From Octopus sinensis (Eukaryota): a stretch of DNA of 64,000 nucleotides. The notes beneath the pieces were generated by a model. That model ran no database searches. It was not told where the DNA came from and saw only the letters and a program-made list of their open reading frames with translations. The stretch spans positions 2,418,001 to 2,482,000 of the forward strand of contig NC_043014.1 of assembly GCF_006345805.1 (NCBI RefSeq), written 5' to 3'. The translations under genes were made by a program, and so were the position numbers. This document shows positions 1-64,000 of the stretch, one piece after another. The stretch's first letter is position 1, and the number at the start of each line of letters is the position of its first letter.

Positions 1-911
1 CTAATTAGAGGAGAGTTAATGAGATGTCAGATTATAACAGTTTCTTGTCAGACTGGAAGATTTCAATAAAAACACGAACCAGCAGCTAAGATTGGTTTTT
101 GCGCAGATAAAAAAGCAGATGAAAAAGAGGAAAAAACAGGAACAAAACAAAAAGATTATTTAACAATTTTTTAATGTCTTTTTTTAACCCTTTGGCATTG
201 AGATTTCTCTGTTAAACAAGAATGTTTATTTATTCAAACTGGTTTGAATTAATCCTGCATTATCTCACTCTGCCCATTCAAAGTACCCTGGATTCCAGAA
301 CGTCCCGCTGTGCTTGAGGAGACCTGTTGAGTCGAGTACATGAACATGAACATCGAAATAAATATCAATGGAAATAGTAGTTGTGATACCTGTGCCAGTG
401 GCACATAAAAGGCACCATCCGAACGTGGCCGATGCCAGTGCCAACCCGACTGGCTTCTGTGCTGGTGGCACATAAAAGGCACCATCCGAACGTGGCCGAT
501 GCCAGTGCCAACCCGACTGGCTTCTGTGCCGGTAGCACATAAAAAGCACCATCCGAACGTGGCCGATGCCAGTGCCACCCTGACTGGCTTCCGTGCCGGT
601 GGCACGTTAAAAGCTCCAACCGATTGTGGCCGATGCCAGACCCCCCCCCCGGCACCTGTGCAGGTGGCACGTAAAAAGCACCCACTACACTTGCGGAGTG
701 GTTGGCGTTAGGAAGGGCATCCAGCTGTAGAAACTCTGCCAGATCAGACTGGAGCCTGGTGCAGCCCCTGGCTTCCCAGACCCCAGTCGAACCGTCCAAC
801 CCATGCTCGCGCGGAAAACGGACGTTAAATGATGATGATGAGTTCTCACACCAAATTACTTGCAGGACAAGTACATCGCTGAAAATAGTATAAGAACAAA
901 GAACTACTCAC

Positions 912-1053
912 TGAAAGACCTCGAATCCGGTAGGTTCCATCTTGTTCGGTTTTACTTTCTTCTTGATATTGGACAGAACCAGACACACTGACAGCTTCTA
1001 CAAGAACTCCCGGTTCTGGTTCCCCGTTCAGCGAACTTACACGTCCATAGCAA
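912..1053 (-). CDS. NOMO1: NOMO exon 25 (gene continues beyond the left edge)
   Basis: SCYGRVSSLNGEPEPGVLVEAVSVSGSVQYQEESKTEQDGTYRIRGLS; cag/gtgagt; phase 2->0; C-terminal TM region not in window. Confidence 0.96.
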
Positions 1054-2004
1054 CTGTAACACAAGAAAGGAGAAGACATCATCATTATCCTAATAACCAT
1101 TATAATAACTAAACGAGCACAATTCACCTGTGGACACTCAATCTCTCTCCTCCAAACTCGCCAGGTGAAACACCTCACTTGTCCCTGGCATTTACAGGTT
1201 TTAACACTCAGCACTTTTGAGAGAATATTCTCCACCACACCAAATCGCAACCGACCAGCAAATACATTAAGTATATGCGATTGATAATGCGCGCATGCAC
1301 ACATGATGTGCGTGTGTGTATGTGTGTGTATATATATTCTTTTACTTGTTTCAGTCATTTGACTGTGGCCATGCTGGAGCACTGCCATTAGTCGAAAAAA
1401 ATCGACCCCAGGACTTATTCTTTGTAAGCCTAGTACTTACTCTATCAGTTTCTTTTGCTGAACCACTAAGTTACAGGGATGTGAACACACCAACATTGGT
1501 TGTCAAGCAATGGTGGGAGGGACAAACACACACACATACACTCTCGGAGTGGTTGGTGTTAAGAAGGGCATCTAGCTGTAGAAACTCTGCCAGATCAGAT
1601 TGGAGTCTGGTGCAGCCATCTGGTTCGCCAGTCCTCAGTCAAATCATCCAACCCATGCTAGCATGGAAAGTGGACGTTAAACGATGATGATGACGACGGG
1701 CTTCTTTCAGTTTCCGTCTAGCAAATCCACTCACAAGGCTTTGGTCAGCACGAGGCTATAGTAGAAGACACTTGCCCAAGGTGCCACGCTGTGGGACTGA
1801 ACCCAGAACCATGTTGTTGGTAAGCAAGCCACTTACTACACAGCCACTCCTACGCCTACACACACATATATACACACACACACATACAGTAGGCTTCTAC
1901 ATAGTTTCTGAAGTTGATGATGCTGATGATAAAGTTAATGGTGAAGATGATGACGATGATGATGATGACATTATTATTAGTATTGTTGCTGTTGCCATAG
2001 TTAC

Positions 2005-2132
2005 CTGTAAGCCTCACGAAATCCCTTGATGTTCACGTTGATCCTGGTCCCTTCCTCCACGCTAATCATCTGACTGGCAGGTTCAAAACGATACTCCTTC
2101 ATCATGGGTCGGAGGAAATAACGTCCAGGACT
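2005..2132 (-). CDS. NOMO1: NOMO exon 24
   Basis: SPGRYFLRPMMKEYRFEPASQMISVEEGTRINVNIKGFREAY; cag/gtaact; phase 0->2. Confidence 0.96.
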
Positions 2133-2820
2133 CTGCAGAATAAAAACAACAAAAATAAATACATCATCACCATCTCACACACACACACACAAACAGAAGC
2201 TGTGATGCTAAAATGGCATTGTAAGTTCAATCCTTACTACAGTACCAAGTGTGTGGGGTATCCTTGAGCAAAGCACACACCTGATGTTTTATACTCTAAA
2301 GCATTAACAATAATAATTTATAACTAGTTATTCGTATCAGAACACATAAGCAAAATTAATTAATTACATACATACATGCATACATACATACGTACACACA
2401 CACACAGAGGGGTGTCTATTTATTTCGATCTGCCTCTGTGTATATTGTTTAATCCACAACTGAGGGGTTAGTGCTAAGAAGAGACATAACCTGGCTATGC
2501 AACCAACTAGGAGAAGACAAATACCATTTCACCAATTGCTAACTCGTTAAAGGTAAGATGAGACAAGAACCAGCTGCAAAAATCAGCTGGTAGAAAGAAA
2601 AAAAAATATATCATCATCATCATCATCATTGTTGTTTAACGTCTGTTTTCCGCGCTAGCACGGGTTGGACGGTTCGACCGGGGTCTGAGAAGCCAGGAGG
2701 CTGCACCAGGCTCCAGTCTGATCTGGCAGAGTTTCTACAGCTGGATGCCCTTCCTAACGCCAACCACTCCGCAAGTGTAGTGGGTGCTTTTTACGTGCCA
2801 CCTGCACAGGTGCCAGGGGG

Positions 2821-2865
<45 letters not shown>

Positions 2866-3790
2866 AATGATAGTACTGCCTGACAGGCCCTTGTGCCGGT
2901 GGCATGTAACTCTCAGAGTGGTTGACATTAGGAAGGGCATCTAGCTGTAGAAACTCTGCCAGATCGGATTGGTACCTGGTGCAGCCTCCTGGTTTGCTGG
3001 CCCTCAATCAATCTGGCCAACCCATGCCAGCATGGAAAGCAGACATTAAATGACGACAATGATGATGATGATAAAGAAGAATGAGTGTAAATATACATTA
3101 CATAAGATATATCGTAAACAATTCAAAAGTATTTACGAATATTTCAGAGGCCAGAAACATGCAAAGGAAATTATTTCATCAGAGAAGAATATACAATTCC
3201 TGACTTCAAAACTGCAACGGAGGACTCACCTTTTGTTTTTATTTAAATTTTAGATTCTTATGTCATGTTGCCTGCCAACAGCATTTGTAGTTGAGGAGAC
3301 TAAATATGAGTGATTATAGCAGTTTTGACTGCTATTTCCAGGCATGTAAGGGTTTTCTTTTTTTAACCCTCTCCATTATAATTGTGATTTATTCACAATT
3401 ACATACTTTTCTATGTATGTATATATATGTGTGTGTGTGTATACATGTATATTTCCTGACAAGATAATCTGCAGGGAGGGAATTCCAGTTGGATGATTAT
3501 TTGGGGAGGGAAGGATTGGGTATAGTGATTAGGGAGCAGAGCAGGAGACAAAAGAGGGTAAACTGTAAACATAGTGGCAGAAAGCAAGAGGAAATCATTG
3601 CTGTATTTTTTTCACAAGAAATGTCCTGAATCTTCAGACACGGATACAGAAGTCCCCAGATTGCCAATGCCAGGAGGCATGGCAACTGATGTGAAAGAAG
3701 AAGTTGTGCTTTGTCTGAACAAAACAAGAGAACAAAAAACAAAAACAAAACGGAACAAAACACTACAAGAGAACATTGATGGTGACTTAC

Positions 3791-3907
3791 CAATGAGGAG
3801 AAGACCATGATACCATTTTCTTTGATTAGGTTATTACTGCGATACTGGTTGTCACCACTGAGGGACAGCAGAACAGATGACAAATAGTTGTTGTTCTCAT
3901 CAACAAC
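3791..3907 (-). CDS. NOMO1: NOMO exon 23
   Basis: VVDENNNYLSSVLLSLSGDNQYRSNNLIKENGIMVFSSL; cag/gtaagt. Confidence 0.95.
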
Positions 3908-3954
3908 CTGTAAAGAAAAGAAATTATTATTATTATTATCATTATTATTATTAT

Positions 3955-4508
3955 TGAGTGAGAGAGCAGTGGATGCAATCAAAGTGACGCTGGGGTAAAA
4001 TATACGAAGCCCAGTATACCCATCATGACTACCCGTCTGATAAGGGTACACCAGGCACATGCATCACAACCATATGTGTGCGACATGGCGATCTCATATG
4101 AAGATAAACAGCACATGACCTTGCAGGTGGGACCCAGTTAGAATTTTCTTCAGGTTGAGTAGCCCATCCCGCTCAAAAGGTCCCTGAATAAGGATTAAGG
4201 ATGTTGAACGAAACACCCATGTTTCCAGAGGTGAATTATCCAAACCCCAAAGAATTCCTCTCAGCATATGGCTATGATGCCCCCCCCCCACTACTTCTGC
4301 TCGTGATCAGAGATGCACATATTGTCAGCCACTAAGGGACATGCTCAACTGGTTAAGGTCAAACAACTGACAAGCAAATCTGTGGTATTGAGCAGAATAT
4401 TTGCTGTGGCCCATCTTTTATACCAAGACAAAACAATGTACATGATAACACTTCCAATCAGTTAAGATCAGAAGCCATGAGAGCCAGTGTCTGGTACTGC
4501 ATCAGGGC

Positions 4509-4511
<3 letters not shown>
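3955..4511 (-). mobile_element. (TAA)n-embedded non-coding retroposon; other copies ~31366-31803 (-) and ~59132-59510 (+)
   Basis: All three copies share the 3' end ...gctctctcactc followed by (AAT)n; two are 5'-truncated. Confidence 0.75.
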
Positions 4512-4540
<29 letters not shown>

Positions 4541-4541
<1 letters not shown>

Positions 4542-4800
4542 ACTAGTGCAAGCTGATTAAGTTAGCAAGTACCTTTATCTTGAGGCTTGGCAACTAGTCT
4601 CCTGAAAGCTCAAGAAGCTTTCTTAAGATACTTGAACAATATAGGATGGCATTCTTTTGCTGCCGGTCGACAATGCAAGAATCAATTCCAATTCTTTTCA
4701 AGTCTTTTTGGAAGCATTTTGGGTGTTGTACCAAATGCACCAATTAATACAGGAATAATTATTGCCTTGGTCTTCCGCAGTTTCCTAACCCCTGCAACCA
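4541..4800 (-). mobile_element. R4/Dong-like non-LTR element 3' end abutting (TAA)n
   Basis: KAIIIPVLIGAFGTTPKML..., frameshift, IGI...QKNAILYCSSILRKLLEL; resembles RLE-type C-termini; followed by (TAA)n. Confidence 0.65.
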
Positions 4801-4885
4801 CCATTACCTACACTGCAAAGACCCCCACACTACTTCAACGCTCACCAATTCTTACAAAGAGAGGACAAAACTGTTGTCGCCTTAC

Positions 4886-5012
4886 CGTGACGGATATTTC
4901 TCCAAGCTGAAGAGCTTTAAAGTTGTTGGGGTTTTGTGGGTCTTTGGTCAAAACATACCCAGTCTTTGACGCTTCCACACTGTATTTCTTGTCTCCGTGA
5001 AGAGGTCCCAAG
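4886..5012 (-). CDS. NOMO1: NOMO exon 22
   Basis: RLGPLHGDKKYSVEASKTGYVLTKDPQNPNNFKALQLGEISVT; cag/gtaagg; phase 2->0. Confidence 0.95.
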
Positions 5013-5624
5013 CTGCAGGAGAGAAGCAGAAGAGGATTACTGATGCAATGCCTCAATGTCATGCATGAATAAACACATTTATGAGTGGATGTAAATGAAT
5101 TAAGGGTTTTACATATTATATAGGAGAACTCCGTCAGTTACGACGATGAGGGTCCCAGCTGATAAGATCAACAGACCAGTTTGCTCGTGAAATTAATATG
5201 CAAGTGGCTGAGCGCTCCACAGACATGTGTACCTTTAACATAGTTCTCAGGGAGAATCAGTGTCACAGAGTGTGACAAGGCTGGCCCTTTCAAATACAGG
5301 TACAACTCATTTTTGCCAGCTGAGTGAACAGGAGCAACGTGAAATAAAGTGTCTTGCTCAAGGACACATGGTGTCCCTGGGAATTGAACTCATGACCTTA
5401 CAATCATGAGCCGAACACCCTAACCACTCAGCCAACGTGCCTTCACACATATTATATATAGATCATTATATAATAACTATTAATGATTACTGAGAATTAG
5501 GTTAGACAACTCGTTATTGCTAATTATGTAATTTATTACTAATTTAGCGAAACAGCTAAATAACTTTTAAATTAGGTTTTAATATATCAATCATATTATT
5601 TGTCTGTTTCTTCTAACACATAAA

Positions 5625-5836
5625 AAGGGGCTACTGAAAAATTCCTGGCATCAAGGGTATCAAGAAGGGTGGGATTAGAAGCCCAACCTTCCAAATTCTT
5701 TTACAGGGCTCAGAAAAACTGAAGGACCACTGCAATAAATGAACCTGAGAGGGGGATATATTGAATAAAATTATAATTAACTGATCCTTCTGTATTTTCT
5801 TTTACCCAAAGCCAGGGACTTTTCAGCAACCCTCGT
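5625..5836. mobile_element. mariner-type MITE relic
   Basis: Degenerate TIRs ggggctactgaaaaattcctggc / gccagggacttttcagcaaccctcgt. Confidence 0.5.
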
Positions 5837-5932
5837 GTATATATATATAATATATATATATATAATAATATTAAGGAGTAAATCCAAACTTACAGGGAAA
5901 AAGTAGATTTAGGATTAAATCTAATTTTATAG

Positions 5933-5971
<39 letters not shown>

Positions 5972-6110
5972 CGGAGATGTACTCGCATAGCAAGTGATTT
6001 GATCTGAGATCGTGTGCTGAAACGAAAACAATTGCAGTGTGGAAGGTGTTTGTAAGCCATTTAAGAAACACACAAAAGCCGTTCGATTCACTCCAACATT
6101 TAAGTTTAAT

Positions 6111-6159
6111 TTGTCAAAATATTTTCGTCGCTATAAGACCGCGACCTGTTCACTGACAA
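6111..6159 (-). ncRNA. Putative type I hammerhead ribozyme, G3-C8 variant (left palindrome arm)
   Basis: ttgtca-GUGAACA-G-GUCGC(9 nt)GCGAC-GAAA-AUAU-UU-tgacaa: 6-bp stem I, 5-bp stem II, palindromic stem III. Confidence 0.65.
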
Positions 6160-6179
6160 GAATCCATGCTGCACGGATT

Positions 6180-6230
6180 TTTGTCAGTGAACAGGTTGCG
6201 GTCTTAAAGCGACGAAAATATTTTGACAAA
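6180..6230 (+). ncRNA. Putative type I hammerhead ribozyme, G3-C8 variant (right palindrome arm)
   Basis: tttgtca-GUGAACA-G-GUUGC...GCGAC-GAAA-AUAU-UU-tgacaaa. Confidence 0.62.
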
Positions 6231-7567
6231 TTAAACTTAAATGTTGAAGTGAATCGAACGGCTTTTGTGTGTTTCTTAAATGGCTTAGAAACACCTTCCA
6301 CGCTGCAATTGTTATATATATATATATATATATATATTTAAATAATGAGGGAGATAAATTGAATATTAATTTAATTAATATCAATTTAAAACCAGTAGCC
6401 TAGCATATAAAAAATCTGAAAAATCAGTTGCCTAGCATTGTATTGAAATATATATATATATATATAAATCATCATCATCATCATCATCGTTTAACGTCCG
6501 TTCTCCATGCTAGCATGGGTTGGACGGTTCGACCGGGGATCTGGGAAGCCAGAAGGTTGCACCAGGCTCCAGTCTTATCTGGCAATGTTTCTGTGAATTT
6601 TTGAATGTGTACAAATAAACACACACACACAGAGTCAAGAGACTTGAATGGTGCAAGTGAACTGACAAAGTCCTTAGTACATCAGACACAACATTCCACG
6701 GTATTTGTTGACTACAAGGCATCTCGTTTGATGCTCTACTGACTCTGCTAAAGTCATTGCCCTAGGCTGCTATTTTATCATCTGAATCTGAAATCCCTAG
6801 CTAGTGATTGGAGGGGGTGGTCGTCCTCTCAACCAATACGCTGACGTCAATGCCACTGGAGGACGGACTCTGATGACAATGTGATTATGCGATTCCACGC
6901 TTTCTGATTCAAAGCCAGCACCATGAATCAGAAAGCATGGAATAGGGTTAGGGTTAGGGTTAGGCTTGAACCCATACAACACAAAGCCCTTCTGCCAACA
7001 CACTGACTCCTACACCGACCCTTGCACTGGAATTTCATTTTATTAAACCACCCCAGACCCCTAAAAAAAATGAAAGGCAAAGCTTGACCACTGCAGAATT
7101 TGAACTCAGAATGCAGGCAATAGGAACAAACACCACAAGGCACTTTGCCTCGTGTCCTTCCGATCCTGCCAATTCTCCACCAATGGAATCTTCGTACTGA
7201 AATATGAGCAGCACGGAAGTTTACAGCAAATGATAACAATGATAGGAATGGTAGGGGAGTCAGTGTGGTTGTCGTTTAGCCCCAGGTCAGCCATGATCAA
7301 ACAGGCATAAGGCTGAAGACATTCCAGACTTCACCACTAACTCATTTATTCAGTCACAGTGTATCTAGGACTACATTGTTGAAAAGTGTCTTTTAGTAAA
7401 AAAAACAAAGCAAAACAGAAAAGAGTATTGTAGGGTGTGATTGAAGGGAGATTTAGCTGCTGTTTATAGTGTGTCAAGCAATTAGATGGCAGAGTGTTAG
7501 TGGTTGGTGAATGAGGATTTATCTATCAATCAGATTTTAAGAGAAGGCGAGATAGGAACATAAAATC

Positions 7568-7670
<103 letters not shown>

Positions 7671-7799
7671 ATGTGTGAGAGAGAGAGAGAGTCCTTTCTG
7701 AGTATTTGTGCTTTTTAAATGTCTGTGTGTCTTTGTATGTGTGTAGGTGTGTGTGTGTAGGTTCACTCTATGTGTATGTGCCTGTGCATTGGTACAAAG

Positions 7800-7846
<47 letters not shown>

Positions 7847-8825
7847 TGTGTGTGAGAGAGAGAGAGAGAGTCTTTTCTGAGTATTTGTACTTTTTAAATG
7901 CCTGTGTGTAATGGGGGTGTGTCTTTGTATGTGCGTGTGTGTGTGTAGGTTCACTGTGTGTATGTGTACGTGTGTCTGTGCATTTGTACAAAGGCACACG
8001 TGTGTGTGTGTGCATAGTGAATATGTGCGTATGCCTTCGCTTCTGCGCATGGAATCATGTCTGTTTATCTATGGACGAGATCATATGTTATGCGTGTGTG
8101 TGTGCGCACGCACCTGTCTGCGCACGTTTGTGTGCACGCGTGCCAGCCATGTGTGACATTTGTCCTAGTTTAGTGACGCAGGCAGGAGAACAAATGTAGG
8201 TCACACAACCACAGCCACAACAATACCTGGCAACACCTCCAACAACCTTCCCTAAACCATACTGCCACTACAGTTCAGAGATTCCATTCTAAAAATAGAC
8301 GCCGCCATTGCTCTCTTCACGCTTCAGTAGGCAACGCAAGTGAAGAAAAGTACATATCTACCATTGTACTATCATCATACTTGAATAATCACCAGAAAAA
8401 CAAAGACAAACATCAGGGACCAAAATAACAAGATCCTGTTTTGACCCAACTAGGAAGTCTGAAGGGGTTTGTGGACCTACAAGAAATAACAGCTGAATCT
8501 CCTTTAAATTGAATCCTGCATTTTGCCAGCCTCGTCTGGCACCTGTGTCGGTGGCACATAAAAAACACCATCCGAGCGTGGCCGTCTGCCAGCCTCGTCT
8601 GGCACCTGTGTCGGTGGCACATAAAATCACCCACTACACTCTCGGAGTGGTTGGCGTTAGGAAGGGCATCCAGCTGTAGAAACACTGCCAGATCTGACTG
8701 GCCTGGTGCAGCCTTCGGGCTTGCCAGACCCCAGTTGAACCGTCCAACCCATGCCAGCATGGAAAGCGGACGTTAAACGATGATGATGATGATGATGAAG
8801 GACATCAGATAACGAATCCCTAGAT

Positions 8826-9156
8826 CAGGAGTTCTCAACCATTTCTTATCTATGGACCCCTTTGATTACTCTTTTATTTTGGTGGGCTCCCAGAGCCATG
8901 CAATGTTTAAAAACTTCTTTCTAAATTCCTATTTTGTTTTCCACCCATGAACTTGTGTCGGTTGAACTGTGTAAAATGTCAGAGAAAGGAACCCGGCTGT
9001 TTCTTGCAATACATAACCAATACATACATCTAAAGCTTACATCAAGGACCCTTAAAATACTATAGTGGCTCCCCAATTTACTATTTTGTTACATGGACCC
9101 CTAAAATTCTTATATGGACTCTCAAGGGCCATGTGGTCTCAGGTTGAGAACCACAG
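8826..9156. mobile_element. hAT-type MITE
   Basis: TIRs caggagttctcaacc / ggttgagaaccacag; internal ggacccc repeats. Confidence 0.6.
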
Positions 9157-9671
9157 CCCAAGGAATGTTATCAATGGAAAGATAACAAGATCACGACTGA
9201 CAGATCTTGAGTTTGTTAGATTAATTCTCAACTCAAACTAAATAACATCTCTCTCTCTCCCACCCTCTCCCCCTCTCTCTTTCTCCCTCACTCTCCCACT
9301 CCTCTCCCTTCCTCCCTCTCTTCCCTCCCACCATCTCCCCTCTCTTTCTCCCTCACTCCCTCTCGCTCGCTCTCTCTCTCCCTCCCTCTCCCACTCTTCT
9401 CTCCTTCCCTCCCTCTCTCCTTCCCTCCCTCTCTCCCTCCCACCATCTCCCTCCCACCATCTCCCTCACTCTCTCTTCTTCCCTCCCCCATCTCTCTCCC
9501 TCTCTTCCTTCCTCCCCCTCTCGCTCTCTCTCTCCCTCTCTTCTCGCCTTCCCTCCCTCTCTCTCTCCCCTCTCCCTCTATTCTCTCCTTCCCTCCCTCC
9601 CACCATCTCCCCCCTCCCTCTTGTGATGTAGAGAAGTGGACTAAAATGATGTGAATTAAAAGCCATTTTAC

Positions 9672-9834
9672 CGATAGACTCCATCCTGGTCTGTTAGCAA
9701 TGTGGTCGGCGCCATAGTAACAGGATCGTCACAAGACACCACGACAGTGACCCCTTGCAGAGCTGGTTCTATCATGCCAGTGATGAAGATACCGACCTTG
9801 CCGACAAAGTGGGCCACTTCTCCAGGACAGCTTT
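9672..9834 (-). CDS. NOMO1: NOMO exon 21
   Basis: ESCPGEVAHFVGKVGIFITGMIEPALQGVTVVVSCDDPVTMAPTTLLTDQDGVY; cag/gtaaaa; phase 1->2. Confidence 0.94.
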
Positions 9835-11400
9835 CTGCGAAAGAGAGAGAGAGACAAGGAAGAAGACATTTGAGCAGAGACAGGTGGAAGATGGAGACGT
9901 GCATGGACGGGGGGGGGGGACACGTGCATAAGCAACATCAATTTCTGTATCGAAGATTTAATAAATTAGCCATTAGCAACGGCAGCAGAATTTGTAATTG
10001 CAAAACATCAACAGTCGCAGGTGTGGTTTTGTGGTAAGAAATTTGCTTCCAAACCACATGGTTCTGGGTTCAGTCCCACTGCGTGGCACCTGGGGTAAGT
10101 ATCTTCTATTATAGCCTCGGGCCAACCAAAGTTTTCTGAGCAGATTTAGTACATGGAAACTGAATGAAGCCCATTGTATATATATGTGTGTGTGTGTGTG
10201 TGGCATGTAAAAGCACCCTCTACACTCACGGAGTGGTTGGCATTAGGAAGGGCATCCAGCTGTAGAAACTCTGCCAGATCAGATTGGAGTCTGGTGCAGC
10301 CATCTGGTTCGCCAGACATCAGTCAAATCGTCTGACCCATGCTAGCATGGAAAGCAGACGTTAAACGATGATGATGAGGATGTGTGTGTGTGTGATGTCA
10401 ATGGCACCCATGCCAGTGGCATGTTAAAAGCACTCCCTACACTCTTGGAGTGATTGGCGTTAGGAAGGGCATCCAGCTGTAGAAACATTGCCAAATCAGA
10501 TTGGAACCTGGTGCAACTCCCTAGCTTACCAGTTCCCAGTCAAACCATCCAACCCATGCTAGCATGGAAAACGGACATCAAACAATGATGTATGTATAAC
10601 TATGTGTGCCATTCCGTCTGTGTTTGTCCTCAGCACCACTGCTTGACAACCGGTGTTGGTATGTTTGCATCCCCATAACTTAGCGGTTCAGCAAAAAAGA
10701 ATGATAGAATAAGTACTGGGCTCAAAAAAGAAGTACTGGAGTCGATTCATTCGACTAAAAATTCAAGGAGGTGCCCCAACATGGCCACAATCTAATGGCT
10801 GAAACAAGTAAACTATAAAAGATAAGCGGAATGGCTAAACAAAGAATGGCTAAACAGGTGCAGGAGTGGCTGTGTGGTAAGTAGCTTGTTTACCAACCAC
10901 ATGGTTCCGGGTTCAGTCCCACTGCGTGGCACCTTGGGCAAGTGTCTTCTACTATAGCCTTGGGCCGACCAAAGCCTTGTAGTGCATTTGGTAGACAGAA
11001 ACTGAAAGAAGCTGTCGTATATATGTATAATATATATATTATATATATATATGCGTTTGTGGTGTCTGTGTTTGTCCCCCTAGCATTGCTTGACAACCGA
11101 TCTGGTGTGGCTTACGTCCCCGTCACTTAGCGGGTCGGCAAAATAGACCGATAGAATAAGTACTGGCTTACAAGAATTAAGTCCCGGGGTCGATTTGCTC
11201 GACTAAAGGCGGTGCTCCAGCATGGCTGCAGTTAACTGACTGAAACAAGTAAAGAGTAAAAGAGGCCATCAAGGTTGGATCAACGCAAGGAGAACCAAAC
11301 TGAAATGGAAAAAGATGATCATGGACCGAGTTGGGTTGAAAAATAATAAAGTGTGAAGATGAGAAGGGTCAATGACGAAAGAAAAAGGTGTCAGACTCAC

Positions 11401-11483
11401 CTCCCTGGATAGTGACTTCCATGTGATTAGGAGAGAATAACAACACATCAGATGCAACTTGGATCTCCAGATGTTCATTGTTC
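11401..11483 (-). CDS. NOMO1: NOMO exon 20
   Basis: KNNEHLEIQVASDVLLFSPNHMEVTIQG; cag/gtgagt; phase 2->1. Confidence 0.91.
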
Positions 11484-11627
11484 CTGGAATGGAGGAAGGT
11501 TTAGAGAGATACAATGAACTGCTACCCTCAGACAACCATGTCACAGTGAATTGATCTGTTCAATCAACCATGTCACAATGAACAGTAGCTTTCAGTCAAC
11601 TGTGTCACAGTAAAGTTGCTTTTAGTT

Positions 11628-12044
11628 AACCATGATGCAGTGAAAGGTCACCTTCAGTCAACCATGATGCAGTGAAAGGTCACCTTCAGTCAACCATGAT
11701 GCAGTGAAAGGTCACCGTCAGTCAACCGTGATGCAGTGAAAGGTCACCTTCAGTCAACCATGATGCAGTGAAAGGTCACCTTCAGTCAACCGTGATGCAG
11801 TGAATGGTCACCTTCAGTCAACCATGATGCAGTGAATGGTCAACTACAGTCAACCGTGATGCAGTGAATGGTCACCTTCAGTCAACCATGATGCAGTGAA
11901 TGGTCAACTTCAGTCAACCATGATGCAGTGAATGGTCAACTTCAGTCAACCATGATGCAGTGAATGGTCAACTTCAGTCAACCATGATGCAGTGAAAGGT
12001 CACCTTCAGTCAACCATGATGCAGTGAAAGGTCACCTTCAGTCA
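11628..12044. repeat. 32-bp minisatellite, ~13 copies, in NOMO intron 19
   Basis: Unit aaccatgatgcagtgaaaggtcaccttcagtc; degenerate copies on both flanks. Confidence 0.95.
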
Positions 12045-12282
12045 GCTGTGTGTTACAGTGAACTGTTGTGTTCAGTTGTGTTGCAGAAATTCATGTGATG
12101 GTAAACTGTTGCCATAGTAACAGTGAACACTTTTTACAGATACATGTACTTACAAACAAACATAAATACAAGCTCTCACATGCATGTACACTCACACACA
12201 CACACACAATCAGACCCACACTTAGAGACACATTCATTCACTTTACACACAAACACACAGAAACAAAAAAAAACAGACATAC

Positions 12283-12435
12283 TTGGCCCAGTAAGAGAAA
12301 TGGTATTGAAAACTGGTCTGGGCAGGTTCTGACTGGGTGTCCGAGTCTGTTGCCTCACTGTCCGAGGACTCTTTCTTTGGTGGGTTGTCACACTCAAGTG
12401 GACCAATGACTATCGGACTTTTCAAGAGTGAAGAC
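12283..12435 (-). CDS. NOMO1: NOMO exon 19
   Basis: KSSLLKSPIVIGPLECDNPPKKESSDSEATDSDTQSEPAQTSFQYHFSYWA; cag/gtatgt; phase 2->2. Confidence 0.93.
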
Positions 12436-12623
12436 CTGAAAAGACAAGACGCAGGTTTAGATCACTTTCAACAGATTAATAATAACCCACACTCACACTC
12501 CACTCAAAAACACTAAAAGCCTAAACTTACTGCCCCCCCCTCGCCCCGCCCAACCTACTGCACTCATAGAGTACCTCACTTCTACAGTCCTCCCTCCAAC
12601 TCAATTAAAAAAAATAGACTCTC

Positions 12624-12841
12624 TTAACCCTTTAGTGTTCAGATTATTCTGTCAAATGTGATGTTTGGTTATTTAAAATGGTTTGAATTAATCCTGGATT
12701 ATCTTGTAGTTTAGAGATTTCAGTGATGTGATTTTTTGGTTTTAGAATGACATGGTAGGGCTGGGGTAAGAGGCCAGATCTGGTCAGTTTCAATATAAAA
12801 CAGGTTAAATATTTTGGCCGGTTTGAATGCTAAAGGGTTAA
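12624..12841. mobile_element. Second piggyBac-type MITE family; inverted copy 33541-33769, partial copies ~184-270 and ~13007-13200
   Basis: TTAA-CCCTTTAG...CTAAAGGG-TTAA. Confidence 0.8.
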
Positions 12842-13504
12842 AGCCCTACCCTACTCAGGAGTCCTTGACCACCTCACTGTTATACTCCACACTCCGTTCT
12901 TGAGTACAAGAAATCGACATTTGTAAAAGCCCCTGCCCTTTTGACCCAACATGAAAACTCCCATTTCACTGACGAAACCCTGCAACTTCCCACTTCGTAT
13001 CCCTCGTAACCCTTTAGCAACCAGATTATTCTGCCAAATGTAAAGCTTATCCATTCCTTGTTTTGAATTAATCATGCGTTATTTGGTAGCTCTGGGATTT
13101 CAATGAAGTCTTTGTTGTACATTTAGAATGACATTGTAGGGTAGGTACGAGAGGCTGGATATGGCCAGTTTGAACATAAAGCAGTTGGAATATTTGGCTT
13201 AAAAGAAGACAGCAAATTAGCAGAATTGTTAGAGCATCAGGTAAAAATACCTAGTGGTATTTGTTCCAGCTCACTGCACTCTGAGTTCAAATCCCAGCAG
13301 GGTTGACTTTGTCTTTCACCCTCTTGAAATCAATAGAATAACACGGGTTGGACAGAATCTGAGGAATCAGAGGACAGCATTGAATTCCAGTGTCAACTCT
13401 GACATGGTTTCTACGGCTGGATGCTATTCCTCAGAGAACCAAATGCTAAACACTTTTATAGATGCATTTCAAGAACACAAACAAAAACTCCATCTAAATC
13501 TTAC

Positions 13505-13603
13505 TTCAATGTCACAACAATGGTTTTGTCCAGTTTTTCAGTTGTAATAATGCCGACCATTTTATGCTTCACAGCAGTCAGACTGAGAACCACCGGATGG
13601 GAC
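13505..13603 (-). CDS. NOMO1: NOMO exon 18
   Basis: TSHPVVLSLTAVKHKMVGIITTEKLDKTIVVTL; cag/gtaaga; phase 2->2. Confidence 0.93.
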
Positions 13604-14758
13604 CTGGAAAAGAATTAGTAACAAAATAATGAAAAAAAAAACAAAAACAGATAATAAAACAATATCAAAATGATTGGATGAGATTTTTAACAGAAGGAAT
13701 GAAAGAATAATGGACTGGCAGAGCTGTGTGGTTAAGAAGCTCACTTTGTGACCATGTGGTTTTAGGTTCAAACCCACTCTATGGCACTGGATAAGAGTTT
13801 ACTACAATATACCTTTGCCTTGTGAGGGAATTTGGTAGATGGAAACTGTGTGGAAGCCCACGGTGTATGTGTCTGTATATATATACATATACAATGCCAA
13901 TGTCACGTAATTGGCACCTGTGCTGGTGGCATGTAAAAGATATGTTTTGAGTGTTGGGCCTCGTGGAGGCCATCATGCCGATATCAGTGCCGTGAACTTG
14001 GCACCCATGCTAGTGGCATATAAAAAGCCTCTGTTGAGCATTGGGCCTCATGGAAGCAATGTAGCTGAAGCCAGGGTCACATAACTGGCACCTGAGTTGG
14101 TGACATATAAGAGGGCATCTTTCGAGTGTTGGGCCTCATGGAGGTAATGACAAATGACTGAGGCCTTTGGCATTATGCTGGGCTTGAGAAGAAGACCCAT
14201 CAAGCCAAGTAAAAGCACCCACTACACTCTTGGAGTGGTTGGCATTAGTAAGGGCATCCAGCTGTAGAAACTCTGCCAGACTAGATTGGAGCTTGGTGCA
14301 GCCCCTGGCTCTCCAGACCTCAGTCAAACTGTCCAACCCATGCTAGCATGGAAAACAGACGTTAATCGATGATGATGATGATACAACAGGCTTCTTTCAG
14401 TTTCTATCTATCCACTCACTAGGCTTTGGTTGGCCCAAGGTGATAGTAGACAGCTGCCAAGTGGGACTGAAACTAGAACCATGTGGTTGGGAAGCAGACT
14501 TCTTACCACAAATAATTTTTAAACACATACACACATTTAAACACATTCAATCACACACATAAGTATATACACACACATACACAAGCACACACACACATAT
14601 TCTATGATAAAACAAACACAAATGTTTTAAGGAGTTGCCAAAATTTCCATATTTTGCAGAAAGTCTGACACAGGGTTTGTGAAGCTACACCAAGACAATG
14701 GAAACAGAAAAAAAATAGAGAAAAATTAATAAAATCTATAAACATCTGCAGTACTTAC

Positions 14759-14907
14759 GTGTCATAGGTGTATATGTCTTTCTCAAATCTATGGCAGGAA
14801 TCTGTAGTGAGACGGTAGACACCAGGCTGAGAAAGACAGAATCTGTTTGTGCCTTTCTTCAAAGCAAAAGAACCTACACTTCCTTCTTTGTTCTCGTGAG
14901 CAAAATT
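14759..14907 (-). CDS. NOMO1: NOMO exon 17
   Basis: NFAHENKEGSVGSFALKKGTNRFCLSQPGVYRLTTDSCHRFEKDIYTYD; tag/gtaagt; phase 0->2. Confidence 0.95.
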
Positions 14908-15248
14908 CTACAAAAGACAAAAGAAAAAAGGAAAAAAAAATCGGTAAGTTTTGTTTATCAAAATATGACCTCCAAATTGTAACAACATAAACCAGTGGTT
15001 CCCACCCTGGGGTCCGCAAAGGTAGTACCGGGAGTCCGTGAGCTAAATTTAAAATTTCATATATCATCGTCGTTTAACGTCCGTTTTCCATGCTGGCATG
15101 GGTTAGACAGTTTGATTGAGGTCTGGAGAGCTAGTGGCTGCACCAGGCTCCTATCTGATCTGGCAAGGTTTCTACAGCTGGATGCCCTTCCTAACGCCAA
15201 CGTCAGTCAAACCATCCAACCCATGCCAGCATGGAAAACGGATGTTAA

Positions 15249-15282
<34 letters not shown>

Positions 15283-16064
15283 GGTACCTATTTAAAGAAG
15301 GGAAATAAATCCTTATTTAGACTTGAGACCGAAGAGACTTGGAAGCAGCCGGCTTGGGCAAGCCTGGTCAGCAAAATGGATGCCAGGTTTCAGGGCCTTC
15401 CTCTCGACAGCTTTACAGAATACTGCCCTTCTCCCCTCACTAATATGAGGCCCTAGCTACTGGTTCAACTGACTAGTATTTGATCCCAAGTCCATTTTGG
15501 GATCATCACCTCTCCAGCCAGGTTTTATCATTCCCTTTCAGCCACATCCAATGGCTGGTTCCCTCTGCTGTCGACTGGATCCCTTTCATCATGGTCAGTG
15601 GTTCTCGGAGAACTGCTTCCAGTAATGCAGACACATCAACTGATTCTGGATGGAAAAGCTTGAAAACGAAACTCTTTCAATTGATATGAGAATCTCTTTG
15701 CTGAAGTCCTCCTCCTTGGCTCAGAAGCATCATGGATTCAGTGGAAGACATTCAAGTGTCTGAGAATGAGAATGGGATGACCAAAAGTTGTTTTCATCAG
15801 ATGAAACTACGAGACCAGCCCAATTACCTGCCAATGTGGAGGAGCAGACCATAATGGAGCACTGCTTGGTCTACCCTCAAAAGACCTCAAAAAGGTCTAT
15901 AAGAATGCCAAAAAGTGTAAAGAAATGGGAAAACTGTTATATAACCATTATAATTTGAAGAATGGAAAGACTTAGATACAAAGACTCTGTTGCTAAGACC
16001 AGACACTGGACAATGCAAAACAAACAACAAAAAAAAAACACAAAGTGAAAGAAATGGTACTGAC

Positions 16065-16201
16065 CAAAGTAATTTCGTGGGAAAGTCCACATTTCAATAT
16101 GAATCCAGTCTGGGAGAATTCCAGTCCTGTCACATCTTTGTTGGTGATTTCAATCTCTTGTGACTTTTCCTTCCAACACCAGTTATCTTGTAAAGGAGCC
16201 A
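16065..16201 (-). CDS. NOMO1: NOMO exon 16
   Basis: VAPLQDNWCWKEKSQEIEITNKDVTGLEFSQTGFILKCGLSHEITL; tag/gtcagt; phase 1->0. Confidence 0.95.
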
Positions 16202-17265
16202 CTAAGGACCAGAAAATAGTAAAATATTAATTAACAGCAACAATTTGCAAATAGATAGGCATGTATAGTCAAGGTTCCTGGTTCAAATCCAGTCTAGCAC
16301 AATATTGTTATAATTATCCGCATTTTAATATCTGTTGTTCCATCCTAGAATTGGTCAAATCAGATTTACTGAAACAGATTTTCTTTAACCAAATACTCTT
16401 TTTGTTCCCAAAACCTCAACTGCCTTCAAAAAAGGCAATGTTTACCCCCAAATCCTTTTGGACATGAACACCATAATGGTTTGCGGGGGAGATTATTGTC
16501 CGTTGCCGTTTTCCAGCTCCGTCTGGCACCTGTGCGGGTGGCACATAAAAAGCACCCACTACACTCACGGGGTGGTTGGCGTTAGGAAGGGCGTCCAGCC
16601 GTAGAAACACTGCCAGATCAGACTGAGCCTGATGCAGCCTTCGGGCTCCCCAGACCCCAGTTGAACCGTCCAACCCATGCTAGCATGGAAAGCAGACACT
16701 AAATGATGATGATGATGATGAAATGGCACAGCTTGTACAATAATGACATTCGTTTTAAAGTTAGAACTTGACATCAAGACAAGGAAACACACACACACAC
16801 ACACACACAACAGGCTCTTATCAGTGTCTGTCTACCAAATTCACTCACAAGGCTTTGGTTAGCCCAGGGTAACTGTAGAAGACAATTGCTCAAGGTGCCA
16901 TTCAGTGGGACTGGAAACGAACTTCATCACAGAGTTAAACTTCAGAAGAATATGGTGTAGTCTGTGGTACATGAATCAAATGCATGTGGATTCTCCATAT
17001 TACACACCAAAAATCTAACGACAGATCTTTGTCCATGAATCTATCTACAATATGGAGGGGTACCAACGTCTATGGGCTGATCCCTGTCTTATCACAAACA
17101 CCTCACAATAGTCTAAGACTGCGCTCCAAATAAATATGAACGATTTCTAAGTGAAAATTCCCAGTGAAGTCAATTTAGTCTTTCAGCCTTCCAGAGTCAA
17201 CAAAGTACCGATCTAGCAGAGTTTACCAAAGACGAAAACAACAACAACACACAATATTCTCTTAC

Positions 17266-17329
17266 CTTTATATTTGCCAGGCAAGATGTTCTCAAATTCA
17301 AAACTGGCTTTTTTGGGTGAGTCTTTTAG
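17266..17329 (-). CDS. NOMO1: NOMO exon 15
   Basis: LKDSPKKASFEFENILPGKYK; tag/gtaaga; phase 0->1. Confidence 0.92.
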
Positions 17330-18031
17330 CTAGAAATAGGAAGAAAGAGATAATGCTATGTTAAAAAATACTTTTGAAGCAGATATGTCACACACACACA
17401 CACACACACATTGTCATCATTCATTTAATGAACACTTCTCCATGCTTGTATGGATCAGACAGAATCCGCTGAGGCAGATTTCCTACGGCTGAATGCCTTT
17501 CCTGTCACCAACCTTCATTTGTTTCCAAACAAGACATCTTTTACATCGAAGTCTGAAAACAAACAACACCACTTATACGCCAGTGATGCTCGTTTACAGT
17601 GATCAAGTGATGTCAAGACAAGGGTACACACACACACTCATGGTAGGCTTCTTTGAGTTTCCATCTACCAAATCCGTTCAGAAAACTTCAGTTGGCCAGG
17701 GGCTATCATAGAAGACATTAGCCCCAGGTGCTGCACAATGGGATTGAACCCAAAACCGCATAATTGGGAAACCAGCTTCTTAACCACACAGCCATGCCTG
17801 CACCTCCATACTAAGCAACAAAGCAAAGAAGAATAAGCAAATGGAATTGGTAACAGATTGAGGCCCTAAGTGGGGAGGGTCATGATTTTGAGAAACAAAA
17901 GAATGGTTGTACCAAAGATTGGAACCCTCACCCTCCTCTCCATACTGGACCAACAAGATTACACAAAAAAAATTAAGAAACAGAAAATAAAATTTTCTAC
18001 AATTTCTAAGGCCAATGATATCCTTACTTAC

Positions 18032-18102
18032 CATTACGACTTTTTTATCTTCTCCAACCATACCAATAGGATCCAGAGATAATCCTATTGTGCCACAGTT
18101 TT
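18032..18102 (-). CDS. NOMO1: NOMO exon 14
   Basis: ENCGTIGLSLDPIGMVGEDKKVVM; cag/gtaagt; phase 1->0. Confidence 0.9.
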
Positions 18103-18610
18103 CTGAAATAAAGATCAGCTGAGTCAAAGAATGCTCAACAGGAATCTACAAGAGATGATCTCTGTCAAAACTTAGATGAGCAGTGTCAAAAAGGTGTTAG
18201 CATGGACAAATAATGACTAGCTACTGTCAAATATGGACAAGCAGTGTCAAAAAATGTGTCAAACACCAGCTCCTGTTTAGGCATTGTCAATCATGAATGT
18301 GTAGTGTCAAAAACATGTCAATGTCAGATGAGGATTAACCATGTCAAATATGGATTAGGAGTGTCAAAACATGTCAATATGATCAAATTAATAAGTGTCA
18401 ACAAGGTCAAATTAACTAATTAAAAAAACATATGGATAGAGTATTTTATAAGTAATTTAGTCAAAACTGGAATGCTGGTTATGTTTAATTGGTTCACAGT
18501 GTCGTAAGTTCACATGAGTAGAGCTTAATCTCTTTTGTGTCGCCATCTGGTGGTCTACCAGAAAACAACAACAACAATAGTGGAAAATATATAATGCCAA
18601 AGTCACTCAC

Positions 18611-18752
18611 CAATACAAGTAATAACTCCAGATACTTTGGCACGGAACTGGGAGAAGTCAACATCTTTCACGGGTTTATTGGTGACCACAACAAGCTTCT
18701 CGCTAGGATACAAATGTAATCCTGCTTTTATTTCTTGAGTACTGAGGAAAGC
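18611..18752 (-). CDS. NOMO1: NOMO exon 13
   Basis: AFLSTQEIKAGLHLYPSEKLVVVTNKPVKDVDFSQFRAKVSGVITCI; cag/gtgagt; phase 0->1. Confidence 0.95.
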
Positions 18753-19565
18753 CTGGAAAAATAAATAAATTAACACCGTTGGGTCATTTGGCAGAATCAT
18801 CGGAGCATCCAATAAAACTTTGTTCCTCTCAATATTGCTGAACTTGTATCTAAGTTACGGAGGTGGTCAGCAGCCAGATTCCCCATCTGCTGTCTTCTAA
18901 TGGTAAAGCCTGTCATATTGGAAGCAGATGATGACAGGGGAAAGTGATGACAATAAATTACTACGAGTAAATGAACAACCAACAAAGATACAATCAATGC
19001 AGGCCAGTAAGTCCTCTTCTCGTTTCCACCTCCTCCAATGATTCAGGTAAGGAGACATTATATCTTCTTAAGTATAAAGCAACATCAAGGAAGTGGTGAA
19101 AATATATGGCCAGCCTCCGGAGGAGGAGGAGACTGAAGAGAAGGAGGAAATGGAAGAGAGAGAGGGGGGAGAGGAGGAGGAAGAGAGGAAGGAGCAAGGG
19201 AAGGACAAAGAGAGGGAGGAGCAAGAGAGGAAGGAGGAGAAGGAGCAAGAGGGAGAAAAAGAGGAAGAGAGGGAGAAAAAGAGGAAGAGAGGGAGAAAGA
19301 GAGGGAGAAGGAAGGGAAGGAGAAAGAGGGGGAGGAGCAAGAGAGGGAGAAAGCGTGGAAGGAGCGAGAGAGGGAGGAGCAAGAAAGGGGAGAGGAAGGA
19401 GTGAGGGGGAAAGATAGGGAGGAAGGAGTAAGAGAGGGAGGAGCAAGAGAGGAAGGAGCAAGAGAGGGAGGAGATAGAGGAGAAAGAAAGAAGAGAAAGA
19501 AGGTGGAGGAAAAGAGAAAGAAGAAAAAGGATAAAAGAAGAAGATAAGAGAAGCAGCAGAAATAC

Positions 19566-19743
19566 CTTGAAAATATATTTCCCTGGTTTAAACATGGCAC
19601 AGAAATGTCCCTGCATATCCGTGTCCACAGCAAGAAGTTTCACTGCCTTGTCCTCGGTGTAGGCAATTACCTTACGCTGATAGACCATGTGGTCCAGGCC
19701 CTTAGGGATCTCATCTATGTTCACTTTGCCACACACACTGAAC
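19566..19743 (-). CDS. NOMO1: NOMO exon 12
   Basis: RFSVCGKVNIDEIPKG...DTDMQGHFCAMFKPGKYIFK; cag/gtattt; phase 2->0. Confidence 0.94.
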
Positions 19744-20753
19744 CTGCGACAAGAGAGAAAAAAAAGTAGATTTTTTTTTTAAGGAATTTTATTATTTTTT
19801 GCAGGGGCAGATTTCTGCTGTTTACTTCAACCCTGTGGTCGTGTGGTTAAGGAGCTTGATTCCCAACCACAGAGTTTTGGGTTCAGTTCCACTGTGTGTA
19901 GCATCTTGAGTAAGTGTCTTCTGCTACAGCCTGAAGCTGATCAAAGCCTTCAGACTGGACCAAGTATACGGAAACTGAAAGAAGTCCATTGTGTGTGTAT
20001 GTGCGTGTGTTCATGAGAGAGAGACAGAGAGAGTGTGTGTGTGTGTGCCCTTGTCTTAACATTATGCAATTGTTATAAAGGCGGTGAGCTGGCAGAACCG
20101 TTAGTACACCGGGCAAAATGCTTAGCGGTATTTTGTCTATCTTTACGTTCTGAGTTCACATTCCACTGAGGTCGACTTTGCCTTTCATCCTTTTAGGGTT
20201 GATAAATTAAGTACCAGTCGCATACTGAGGTCTATCTAATCAATTGCCCCCCCCCCCCCCGCAAATTAGTAGAAAGGATTATGTGACCATTATAAATGAG
20301 CACCACACAAATTGTTTGTTTGTTTCCCGTTTGGCTATAGGGAAATATTACTTTCTTGGAAACAGGTAAAAGGTTGGTGATAGAAAGAGCATCCAGTCAT
20401 AGAAAAGCTGCCTCGACAAATTCTGTTTGACCCATGCAAAGACGTGTCCTCCTTTCCATGCTTGCATGGGTCACATGAAGTTTAGTGAGGTGGATCTTCT
20501 ACAGGTGGATGCTTTTCCTGTCACCAACCATTATGCAGTGTCAAGATGAAAGGACACAAACATACACACACTCCCGGACAAATACAATAGGCTTCTTTCA
20601 GTTTCCATCGATCAAATCCATCTACAAATCTTTAGTTGGTTCAGGGTTATAGTAGACACTTGCCAAAGGTGCCACACAGTGGGACAGAACCCAAAACCAC
20701 ATGGTTGGGAAGCAGACTTAACCACACGACCACACCTTCACCTATAATAATTC

Positions 20754-21199
20754 TTGAAACTCCGACGTCTGGCAGCTGACTTGGCAGACACCCGTAAAAT
20801 TATTAACCATCTTACAAACAATAACTCTGAGCACCTTTTCAAACTCCACCCGTCTAACATCCGTGGACATATTTACAAAGTCAGGAAACAGCACAGCTCC
20901 TTCCATGACTTTAGGAAACATTTTTTCACGCTGAGAGTTGCTGAAGCATGGAACAAACTGCCGGCATCAGTTGTTAGTTGTCGGAGCACTGCATCCTTCA
21001 AAACTTCCATGCTTCCTGAGATTCGCCAACACTACACCTGATCTTTCTCCCCTCCATACACATACAAGCATCTATCTGACTCATACACTGTTCACTTCCC
21101 AGACATTTGTACATTACTGCATATACTTTATATGCACTTTCTGACAAGTTGTGGTGCACCTGAGCACTGTATACAATAATTTCATTATTATATTATTAT
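20754..21199 (+). mobile_element. CR1/L2-type LINE 3' end
   Basis: RRLAADL...RGHIYKV...RKHFFTLRVAEAWNKLPASVV...SFK, typical of a CR1 ORF2 C-terminus; 3' UTR ends in an (ATT)-rich tail. Confidence 0.85.
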
Positions 21200-21259
21200 A
21201 ATCTACAAACATCTTTAAAATAGCATCCATCCAAACTTAAATGATAAAATTCAACTCAC

Positions 21260-21459
21260 CTTGATGCGATGATGTCATGGAGATGGGGTGTGTTAGGGGT
21301 AATTTTCAACATAATCTCATCAAAGAAAATATCCTCACTCATTACTTGAATGGTGTATTTACCAGCTTTCATGTTCTCCAAGTGGTAGGAACCATCTTCA
21401 TTTGTTACGGCCATCTGTTTGCCACTAACCGATACTTTGGCACCTCCAATACCAGCACC
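21260..21459 (-). CDS. NOMO1: NOMO exon 11
   Basis: GAGIGGAKVSVSGKQMAVTNEDGSYHLENMKAGKYTIQVMSEDIFFDEIMLKITPNTPHLHDIIAS; aag/gtgagt; phase 0->2. Confidence 0.93.
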
Positions 21460-22532
21460 CTTTTGAAGGAAGAATAACAGAGTTTAGTAGTCAAGATGCA
21501 AAAGAGATTCAGAATATAATGGTGTTTAACATGGCCAGTAACAGCCCCACCCAGGGAGCTTAGCAAAATTTTGTCCGTCTTTATGGTCTGAGTTCAAATT
21601 CCACTGAGGTCGACTTTGCTTTTCACCCTTTCATAGTCAATTAAATAAATACCTATTTCTTTACTACTCACAAGGGGCTAAACACAGAGGGGACACACAA
21701 GGACAGACAAACAGATCAAGTTGATTACATCAACCCCAGTGTGTAACTAGTACTTAATTTATCGACCCCGAAAGGATGACCCCAGTGCGTAACTAGTACT
21801 TATTTTATCGATCCCGAAAGGATGAAAGGCAAAGTGGACCTTGGCGAAATTTGAACTCAGATGCAACGGCAGACGAAATACGGCTACGAATTTCGTCCTG
21901 CGTGCTAACGTTTCTGCCAGCTCGCTGAGCGTTGGGGTCAATGTAATCGATTAGCCCCTTACCCCAAAATTTTAGGCCTTTAAGCCTAAAAAATTAAAAA
22001 ATTCTGTTTTCATCATCTTTGGTAATTTCCATAAAAAAATTACTATAGGAGACATTAGTCCACATAAAAATCTTAAAAGAGATGGGATACCCTAAGAAGA
22101 CACGGACGATAACCCACTCGCAGAGTTACCTTCTCTTGGATTACAATAATCTGATGGTCTTTAAATTCTTCTTTGCAAAACATTTTATGTGAAAGTGGGA
22201 GTAGTTTTGTGAAATAGAATTCCTTAAAGGGGAAACTGAGTCGCAAAAAGTTAAGGGCTACTCATCATCATCATCATCATCATTTAACGTCTGTTTTCCA
22301 TGCTGGCATGGGTTGGACGATTTGACAGGAGATGTCAAGACTGGGAGCAACACCAGGCGCCAGCTGCTTGTTTTGGCTCAGTTTCTATAACTGGATGCCC
22401 TTCCTAATGCCAACCACTTTACAGAGTGTAATGGATGCTTTTTAGCTAGCACCAGCACTGGTCTTGAATGTTCTGAAATGACTATTCAAACAGTTTAAAA
22501 AAAAACAAAAATCAAAAGTGTTTAATTCTTAC

Positions 22533-22589
22533 CTTAACAGAATCCAAAATTCGACCACTCACAGAAAATCCAGCAACTTGGAATTCTTT
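22533..22589 (-). CDS. NOMO1: NOMO exon 10
   Basis: KEFQVAGFSVSGRILDSVK; cag/gtaaga. Confidence 0.93.
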
Positions 22590-22694
22590 CTGGAAAAGAA
22601 GTGAGGAAAGAAAATTTCAATAAATTAAAGTTTATGTTTCGTTTTTGGATTTGGTTTGCAAGATTCTTTATATGAATCCGTATGTTGAAGCATG

Positions 22695-22951
22695 TTCTGT
22701 TGTGTCTGGGGAGAGTCATTTTCTTTCTGTATCTTATAATGTAACACACTCACCGGTGAAATTTCCACTTATTTCTTATTTTTATTTTCCCAAAATTTTC
22801 GTTGCGTCTTGCAACCTTTTCATGAAAAAATTGCAAGACGCAATGAAAATTTTAGGACAATAAAAATAAGGAAAAAAATAGAAATTTTACTGGTGAGTGT
22901 GTTAAATTATAAGATACAGAAAGAAAATGACTCTCCCCAGACACAACAGAA
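22695..22951. repeat. Fold-back palindrome (~128-bp arms, no spacer)
   Basis: Centre tttt-catg-aaaa at 22821-22824. Confidence 0.93.
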
Positions 22952-23626
22952 TGTTTATGTTGTTGATGGTCAGGGCAAAACTATGAGTAATGTTGTAATG
23001 TGATTCTCGCCTTGCAGCAGCAGCAGCTAAAAGTTTGTTGACCATGTGGGTGAATGGAGGGACAGTGTGTATAAAGAATACTGGAAGAGCAATATTGACA
23101 GGACTCACTCTAGATTGTGCATCCTCATCATCATGTTAGCTTCCATGTTTGCAGAGTTTATTGAGACAGATTTTCTACAGCTGGATGCTCTTCCTCCACC
23201 CAACACTTACTCGTTTCCAAGCAAAGAAATATTTCTCCATGGCCAGACATGGTTTTTGGCAGAATATTGGAAACGAATGACACACTCATGTCTGTGATAT
23301 TAAACAGTCATGTATGAATATATATATTATCGTTTATCATCGTTTAAAATCCGCTTTCCATGCTAGCATGGGTTGGATGATTTGACTGAGGGCTGGCGAA
23401 CCAGATTGCTGCACCAGGCTCCAATCTTGATCTGGCAGAGTTTCCACAGATGGATGCCCTTCCTAACGCCAACCACTCCGAGAGTGTAGTGGGTGCTTTT
23501 ACATGCTACCGGCACAGGGGCATTTTTTTTTTATATAGCAAACTTACTCAGATTACATAGACTCAAAGAATTAAAGGGGAGAAGGTGTTACAAGTCCGAC
23601 AGCTGTTTCTGGGGGCTCAGAGTTAC

Positions 23627-23838
23627 TTCATAATGTTGGCAGATGTAGTTCATCAAAAATTTGCAGCCAGTAATGGAATCAAACAAACATTGGTAAAATC
23701 CAGAGCCTCCTTCATCAGGGTGGATAAACAAAAGCCTACCATCCACCCTGATGAAGGACACTCTGGTTTCTACCAATGTTTGTTTGATTCCATTACAGGC
23801 TGCAAATTTTGATTAACTACACCTGCCAACATTATGAA
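23627..23838. repeat. Fold-back palindrome (~99-bp arms, 15-nt loop)
   Basis: Arms 23627-23725 and 23741-23838. Confidence 0.92.
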
Positions 23839-23864
23839 TATAATGAATGGTCGTCATAGAAACT

Positions 23865-23900
<36 letters not shown>

Positions 23901-23912
23901 AAAGTTACTTAC

Positions 23913-24002
23913 GGGTAATATCACAGAATTATGTTTCACTTGGAAGACCATTTTCTCTGGAACAACATCAAAAGTGATGTGTTCTCCTTTATAGAATGGA
24001 AT
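23913..24002 (-). CDS. NOMO1: NOMO exon 9
   Basis: IPFYKGEHITFDVVPEKMVFQVKHNSVILP; cag/gtaagt. Confidence 0.95.
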
Positions 24003-24330
24003 CTGGAGAGGAGAGAGAAATAGAGAAATGCAAATATAAGACAAAAGACTGCATGTCACTCTGGTGGCAATTATTGTGAGGGAGATAATCATTTCCAATG
24101 AATCATGCTAGAGTTTAAAGTTTCAAAGACTAACAAAACACTGCACAGAAAATACATATTCAGTATTCTTTTTTAGTAATAGGTAGCCATTTATAGTGCC
24201 ATTTCATCCTTATTTGAAACATCTCAGCATGACATATATATATATATAAAATTAAATAAGGGTAGAAATTGATATTCAATTAAAACCAGTGGCCCAGCAT
24301 ATTAAAAAAATCTGAAGATTAAAATATTTT

Positions 24331-24628
24331 TACATACAAAATTTAAAGGACTGACCACTAAAGTTGGACGGTCAGCATGCTAGATATAGACGTCAAATCG
24401 CTATTTTCCACAAAGAATATGTTCTCAAATAAAAAACTCAGCACAAACCAAAGCATTAAAAATAAGCAAGACAAATGAAAATATATGAAATAAAAATGAT
24501 TACCCATGTACCGATCAGTTTCGATTGTTAATATCCGCATATTCTTTGTGGAAAATAGCAATTTGACGTCTATATCTAGCATGCTGACCATCCACTTTTA
24601 GTGGTCAGTCCTTTAAATTTTGTGTATA
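24331..24628. repeat. Inverted repeat (91-bp arms, 116-bp spacer)
   Basis: Arms 24331-24421 and 24538-24628; (TA)n nearby on both sides. Confidence 0.92.
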
Positions 24629-24765
24629 ATATATATATAATATATATATATATATATTACAATAAAAGTAGACAAACAAATGAAGTTTGCTTTAGAAGCA
24701 TTGAGATATCTTAGAACATTAAAGAAATGATTTTTTAAATTCTCAAGCGCAGGATAATGCTAATA

Positions 24766-24954
24766 ATATAGCCTGAACAGGATAAACTACCGCTAATTTG
24801 CAGAAAAAGGTGTTGGCGGCCAGCTATGAAACTTGAACTCACACCCCTGTGATTATGCGTCGCGTAATCACGGGGGTGTGAGTTTGAGTCTCATAACTGG
24901 CCGCCAACACCTTTTTCTGCAAATGAGGGCTAGTTTATCCTGTTCAGGCTATAT
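24766..24954. repeat. Fold-back palindrome (~94-bp arms, 1-nt loop)
   Basis: Centre gattatgcg-t-cgcgtaatc at 24860. Confidence 0.92.
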
Positions 24955-25432
24955 ATATATATATATATAGTTAGTCCAAACATGAAAACACAACAACGCG
25001 AGGACGTGGAACAAATATAGTATTATTGGACGCTCAGGAAAGAAGGAGGTTTTAATGTTTCGAGTGGAGCTCTTCGTCGGAAACATAGGAGAAGGAAAGA
25101 TCCAAAGAAGGGAAGACGGAGGAAAAAAAATCGCCAACGGTACACATGCGGTCACCAACATTTTAATGTCTGCTTTTCCAACTTAGTAAAGATCAGACAA
25201 AAGATACCGAGATAATGCCTTTCCTGTTGCTAACTCTCACTTGTTTCCAAGTAAGGTACTATTTCACCTGGTCTTTCAAACAAAGAACAGTTCAAAAATG
25301 GTTGGAGAAGTTGTCGAGGCAGATGTAAACAAATAACACAGAACACAAACAATGCCAAGATAAAGCCATAACACAAAACACACACACACATACACACACA
25401 AACACATTTGAAAACGGGCCAAAGATCCTCAC

Positions 25433-25561
25433 CAAGTAATACTGTCCAGTTGGAAGAGAGGCAAAGCTGAAGGTGCCGTCTTCTTTCGAGGACATATGGC
25501 AGATGGAATTGTCCCCATTCTTCAAACTTTTCACTGGGGTCTTCTCACAATCGGTGACTAA
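25433..25561 (-). CDS. NOMO1: NOMO exon 8
   Basis: LVTDCEKTPVKSLKNGDNSICHMSSKEDGTFSFASLPTGQYYL; cag/gtgagg. Confidence 0.94.
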
Positions 25562-26071
25562 CTGAAAATAGAAAAACAGGAAACCAAAGATAGTTATTTC
25601 TGGAGAACAAAATATTGGGGTTTGTAATCTGGGGCTGGGCAAGAACCCAATTCTGGTCAGAGAGGATTTATAATTTATTGATGATAGGGGGAGAGGGGAG
25701 AGAGAGAGAGGAGGGAGGGGGAAGAGGAAATGGAGGGTGGGAGAGGGAGAGGGGTGGATGGGGAGAGGGGGGAGAGGGGGAGGAGAGAAGGGGGAGGGGG
25801 GATAGAGACATAGAGAGAAGGAAGAGGGAGAGAGCGGAAGGGAGAGGGAGGAGAGAGAGAGGGTGGGAGAGAGAGGAGGGATGGATGGTGGAGAGGGGGA
25901 GAGAGGAAAGGGAGGGTGAGGAATAGGCAAGGGAGGGCAGGGGAGGAGAGGGATGGAGGGGGAAGAGAGAGACAGAGAGAGAAGGGAGACAGAGGGGAAG
26001 GGAGGAGAGAGAGAGGGAGTGATGGGGAGAGGGAGAGAGAGAGAGAGAGAGAGTAAGAGACAATGACTTAC

Positions 26072-26146
26072 CTGTGGGTCTACTGTATCAGAATAGAGCA
26101 AGAAATTGACACCTTTAATAGGTTCCCCTTCACTAAATACGTGGCC
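26072..26146 (-). CDS. NOMO1: NOMO exon 7
   Basis: GHVFSEGEPIKGVNFLLYSDTVDPQ; cag/gtaagt. Confidence 0.94.
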
Positions 26147-27008
26147 CTGTTGGGGAAAAGAAGGAATTGGTATTTGTAATAAAGCTCAAAGAAAAAAAAA
26201 ACAAGAAGAATTACTGAAAACTGCTAGACTCAGTCAGTTGGTCATGGCTGGAGGCTTGACAATGCGCAGTTTGTGTGTGTACACACACATATATACAAAC
26301 ACATATACACGTGTACACATATGTGTATATAAATACAAACACACACACATAATAAGAGCTTTGTAGTTCACTCACACCATTGGCGTACAATAACCCCTTG
26401 AGTATCACAGGTGTTATATTCCAACACCCCACCCTACCCTGCGATAGGTGAAAATCCGCAAAGTAGAAACAGTACTGTACTGTATATATTCTTTTTGTTA
26501 TTTTTATAATTCTTTTTTATATTTATCTCTCTCTATATAAAGCTGAATTTCTTCAGTGTATGGCAGGTTTGGTAGCCTTCAACTAACACCATCTCCTCCA
26601 AGACCCTGCAGCGCAAGTTGACCAAAATTGAGAGTATGATAGAAGAAGGTTTGCTCTTCCTTCTGTAGAAGAAAATATTCAAATTGGACCATGTTAAACA
26701 CCAAAAATCATTTACATCAAAAAGGTGCTTTTTTCCTATGAAAATCCCTATTTTTTACAATTTTTTGACTGCTGTGTCACCATTTTTCGGTGTATTTCAA
26801 CCAGAAAAATGTTCACTTAAAGAGAATAACAAGCTATATAATGCAAAATTTTTACTTTTCAAAAATTCCAATTCTAAAGGGTCGAAACAAACCCGAGCAA
26901 CACCGAGCGATACTGCTAGTTTATTATAAATGCAAAACAATACCACAGAAGAATCGACAAAACCTTAAATAATAAACTGCAATATGGCGAGGGATTACAG
27001 TATTGAAG

Positions 27009-27397
27009 GTGGAGGCGCAATGGCCCAGTGGTTAGGGCAGCGGACTCGCAGTCGTAGGATCGCGGTTTCGATTCCCAGACCGGGCATTGTGAGTGTTTAT
27101 TGAGCGAAAACACCTAAAAGCACCACGAGGCTCCGGCAGGGGATGGTGGTCATCCCTGCTGTACTCTTTCACCACAACTTTCTCTCACTCTTACTTCCTG
27201 TTTCTGTTGTACCTGTATTTCAAAGGGCCGGCCTTGTCACTCTCTGTGTCACGCTGAATATCCCCGAGAACTACGTTAAGGGTACACGTGTTTGTGGAGT
27301 GCTCAGCCACTTACACGTTAATTTCACGAGCAGGCTGTTCCATTGATTCGGATCAACCGGAACCCTCGTCGTCGTAACCGACGGAGTGCTTCCATCC
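27009..27397 (+). mobile_element. tRNA-derived SINE family B with 12-bp TSD; other copies ~28075-28437, 52971-53270, 60055-60421, 5125-5445(-), 44441-44745(-)
   Basis: A/B-box-like head tggcccagtgg...ggtttcgattcc; TSD acagtattgaag at 26997-27008 and 27398-27409. Confidence 0.9.
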
Positions 27398-27629
27398 ACA
27401 GTATTGAAGACGTATTCCCTGATGTTAGCCATGGTGGTGAAAGCATGCTTCTAAGGTTAGCAATTATAAGATGGGTAACACTCTAGTTATAATAAAGATG
27501 GTGATGATTGAGTTACCACTACCGCCAGCATTAGACTAGCACTTGGTGGTAGTGATGGTATCAGGTGGTGGTAAGAAACTAATAGGAACGCTAAAACATG
27601 AAGTTTAAAAGACAAAAGTTCTGACTTAC

Positions 27630-27707
27630 GTTGACATCGTAACCAGCTACGACCAAGTCCTCACTGATGAAGACATTATCGGAACCAACTGTCACCTTAA
27701 TCTCAGA
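27630..27707 (-). CDS. NOMO1: NOMO exon 6
   Basis: SEIKVTVGSDNVFISEDLVVAGYDVN; cag/gtaagt; phase 0->0. Confidence 0.93.
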
Positions 27708-27913
27708 CTGCAATTAAAGAACAAACAACAAAAGCAATTAGAATCACAGCTTCAATTTGGCATAGGATGTAACGCTTCCATTTAATGTGTGTGTGTGTGT
27801 GTGAGTGTGCGTGTGTGTGTGCGTGTGTGTGTGCGCGTGTGTGTGTGCGTGTGTGTGTATGTGACCGCGTGTGTACTGTTGGCGATTTTTTCCTCTGTCT
27901 TCCCTTCTCCTAT

Positions 27914-27948
27914 GTTTCCGATGAAGAGCTCCGCTCGAAACGTTAAAC
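27914..27948 (+). ncRNA. Minimal hammerhead in ~185-bp repeat (copy 2, U4C)
   Basis: gttt-CCGAUGA-A-GAGC(UCC)GCUC-GAAA-CG-UU-aaac. Confidence 0.55.
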
Positions 27949-28649
27949 CCTTCTTCTTTCCTTCTTTCCTGAGCGTCCAATAATACTTTATTTGTTCCAC
28001 GTCCTCGCGTTGTTGTGTTTTTTGTGCTTTCTTGTTTGGATTAACTTTATATATATATATATGTACATATATAGTGGAGGTGCAATGGCCCAGTGGTTAG
28101 GGTCATAGGATCGCGGTTTTGATTCCCTGACTGGGCATTGTGAGTGTTTATTGAGCGAAAACAACTAAAGCCCCACAAGACTCCAGGTAGGGGGTGGTAG
28201 CGATCCCTGCTGTACTCTCTCACAACTTTCTCTCACTCTTTTTTCCTGTTTCCGTTGTACCTGTATTTCAAAGGGGCAGAGCCTTGTCACAATCCGTGTC
28301 ATACTGAATCTCCCCGAGAACTACGTTAAGGGTACACGTGTCTATGGTGTACTCAGCCCACCTGCACGTTAATTTCACGAGCAAGCTGTTCCGTTGATTG
28401 GATCAACTGGAACCCCCGTCGTAACCGATGGAGTACCATGAAATATACATATATCATCATCATCATTGTCATTGTTTTAATGGCCACTTTGACATGCTTC
28501 CATAGGTTAAGTGAAATTTGTTGAGGCAGAATTTTTCTAGGGCCAGATTACCTTCATGCTACTGACCCTTAGTTGTTTCCCAGCAAATTAATGTTTTTCC
28601 TTCATGCGGACAGGTTTTCATACACATGTGATGGTGAAGTTTGTCTACA

Positions 28650-29468
28650 TGAGAATCGAACCAAATATCAATGGAAACAGTAGTAGTTGTGATACCTGTG
28701 CCGGTGGCACATAAAAAGCTCCATCCGAACGTGACCGATGCCAACCCCGCCAGCACCATCCGAACGTGGCCGTTGCCAGTGCAGCCTCCACTGGCTTCCA
28801 TGCCGGTGGCACATAAGAAGCTCCATCCGAACGTGACCGATGCCAACCCCGCCTCGAATGGCTTCTGTGCCGGTGGCACATAAAAAGCACCATCCGAACG
28901 TGGCCGATGCCAGCACCGCCCCGACTGGCTTCTGTGCAGGTGGCACATAAAAAGCATCAACCGATCATGGGATCCCGGAACATCTCGCTGTGCTTGAGGA
29001 GACCTGTTGAGTCAAGTGCATGTACATGAACATCGAACCAAATATCAATGGAAACAGTTGTTGTGATACCTGTGCCGGTGACACATAAAAAGCACCATCT
29101 GAACGTGGCCGTTGCCAGTGCAGCCTCAACTGGCTTCTGTGCCGGTGGCACATAAAAAGCACCATCCGAACGTGGCCGATGCCAGCACCGCCTTGACTGG
29201 CTTCTGTGCCGGTAGCACATAAAAAGAAAAAAAAAAGCACCAACCGATCGTGGCCGTTGCCAGACCCCTCTGGCACCTGTGCAGGTGGCACGTAAAAAGC
29301 ACCCACTACACTCACGGAGTGGTTGGCGTTAGGAAGGGCATCCAGCTGTAGAAACACTGCCAGACCAGACTGGAGCCTGGGGCAGCCCCTGGCTCCCCAG
29401 ACCCCGGTCGAACCGTCTAACCCATGCTAGCGCGGAAAATGGACGTTAAACGATGATGATGATGATGA
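28650..29468 (+). mobile_element. (GAT)n-tailed retroposon family D with internal ~60-bp tandem units; many copies, e.g. 285-841, 8525-8798, 16497-16720, 46580-46930(-), 52333-52645, 58131-58615(-), 61870-62279
   Basis: Shared 3' part ggttggcgttaggaagggcatccagctgtagaaac...ggacgttaaacgatgatgat with variable 5' truncation. Confidence 0.88.
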
Positions 29469-30978
29469 AGGACAAGGGAGACAACCACAACTATCATCAT
29501 CATCGTCGTCGTCGCCACCACCACTGCTGCCATGTAAAAAGCACCCCATACACTCTGTAAAGTGGTTGGCATTAGGAAGGGCATCCAACCATAGAAACCA
29601 TGCCAAAACAGACAACTGAAGCCTGGTGCAGCTCCCTGGCCTCCTCGCTCCTGTCAAACCATGCATCTCATGTTAACATGGAAAACAGACATTAAATGAT
29701 GATGATACTTTCATCCATGTGGTTCCAATACATGCAACATGTCCCATAGATATCCCTTGGGTAATGGGAGACAAGGCTGAATAGCTGTTAGGCTGATGCT
29801 GGCTATCAAACCAGAAACATGCCCCTGACTGTTATCACCTTGTCCCCAGACAGTCAGCCTGTCCTTTTCCTTAACAGTGTATCAACTCTGGAGGAGTTTT
29901 GAGATTATCTCCCCTTCTTGTGGAGCCGTTCTCGGTTGTCAGCTGGGAATTGTGACATCCTCTAAAGCAGTGTTTCTTAACCATTTTCACTTATGGACCC
30001 CTTCGATTCCTATTTTACTCAGATGCAAACCCCACAATCATTCAATGTTTAAAAAAATCACGTTATATTTTTATACTTAAATGTGATTAGGCATAGGGGT
30101 GGCTGTGTGGTAAGTAGCTTGCTTATGAACCACATGGTTCTGGGTTCAGTCCCACTGCGTTGCACCTTGGGCAAGTGTCTTCTACTATAGCCTTGGACTG
30201 ACCAAAGCCTTGTGAGTGGATTTGGTAGACAGAAACTGAAAGAAGCCCGTCGTATATATATATATGTATATATATATATGTGTGTGTGCGTGTATGTTTG
30301 TGTGTCTGTGTTTGTCCCCCTAGCATTGCTTGACAACCGATGCTGATGTGTTTACATCCCCGTAACTTGAAATAGATATCTTTATGTCTCTGTCCTGTTT
30401 GCAGTCAGCTAAAAGACATACCTTCATCTCATTCCAACCCTGGTACTTTCTAGACAAACAGTACCGACTTTCTTCGCAGCGTCAAAATCCTAAGGACTCT
30501 AAAAGAAAAAGTTGCCCAGTAAAACGTGTTTATCCAGGTCCTTTTTTTTTTTGTCCTTTCCATTGTCATAAATGCCCCCAAGCTGGTCTGGTTCAGTTAT
30601 GTTTTGTTTCAGATTGGATCGGATTAGATTTAGATATATTTGAAGGAGAGATTACAAAAGAAAGGAAGGAAGGAAAGAAAGAAAGGAAGGAAGGAAGAAA
30701 GGAAGGAAGGAAGAAGGGAAGAAAGAAAGAAAGAAAGAGACAAAGAAAGAAAGAGATAAAGAGAGAAGGAAAGGAAGGAAGAAAGAAAGAGGGAAAGAAA
30801 GCGATAAAGAGAGAAAGAAAGAAAGAAAGAGAGAAGGAAAGGAAGGATGGAGAGAGGGGAGAGAGAGAGAATGGAAAGAAGGAAGGAAGGAAGGAAAGAA
30901 AGAAAGAATGCTAGACAGACAGACGGACAAATATACATATACATATATAAATCAAAACTTTTGTTTTTTCTCTTTTAC

Positions 30979-31051
30979 CTTCTCAAACTTCCAGATGGGG
31001 TGTTGGCCCTTTATAATATAATCCCCTGGTAGAACTTTCCGGAAATAATAA
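30979..31051 (-). CDS. NOMO1: NOMO exon 5
   Basis: FYYFRKVLPGDYIIKGQHPIWKFEK; cag/gtaaaa; phase 2->0. Confidence 0.93.
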
Positions 31052-31322
31052 CTGTGAAGAAATGAAGAGGAAGAGGATTTCAATTACATTAAAAAAACTG
31101 GCAGAAAAGACAAACATTGTTACAAGTGGTTGGACAAACACTCTGGACAAGGAAGTTCTTGGTTATACTGTAGGACATGTTGGTCACAGATGGACTGTTT
31201 TTAATTACAGGCCTATTCAAAGCTGATCTGGGATTAAACAACAATAATTAGTTGGACCATGATTGTTATAGATTTAAACACCACAGAAATCACATTATTT
31301 CTATTATTAAAGTTACTTTTAA

Positions 31323-31365
<43 letters not shown>

Positions 31366-31865
31366 GAGTGAGAGAGCAGTGAATGCTATCAAAGTGACAC
31401 TGGGGTAAAATATACGAAGCCCAGTATACCCATCATGAAAACTTCCATCTGATAAGGGTACACCAGGCATTACAGCCATATGTGCGCGACATGGTGATCT
31501 CATATCAAGATAAACAGCACATGACCTTGCAGGTGGGGCCCCAGTTTGAATTTTCTTCTGGTCGAGTAGCCCATCCCGCTCAAAAGGTCCCTGAATAAGG
31601 GTTGTTTAAGAATGTTGAACAAACCACCCACGTTTCCAGAGGTGAATTATTCAAACCTCCAAGAATTCCTTTCAACACATGGCTATGATGCTCTCCCACT
31701 ACTTCTGCTCGTGATCAGAGATGCACATATCGTCAGCCACTAAGGGACATGCTCAACTGGTTAAGGTCAAACAACTGACAAGCAAATCTGTGGTATTGAG
31801 CAGATTATTATTATTATTGTTATTACCAGTGGTCTGCATGTATAACAAAAGTCATAAGACGTAAA

Positions 31866-32181
31866 ATATTTGTTTATCAGAGTGTATAAATACACAAAGA
31901 GAAGACCACCAATAGGACTTCTCACATGCAAGAAAGAGCAGTCACAAACCAAACCATGAAAAAAAATTCCTAAGGCATGTTGCATATGGACACTAGAATG
32001 AATAAAAATTCAGTAAACCTTACACTCATGAGTTTCACTGTTAATGACTTAAAAAAATCAATTAATCAATCAATCAATTAAATCAATTAATCTTTTTCGT
32101 GGTTTGTGTTGTGACTGCTCTTTCTAACATGTAAGAAGTCCTATCAGTGGTCTTCTCTTTGTGTATTTATACACTCTGATA

Positions 32182-32190
<9 letters not shown>
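31866..32190. repeat. Inverted repeat (~98-bp arms, ~130-bp spacer)
   Basis: Arms 31866-31963 and 32093-32190; ends at (TA)n. Confidence 0.9.
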
Positions 32191-32223
<33 letters not shown>

Positions 32224-32224
<1 letters not shown>

Positions 32225-32434
32225 CTATGAGAGGGAATCCACTATGTGGACGCTCTTACGCTAGATATAGATCCGCAAAGGGACGCAACCACTAAATATT
32301 GTTCTCAAGAAATAATTCAACACACGTGCTTGGCGTGTTGAATTATTTCTTGAGAACAATTCTTAGTGGTTGAGTCCCTTTGCGGATCTATATCTAGCGT
32401 AAGAGCGTCCACATAGTGGATTCTCTCTCATAGT
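32224..32434. repeat. Fold-back palindrome (100-bp arms, 11-nt loop)
   Basis: Arms 32224-32323 and 32335-32434; starts at (TA)n. Confidence 0.93.
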
Positions 32435-33157
32435 CGTGTATTAATAATATTTACTGAATCTCAGTCTTTTATACGCTAGACCACTTGGTGTTTAAATTGA
32501 TGTTATTAAATTAATATCCAATTTTTTTCACCCTCATTTTGACTTTAATTATATATATATATATCACCTCCTCCAATGCCCCCTTCCCTCTCAAAAGGTT
32601 TTTTTTTTGTCTTTCAAGTACTTGGTGACCCTGTCAGTGCAGGTGCCACTTAAAAGCACCCAGTCCTCACTGTAAAGTGGTTAGCATTTGGAAGGGCATC
32701 CAGCTGTAAAAACTTTGCCAAAACTGGCCTCGCCTGTGCTTTTGCCACGTAAAAAGCCCTAAGTCGATTCTGCTGAGTGGCAGGTGTTAGGAAGGACATC
32801 TAGCTGTAAAAATCCTGCCAAAACAGGTACAGACGTCTGGTGCTGGCTTCTACCTGGCCAGCTCTTGTGAAACCATCCCACCCATGCTAGCATGGAAGGT
32901 GGATTTTAAACAATGATGATGAACCTTCCTCACAGTTTCCGTCTACCAAATTCACTCACAAAGCATTGGTCAGCCTGAGTCTACAGAAGGAAACAGCAGC
33001 CCAAGGTACTCCACAGTGAGACTGAACCTAAAACCACATGGTTGCAAAGTGAGCTTCTTAATACTACAGTCATGTTTTTACACCTGTGACAGGTGAACAA
33101 TCTAATCTAACAACAGAAGTTACAAAATGCAAAAAAAAAAATTGCATGGAAACATAC

Positions 33158-33264
33158 AAATCCCCTTCTTTTGACACTGTGGTCTGTAATACTTCAGAGC
33201 CATCAGAAGTCATCAGGCTCAGTTTCACATTTCCGGGACCAGTCTTCTCACCTTTACTCAACAC
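33158..33264 (-). CDS. NOMO1: NOMO exon 4
   Basis: VLSKGEKTGPGNVKLSLMTSDGSEVLQTTVSKEGD; cag/gtatgt; phase 0->2. Confidence 0.94.
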
Positions 33265-33444
33265 CTGTGTAGATAAAAGCAGACAAAAGTCTAATTAAAA
33301 TATTTTAAACAATTACAACATAGTGAAAAAAGAAAAACATAAACAAACAAACAGAGGTTTATTTGATGGAGCAAATCAGTTGTTTGCTGATTCCGGTTAA
33401 CAAAAGTTCATATTTTTGGGAGTTTTCTCCATCTGGCAGGGTAA

Positions 33445-33495
33445 CTTCAACTGATGAGACACACAATGAGGTCGAAACACCATAGTGTCTCAAAG
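33445..33495 (+). ncRNA. Hammerhead-like motif with canonical core
   Basis: CUGAUGA-GAC(10 nt)GUC-GAAA-CAC(CAUA)GUG-UC; stem I (cttcaa/tcaaag) only 4 of 6 paired. Confidence 0.55.
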
Positions 33496-35076
33496 ACACC
33501 TTCCATTAGTGAATCACATATGTTATGAACAAACATCACCTTAACCTTTTAGCGTTTAAACCGGCCAAATCCGGCCTAATATGTTCTATATGTTTTATAT
33601 TCAAACTGGCGATATCTAGCCTCTCACTCCTAACCTACAATGCCATTCTGAAAATAAACAATCACATCATTGAAACCTCAAAGCTATAAGATATTGCATG
33701 ATTAATTCAAAACAATTTGAGTGAAAAAGTATTACATTTAACAGAGTAGTCTGAACACTAAAGGGTTAAGGCAGGAGGTATTCTCTGGAGGTGAAAAGCA
33801 ACAACGATCAGCATGGTGGTAGTGGTGTTGGTGGTGGTGTTAGTGATGGCAGTGGTTGTGGTGGTGGGTCTTTGAAGTATGTAGACAGTCATTCTTCATG
33901 CCTCTGAAGGGATAAGATTATCAGTTTTATTCTTCTGGCAGAAACGTTAGCACACCGGGCGAAATGGGTAGCCATATTTCGTCTGAGTTACGTTCTGAGT
34001 TCAAATTCCGCCGAGGTTGACTTTGCCTTTCATCCTTTCGGAGTCGATAAATTAAGTACCAGTTACGCACTGGGGTCGATGTAATCGACTTAATCTGTTT
34101 GTCTGTCTTTGTTTGTGCCCTCTGTGTTTAGCCCTTGTGGGTAGTAAAGAAATAGGTATTTCGTCTGTCTTTACGTTCTGAGTTCAAATTCTGCCAAGGT
34201 CGACTTTGCCTTTCATCCTTTCGATGTCGATAAATTAAGTACCAGTTACGCACTGAGGTCGATGTAATCAACTTAATCCGTTTGTCTGTCCTTGTTTGTC
34301 CCCTCTGTGTTTAGCCCCTTGTGGGTAGTAAAGAAATAGATTCTTCTTGGATCCTGAAGTGAATTATTAGGCCAATATCGGCATAAAATCCACGGTTAAA
34401 GTGGAAGGTGTGTGATAGCAGAATCAAGACCCAATGGGAATCTTGCTTTCCATACAATTATCATCATCACCACCACCATAATCACCATCATCATCATTAT
34501 CTCCTGAGTGTTGTACTCCAGAGTACACAGAACTCGTTATGCCACTGTGAATGATCTTGAACAAGATGTCCCCAAAAAGACTGCTCCAAGTTACTCTTTT
34601 TGAAGTAAGGTGCCCCATGAAGATGATCAACTGGCAATGTTGTTCAAGCACACAATAGACTGCTTCGGGGGATTTGTCTTGAAACTCTGCACTGCGAGTT
34701 CAAGACCTGATCAAATCAACTTTAACCTTTCATTGAATAAATAGAAAGGAAGTCAATAATCAATGTGGCCACCCAGAGTGTTGCATTGGATTGGATTGGC
34801 TGTTGGACAAGAGATGTCTTGCAGTACCTGTCCCAGACCTTTGTGTTATGACCAAAAGGACATCGTCATCATCGTTTAACATCCGCCTTTTATGCTGGCA
34901 TGGGTGGGACGCTGGTTCCAAACCATATCCGACCTAAATCCGTGCCCTTTCCTTTTGGCAACATTGGTAGCATGAAGAGAGGGGAGACTCAGTGACACCA
35001 TTCCAAACAGTTTAACCATGTCACACTATGCCAAATCGAGCAACGCTATTCTACAAAGAAGAAACACAAGACTTAC

Positions 35077-35177
35077 CATTCCACGGATGGAGAAACCCTT
35101 GAATTGGAAGTTTATGTCTTCTCCTAAACTGCATTTGTCTGTGCTGCCGTCTACATGTAAACGGACAGATTCTGGTT
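35077..35177 (-). CDS. NOMO1: NOMO exon 3
   Basis: EPESVRLHVDGSTDKCSLGEDINFQFKGFSIRGM; cag/gtaagt; phase 1->0. Confidence 0.95.
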
Positions 35178-36657
35178 CTGAAAAAGACAGAATTCTAATG
35201 TTAGTTGCCCTTTTCATGAATATACTTCATATTTATTGTTACTAGGGGTTAATAGATCAGTGGAGTTGCTTCGGGTCAGTTGATCAGTGGGGTTGTTAGG
35301 GTCAGTAGATCTTTGGAGTTGACAGAGGTCAGTTGACTAATGATGGAGTAGCCAGGGGTTGCTAGATCAAAGGAGCTTCTGAGAATAGTTGATTAATGAA
35401 TTAGATGAATATATTAAGATTTTGTTTTATAGTTGGGTATCCTTGCTGTCAATAGCACAAACCTATATTACAAGGGATCTCTTATTTCAGACAACTTTGA
35501 AGGCCCAAAGCCAGTGAAAGATCTGTAGACGGAAAAAATGACAATATCCCTGGTTGTAGCTCACAATTTTTGGAGAAGCGCAAATGGAAACACACACACA
35601 CACACAACAGGTCAAAACTGGTTTTCTCTACCACATCCACTCCCAAGGTTTTGGTTGACCCAGAGGTATAGCAGAAGACACTTGCCCCAAGATAGTGTAA
35701 CCAGGATGACAAACAGAGGGACTGAACCCAAACCATGTGCTTGGGAAACAAACTCCATAACCACACAGCCAGCCTACACACACACACACACACATGTATA
35801 TGTAGAATTAATAATAAAAAAAAAAGTAGTCAGAAGTTGGTGAAATACTATTAAGTGCTTGTGTTCTTCAGAGATATTTTCGAAAAGTATGACTCCGCAC
35901 ATTCCAAAAATCTCTGTTAAGAACAAAAACATTAAAACCACGACAAAAAATAAACAGTATTTCACCAACCTCTGACTTCTTTCTTTTTTACTAATATATA
36001 AAACCTATACAATGCTACAGACACAATACATATATATATATATATATACACACACTTATATACACATACAGTCCTCTTTTCCTGCTGGCATGGGTTGGAT
36101 GACATGACAGGAGCTGGCAAGTCTGAAAGCTGCACCAGGCTTCAGTTGTTTGTATTGACATGGCTTCTACGGCTGGATGCCCTTCCTGATGCCAACCACT
36201 TTACAGAGTGTACTGGGCGCTTTTTGCATGGCACCAGCACCAGCCAGGTCATGGAATACCTTGCAGGACAAAAGACTCTTTGACTGAGGGGTGTGTAATA
36301 ATAAAGGAGGTGGCTTTGTGACATATGATGAGAGGTTAGAGGGTGAGTAGAGGAAGAAAAGGGGGTGTCTTGCAGTAGAGGAGATACATGACTTCCTCAG
36401 TTGGGAGAGAGAGGAGAGATAGAGGAGAGGGGAGTAGAGAGAAAGAAAGGAGAGGGTTTGGTGAAAACTTTTGAAACATTAAGGGCCAATTTCTATTGGA
36501 TGTTTACAAACTTGCAGTTCAGTTACTCCAAGAATTCTCAGCAAAATTCCTTCAGACAATTTCAACTTGTAAGAGATGTCTCCTTTATTCTAGAAAGAAA
36601 AAGTAAAGGAAGGCAAGGACCAGTTTTAGGGATCAGACAACCTTTAATGATACTTAC

Positions 36658-36793
36658 CAAAACTCCAACCTGGTGGTGGTTCAACTTGCAAGATGAAGTC
36701 CCCTTTATCATAGAGTGGAACAAGATAGTAGCCATTGTTGGGGGCACAGTCTGTTTGGTATTTTATGCTTCCTTGTAATGTGTACAGTTTCAT
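36658..36793 (-). CDS. NOMO1: NOMO exon 2
   Basis: MKLYTLQGSIKYQTDCAPNNGYYLVPLYDKGDFILQVEPPPGWSF; cag/gtaagt; phase 0->1. Confidence 0.96.
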
Positions 36794-39700
36794 CTGAAGA
36801 AGGAACAAGACAAGAATTGATGTGAAGAGGACAAGCTTTTGTTGTAAATGTTTAGGGATTAGAAAACTAACAGACAAGTCAACTAGTTAACCCATAACCT
36901 CGAGGGAATAATAGTAAATTAAGGGGCAACTGGGTTCTACTAAAATGCCTTAAACAAACAGGATAATATATCTTGTCTACAGACACAAAATCATTTGAAT
37001 CTACAATGTTGCGACCAGAATTTCAGAACCATAACCTTGGAGAAACTTAGCCTCATTTTTCAGAGAATTTTTTTTCAAAATATTTAGCCATTTCATACCA
37101 ATCTACAAAAGATTGCTCTGATTCTATGATAATAACTTCAGGTTTGAAGTGACTTTAATTAAGACCTTCCATCAAATTTTCAAGTCAGTTTACTAAATTC
37201 TTCATTTTGTTCAAAATTAATTGAAACAAGAGCAGAGTAATTAACTGAAACTGGAATATGGTAACAAAAGACTTAACATCATTTAATTTAAAATATTCCA
37301 TCAAAATTTTATGTCAATTATGTCCTAAATACTAGATTAATAATTTTAAAGTTATTTTATAAATTCCTTCATTATTTTCAAAATTAACTGAAACAAAAGT
37401 GTTAATGAAGAAAATTAGTAAAGATTTCATTCGTTGAAATATTGAAAAAATTAAAAATTCAAAAATGAGGAAGAAATTCATAATCTCAAAATTATAGTAA
37501 TTATCTTTTATGACTGCAGGCGTGGCTGAGTGGTTAAGAGGTTTGCTTCTAAACCACATGGTTTGGGGTTCAGTCCAGCTGTGTGGCACCATGGGCCAGA
37601 CTGGCCAAAGCCTTGTGAGCAAATATGGTAGACAGAAACTGAAAGAAGCTTGTGCATGTCCCCTTGTCTTGGCATTGTGGGATGAGTGACCCCGTCATAC
37701 AAGCTGTGTCCTTCATCACCAATAGTCTGCGAGAACCAGGTCTAGTTATGGAGAAATATTACTTCGCTTGGGAACAGGTGATAGTTGACAACAGGAAGGG
37801 CATCTGGTCATACAAATCTGGTTCAATAAACTCAATCCAACCCATGCAAGCACAGGTAGTGGACGTTAAAACAATAACAATGACCATATGTAATTGACTG
37901 TGTTCTGCAATCAGCTTTTATAAGAAATAGGGTCCTACCTGCCAACAAGATTATGATAAGGAAACATTTTCATTTTGAATAAAAAAAAATAATTTGATCT
38001 AATCCACAGGTTCTATCGCCCAAAACTATGTCACAAAAAGTCCAGTCGGTGACAGGAGACTATGTCAAACCTAGACATACCGTTGACATAACTCGACAGA
38101 GGCTGCAGGCTCAGAGAACCAGTTTAATCCAGATTAGCTTTAACCAAACAGATTATACAATCTGCTCGGTTAAAGCTAATCTCAAGGATTATAACAAGTG
38201 TATATAATATGTAGGTGATACAGATTTCAATGACTGGGTAAAATAAGTGAATGACGACGTGTTATTAAAAAGGGTGGAGAAAATATTGGCAGCATTTAAA
38301 AATATTTTAATCAGATTTAATAATATTTAGATTTGGTAGTTTTTCATGTTTTTGACACAAAAACTTAACAAGCAAATATGAGTTAATAAGTTCAGATTTG
38401 AACAATTAGAAAATATTTATTTCTTAATTCCAGTTCTGCCCTGATTGAATAGAACTATAGAGAAAAGGTCTTCCAGCTGTGACCACCCCAATTTTTTTTT
38501 CAGACATAGTATATACTTTTCTTTTATCTTTTACTTCATTCAGTCGCGGCCATGCTGGAGCTCCATCTTGACAGGTTTAATCAAATCAAATCTACCCCAG
38601 TACCTTTTTTTTCCCCCCTAAAGTCTGGTCCTTATTTTATTGATTTCTTATGCCAAACCACTAAGTCATGGGGACGTAAACAAACCAACACTTGTTGTCA
38701 ACTGGTAGGGGAGGGACAAACACATACACTTTGGAGAGAATATTAATATTAAATTAATATAAAGCGGTGAACTGGCAGAATCGTTAGCATGCCGGACAAA
38801 ATGCTTAGCAGCATTTCGTCCGTGTTTACATTCTGAGTTCAAATTCCACTGAAGTCGACTTTGCCTTTCATCCTTTCGAGGGCAATAAAATGAGTACTAG
38901 TTGAGCACTAGGGTCGATTTGATTGACTTAGCCCTGTCCCTAGGAAATTGCTGGCCTTGTGCCAACATTTGAAACCAATATCAAAATATCATATTTCCAT
39001 TTAATAACATTAAAGCATTTACGTATTCGTTTCGCTCATTCGGAAAACACACGTCTATTTTTGTATTTTCCCAGCCTGATCGTTTTCGTTTCAGCAGTAG
39101 TCCCAACGATATATGTACCCAAAACCAAAAACCACCACACATTATATACGTATTTGCATATATATATACACATACATTACATTACATGTATACACACGTG
39201 TGCATTTGCCCATGTAAATATTTATACATACATACAATGTGGGCGAAGGTAAAGAATACGCACATTGGTGTTTAGGGTTAGGGTTACGCCGAAAACGGGT
39301 GGTGTGCGTGTGGTTTACCTCCACCCTATACACAGATATTATTTACGAAGTCTCTATTCCAAATCATGCTTCATCACAACAATATCTTATCTTTATTATT
39401 ATCATCTGCGATTACTCAACAGTTTTCGTCGTAAATGGGGGATGTATAAAAATATCATGGCTTATAGGAAATACCGAAACGAAAAAGAAATGTTCTTTAC
39501 CAGAGAGATGTTAATGCTGCGATTCCAAAGACAGAAAATCTATACTTTCTGCCAATTCTTATACATCGTTACATCTCTTATATATAATTTATTACTGCTG
39601 TTTTTTTAATGTTATCAACAAAACCGTAATCTACACCCTCCAAAACATGTAAGCGAACTTACTATTACCTAGAACATTCCAAAGAATATTCTAGATTAAA

Positions 39701-41783
39701 GGTAAATATCGTAAAACCCAAAGAATGCTCCAGGGAAGGGGCACTGGCTGGCTAAACAACACAGCAGATATTCTGTGCTTTCGTGGGATTATACAGATAA
39801 CTGGTTCTCCATAAAGTAAAAATGAGAATGAAAAGTTGTTTTTGGTAAGATATTAAAAATATCAAGAAAAAGCCAGTATTTTAGGATCAGTTCAAAAAGC
39901 CTATGGATAAGTTTAATAATTTTCTATGATGAGACCCTAACTCAGCCCCAAATTCGTAAAGCAAAATCGAGATTAGGGTCATTGACAGTATTCAACTAAA
40001 GTATTGGTGACCTAAGTTAAGTGATATCACCACAGACTTGAGCTCACCCACCCCCACGGCTTGTTTTACCTATAAATTGCCTTTAAAATGCATAATTTTT
40101 AATGAAATTTTCTGGTGATATATTTTAGACATTGTAGATTATGATTATGTCGGGAAAAGTTGTAAAAATGTTTGGGTATGACATTAAACTGCATCCGATG
40201 ATGAGGATCCAGTTTGGTTGTTCTGGAGTCGTAGGAACGAGGGGTCACCCCTTTCATTATCATTATTCCCAGGTCCTTTCTGACCCGGAACAGTGGTAGA
40301 CAGACAGGTAGATAGACAGACAGACAGATAGATAGAGGGGGGACCGGTGCTTTACTATCTTCATAAGAAAAAAAGCAAAAAACCTTATGGAAACGTTTCA
40401 TAATTCTTTAACAGTTCTCTTTGAGTTGGCTCTGAGCCAAGTCCAAAGCTGCTGCTATAACAAGCTTTTATATAATAATATACTTCGCTGACAAGAGACG
40501 GGCCACGAGGCTCCCGATTTCGAGGTTTGCAGAACCTAAAATAACATCTTAGATTGCTTGAGGGTCAGAAATTAATACAAGGAGAATATAATCGATTGAA
40601 GGGACCTCAATACATGAAATGCACTTTTTTATTATCTCCGTCCCAAGGTGGAAAGAAAAATAAAGTTGACGTCAACAGGATGTGAACGTAGAACAAGGTG
40701 CGACAGAAAACGTGTTACAGGATTTCGTCCTTTGAATCTCCATTAAAAGCAAACCATAGTTTTTTTATATTTTATATTCTTGCCAGTTTTTTACGAAATT
40801 ACTTGGATATTCTTCACATTTACCAAGTTGATATTTCGTCCGCTGTCCTGGCATTTCTGACATACAACTGTTATAATCGGTGGAGCAACAATGGTAATTG
40901 TATCTAAAATAGACACGAAGGTACGAAATTTGGAGGAGAGACACATGATATATATTATCCCAGTACAAGTCTGGTATTTTACTTATTATCATCGACCCCG
41001 GATAATTAAAAAAGAAAAATTAGCGACAGCCGAATTTGAACACAGAACATAAAGATATTTCTTTACTACCCACAAGGGGCTAAACATAAAGGGGACAAAC
41101 AGGGATAGACAAAGGGATAAAGTCGATTACATCCACCCCAGTGCTTGACTGGTATTTAATTAATCGACCCCGAAAGGATGAAAGGCAAAGTTGACCTCGG
41201 CGGAATTTGAACTCAGAACGTAAAAACAGACGAAATACAGAACATAAAGAGCCAAAAGGAATACAGCAAAGCATTTCGTGATCTTACCATTCTTTCAGTC
41301 CACCACCTTTGAATAATGGGTTTTAATTTAGGCACAAACCCAGTACTTTTGAGGGGAGGGGTAGTCGATACCATCGATCCAAATATTTCGCCGATATATT
41401 GTATTATGAAAGGATGAAAGACAAGACTAACTTCGGCGTGGTTTGAACCTCAGAACATAAAGAACCAGCAAAGCATTTCGTCCTCTTACCGTTCTGTGAA
41501 CCTACCACCTTTGAATAATGGGTTTTAATTTAGCCACAAACGGAGTACTTTTGAGGGGAGAGGCTAATCGATCCAAGTATTTGACCGATATATTGTATTA
41601 TGAACGGATGAAAGGCAAGACTGACTTCGGCGTGGTTTGAACCTCAGAACTTAAGAGTCAAAAGAAATACAGAAAGGGAGGATTCTGACCCTTAAAGGGG
41701 CCTGACAATACACTGCAATTAATAATGATAATAGTAATGATATTATTGCGATGATAAAGAGAAAGAAAGGTGGTGGGACTCAC

Positions 41784-41915
41784 CTCAACGAGAGAGAAAT
41801 TGATCTCGACGTCGGATTTCACGAAACCTCCGCACCCCAAGACACTGTCACAGAGGGACCTTGTGGGAATGTAAATAAATAAGAAGAGAAAACAGGTCAG
41901 CATTTCCCCCACCAT
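41784..41915 (-). CDS. NOMO1: Nodal modulator (NOMO) exon 1: start codon, signal peptide
   Basis: MVGEMLTCFLFLFIYIPTRSLCDSVLGCGGFVKSDVEINFSLVE matches the NOMO N-terminus as recalled (GCGGFVKSDVEINYSLIE); gtgagt donor; 132 nt. Confidence 0.93.
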
Positions 41916-42058
41916 TGTTTAAAAGAGGTATTTTCTGGTGGATGCGGCGAGAGAGAGAAAAAAGAGGGAGTCGACCCAAAGGAGACGAGACGAAGCAAAG
42001 ACGGAGAGGAACTTCGGTCTGGAGGAGAGGAAAATCAGAAATAGAAACCAGGGAAGCG

Positions 42059-42067
42059 CACTTCCGC
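42059..42067 (-). promoter_or_regulatory. ETS/GABP-type site in the putative NOMO promoter / 5' region
   Basis: GCGGAAGTG on the minus strand ~145 nt upstream of the ATG, in a CpG-containing non-repeat patch. Confidence 0.4.
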
Positions 42068-42146
42068 CGGTTAAGTAGTCGCACTAGAGTTGTGTCCCCT
42101 TGGCTAATTAGAAAAAACTTTCTAGAATTACAGGCATTTCTATATC

Positions 42147-42557
42147 GAGCTGGCAGAAACGTTAGCACGCCGGGCGAAATGCGTAGCCGTATTTCATCTG
42201 TCGTTACGTTCTGAGTTCAAATTCCGCCGAGGTCGACTTTGCCTTTTATTTTTTTCGGCGGTCGATAAATTAAGTACCAGTTACGCACTGGGGTCGATGT
42301 AATCGACTTAATCCGTCTGTCTGTCCTTGTTTGTCTTCTCTATGTTTAGCCCCTTGTGGGTAATAAAGAAATAGGTATTTCGTCTGCCGCTACGTTCTGA
42401 GTTCAAATTCCGCCGAGGTCGACTTTGCCTTTCATCCTTTCAGGGTCGATAAATAACGTACCAGTTACGCACTGAGGTTGATATAATCGACTTAATCCGT
42501 CTGTCTGTCCTTGTTTGTCCCCTCTGTGTTTAGCTCCTTGTGGGTAGCAAAGAAATA
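42147..42557 (+). mobile_element. SINE family C with duplicated body; other copies ~33935-34339, 20079-20270, 38762-38978, 21655-21925(-), 41055-41230(-), 61622-61830
   Basis: B box gagttcaaattcc; body gcctttcatcctttcggggtcgataaattaagtaccag, which resembles the Meta-type SINE domain as recalled. Confidence 0.85.
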
Positions 42558-43489
42558 TATATTCTCACATTGAGAACAGCCTAGGAGGAAGAAGAAGGAG
42601 GATGAGGTGGTGGTGGTGGTGATGATTGCTTCTGATTTAGGCACACGGCCAGCAATGTTGAGAGAAGCGGGTGGTCGATACCATCGACTCCAGTACTTGA
42701 TTGGTAACTTAGATAGGTTTCAGCCAGTATTGGCCCCCAGGCCATGTCTACTTTATTTTATCAACCCCTACGGGATGAAAAGCAAATTTGATTTATTGAC
42801 CCCAAAAGGATGAACGGCAAAGTTGACCTTGGTGGAATTTGAACTCAGAACGTAGTGATGGGTGAAATACTGCTAAGCATATCGTCCAGCATGCTAACGT
42901 TTCTGCCAGCTCACCACCTTCATCATCATCATCATCATCAGCGTTTAACGTCCGTTTTCCATGCTGGCATGGGTTGGAAGGTTTGACTGAGGTCTGGAGA
43001 GCCAGTGGCTGCACCAGGCTCCAATCTGATCTGGCAATGTTTCTACAGCTGGATGCCCTTCCTAACGCCAACCACTCCGAGAGTGTAGTGGGTGCTTTTT
43101 ATGTGTCACCAGCACAGGAGCCAGTCAGGCGGCACTGGCATCAACATGTTTGGCTAGTGCTTTTCACATGCCACCGTGACCACTAACCACCAATTTAGGC
43201 AGTTTATTCCATTCACTGAAATACTTCAAACTAAATATATACAACCAGATTTGAATGGTCACTTTAACAAGTTTATTTTGTAAATGTGTGTTTTTGAGTT
43301 CAAATCTTATGTGAATTTAATCAAATAGTGTTAAGAAAATATTGGGGTGAATTGGTAGTCGTTAGAGCATCAGATAAGAAAGCTTAGTGTTGTTAGTTTT
43401 GCTCTCTGTGTTCTGAGTTCTAATCCTACTGAGGTATCAATTTAGCTTTTCATTCTTATGGGACCAATAAATAAAGTACCAGTTATATA

Positions 43490-43895
43490 GGCGCAGGAGT
43501 GGCTGTGTGGTGAGTAGCTTGCTAACCAACCACATGGTTCCAGGTTCAGTCCCACTGCGTGGCATCTTGGGCAAGTGTCTTCTACTATAGCCTCGGGCCG
43601 ACCAAAGCCTTGTGAGTGGATTTGGTAGACAGAAACTGAAAGAAGCCTGTCGTATATATGTATATATATATATGTATGTGTGTGTGTGTTTGTGTGTCTG
43701 TGTTTGTCACCCTAGCATTGCTTGACAACCGATGCTGGTGTGTTTACGTCCCCGTCACTTAGCGGTTTGGCAAAAGAGACCGATAGAATAAGTACTGGGC
43801 TTACAAAGAATAAGTACCGGGGTCGATTTGCTCGACTAAAGGTGGTGCTCCAGCATGGCCGCAGTCAAATGACTGAAACAAGTAAAAGAGTAAAG
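43490..43895 (+). mobile_element. tRNA-derived SINE family A; other copies ~10857-11264, 30091-30368, 50523-50940, 62928-63313(-), 1339-1857(-), many fragments
   Basis: Head ggcgcaggagtggctgtgtgg...ggttcagtccc, CORE-like cttgggcaag block, internal (TA/TG)n, aaagagtaaa tail. Confidence 0.88.
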
Positions 43896-44935
43896 TTATG
43901 TATGGTGGAGCTAACCACTTCTTTCTCTGCATCACTTACATTGCAATGTGACGGGTCAACAAGGACTGCTTAAAGCCAATGCCATCTAAGGTCATGGGCA
44001 CACAGGGCACTTGCCCTGGGACCCAATTCTAATTTATGTATGCTATGGCACACTCATATATTGTGTATGCAGTGGGGTCTGGTGCATAGCATTGCCAGGT
44101 GTGGTGGTGTGTGTGGGTAGCTATGATACTACTTAGATGGTTCGGTTCATAAGGTCCCTTCTCCGTTACCTCTGAAGAAAAGGGGAGGAAGAGAGCAGCA
44201 TCCTCTTCACAAGAAAATTTCACATACAAAATTGAAAACAAAATGGGTTTCATGACTAAAATACTCAAAGAAAAGACTACCAGAACGTATGGGATGCAGT
44301 CGTCTTCTACAGACCTTGCCTTAGGACCATACGAAGAATTTCTTGGTGCAGCTGTTTTATTCAAAATTTCTATTTCCGTTGAGTATGCAAATTTATAAGT
44401 TAAACATATTAAATTGGCAACCCTTGTCTGGCCATATAGGAGCACTCTGTCAGTTACGACAAGGGTTCCAGCTGATACGATCAACAGAACAGCCTGCTCG
44501 TAAAATTAACGTGCAAGTGGCTGAGCACTCCACAGACATGTGTAACCCTAACGTAGTTCTCAGGGAGATTCAGCATGACAAGGCTGGCCCTTTGAAATAC
44601 AGGTACAACTCATTTTTGCCAGCTGAGTGGACTGGAGCAACGTGAAATAAAGTGTCTTGCTCAAGGACACAAGGTGTCACTGGGAATTGAACTCACGACC
44701 TTACAATCGTGAGCCGAATGCCTTAACCACTAAGCTATGTGCCTTCTGGCCATATATATTTAGGTTGAAACACAGAACAAACTACCTGCATCGGTTGTCA
44801 GAACAGAGCATCCTCCAAAAATTCCATGCTTTCCAAAATTCACCAACGCTCCTCCTGCGATTCTTTCCTTTTCACAATTCTTTTACTGTTCACTTTCCTG
44901 CCTTTTTTGTATTTCATTGTTTACTGTGCATGTAT

Positions 44936-45166
44936 TTAACCCTTTCGTTACCAACCCGACTGAAACTGCCTCAGGCTCTGTAGTACAAATGTCTTGTTTT
45001 CATAAGTTTTGAATTTAAAATCTTCCACCAAACCTTAGTCACAATTTATGTTCCTAACACTAGCTAAATGATAACTAAGTTATTTTACTAAATTCTTTGT
45101 TATATTTAAGATTAATTGAAAGAAACACAGAGCACCTCAAAATAAATACAGTAACGAAAGGGTTAA
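44936..45166. mobile_element. piggyBac-type MITE (monomer)
   Basis: TTAA-CCCTTTCGTTAC...GTAACGAAAGGG-TTAA. Confidence 0.85.
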
Positions 45167-45840
45167 GGTATTCATTGCTGTCTCTCCCTACTTGACTTAT
45201 AGCAGCTTTCTGTCCCTCTTTTAACCTTTTCCAGCAAGCTGTAGTGCCCCAGAACACTGTACACAATAAACCCATTATTAGTATTCCTATTATGGTTGCA
45301 TTATCATCATCGTTTAAAGACCACTTTCCATGCTGGCATGGGTTGGACAGTTTGACTGAAAACTTGTAAGCCAGGGATGGCAGGGGGACTGTTACACTGG
45401 GTCCCAACCTGATTTGGCAAGGTTTCTACGGTTGGATGCCCTTCCAAATGCCAACAACTCCAAGAGTGTAGTGGGTGCATTTTATGTGCAACTGACCTGA
45501 CACCAGCATCAGCCATGACTATGGAAACACTTGGCTTGACAGAGCAACACAAGCAAAGTGTATGCAGTCCAAGAATTTGGACCTGGAGATCTCCATTTCC
45601 AGTGACTTCGAGGGCCACCTCTTAGTGGTGTTGGGCATCAACAAAGAACCCTCGATTACAAGACAACCAAAGTTTTTATTTTTCCCAAGGTCTGGGGTCT
45701 CCCGCCCCTAAGCCCTAGACCATCAACAAAGTGTATCACCAAGGGTCTTGGTCACTTGTCACTACCTTCATGAGGCCCAATGCTCAAATGGTACCTTTTT
45801 ACGTTCTGCCAGTCAGACGGCACTAGCATCGGCCACTAGC

Positions 45841-46078
45841 ATTTACCATGCTACGCCAGACTTCACGGTCCATCATGGCATTACGGAGGTCCTGTTGCTG
45901 GATGCCTGTATACCTGGAGATTACATCACACTCTCCTACACTGATGTAATCTCCAGGGATACAGGCATCCAGCAACAGGACCTCCGTAATGCCATGATGG
46001 ACCGTGAAGTCTGGCGTAGCATGGTAAATTCCATTGTCTCGACCACAGTCGAACAATGATGATGATGATGATGATGAT
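45841..46078 (+). mobile_element. RTE-like LINE 3' end with inverted 5' duplication and (GAT)n tail
   Basis: Encodes ...DVISRDTGIQQQDLRNAMMDREVWRSMVNSIV...*; 88-bp arms 45841-45928 and 45942-46029. Confidence 0.75.
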
Positions 46079-46408
46079 CAGCCACGACTACAATCTCACT
46101 CAGTTTCACAGGTCTAGTGTTAGGAAGGGCGTCCAGCGGCAGAAACATTGTCAGATCAGACTGGAGCCTGGTGCAGCCACTGGCTCTCCAGACCTCAGTC
46201 AAACCGTACAACCCATTCCATCATGGAAAACAGACATTAAATGATGATGCTGTTTCATTCAGGCACTGCTTCTACAGCTGGATGCCCTCCCTAACACCAA
46301 GAAGTCAACAGAGTGTACTCGGTGCATCTTACCATATCAGCACCAAAGTCCTCAACAACTAGAAAGCACTACAAAGCAGGTGCTGGCGTCGGGTACAGTC
46401 CTCTGGTT

Positions 46409-46589
46409 CACCACCACCACCACCACCACCACCACCACCACCACCATCACCACCACCACCATCACCACCATCACCACCACCACCATCACCACCACCACCA
46501 CCATCACCACCACCACCACCATCATCATCACCATCACCACCACCACCACCACCACCACCACCCACCACCACCATCACCATCACCATCAT
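46409..46589. repeat. (CAC/CAT)n microsatellite expanded at a family-D tail
   Basis: Contiguous with the catcatcgtttaacgtcc element end. Confidence 0.92.
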
Positions 46590-47303
46590 CGTTTAACGTC
46601 CGTTCTCCATGCTAGCATGGGTTGGACGGTTCGACCGGGGATCTGGGAAGCCAGAAGGCTGCACCAGGCTCCAGTCTGATCTGGCAATGTTTCCACAGCT
46701 GGATGCCCTTCCTAATGCCAACCACTCCGTGAGTGTAGTGGGTGCTTTTTACGTGCCACCTGCACAGGTGCCAGGCGAGGCTGGCAACGGCCATGGTCGG
46801 ATTGGTGCATTTTATGTGCCACCGGCACGGAAGCCAGTCGAGTCGGCACTGGCTTCAGCCACGATTCGGATGGTGCTTTTTACATGCCACCGGCACGGAA
46901 GCCAGTCGAGGCAGCACTGGCTTCGGATGTTCGTCAGTTCATATTAAACCCTCCAGCCCATGCCAGCATGGAACGGGGTCGTTGAATGAGTATGATGTCT
47001 GAAAATGGTTCCATTAAAACAATCAACACTTTTATGCGTTACAATGAGGTTGAAATAAAAATCAAGACAAAACAGTTTTAGATAAAAATTTTGATTTTCT
47101 TTTATATATAAAGGAAGTTTACAATAAGCCTTCTGCATAAAATCAAAATCCTGTACATTGCTTCAAAGATGTTTTTATTACACACACAGACACACACACA
47201 TTTCCATGAGATTAATTCTAAACAACCTCAAAGAAAAGTTGTGTACAAAAATACATTTTCTTCTGTAGCAATACTGTCTCCCACTAACAACACTTTGTAC
47301 CTC

Positions 47304-47307
<4 letters not shown>

Positions 47308-47346
<39 letters not shown>

Positions 47347-47840
47347 TACATACATACATACACATATACACACAAACATATATGCATACATACATATATG
47401 CATACATATATACATACATACATATATGCATACATACATACATACATATATATACATACATACATATACATACATACATATACATACATACATATACATA
47501 CATACATACATATATATACATACATACATATATGCATACATATAAATACATACATACACATACATACATACATATATACATATATACATACATATAAATA
47601 CATACATATATACACACATATAAATACATACATATATACACATACATACATACATATATACATACATATATACATATACATACATACACACAAACACACA
47701 TACATATATGCATACATACATACATATGCACATACATATATACATACATATATATAGATACATATATACATACATATATACATACATACATACATACATA
47801 CACAAACACACATACACACAAACACACATACATACATAGA
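47308..47840. repeat. Compound (TA)/(CATA)/(CA) microsatellite downstream of the TMEM209 stop codon
   Basis: Visible low-complexity tract. Confidence 0.95.
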
Positions 47841-48467
47841 TATTTATAAGGGAGGCACAATAAAGTGTGACACCAAATTTGGGCTCTTTAGTGGCATCCA
47901 CAATCCACTCTGGCATCTTGTATAGAAATGCATGAAGCACCAAACTCGGTTTTCACACTTCTTTGCAGATGAAATAGAAGCTACTGGGGATTGGCTGAGA
48001 AATTTTGTCACTCCCTCCACATTCGCCCACCCTTGGTCCTTCAGATCTCCACCCGCCTCTGTTTCACCCTCTTTGAAATTCCCTGAAGAGGGTGTAAGAA
48101 CTTTTGCCAGTAAAGACAGGAAATTCTTTGAGCAAGAAATAATGGATCAGCCCACCAGATGGCAGAAGGATTCTGGAACGAAATGGTAATTATATCATTC
48201 GTAGAACATAACACATTTTGTTTAAAATTTGTGTCTGATTTTTGCTTTAAAAACCCCCAAAATAGACGTTTTAGCCAACCCAATATATAAATGAAGAGAG
48301 AGAGAAAAGTCAAAAAAATTGATATTGGTTCTTTGGAAGACAGAAGCAGTGAGAAGTATTTCTTGTACACAGGTGTGCCACATTGTGATGATGTAAATGC
48401 ACCTGAGTCGTGAGTTCAGTCCCAGGTAGGAACATCCAGCAAGGAAGGTGATGGGTGATACGGTGCT

Positions 48468-48519
48468 TCAATTAAAGATCCACATTATATTCACACCAGA
48501 CAATCCTAAGTTGACTCTC
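48468..48519 (-). CDS. TMEM209: TMEM209 last coding exon
   Basis: GRVNLGLSGVNIMWIFN*, the characteristic TMEM209 C-terminus; TGA at 48470-48468. Confidence 0.96.
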
Positions 48520-48654
48520 CTGAAAAAAGAACAGAGAAACGGTTATATACATATAAAGTTAATCCAAACAAGAAAGCACAAAAAAAAAAACAACACGAGG
48601 ACGTGGAACAAATATAGTATTATTGGATGCTCAGGAAGGAAGGGAAGAAGGAGG

Positions 48655-48689
48655 ATTTAACGTTTCGAGCAGAGCTCTTCGTCAGAAAC
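48655..48689 (-). ncRNA. Minimal hammerhead in ~185-bp repeat (copy 3)
   Basis: gttt-CUGACGA-A-GAGC(UCU)GCUC-GAAA-CG-UU-aaat. Confidence 0.6.
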
Positions 48690-49359
48690 ATAGAAGGGAA
48701 GACAGAGGAAAAAAATCGCCAACGGTACACACGCGGTCACAAAATAATATATAAATATATGCATGTATACATACATATATGTACATACCTACATATATAT
48801 GTATATATACAGGCATATGTGGGTAGAGGACATCAAAAAAACATAGACAAAATGGAAAACAAGAACATAGAAAACAAACTTCTTTTCAAACAACGAAAGA
48901 AACAAACAGAGAAAGGAGACAGGGGCAACATAAAGAACATTCCCTTCATCAGTTGTTCCCTGTTTTATCTACTCTGTGTTTCGAAGGTAAGGACAATATG
49001 TGACTTCGTTGAAACAGTCCTTTCTGCAAAGCAAATTAAATAAAATTTGGGATTTTTTGCGGAGGGTTAAAGTGGTAACAAAAACAGGAGAGTGAGAACA
49101 AAACAGTAAAAACAAATGGTGAGGACTGCTAAGGCAAGACGATGTGAAGTGGTGAACGCTGGGAAAAACGAGCTTTGAGAAGAGACAGGCAAAAGTATGT
49201 CTTATCTTTAGGAAGGAAGTGGAAGAAAGGAAGATGGATAGTCGTTGGTCATGTGTGAGCAATGAGAGTCAAGGAGGAAGAGTGAGAGAGAGAGGGAATG
49301 GTGAAGGGGAGAGGAGAAGAATAGGGAAAGGGTGGGAAAGAAAAACAGAAAGGAAGAAG

Positions 49360-49411
<52 letters not shown>

Positions 49412-49492
49412 GATAAATGATGTATATAAGAATTTTTTTAATGAAAAGTGAAGAATACATAAAGAGTGAAATGATGCCAAACTTCGACTTAC

Positions 49493-49566
49493 CCTAGCAT
49501 TCCATGTTCCTTTGCTTTGATGTGATAGAGGAACAAGAGTAGAGCGTGGAACATGTTATTCCTACC
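49493..49566 (-). CDS. TMEM209: TMEM209 penultimate coding exon
   Basis: GRNNMFHALLLFLYHIKAKEHGML; cag/gtaagt; phase 0->2. Confidence 0.95.
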
Positions 49567-50260
49567 CTGTATTCAAAGAGAATTGAAATTATGTTAAAAA
49601 GAAACAAAATTTGAAAAATTTGAAAACCACCACCACCACCACCACCATCATCATCATCATGTCAATGTCTGCATTTTTTTTGTTTGTTTTTTATAAGCCT
49701 TGAGGATCAAAGGGTCAGCCGTCCAGTAAAACACCCCTGCACCCCTTGGTGTCCTGTCATCTATTTCATCCGTGTTGGCCAATGTCCAAACACATCTGAC
49801 CACATCACTTCTTCCATAATCTCTTCGCGTCTTTCAGCTGCCTTCCCACATTAACATGTAGTATTTCACTCACCTTGCAGGTATCATGTAGCAGTGGTGC
49901 CTACTTACAGCTAGGTAGACTGGGTTATTGATACATGACTGCCTTCACCATGGACAAAGTTCAATGCTAATGACAGGGCCCAGTGTGCCGAATTTCCAGT
50001 TGACAGTCTGAATCCCTATCGAACCAGTCCCCTGTAACTATCCAACAACCCTTTAAAAATTACAGGGTCCCCCCCCCCCCATTTCTCATTTTCTGAACAT
50101 GACAAAAGCCCCACCTTTTTTACACTGGAAGTATTTTCAACCTTTTTGCCATCGTATTTCTGCTGAAATCCACTAGATTCCATAGACTAGTATTTTGTTT
50201 TATAATAATTATTAATGTGTCACTAACGACAATGTAATTTACCTGGATGGCTCTACTTAC

Positions 50261-50358
50261 CTTTGGTAAATTATAAACATGTTCTCCAATGGTCACCTGG
50301 AAATGAGGTGGATTAATGTTTGTTTGGTAGATGTAAAAATTGGACTTTTTGGTGAGAT
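50261..50358 (-). CDS. TMEM209: TMEM209 exon
   Basis: DLTKKSNFYIYQTNINPPHFQVTIGEHVYNLPK; cag/gtaagt; phase 1->0. Confidence 0.94.
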
Positions 50359-51618
50359 CTGAGGGAGAAAGAGAGATTAATTAAAAACAATTGCAGACAC
50401 AAATTTTAGAATAATTTCAATATTACACACACACACACACATAAGTGTCTGTGTGTCTGTAATTTGTATATTTAATGGAAATTTGATCAATGATTACATT
50501 GTGTGAGATGCATGTTTAATTGAGATGTGTGGCTGTGTGGTAAGTAGTTGCTTACCAGCCACATGGTTCCGGGTTCAGTCCCACTGCATGGCACCTTGTG
50601 CAAGTGTCTTCTACTATAGCCTCGGGCCGACCAATGCCTTGTGAGTGGATTTGGTAGACGGAAACTGAAAGAAGCCTGTCGTATATATGTATGTGTTTGT
50701 GTGTATATGTTTGTGTGTGTGTGTATATGTTTGTGTGTCTGTGTTTGTCCCCCTAGCATTGCTTGACAACCGATGCTGGTGTGTTTACATCCCCGTCACT
50801 TAGCGGTTCGGCAAAAAGAGACCGATAGAATAAGTACTGGGCTTACAAAGAATAAGTCCCAGGTTCGATTTGCTCGACTAAAGGTGGTGCTCCAGCATGG
50901 CCGCAGTCAAATGACTGAAACAAGTAAAAGAGTAAGAGTACAGGATAGTTTTGTTATGTAAGTGTTCAATAAAAACACACACACATTCATAAAGGGTAAA
51001 GATCCCCTTCGGTCATGAATGCATCTAGAAAGTTACCCTCTGAGTCACAAGTCTGGGCAAGGTTGTTTGTGGAAGGCCAGCAGTCACCCATGCATACCAG
51101 CCTCTCCTCTCCACACCACCCATGTTATCCAAGGGTAAAAGTAAAGGGGTCGATATAGCTTGGCACCTGCGACATCGCAACTCATTTCTACATCTGAGTG
51201 AACTGGAGCAACATGAAATAAAGAGTCTTGCTCAAGAACACAACACACAGACTGGTCCAGGAATTGAACTCACTGCCTCATGATTGTGAGTCCAATGCTA
51301 TAACCACTGAGCCATGTGCCTTCAACATTAAAGAACCACATTATACTGAATGTGTCCTCTTCTAAGACAGTACATGTGATTTGAGGGAGATTCGACTATG
51401 ATTTTTAGCAGAGAAAACTAGTGTTGTCATCAATGTAGGATGTACGATTTGAGGGAGATTTGGCTACTACATAAGTAAATCAAGTGACTAAATGAAGGAT
51501 CTCCTGTTGGTACTACTGGTACATATCAAAGCAGAGAAGAAAGCAAAAGATTATAAGAGGGACAGAGCTACAAATTACCAGGCATTTTACCCAGCCCAGC
51601 CACTTTGGCCCCACATCA

Positions 51619-51807
<189 letters not shown>

Positions 51808-53276
51808 TTAACGTCCATTTTTCCATGTCTGCATGGGTCAGAAAGAATTTGTTGAGGCAGATTTTCTGTGGCTGGATGCCTTCCCTGTCCTCAAGAGCAA
51901 GGTAATATTTCCTCATCACAGGTCATGTTTTCAAAGATAATTGGGAATGAATGACACCACTTGTATGACAGTGAGGCTTGTTTACAACTATAAAGCGATG
52001 TCTAGACAAAGAGGGACACACACACACACACACATGGGCAGGTGTTGGTGTGGTTAAGAAGTTTGCCTCAGAGCCACATGGTTTTGGGTTCAGTCCCACA
52101 GCATGACACCCTGGGTGTCTTCTACTATAGCCCCAGGGTGACCAAAGCCTTGTGAGTGGATTTGGTCGATGGAAACTGAAAAGAAGCCTGTCGTGTGTGT
52201 GAATGCATTAGTGTCACTTGTCTTGATATCACTTGATAGTTCCTCATTCTCTCTCTCTCCCCAACATCACCATCACCAGAGGCCACGGGCTATTGACTGA
52301 CAGTTTCTCTTATCATCACATCATTTTATGAATGGCCCTGTGTCGGTGGCACGTAAAAGCACCATCCGTTCGTGTCCGTTGCCAGCATCGCCTGGCCCCG
52401 TGCCGGTGACACGTAAAAGCACCATCCGTTCGTGGCCGTTTGCCAGCTCTGTCTGGCACCTGTGCAAGTGGCATGTAAAAAACACCCACTACACTCGCGG
52501 AGTGGTTGGCGTTAGGAAGGGCATCCAGCCGTAGAAACACTGCCAGATCTGACTGGGCCTGACGAAGCCTTCCAGCTTCACAGACCCCAGTTGAACCGTC
52601 CAACCCATGCTAGCATGGAAAGCGGACGCTAAATGATGATGATGATATAAATACAGTGTACATTTAAACACATAAGAGATGGCTATAACAGGACATATGA
52701 CTTGCTAGAAAGAGTAGTTAAACTACAAACCACTAACAGTTGTAATTTTGAAAGGGAATGGAAAATAAAAACATTTACCCTATTTTTCCTGGACTATGCA
52801 TAGTTTCAAGCAATCTTTTGTAAATAAAATAATTTACAATTGGCGAAGCTCTCTTCAGCAGGAAGCCAAGGCTAACATATAAATACGAGGCAATAAAGAA
52901 CATGCCTCTTGTTTATATGTTATAATTTTTCAAAATCCACTGCACACACACACACACATACATATATATGTGGAGGCGCAATGGCCCAGTGGTTAGGGCA
53001 GCGGACTCGCGGTCGTAGGATCGCGGTTTCGATTCCCAGACCGGGCGTTGTGAGTGTTTATTGAGCGTAAACACCTAAAATCTCCACGAGGCTCCGGCAG
53101 GGATGGTGGTGATCCCTGCCGTACTCTTTCACCACTCTTTCTCTCTCTCTTTCTTCTGTTGGCCTGCTCGCTTAGCCAGCGGGGTGGCATCCTTCGAAGG
53201 CTAAAACAATGCGAACACATTGTGACCAGCGATGTGTAACTACATCTGATGGACTGGTCGGTCACGTGATCACGTG

Positions 53277-53316
<40 letters not shown>

Positions 53317-53515
53317 TTATAATCATCATCGTTCAATCTCCACTTTCCATGCTGGCTTGGGTTGGATGGTTTGACTGAGGGCTGGCAAGCCAGAAGGCTG
53401 TACCAGGCTCCAATCCGGTCTAGCAGTGGGTCTGAGTGCAAAAATGAGAGGTAAAATGCTGCACAATGCAAATAATAGATTTTATTTTTTTGTTTGTAAT
53501 ATTTCTAATACTCAC

Positions 53516-53610
53516 CGAAGCATCATTTGGTAAATGCTCCCCCCACTCTTTGCCATAATGACCTCCCTGATTCCAGCAGAACTCACTCATGCAACCATCT
53601 TTGCCAAGCT
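53516..53610 (-). CDS. TMEM209: TMEM209 exon
   Basis: ELGKDGCMSEFCWNQGGHYGKEWGEHLPNDAS; cag/gtgagt; phase 1->0. Confidence 0.95.
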
Positions 53611-53829
53611 CTGAAGTGAAGAAAAAAAAAATTGTACAAAAATAAATAATGTCAAGAGAAAAGAGTCGGTATTAAAGGTGTAGAGTATTAATTAGACTAT
53701 AAGTACAGAAAACCTTAGAATTAACTAACACTTGATTATGATGATGAGAGTTCCAAATGATCCGATCAATGGAAGTGCCTCATAAAATTGACATACAAGT
53801 GGCTGAGTACTCCACAGACATGCAAACCC

Positions 53830-54562
53830 TTAAACCTTTTGTTACCAACCTGGCTGAAACCGGCTCTGGCTCTGAGTACAAATGTTTTGTTTTCATAAGT
53901 TTTTAATTAAAATCTTCCACTAAACCTTAGTCGCAATTTATGTTCCGAACACTAGCTGAATGATAACTAAGTTATTTTACTAAATTCTTTCTTATATTTA
54001 AAATTAATTGAAAGAAACACAGAACATCTCAACAGAAATTTGGTAACAAGAAGGTTAAAATATATATAATAGAGAAACAATTCTTAATCCTTTTGATACC
54101 AGTCTGGCTGAAACTGCCTCTGGCTCTGTAGTATAAATGTCTTGTTTTCATAAGTTTTAAATTAAAATCTTCCACCAAACCTTAGTCACAATTTATGTTC
54201 CTAACACTAGCTTAATGATAACTAAGTTATTTTACTAAATTCTTTGTTATATTCTGAATTAATTGAAAGAAACAGAGCATCTCAACAGAAATATGGTAAT
54301 AAAAGGGTTAAAATATATAATAGAGAAACAATTCTTAACCCTTTTGATACCAACCTGGCTGAAACCGCCTCTGGCTCTAGTATAAATGTTTTGTTTTCAT
54401 AAGTTCTGAATTAAAATCTTCCACCAAACCTTAGTCACAATTTATGTTCCTAACACTAGCTTAATGATAACAAAGTTATTTTACTAAATTCTTTGTTATA
54501 TTTAAAATCAATTGAAAGAAACTCAGAGCATCTCAACAGAAATACAATAACAAAAGGGTTAA
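53830..54562. mobile_element. Tandem trimer of the same piggyBac-type MITE, inserted in a SINE at TTAA
   Basis: Three ~220-bp units joined by the spacer aatatataatagagaaacaattc. Confidence 0.85.
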
Positions 54563-55371
54563 TGTGGTTCTCCAGGAGATTCAGCATGACACAGAATGTG
54601 ACAAAGCTGGCCCCCTGTGAATTACAGGTATGACTCATTTTTGCCAGCTGAGTGGATTCTGGAGCAATAAAGTGAAATAAAGTATCTTGCTCAAGGACAT
54701 GATGCACTGCCTGTAATCAAACACACGACCTCTGATTGTGAGCTGAATATCGTAACCACTAAGCCATGCCCCTTCACAAACTCTTGGATTGAAAGCATCC
54801 AAAGTAACAGAAAATCTAAGCTAATGACACATTTGGAAATTCTCACAAATGTTGGTGTAATTGTAGCTGTACACGGTTAAGATGCCTGATTCAGAACCAT
54901 GGGGTCTTGGGGTGGGTGCCTTTGTGTGGCACCTCAGGCAAGTGTCTTCTATTATAGGCCCAGCGAAGAGACCAATTAGTCTTGCAAACGAAATTGGGAC
55001 ATGGAAACTGGAAGAAAAAAAAAGTGCATTGCATGTGTGTGTGTGTGTACAATTGTGTGTGCACACGTGTGCATAAAGCAGAAAATTTGCATCACAGAAT
55101 CAGGGTCAGTCTCATGAAGGGCTGGTATCAAAAAGGGTTAAGGGAGCCCTGTGAGAGCACATTCACAGAGACGTTTGTTGCAATGGTTTACCTGGGATGT
55201 CCTAAACACAGGCAGAGCTACTTTATTGTAGAGTCACATCTGTTCCCTCCAACGTTTTGTGTATAATGCCAATGAATTTGGAAAAACAAGCAAAGAACTG
55301 TACCTTAAATTGAAGAAATATCTGATGTTAATTGTTAAAATAAGGAGCCACGGTTGTTGTCGCTAACTTAC

Positions 55372-55497
55372 CATATATTCTTTTAACAAGATATTCCTGA
55401 TTCGAGGTCAAATCCAGGAATGGAATTACAGAATTCAAGGTTGGTACAAGAGATCCTTTGGTCAGTACAACTTGTTTCAGGTTGGCAATGCTTACTT
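55372..55497 (-). CDS. TMEM209: TMEM209 exon
   Basis: EVSIANLKQVVLTKGSLVPTLNSVIPFLDLTSNQEYLVKRIY; cag/gtaagt; phase 1->1. Confidence 0.94.
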
Positions 55498-55656
55498 CTG
55501 GAAAAGCAATAAGCACCAGATTGATTGAGTGAGAAGTAAATTGATGACTGACAGGTAAGTAGGAAGGCATGCAGGTTGATAGAGATATGAACAATGGAGA
55601 TGGATAGACAGATATACATAGATAGCTAGATAAATGCATAACTAGTTAACTAGCTG

Positions 55657-56102
55657 GATGATGACATTGTGCCTCAGTTCATTTTCCCATACGGCCTCAG
55701 ACTCGACACAGAGGCCTACATCAAGTGCCTGGAGGAGGTAGTGCTGCCCTGGGTGAAGAGGGTTGCTACTGGAAGACCCTATGTCTGGCAACAGGGTTCT
55801 GCACCATGCCACACAAGCAGGAGAACCCAACAAAACTCCTTGTAACAGCAAAGATGAAGTGAAGGCAAGGATTATCAGCATTCAACAACTTAAACAAGGA
55901 TACTGTCCAGAAGAGTTGCAGGAAGTTCCAAAGTCGTCTGGAGACCGTGGTTGAAGTCAATGGTGATTTTATTGAATAAATTTACTCCTTGGTATTTCAG
56001 GATATTTTTATGTAATTTTGGTAAATATATATGTTAAAATGAGATGTCAGTGTTATTTTCATTCTTGCATAATTTAGACAACAGTTTATTCACTGCACCC
56101 TG
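55657..56102 (+). mobile_element. Tc1/mariner transposase relic with 3' terminus
   Basis: ...YIKCLEEVVLPWVKRV...YVWQQGSAPCHTS...CRKFQSRLETVVEVNGDFIE*; ends gcaccctg-TA. Confidence 0.8.
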
Positions 56103-56372
56103 TATATACATCGGTAACTGGTTTGCTAGACATATACACAGATAGTTAACTAGTTAGATACATAGATTAAAGAGTTGACCAACTAGATAGATGCATAGAC
56201 AGTTAAGTAGCCAGTCCATACACTGGTAGCCAGATGCATAGACAGCTAGCTGCATATATATATACATTCAGATAGGCAGAGTGATAAGCAGCTAAGCTAG
56301 ATGCATGCATAGAAAGTCAACTGGGTGAACATAGACAGACCAATGCCTTCGTCAACCAAGAGATATACTTAC

Positions 56373-56469
56373 CTCCAATTAAATTATCTTCACTACCAAT
56401 TCTTTTCAAGCAGTTGTTAATACTGGGGATTTCTTTGGCCAGTTTAGCTACAATGGTCAGCGCTACCCA
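56373..56469 (-). CDS. TMEM209: TMEM209 exon
   Basis: WVALTIVAKLAKEIPSINNCLKRIGSEDNLIG; aag/gtaagt; phase 0->1. Confidence 0.92.
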
Positions 56470-56570
56470 CTTGAACATGAAATAAGAAACAGACATACAG
56501 AAAACATTTAAGAATTAAAACAAACACCACACACACACATCTGCACACAGCTACACATAATCAAAAGGCT

Positions 56571-57310
56571 TTAACCCTTCTGACACCAGCCTGGCTGAAA
56601 CTGCCTCTGGCTCTGAGTACAAATATCTCAGTTTCAAAAGTTTTGAATTAAAATCTTTCACCAAACCTGAGTCACAATTTATGTTCCTAACACTAGCTGA
56701 ATGATAACTAAGTCATTTTACTAAATTCTTTGTTATATTTAAAGTAATTGAAAGAAACACAGAACATCTCAACAGAAATACGGTAACAAAAGGGTTAAAA
56801 TATATAATAGAGAAACAATTCTTAATCCTTTTGATACCAACCTGGCTGAAACCACCTCTGACTCTGTAGTACAAATGTCTTGTTTGCATAAGTTTAAGTT
56901 TTGAATAAAAATCTTCCACCAAACCTTAGTCTCAATTTATGTTCCTAACACTAGCTTAATGACAACAAAGTTATTTTACTAAATTCTTTGTTATATTTAA
57001 AATTAATTAAAAAAAAACACAGAGCATCTCAACAGAAATATGGTAACAAAAGAGTTAAAATATATAATAGAGAAACAATTCTTAACCCTTTTGATACCAA
57101 CCTGGCTGAAACCACCTCTGACTCTGTAGTACAAATGTCTTGTTTTCTCAAGTTCTGAATTAAAATCTTCCACAAAACCTTAATCACAATTTATTTTCAT
57201 AACACTAACTTTATGATACCTAAGTAATTTTACTAAATTCTTTGTTATATTTAAAGTAATTGAAAGAAACACAGAGCATCTCAACAGAAATACAGTAATG
57301 AAAGGGTTAA
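56571..57310. mobile_element. Second tandem trimer of the piggyBac-type MITE
   Basis: Same units and same spacer, different flanks. Confidence 0.85.
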
Positions 57311-58684
57311 ACTATAAATATTGTTAAAACATAATCATCATCATTTCCGTCCGCTTTCCATGCTAGCGTGGGTTGGACAATTTGATTGAGGTCTGGCGAA
57401 CCAGATGGCTGCACCAGACTCCAATCTGATCTGGCAGAGTTTCTACAGCTGGATGCTCTTCCTAACGCCAACCACTCCAAGAGTGTAGGGCCAGTCAGGT
57501 GGTACTGGCAATGGCCATGCTCAAATGGTGCTTTTTATGTGCCACCTGCACAGGAGCCAGTCCAGTGGCACTGGCAACGACCTCGCTTAGATGTTTTGTT
57601 CACGTGCCACCAGCACAAGTGCCAGTGAGGCGAAGCAGGAAAAAGAAAAGGGTTTGTCACTGATAAAATTGTAGACAATGAGGAAAAGACTCATATGAGT
57701 TAAGTGATTAACTGATTGATGGTAATTAAAAGAAGTGCAATATAGCCAGAACCTCTAGTTTTATTGACCAAATGACAATCCAAGATTCAAAAAAATATTA
57801 TTTTCAAAAGCTATTGACTAAGTTGAAAGTTAACATCCAACACCTGACCCATTGCTGACAAGAAGGGCATCTGGCCTCAGGAAATTTACCTCCATCTGAC
57901 CCTTGCAAGCATGGAAAAGTGAACATTACAAGAATACAGGATGTTGTTATGTATGTTTGTAACCAGCTGCTGGTTCTGCAGAATTTTATATTCATTTTAT
58001 TAACTCTTGGAACCTGTAAGTGTTTCAATTAAAACCTTATCCAAAACCAAAGCCCTTGTCTTTTTTGTTTCAAAACCAGGTCTGCAATTAGAACCCCAGT
58101 ACCTTGTTGATGTAAAACATTGTTTATTCCATCATCATCATTGTTTAACGTTCGTTTTCCATGCTGGCATGGGTTGGACGGTTCAACTGGGGTCTGGCAA
58201 GCCAGAAGGCTGCGCCAGGTCCAGTCTGATCTGGCAATGTTTCTACGGCTGGATGCCCTTCCTAACGCCAACCACTCCGAGAATGTAGTGGGTGCTTTTT
58301 ATGTGCCACCTGCACAGGTGCCAGACGAGGCTGGCAACGGCCACAATCGGATGGCGTGCTTTACGTGCCACCGGCACGGACGTCAGTCGGGGCGGTGCTG
58401 GCAGCGGCCACGTTCGGATGGTTCTCTTACGTGCCACCGGCACTGGTATCTCAGCTACAATTTCCATTTATGTTGAAAGATTTCGATTTTCACTTGCCTC
58501 AACAGGTCTTCACAAGTAGGGTTTGTGTCACGAGAAGGAAAGATATGCATAAGTGAGCTGGCTACATCCCAGGTAGAGGCCACGGGTTATGGTCTCACTT
58601 GTCCTGCCAGGTCTTAACCAGAAATCATCAAACAAAACACAAAACTGAAACTAAATAAATGAAAAATGAAAAATAAAAGCTCAC

Positions 58685-58747
58685 CTTTCGTATTCGTTCT
58701 GTCCAGAGATAAAGATTTGCTTCACTCACAGAAAACCGGTTCCACAC
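58685..58747 (-). CDS. TMEM209: TMEM209 exon
   Basis: VWNRFSVSEANLYLWTERIRK; cag/gtgagc; phase 0->0. Confidence 0.9.
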
Positions 58748-59774
58748 CTGGAATTAACCAAAGGTAAAGAAATCATCAAAAAGTTGAAATAAATAAATGC
58801 AACATAAGAGTTGTCCTGCCACGAGGTGAGCCACCATTCCATGGGCCCTTAACTCCTTAATGGATTCATACAGGCACCGTTGTGGCACACAGCATGTTTT
58901 GGGTATTTTAGACCTGGTCGTGCCCTTTACTCTCTTCAGATCGGACCACAAATGGTTTCTTCCAGAAGAAGAGACAGAGAGACAGAAAGAAAGTGTTGGA
59001 GAATGGGAAGAATTGACCACACCCCACCCAAAATACAAGAATGGTCCTTAGTTCACCAACCCCAAAAGGATGAAGGACAAACTGACCCCAACAGGATTTG
59101 AACTCAGAGCACAAAGAGGGGTGAAAGGCAAAGTGGCTGACAATATGTGCATCTCTGATCATGAGCAGAAGTAGTGGGGGAGCATCATAGTCATGTGTTG
59201 AGAGGGATTCTTTGGGGTTTGAATAATTCACCCTTGGAAACATCATTCATCATCCTTAAACAAGCTTTATTCAGGGATCTTTTAAGCTGGATGGGTTTCT
59301 CCAACTGAAAAAAATTCTAACTGGGCCTCACCTACAAGGTCATGTGCTGTTTATTTTGATATGAAGTCACCATGTTACGCACATATGGTTATGATGCATG
59401 CACCTGGTGCACCCTTATCAGATGAGTGGTCATTATTGGAATATTGAGCTTCATATATTTGTACCCCAGCATCACTTTGGTGGTGTGTGCTGCTCTCTCA
59501 CTCAATAATAACAATTCTTTTTACTATAGGCACAAGGTCTGGAATTTTAGGGAAATGGAGCTGCTTGATTACATCAACCCCAGAACCTGACTGGTAGAAT
59601 ATTTCATCAACCCCGGAAGGATGAAAAACGAAGTTGACCCCCAGCAGTATTTGAACCCAGAACCTTAAGACAGATGAAATGCTGCAAAGTATTTTGTCCC
59701 AACTGCTAACAACTCTGCCCGCTCACCACCTAATTAACAATGATGACGATGATGATGATAAAAGTTGATCTTAC

Positions 59775-59950
59775 CTCATTACCAGTGTAGGAAAAAACAT
59801 CTTGGGTTGTGTCTCTGGTGGTGGTCGAAGACTGTGGAGTACGAGCGGCCACCTGGTACTGGTATTTACGTAGAACACAGGTACTGTCGCTGGCTGAGCG
59901 GCCGTAGTTCCAGAATGATGTGCTGCTACTGGACAGGGTCTCTGGAGAAC
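59775..59950 (-). CDS. TMEM209: TMEM209 exon
   Basis: SSPETLSSSSTSFWNYGRSASDSTCVLRKYQYQVAARTPQSSTTTRDTTQDVFSYTGNE; tag/gtaaga; phase 1->0. Confidence 0.93.
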
Positions 59951-61355
59951 CTACAAATTTATGGTCAACGCAGAACATTAAATATTACAGGAGGGTAACA
60001 GCAGAGAAGGGGACAGAGCTGCAAGTGGATAGGGGAGTGGTAGATAAATGTGTGTGGAGGCGCAATGACCCAGTGGTTAGGGCAGCGGACTCGCGGTTTC
60101 GATTCCCAGACTGGGCGTTGTGAGTGTTTATTGAGCGAAAACACCTAAAAGCTCCACGAGGCTCCGGCAGGGGATGGTGGTGATCCCTGCTGTACTCTTT
60201 CACCACAACTTTCTCTCACTCTTACTACCTGTTTCTGTTGTACCTGTATTTCAAAGGGCCGGCCTTGTCACTCTCTGTGTCACGCTGAATATCCCCGAGA
60301 ACTACATTAAGGGTACACGTGTCTGTGGAGTGCTCAGCCACTTACACGTTAATTTCACGAACAGGCTGTTCCGTTGATTCGGATCAACTGGAACCCTCGT
60401 TGTCGTAACCAACGGAGTGCTCCTAAGTTAAACGTGTACCAAATAGTGAAGGGGTTCTCCAATTGGGGTATGCAAGAGAAATTATGGAATAAGAGCAAAG
60501 GATGCAAGATTGCTTCATAACCCCATGGTTTCAAGTTCAATCCTGCTACATGACACCTTGGGTGTCTTTTGCTATAGCCTTGAGCCACCCAAGCCTGGAC
60601 CGGAAACCATGTGGTTATGAACCAAATATCATCCTACATCGGCATTACTTTGCCCTTACTCCATAACTTCTCTAGCATACCCCAGATTGAGAACCCCTTC
60701 TCTGTTTGATACATGTCTATCTACCACTCCCTCATCTATCTGCAACTATCTCCCCTTCTCTATGAGTGGAGCCTGTGGCATGTAAAAAAGCACCCACTAC
60801 ACTTGGAATGGTTGGCATTGGGAAGGGCATCCAGCTGTAGAAACCTTGTGAGATCAGATTCGAGCCTGGTGCAGCCCACTAGCTTGCCAGTCCTCAGTCA
60901 AACCGTCCAACCCATGCCAGCATGGAAAGCGGACATTAAACAACGACATGTGTGTGTCTGTGTTGTTATTTCACTTAAGCATAGCAATACTTATAACCTG
61001 GTGTTAGAACTCATTATACAAATGCTTCAGAATGAAGTACAAAGTACTGAACAGTAACAAGAAATTAGAATGATAAAGGAATAAGAAATTATATAATGTA
61101 CTTCATTGGCTTGCAGCTGTTTCTGCTATAAGATGCAATGCACTCATAGTTGAGTGCTTGAGTATCACCCAATAGCTTCATCAGAGTTTCGGGCATATAT
61201 GTATGTATGGCAGAGGCAGTAGTAGTAGTGATGGCAGTGAGGTACCGATCACCACCAAGCCGAGAGAACCTCTAACTGCCCCAGTCAATCAATATTCTCT
61301 AAACCAGTCCTACAAAGGCAGCATATCCAGAACATTCCACAACTTTGTTACTTAC

Positions 61356-61442
61356 TCAGTTGACTTCTGTTCTCTTTTTGTTCTTCTTCTCGTAAATATT
61401 GACTCAATGCCTTCAAGTCAGTGATTTGTTCAAACGGATTAT
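61356..61442 (-). CDS. TMEM209: TMEM209 exon
   Basis: DNPFEQITDLKALSQYLREEEQKENRSQL; aag/gtaagt; phase 1->1. Confidence 0.9.
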
Positions 61443-62635
61443 CTTAAACATAAAAACAAAAAATTTTTTTTTAAATGGGGAAACAAACATAAATAACCAA
61501 AAACAAAAATAATGAGTGATCGCCGTGGATTCCACAATTTAAATATTTCTAACTTTGGGCTCAGTACAAAATCAATCAACCACGACCCATCTGTACAATA
61601 TTATTATTAGTTCAATACTTAAGGCAGTGAACTGGCAGAATCGTTAACACATTGGGCAAAGTGGTATTTCATCCATCTTCATGTTGAGTTCAAATTCCGC
61701 AACGGTCGACTTTCTTTTCATCCATCCAGGGTCGATAAAATAAGTACCAGTTGAGTACTGGGGTCGATGTAACTGACTAGCTCCCAGCTCTTGAAATTGC
61801 TGGTCTTGTGACAAAATTTCTAAAACCATTATTAGGTTTTTCCATCATGTTTCTGAAGATGACCATCAAAATCGTAATCTATCAACATCAGTGGAATTTG
61901 TAGCTGTGATACCAGTGCCGGTGGCACGTAAGAAAACCATCCGAACGTGGCCGTGGCCAGCGCCACCCTAACTGGCTCCCGTGCCGGTGGTTCGTAAAAA
62001 GCACCATCCGACCGTGGCCGTTGCCAGCTTCGTCTGGTCTCCGTGCTGGTGGCATGTAAAAGCACCATCCGATCGTGGCCGTTTGCCAGCCTCGTCTGGC
62101 ACGTAAAAAGCACCCACTACACTCACAGAGTGGTTGGCACTAGGAAGGGCATCCAGCTGTAGAAACACTGCCAGATCAGACTGGGCCTGGTGCAGCCTTC
62201 TGGCTTCCCAGACCCCAGTTGAACCGTCCAACCCATGCTAGCATAGAAAGGGGACGCTAAACGATGATGATGATGATGACACTTTGTGGGTTCAGAGGTG
62301 GCTTATTTGGGACAATATTGGCACAAAATCCACAATTGCAATGGGGGCATGTAAGAGCAGAGTCAAGACCTGGCAGGAAACTTGCTTTCCGTGCAACCCT
62401 CCACTCCTTAGCTTTTCTGGTCAGAATGAATCCTGAATGCTGTGCTCCAGGGTACACTGCACAATGGTACAACAGAAAAAAAAAAAAAAGCAATCAACCA
62501 TGACACATACACAGTGCCAAACCAATCAACCATACGCGCCCATACACTGCAGTGTTTCTTGAAAGCTAAGAGTAAAGATTTTGTGAGAAAATAAAAAAAA
62601 AAGAAAAGGGTGGGGTAGTTAAAACTCCAACATAC

Positions 62636-62741
62636 CAGAAATTTCTAAAGATGTGACATGTCTTGCTCTCAGACCACTTTGGTTCGGTGAATCATAGCGT
62701 GATGAATCGTTAAGACGATAGGAAGTGTTTAAACTGTCGTT
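62636..62741 (-). CDS. TMEM209: TMEM209 exon (most 5' exon in window)
   Basis: NDSLNTSYRLNDSSRYDSPNQSGLRARHVTSLEIS (SGLRxR motif); tag/gtatgt; ends in phase 1, matching the next exon. Confidence 0.78.
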
Positions 62742-62886
62742 CTACAGAAAATAAAAAAAAAAGGAGTTAATAACTACTCGTTACTTACTGCAGTAATTGG
62801 GTTTCCAAGCTTTAGTGTGGACAGCATTTACAGTTATGGAGGCAGGACAAAGAATAATGTATATGAATGTGTGCACATATATATAT

Positions 62887-62931
<45 letters not shown>

Positions 62932-63387
62932 CTTTTACTTGTTTCAGTCATTTGACTGTGGCCATGCTGGAGCACCGCCTTTAGTCGAGCAAATCGACCC
63001 CGGGACTTATTCTTTGTAAGCCCAGTACTTATTCTATCGGTCTCTTTTTGCCAAACTGCTAAGTGACGGGGACGTAAACACATCAGCATCGGTTGTCAAG
63101 CAATGCTAGGGGGACAAACACAGACACACACATATATATATACATATATACGACAGGCTTCTTTCAGTTTCCGTCTACCAAATCCACTCACAAGGCATTG
63201 GTCAGCCCAGGGCTATAGCGGAAGACACTTGCCCAAGATGCCACGTAGTGGGACTGAACCCGGAACCATGTGGCTGGTTAGCAAGCTACTTACCACACAG
63301 CCACTCCTGCACCTACATTTAAATATTTGTACATTTAAATATTTGTTGTGTAAGATTTTTTATGTGAAGTCGTATGTTGAAACAGAC

Positions 63388-63924
63388 ATTGTTATATTTC
63401 GGAATGGTCATATTGCCAGTTTAGCCAATAAAAACACACGCACTATATATTTGGTGTTATTTTGCTTCAGTGATATTTATTTTTTACATTAATCTTAATC
63501 TTATTTCGGCCAGGGTTCTCTCGTCACACTCCTGTGACCGCATCAGTGGTCCTTTGTTTTCTTCTTTCTTATTTGTTTGTGTCTCTCCTTACTAACCGTC
63601 AGCCATTTTGTATTTCTATTGTATGTCTTTATTTGCGCACTAAATAAACATAAACGCACATAGAGATATAAGCATGAGCAAATGAAGACATACAATAGAA
63701 ATACAAAATGGCTGACGGTTATTAGGGAGAGACACACAAATAAGAAAGAAGAAAGCAAAGGACCACTGATGCGGTCACAGGAGTGTGACGAAAGAACTCT
63801 GGCCGAAATAAGATTAAAATTAATGTAAAAAATAAATATCACTGAAGCAAAATAACACCAAATATATAGTGCGTGTGTTTTTATTGACTAAACTGACAAT
63901 ATGACCATTCCGAAATATATCAAT
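63388..63924. repeat. Fold-back palindrome (~250-bp arms, ~41-nt loop)
   Basis: Arms 63388-63636 and 63678-63924; ends at (TA)n. Confidence 0.94.
63761..63804 (+). ncRNA. Hammerhead-like motif (A9C variant) in fold-back arm
   Basis: gacca-CUGAUGC-G-GUCAC(AGGAGU)GUGAC-GAAA-GAAC-UC-tggcc; degenerate inverted copy at 63508-63551. Confidence 0.5.
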
Positions 63925-64000
63925 ATATATATATATTTAAATTAACGAAATCTTGGGCTGATGACAGGAATGTTGGAATAGGTATGTATTTCTAGCCTCC

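What the first reader, a model, noticed from the sequence alone, without database searches (positions are those of the whole stretch)
6111..6230. Pair of hammerheads with a swapped G3-C8 core (GUGAACA) in a fold-back in NOMO intron 21
Every hammerhead element is intact: 6-7-bp stem I, 5-bp stem II closed by G-C, GAAA, palindromic AAUAUU stem III and a UU cleavage site. The core is GUGAACA instead of CUGANGA, an exact Watson-Crick swap of the 3-8 pair that CUGANGA-based searches would miss. The minus copy is sense to the NOMO pre-mRNA, but the 140-bp fold-back would be expected to sequester it (inference).
Basis: partly seen in the sequence, partly recalled or inferred. Interest (0 to 1): 0.75.

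Follow-up and report, generated by a model that had tools for sequence, protein, structure and literature searches.

The report
Swapped-core hammerhead in Penelope retrotransposon end
This fold-back is the broken-off end of a jumping gene with thousands of copies, and it carries a hammerhead RNA motif in which two paired core letters have traded places; the motif likely cuts only weakly if at all, and is predicted to be folded shut inside this intron.

Summary
In detail: two hammerhead motifs with a GUGAACA core lie in 143-nt inverted arms (95% alike) in a NOMO intron. The motif pattern has 6,721 genomic matches (control 1); longer copies carry an RT plus GIY-YIG gene upstream. Homologous sister lineages keep C3-G8 in the same scaffold, so G3-C8 is a natural double change, which I did not find in print (three key papers unavailable). 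Laboratory C3G/G8C mutants are partly active. Against strong function: cleavage is untested, a sister lineage spread to about 2,900 copies with an A9C core, and G3·G8 mismatch copies are three- to fourfold in excess. In the NOMO pre-mRNA the fold-back is predicted to abolish the hammerhead fold, so a role in the host gene is unlikely. This scan already noted the same swap elsewhere in this genome and in other genomes. Verdict: new variant of a known kind, moderate interest.

The parts
5970..6169 (-). 3'-terminal ~200 nt (pLTR) of a Penelope-like retroelement, 5'-truncated; includes a ~56-nt tail (5970-6026) absent from the inverted arm
   Evidence: 40 scored genomic copies 95-98% identical over ~199 nt; longer copies continue upstream into a microsatellite-rich UTR and an RT/GIY-YIG ORF
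6171..6313 (+). inverted 5' copy of the same element end, stopping at the inner 3' end (no tail)
   Evidence: 40 of 96 loci examined hold such a back-to-back arm; 75 of 144 hits end at position 197-199 and 43 at 139-145
6111..6159 (-). type I minimal hammerhead motif with G3-C8 core, sense to NOMO; predicted cut between 6117 and 6116
   Evidence: cleavage not tested
6147..6153 (-). core GUGAACA (G3 at 6153, C8 at 6148), followed by extra G at 6146
6181..6229 (+). second hammerhead motif in the inverted arm, antisense to NOMO, one G-U pair in stem II; predicted cut between 6223 and 6224
5933..5969 (.). (TA)n microsatellite at the left junction (target site)
6313..6340 (.). (TA)n microsatellite at the right junction
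9671..9840 (-). NOMO exon upstream of the host intron (approximate bounds)
   Evidence: Pfam PF22902 E 1.4e-08; human NOMO2 784-838
4883..5012 (-). probable NOMO exon downstream of the host intron (approximate bounds)
   Evidence: open frame between AG and GT, lying between exons that match NOMO2 784-838 and 879-920; not itself searched against a family

Best explanation
The fold-back is a truncated insertion of a Penelope-like retrotransposon whose terminal repeat carries a minimal type I hammerhead motif with a natural G3-C8 swap, which likely self-cleaves only weakly, as a dimer or with protein help, in the element's own RNA and is predicted to be inert in the NOMO intron. Shown: repeat family, upstream RT/GIY-YIG gene, two discrete 3' ends, TA target, homology to C3-G8 sister lineages. 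Inferred: the element's protein nicked the TA repeat and reverse-transcribed from two start sites about 56 nt apart, leaving a direct and an inverted arm; the swap was fixed in the founder lineage as a compensatory change that keeps the 3-8 Watson-Crick pair; two RNAs pair through the AAUAUU palindrome to build stem III. The swapped ribozyme did not hinder spread (thousands of copies), and cleavage is probably helpful at most, not required.
For: 6,721 matches, control 1; 92 of first 100 G3-C8, 0 C3-G8. Upstream ORF with YVDD, C-x3-C-x2-C linker and GIY-YIG (PF01541 E 6.1e-05 above cut-off; 19 homologs at 36-52%, one named reverse transcriptase). Sister lineages: 54% protein identity; the 140 nt 3' of the hammerhead align at 60-71% identity in 6 of 6 sister copies, scores 53.5-81 against shuffled maxima 35.5-46.5. 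In 18 chosen representatives the 3-8 columns pair in 18 (11 C-G, 5 G-C, 2 U-G), stem II pairs in 97.8% of cells with an A-U/G-C double change, and T4, G5, A6, A13, A14, A15.1, G10.1, C11.1 never vary. Within the family, frequent variants fall in loop II (5 sites), one stem I site that keeps pairing as U-G, and outside the motif; apart from position 8, which I oversampled, none falls in the core. C3G/G8C partly restores cleavage in a Penelope hammerhead that needs protein (PMC11167929). Fold-back abolishes the fold.
Against: No cleavage data; no raw RNA reads were offered. The 18 representatives were picked with patterns that demand much of the motif and are related, so overstate covariation; the swap is one event, not five. 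G3·G8 copies number about 190 (68 of first 100 of 280) against about 45-60 expected from the other transversions, and occur in old and young subfamilies. The youngest sister lineage carries C at conserved A9 in 39 of 39 motifs and 77 of the first 100 of 3,738 matches. G3 is predicted to pair with U17 (P 0.67), like the trap described for C3-G17 (PMC3884650). The hammerhead dimer (-23.6 kcal/mol) is 5 above the best two-strand fold (-28.8). Pfam finds no RT family in 2 of 2 RT pieces. No full-length copy with a 5' pLTR was found among the loci fetched.
Confidence: 0.7

Rival explanations
1. The motif is a catalytically dead relic: hammerheads in this clade are under relaxed selection, the hairpin is kept (if at all) as a structure for protein binding, and G3-C8 arose by two tolerated changes.
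For: A9C lineage at about 2,900 copies; excess G3·G8 copies, some sharing a stem II mismatch; hammerhead mutants do not affect insertion in vitro and no RNA ends were seen at the cut site in the anole element (PMC11167929); predicted G3·U17 trap.
Against: With the neighbouring tail only 60-71% identical between lineages, drift is unlikely to change exactly positions 3 and 8 to complements while leaving the other core positions unchanged (inference); subfamily variation avoids the core.
Confidence: 0.25
2. The pair has been co-opted by the host: the sense copy cuts the NOMO pre-mRNA, or the 143-bp hairpin regulates it through editing or small RNA.
For: The minus copy is sense to NOMO; during transcription the antisense arm is made first, and the duplex is very stable (-233.5 kcal/mol for 343 nt), so it would be a long double-stranded RNA in the intron.
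Against: One of thousands of young copies, 40 of 96 sampled loci have the same fold-back; the arms differ at 7 of 143 sites as other copies do; hammerhead stems have probability 0.000 in context, and the blocking arm is transcribed before the motif.
Confidence: 0.04
3. Chance resemblance to a hammerhead.
For: No Rfam hammerhead match; monomer folding z-scores only -2.4 and -2.0.
Against: Sits in the pLTR where Penelope hammerheads are found and aligns column by column with canonical CUGANGA motifs of homologous sister lineages.
Confidence: 0.01

Closest known systems
Minimal type I hammerheads in pLTRs of metazoan Penelope-like elements (Cervera and de la Pena 2014, PMC4209133; parts 1-2 of 4 of the text and parts 1-2 of 3 of supplement 2 read)
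   Same: Position in the pLTR; extra nucleotide between 9 and 10.1; G10.1-C11.1; short palindromic stem III; U17 common; mostly solo copies; dual copies on opposite strands described; low activity, as dimers only.
   Different: Core G3-C8. Their 56 representatives show 53 C3-G8, 2 U3-A8, 1 U3-G8 and no G3, but their descriptor demanded the canonical boxes. The extra nucleotide is G here, H in their consensus.
Natural U3-A8 core variants (Perreault et al. 2011, PMC3088659, section 8 read; Schistosoma Cercyon elements, PMC4209133)
   Same: Natural covariation of the 3-8 pair.
   Different: U3-A8 keeps a pyrimidine at 3 and a purine at 8 and is reachable through a U-G wobble; G3-C8 reverses the pair and must pass through a mismatch (inference).
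Engineered C3G/G8C double mutants (PAc hammerhead of Anolis Poseidon, PMC11167929, parts 1-2 of 4 read; review passage PMC8495972)
   Same: Identical base swap; singles inactive, double partly active.
   Different: Those are laboratory mutants; here it is the wild-type state of thousands of copies.
Neptune/Nematis-type endonuclease-bearing Penelope-like elements (Craig et al. 2021, PMC8557442; passages read)
   Same: RT, cysteine linker, C-terminal GIY-YIG; 5' truncation; inverted copy at the 5' end; tail at one end; microsatellite targets.
   Different: Tail is about 56 nt rather than 30-40; clade not placed on a tree here.

Membership tests
Endonuclease-bearing Penelope-like elements | single ORF with RT followed by GIY-YIG endonuclease | tested here: met
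   In longer copies, not in the window: GIY-YIG by Pfam; RT by YVDD motif and homologs; Pfam RT families not hit.
Endonuclease-bearing Penelope-like elements | 5'-truncated copies with inverted 5' copy and a tail at one end | tested here: met
Endonuclease-bearing Penelope-like elements | full-length copy flanked by two direct pLTRs | tested here: inconclusive
   none among the fetched loci; longest copy L062 is truncated inside the RT
Neptune/Nematis clades | CX2-5CxxC linker between RT and endonuclease | tested here: met
   C-x3-C-x2-C in the L061, L062, L063, L068 frames; definition from PMC8557442
Neptune/Nematis clades | placement by RT phylogeny | not tested
   no named reference elements were at hand
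Minimal type I hammerhead | stems I and II around U4 G5 A6 N7, A9 and G12 A13 A14 A15.1, U16.1, H17 | tested here: met
Minimal type I hammerhead | C3-G8 identity (CUGANGA) | tested here: not met
   G3-C8
Minimal type I hammerhead | Watson-Crick complementarity of positions 3 and 8 | tested here: met
   formation of the pair in three dimensions not tested
Minimal type I hammerhead | palindromic stem III allowing dimers | tested here: met
   AAUAUU; dimer structure possible but not the most stable two-strand fold
Minimal type I hammerhead | self-cleavage 3' of position 17 | not testable with these tools
   no raw RNA reads offered; contigs cannot show ends
Rfam hammerhead families | covariance-model match | tested here: not met
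   sister loci also unmatched
Non-LTR retrozymes | ORF-less tandem units each with a hammerhead | tested here: not met
   copies are dispersed ends of a coding element; a few local direct duplications exist

The most novel reading that the evidence does not exclude
A Penelope-like lineage fixed a fully reversed G3-C8 catalytic pair that still cleaves, crossing a G3·G8 mismatch valley whose traces survive as excess copies; a whole class of GUGANCA hammerheads has therefore been invisible to CUGANGA searches, and this genome holds a natural series (C3-G8, U3·G8, G3·G8, G3-C8, A9C) on one scaffold with which to test whether Penelope elements need their ribozyme at all.
Probability: 0.35. Interest if true: 0.6.

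Novelty: new variant of a known kind. Interest (0 to 1): 0.4.

Why it matters
The 3-8 pair is central to hammerhead catalysis; G3-C8 was known as a partly active laboratory rescue, and in the papers I could read nature had shown only C-G, U-A and U-G. A family of thousands of copies with the reversed pair means search descriptors should allow any 3-8 pair. More usefully, what hammerheads do for Penelope elements is open; here homologous, recently active lineages differ at single core positions (G3-C8, C3-G8, A9C), which makes the question testable with natural sequences. The intronic location in NOMO appears incidental.

Tried and rejected
Rfam at gathering and E-value thresholds: no hammerhead. 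A search for other G3-C8 families outside this scaffold gave 613 matches against 343 control; the first 100 showed variants of this family and an unrelated repeat without hammerhead stems, no second clear family (read by eye). A tree of 110 motif-plus-tail segments with columns 3 and 8 masked separates the G3 family from C3/U3 lineages but is noisy (flanks not fully trimmed, short alignment); it shows G3·G8 copies scattered, so I could not establish them as the ancestral intermediate. The idea that G3·G8 is enriched in the old subfamily was not borne out on reading by eye. In-vivo cleavage: the run search returned no raw RNA reads; contigs of four runs (organism labels A-D) hold the motif with no alternative letter at 5% or more in the core, but contigs cannot show ends or expression. 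A full-length element was sought upstream of the longest copy and not found. The two-template idea for the arms has only modest support. Look-up of this scan's notes by sequence gave nothing. Three primary papers were not held and were not read: Lunse et al. (PMC5785218), Przybilski and Hammann 2007 (PMC1986816), Nelson and Uhlenbeck 2008 (PMC2151028); a natural G3-C8 could be reported there or in supplements of Perreault 2011 that I did not open.

Full report
Observation. The window holds inverted arms 6027-6169 and 6171-6313, 143 nt and 95% complementary, between two TA repeats. Each arm contains a type I hammerhead-shaped motif reading away from the centre: stem I, GUGAACA, one extra G, a 5-bp stem II closed by G-C, GAAA, AAUAUU, U17. 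Folded alone, the minus motif forms stems I and II (probabilities 0.95 and 0.995; z -2.4). The host gene is NOMO on the minus strand; the insertion lies between the exon ending near 9,671 and a probable exon near 5,012-4,883. I did not check the intron number. Rfam has no match, nor for 5 of 5 sister loci.

What it is. The 199 nt 5971-6169 are a young repeat: 1,632 candidates, and the 40 scored are 95-98% identical apart from the window itself. A motif pattern with positions 3, 7, 8 and 9a free has 6,721 matches against 1 for the reversed control; 92 of the first 100 listed are G3-C8 and none is C3-G8 (counted by eye). Walking upstream leads through a microsatellite-rich UTR to an ORF ending about 850 nt before the hammerhead, with a YVDD motif, a C-x3-C-x2-C linker and a GIY-YIG domain (PF01541, E 6.1e-05). 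Pfam found nothing in the two RT pieces, but 19 longer homologs match at 36-52%, one named a reverse transcriptase of Octopus vulgaris; a piece of that protein is up to 99% identical to copies in G000, so the genome is likely an octopus. This is the architecture of Neptune/Nematis-type Penelope-like elements (PMC8557442, passages); the clade was not tested by tree and no full-length copy was found.

The fold-back is an insertion footprint. 40 of 96 loci examined hold a back-to-back arm; 75 of 144 hits end at position 197-199 and 43 at 139-145. The window has one arm of each kind. Inverted 5' copies, one-sided tails and microsatellite targets are described for these elements, dual hammerheads on opposite strands in PMC4209133, and two reverse-transcription start sites bounding the tail in PMC11167929. 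That the same mechanism made this insertion is inference. Since the motifs are on opposite strands, they are not a cis dimer pair.

Is the swap real? The genome has canonical minimal hammerhead families (4,764 matches against 672 control). One group shares our scaffold. Its youngest member encodes a protein 54% identical to ours, and the 140 nt 3' of the hammerhead align at 60-71% in 6 of 6 sister copies, all above shuffled maxima (alignments). In 18 chosen representatives the 3-8 columns read C-G 11, G-C 5, U-G 2; stem II is 97.8% paired with an A-U/G-C double change, stem I 76.7%. These rows were selected with motif patterns and are related, so the shuffle control (0 of 500) is not a probability and the swap counts as one event. 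Within the family, frequent variants lie in loop II, at one stem I site that stays paired as U-G, and outside the motif (position 8 was oversampled by me). Contigs from four runs under four organism labels show no alternative core letter at 5% or more. Selection on the fold in founder lineages is therefore the likeliest reading.

Evidence against strong function. First, G3·G8: 280 matches have G8, of which the first 100 are G3 68, T3 20, C3 11, A3 1, about 190 G3·G8 copies. Decay at position 3 gives 233 matches (A 59, T 22, C 19 of the first 100) and at position 8 gives 197 for T or A (70 and 30), so about 45-60 would be expected. These copies are scattered over subfamilies; in L099 one arm has G8 and the other C8. 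A hotspot, small amplified lineages or relic intermediates all remain possible. Second, the young sister lineage has C in place of A9 in 39 of 39 motifs and 77 of the first 100 of 3,738 matches, about 2,900 copies; that A9C harms catalysis is recalled, not from a call. Third, G3·U17 is predicted to extend stem I (P 0.67), resembling the C3-G17 trap (PMC3884650, passages), and the hammerhead dimer is 5 kcal/mol above the best two-strand fold. Fourth, in the anole element hammerhead mutants do not affect insertion in vitro.

Mechanism, committed. In the element's own transcript two motifs would pair through AAUAUU and cut after U17, slowly and probably with protein help; the G3-C8 pair would stand in for C3-G8, as in the engineered double mutant that is partly active. 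My odds: Penelope origin 0.97; true hammerhead homolog with a compensatory swap 0.9; measurable cleavage in some context about 0.6; no role in NOMO about 0.9. In the NOMO pre-mRNA the antisense arm is made first and the 143-bp duplex drives both hammerhead stems to probability 0.000.

Novelty. PMC4209133 lists 56 representatives: 53 C3-G8, 2 U3-A8, 1 U3-G8. PMC3088659 section 8 reports U3-A8 only. Searches for G3-C8, G3C8, GUGANCA, C3G/G8C and octopus with Penelope and hammerhead returned engineered cases only. Also seen: PMC6765202, PMC13725137 and PMC8495972 as passages, bioRxiv 10.64898/2026.07.22.740005 part 1 of 5 and passages. Three primary papers were not held, and one supplementary file of PMC4209133 could not be searched, so absence from print is not certain. 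This scan's notes, consulted after my reading was formed, record the same swap in this genome and in other genomes; they are unchecked and are not support.

Verdict. A real feature and a new variant of a known kind: an ordinary Penelope insertion whose hammerhead has an unusual, lineage-wide reversed core pair. Interest 0.40; up to 0.6 if cleavage is shown and the natural series of core variants proves informative.

Noticed in passing
L151-L180 (e.g. L173:2587-2636:+): A very young, abundant sister Penelope lineage (3,620 protein candidates) has C at the conserved A9 of its hammerhead in 39 of 39 motifs, about 2,900 copies genome-wide, while older copies keep A9; suggests the ribozyme is dispensable there or tolerates A9C.
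   Followed up: partly
L091-L110: G3·G8 mismatch copies are three- to fourfold above neutral expectation; L094, L098, L100 and L110 also share a stem II mismatch, hinting at a small amplified lineage with a broken motif.
   Followed up: partly
L122, L123, L125, L126, L128, L129, L130: An old related lineage often has T at position 3 with G8 (U-G wobble); may be its founder state or decay.
   Followed up: partly
L003 and L030 (both arms): The two arms carry different loop II haplotypes of the family, as if copied from two RNA templates; over 41 arm pairs, differences are 53 of 426 at polymorphic sites against 186 of 4,156 elsewhere, far below random pairing (0.41).
   Followed up: partly
L084-L088: Two further canonical minimal-hammerhead families in this genome, unrelated in stem II.
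   Followed up: no
window 6467-6600: A second common repeat, beginning after (CAT)n, follows the insertion; similar sequence recurs many times in the window's ORF list.
   Followed up: no
listing (e.g. L150:397-449:-): Older G3-C8 copies with C at 10.2, some with a matching G at 11.2 and many without.
   Followed up: no
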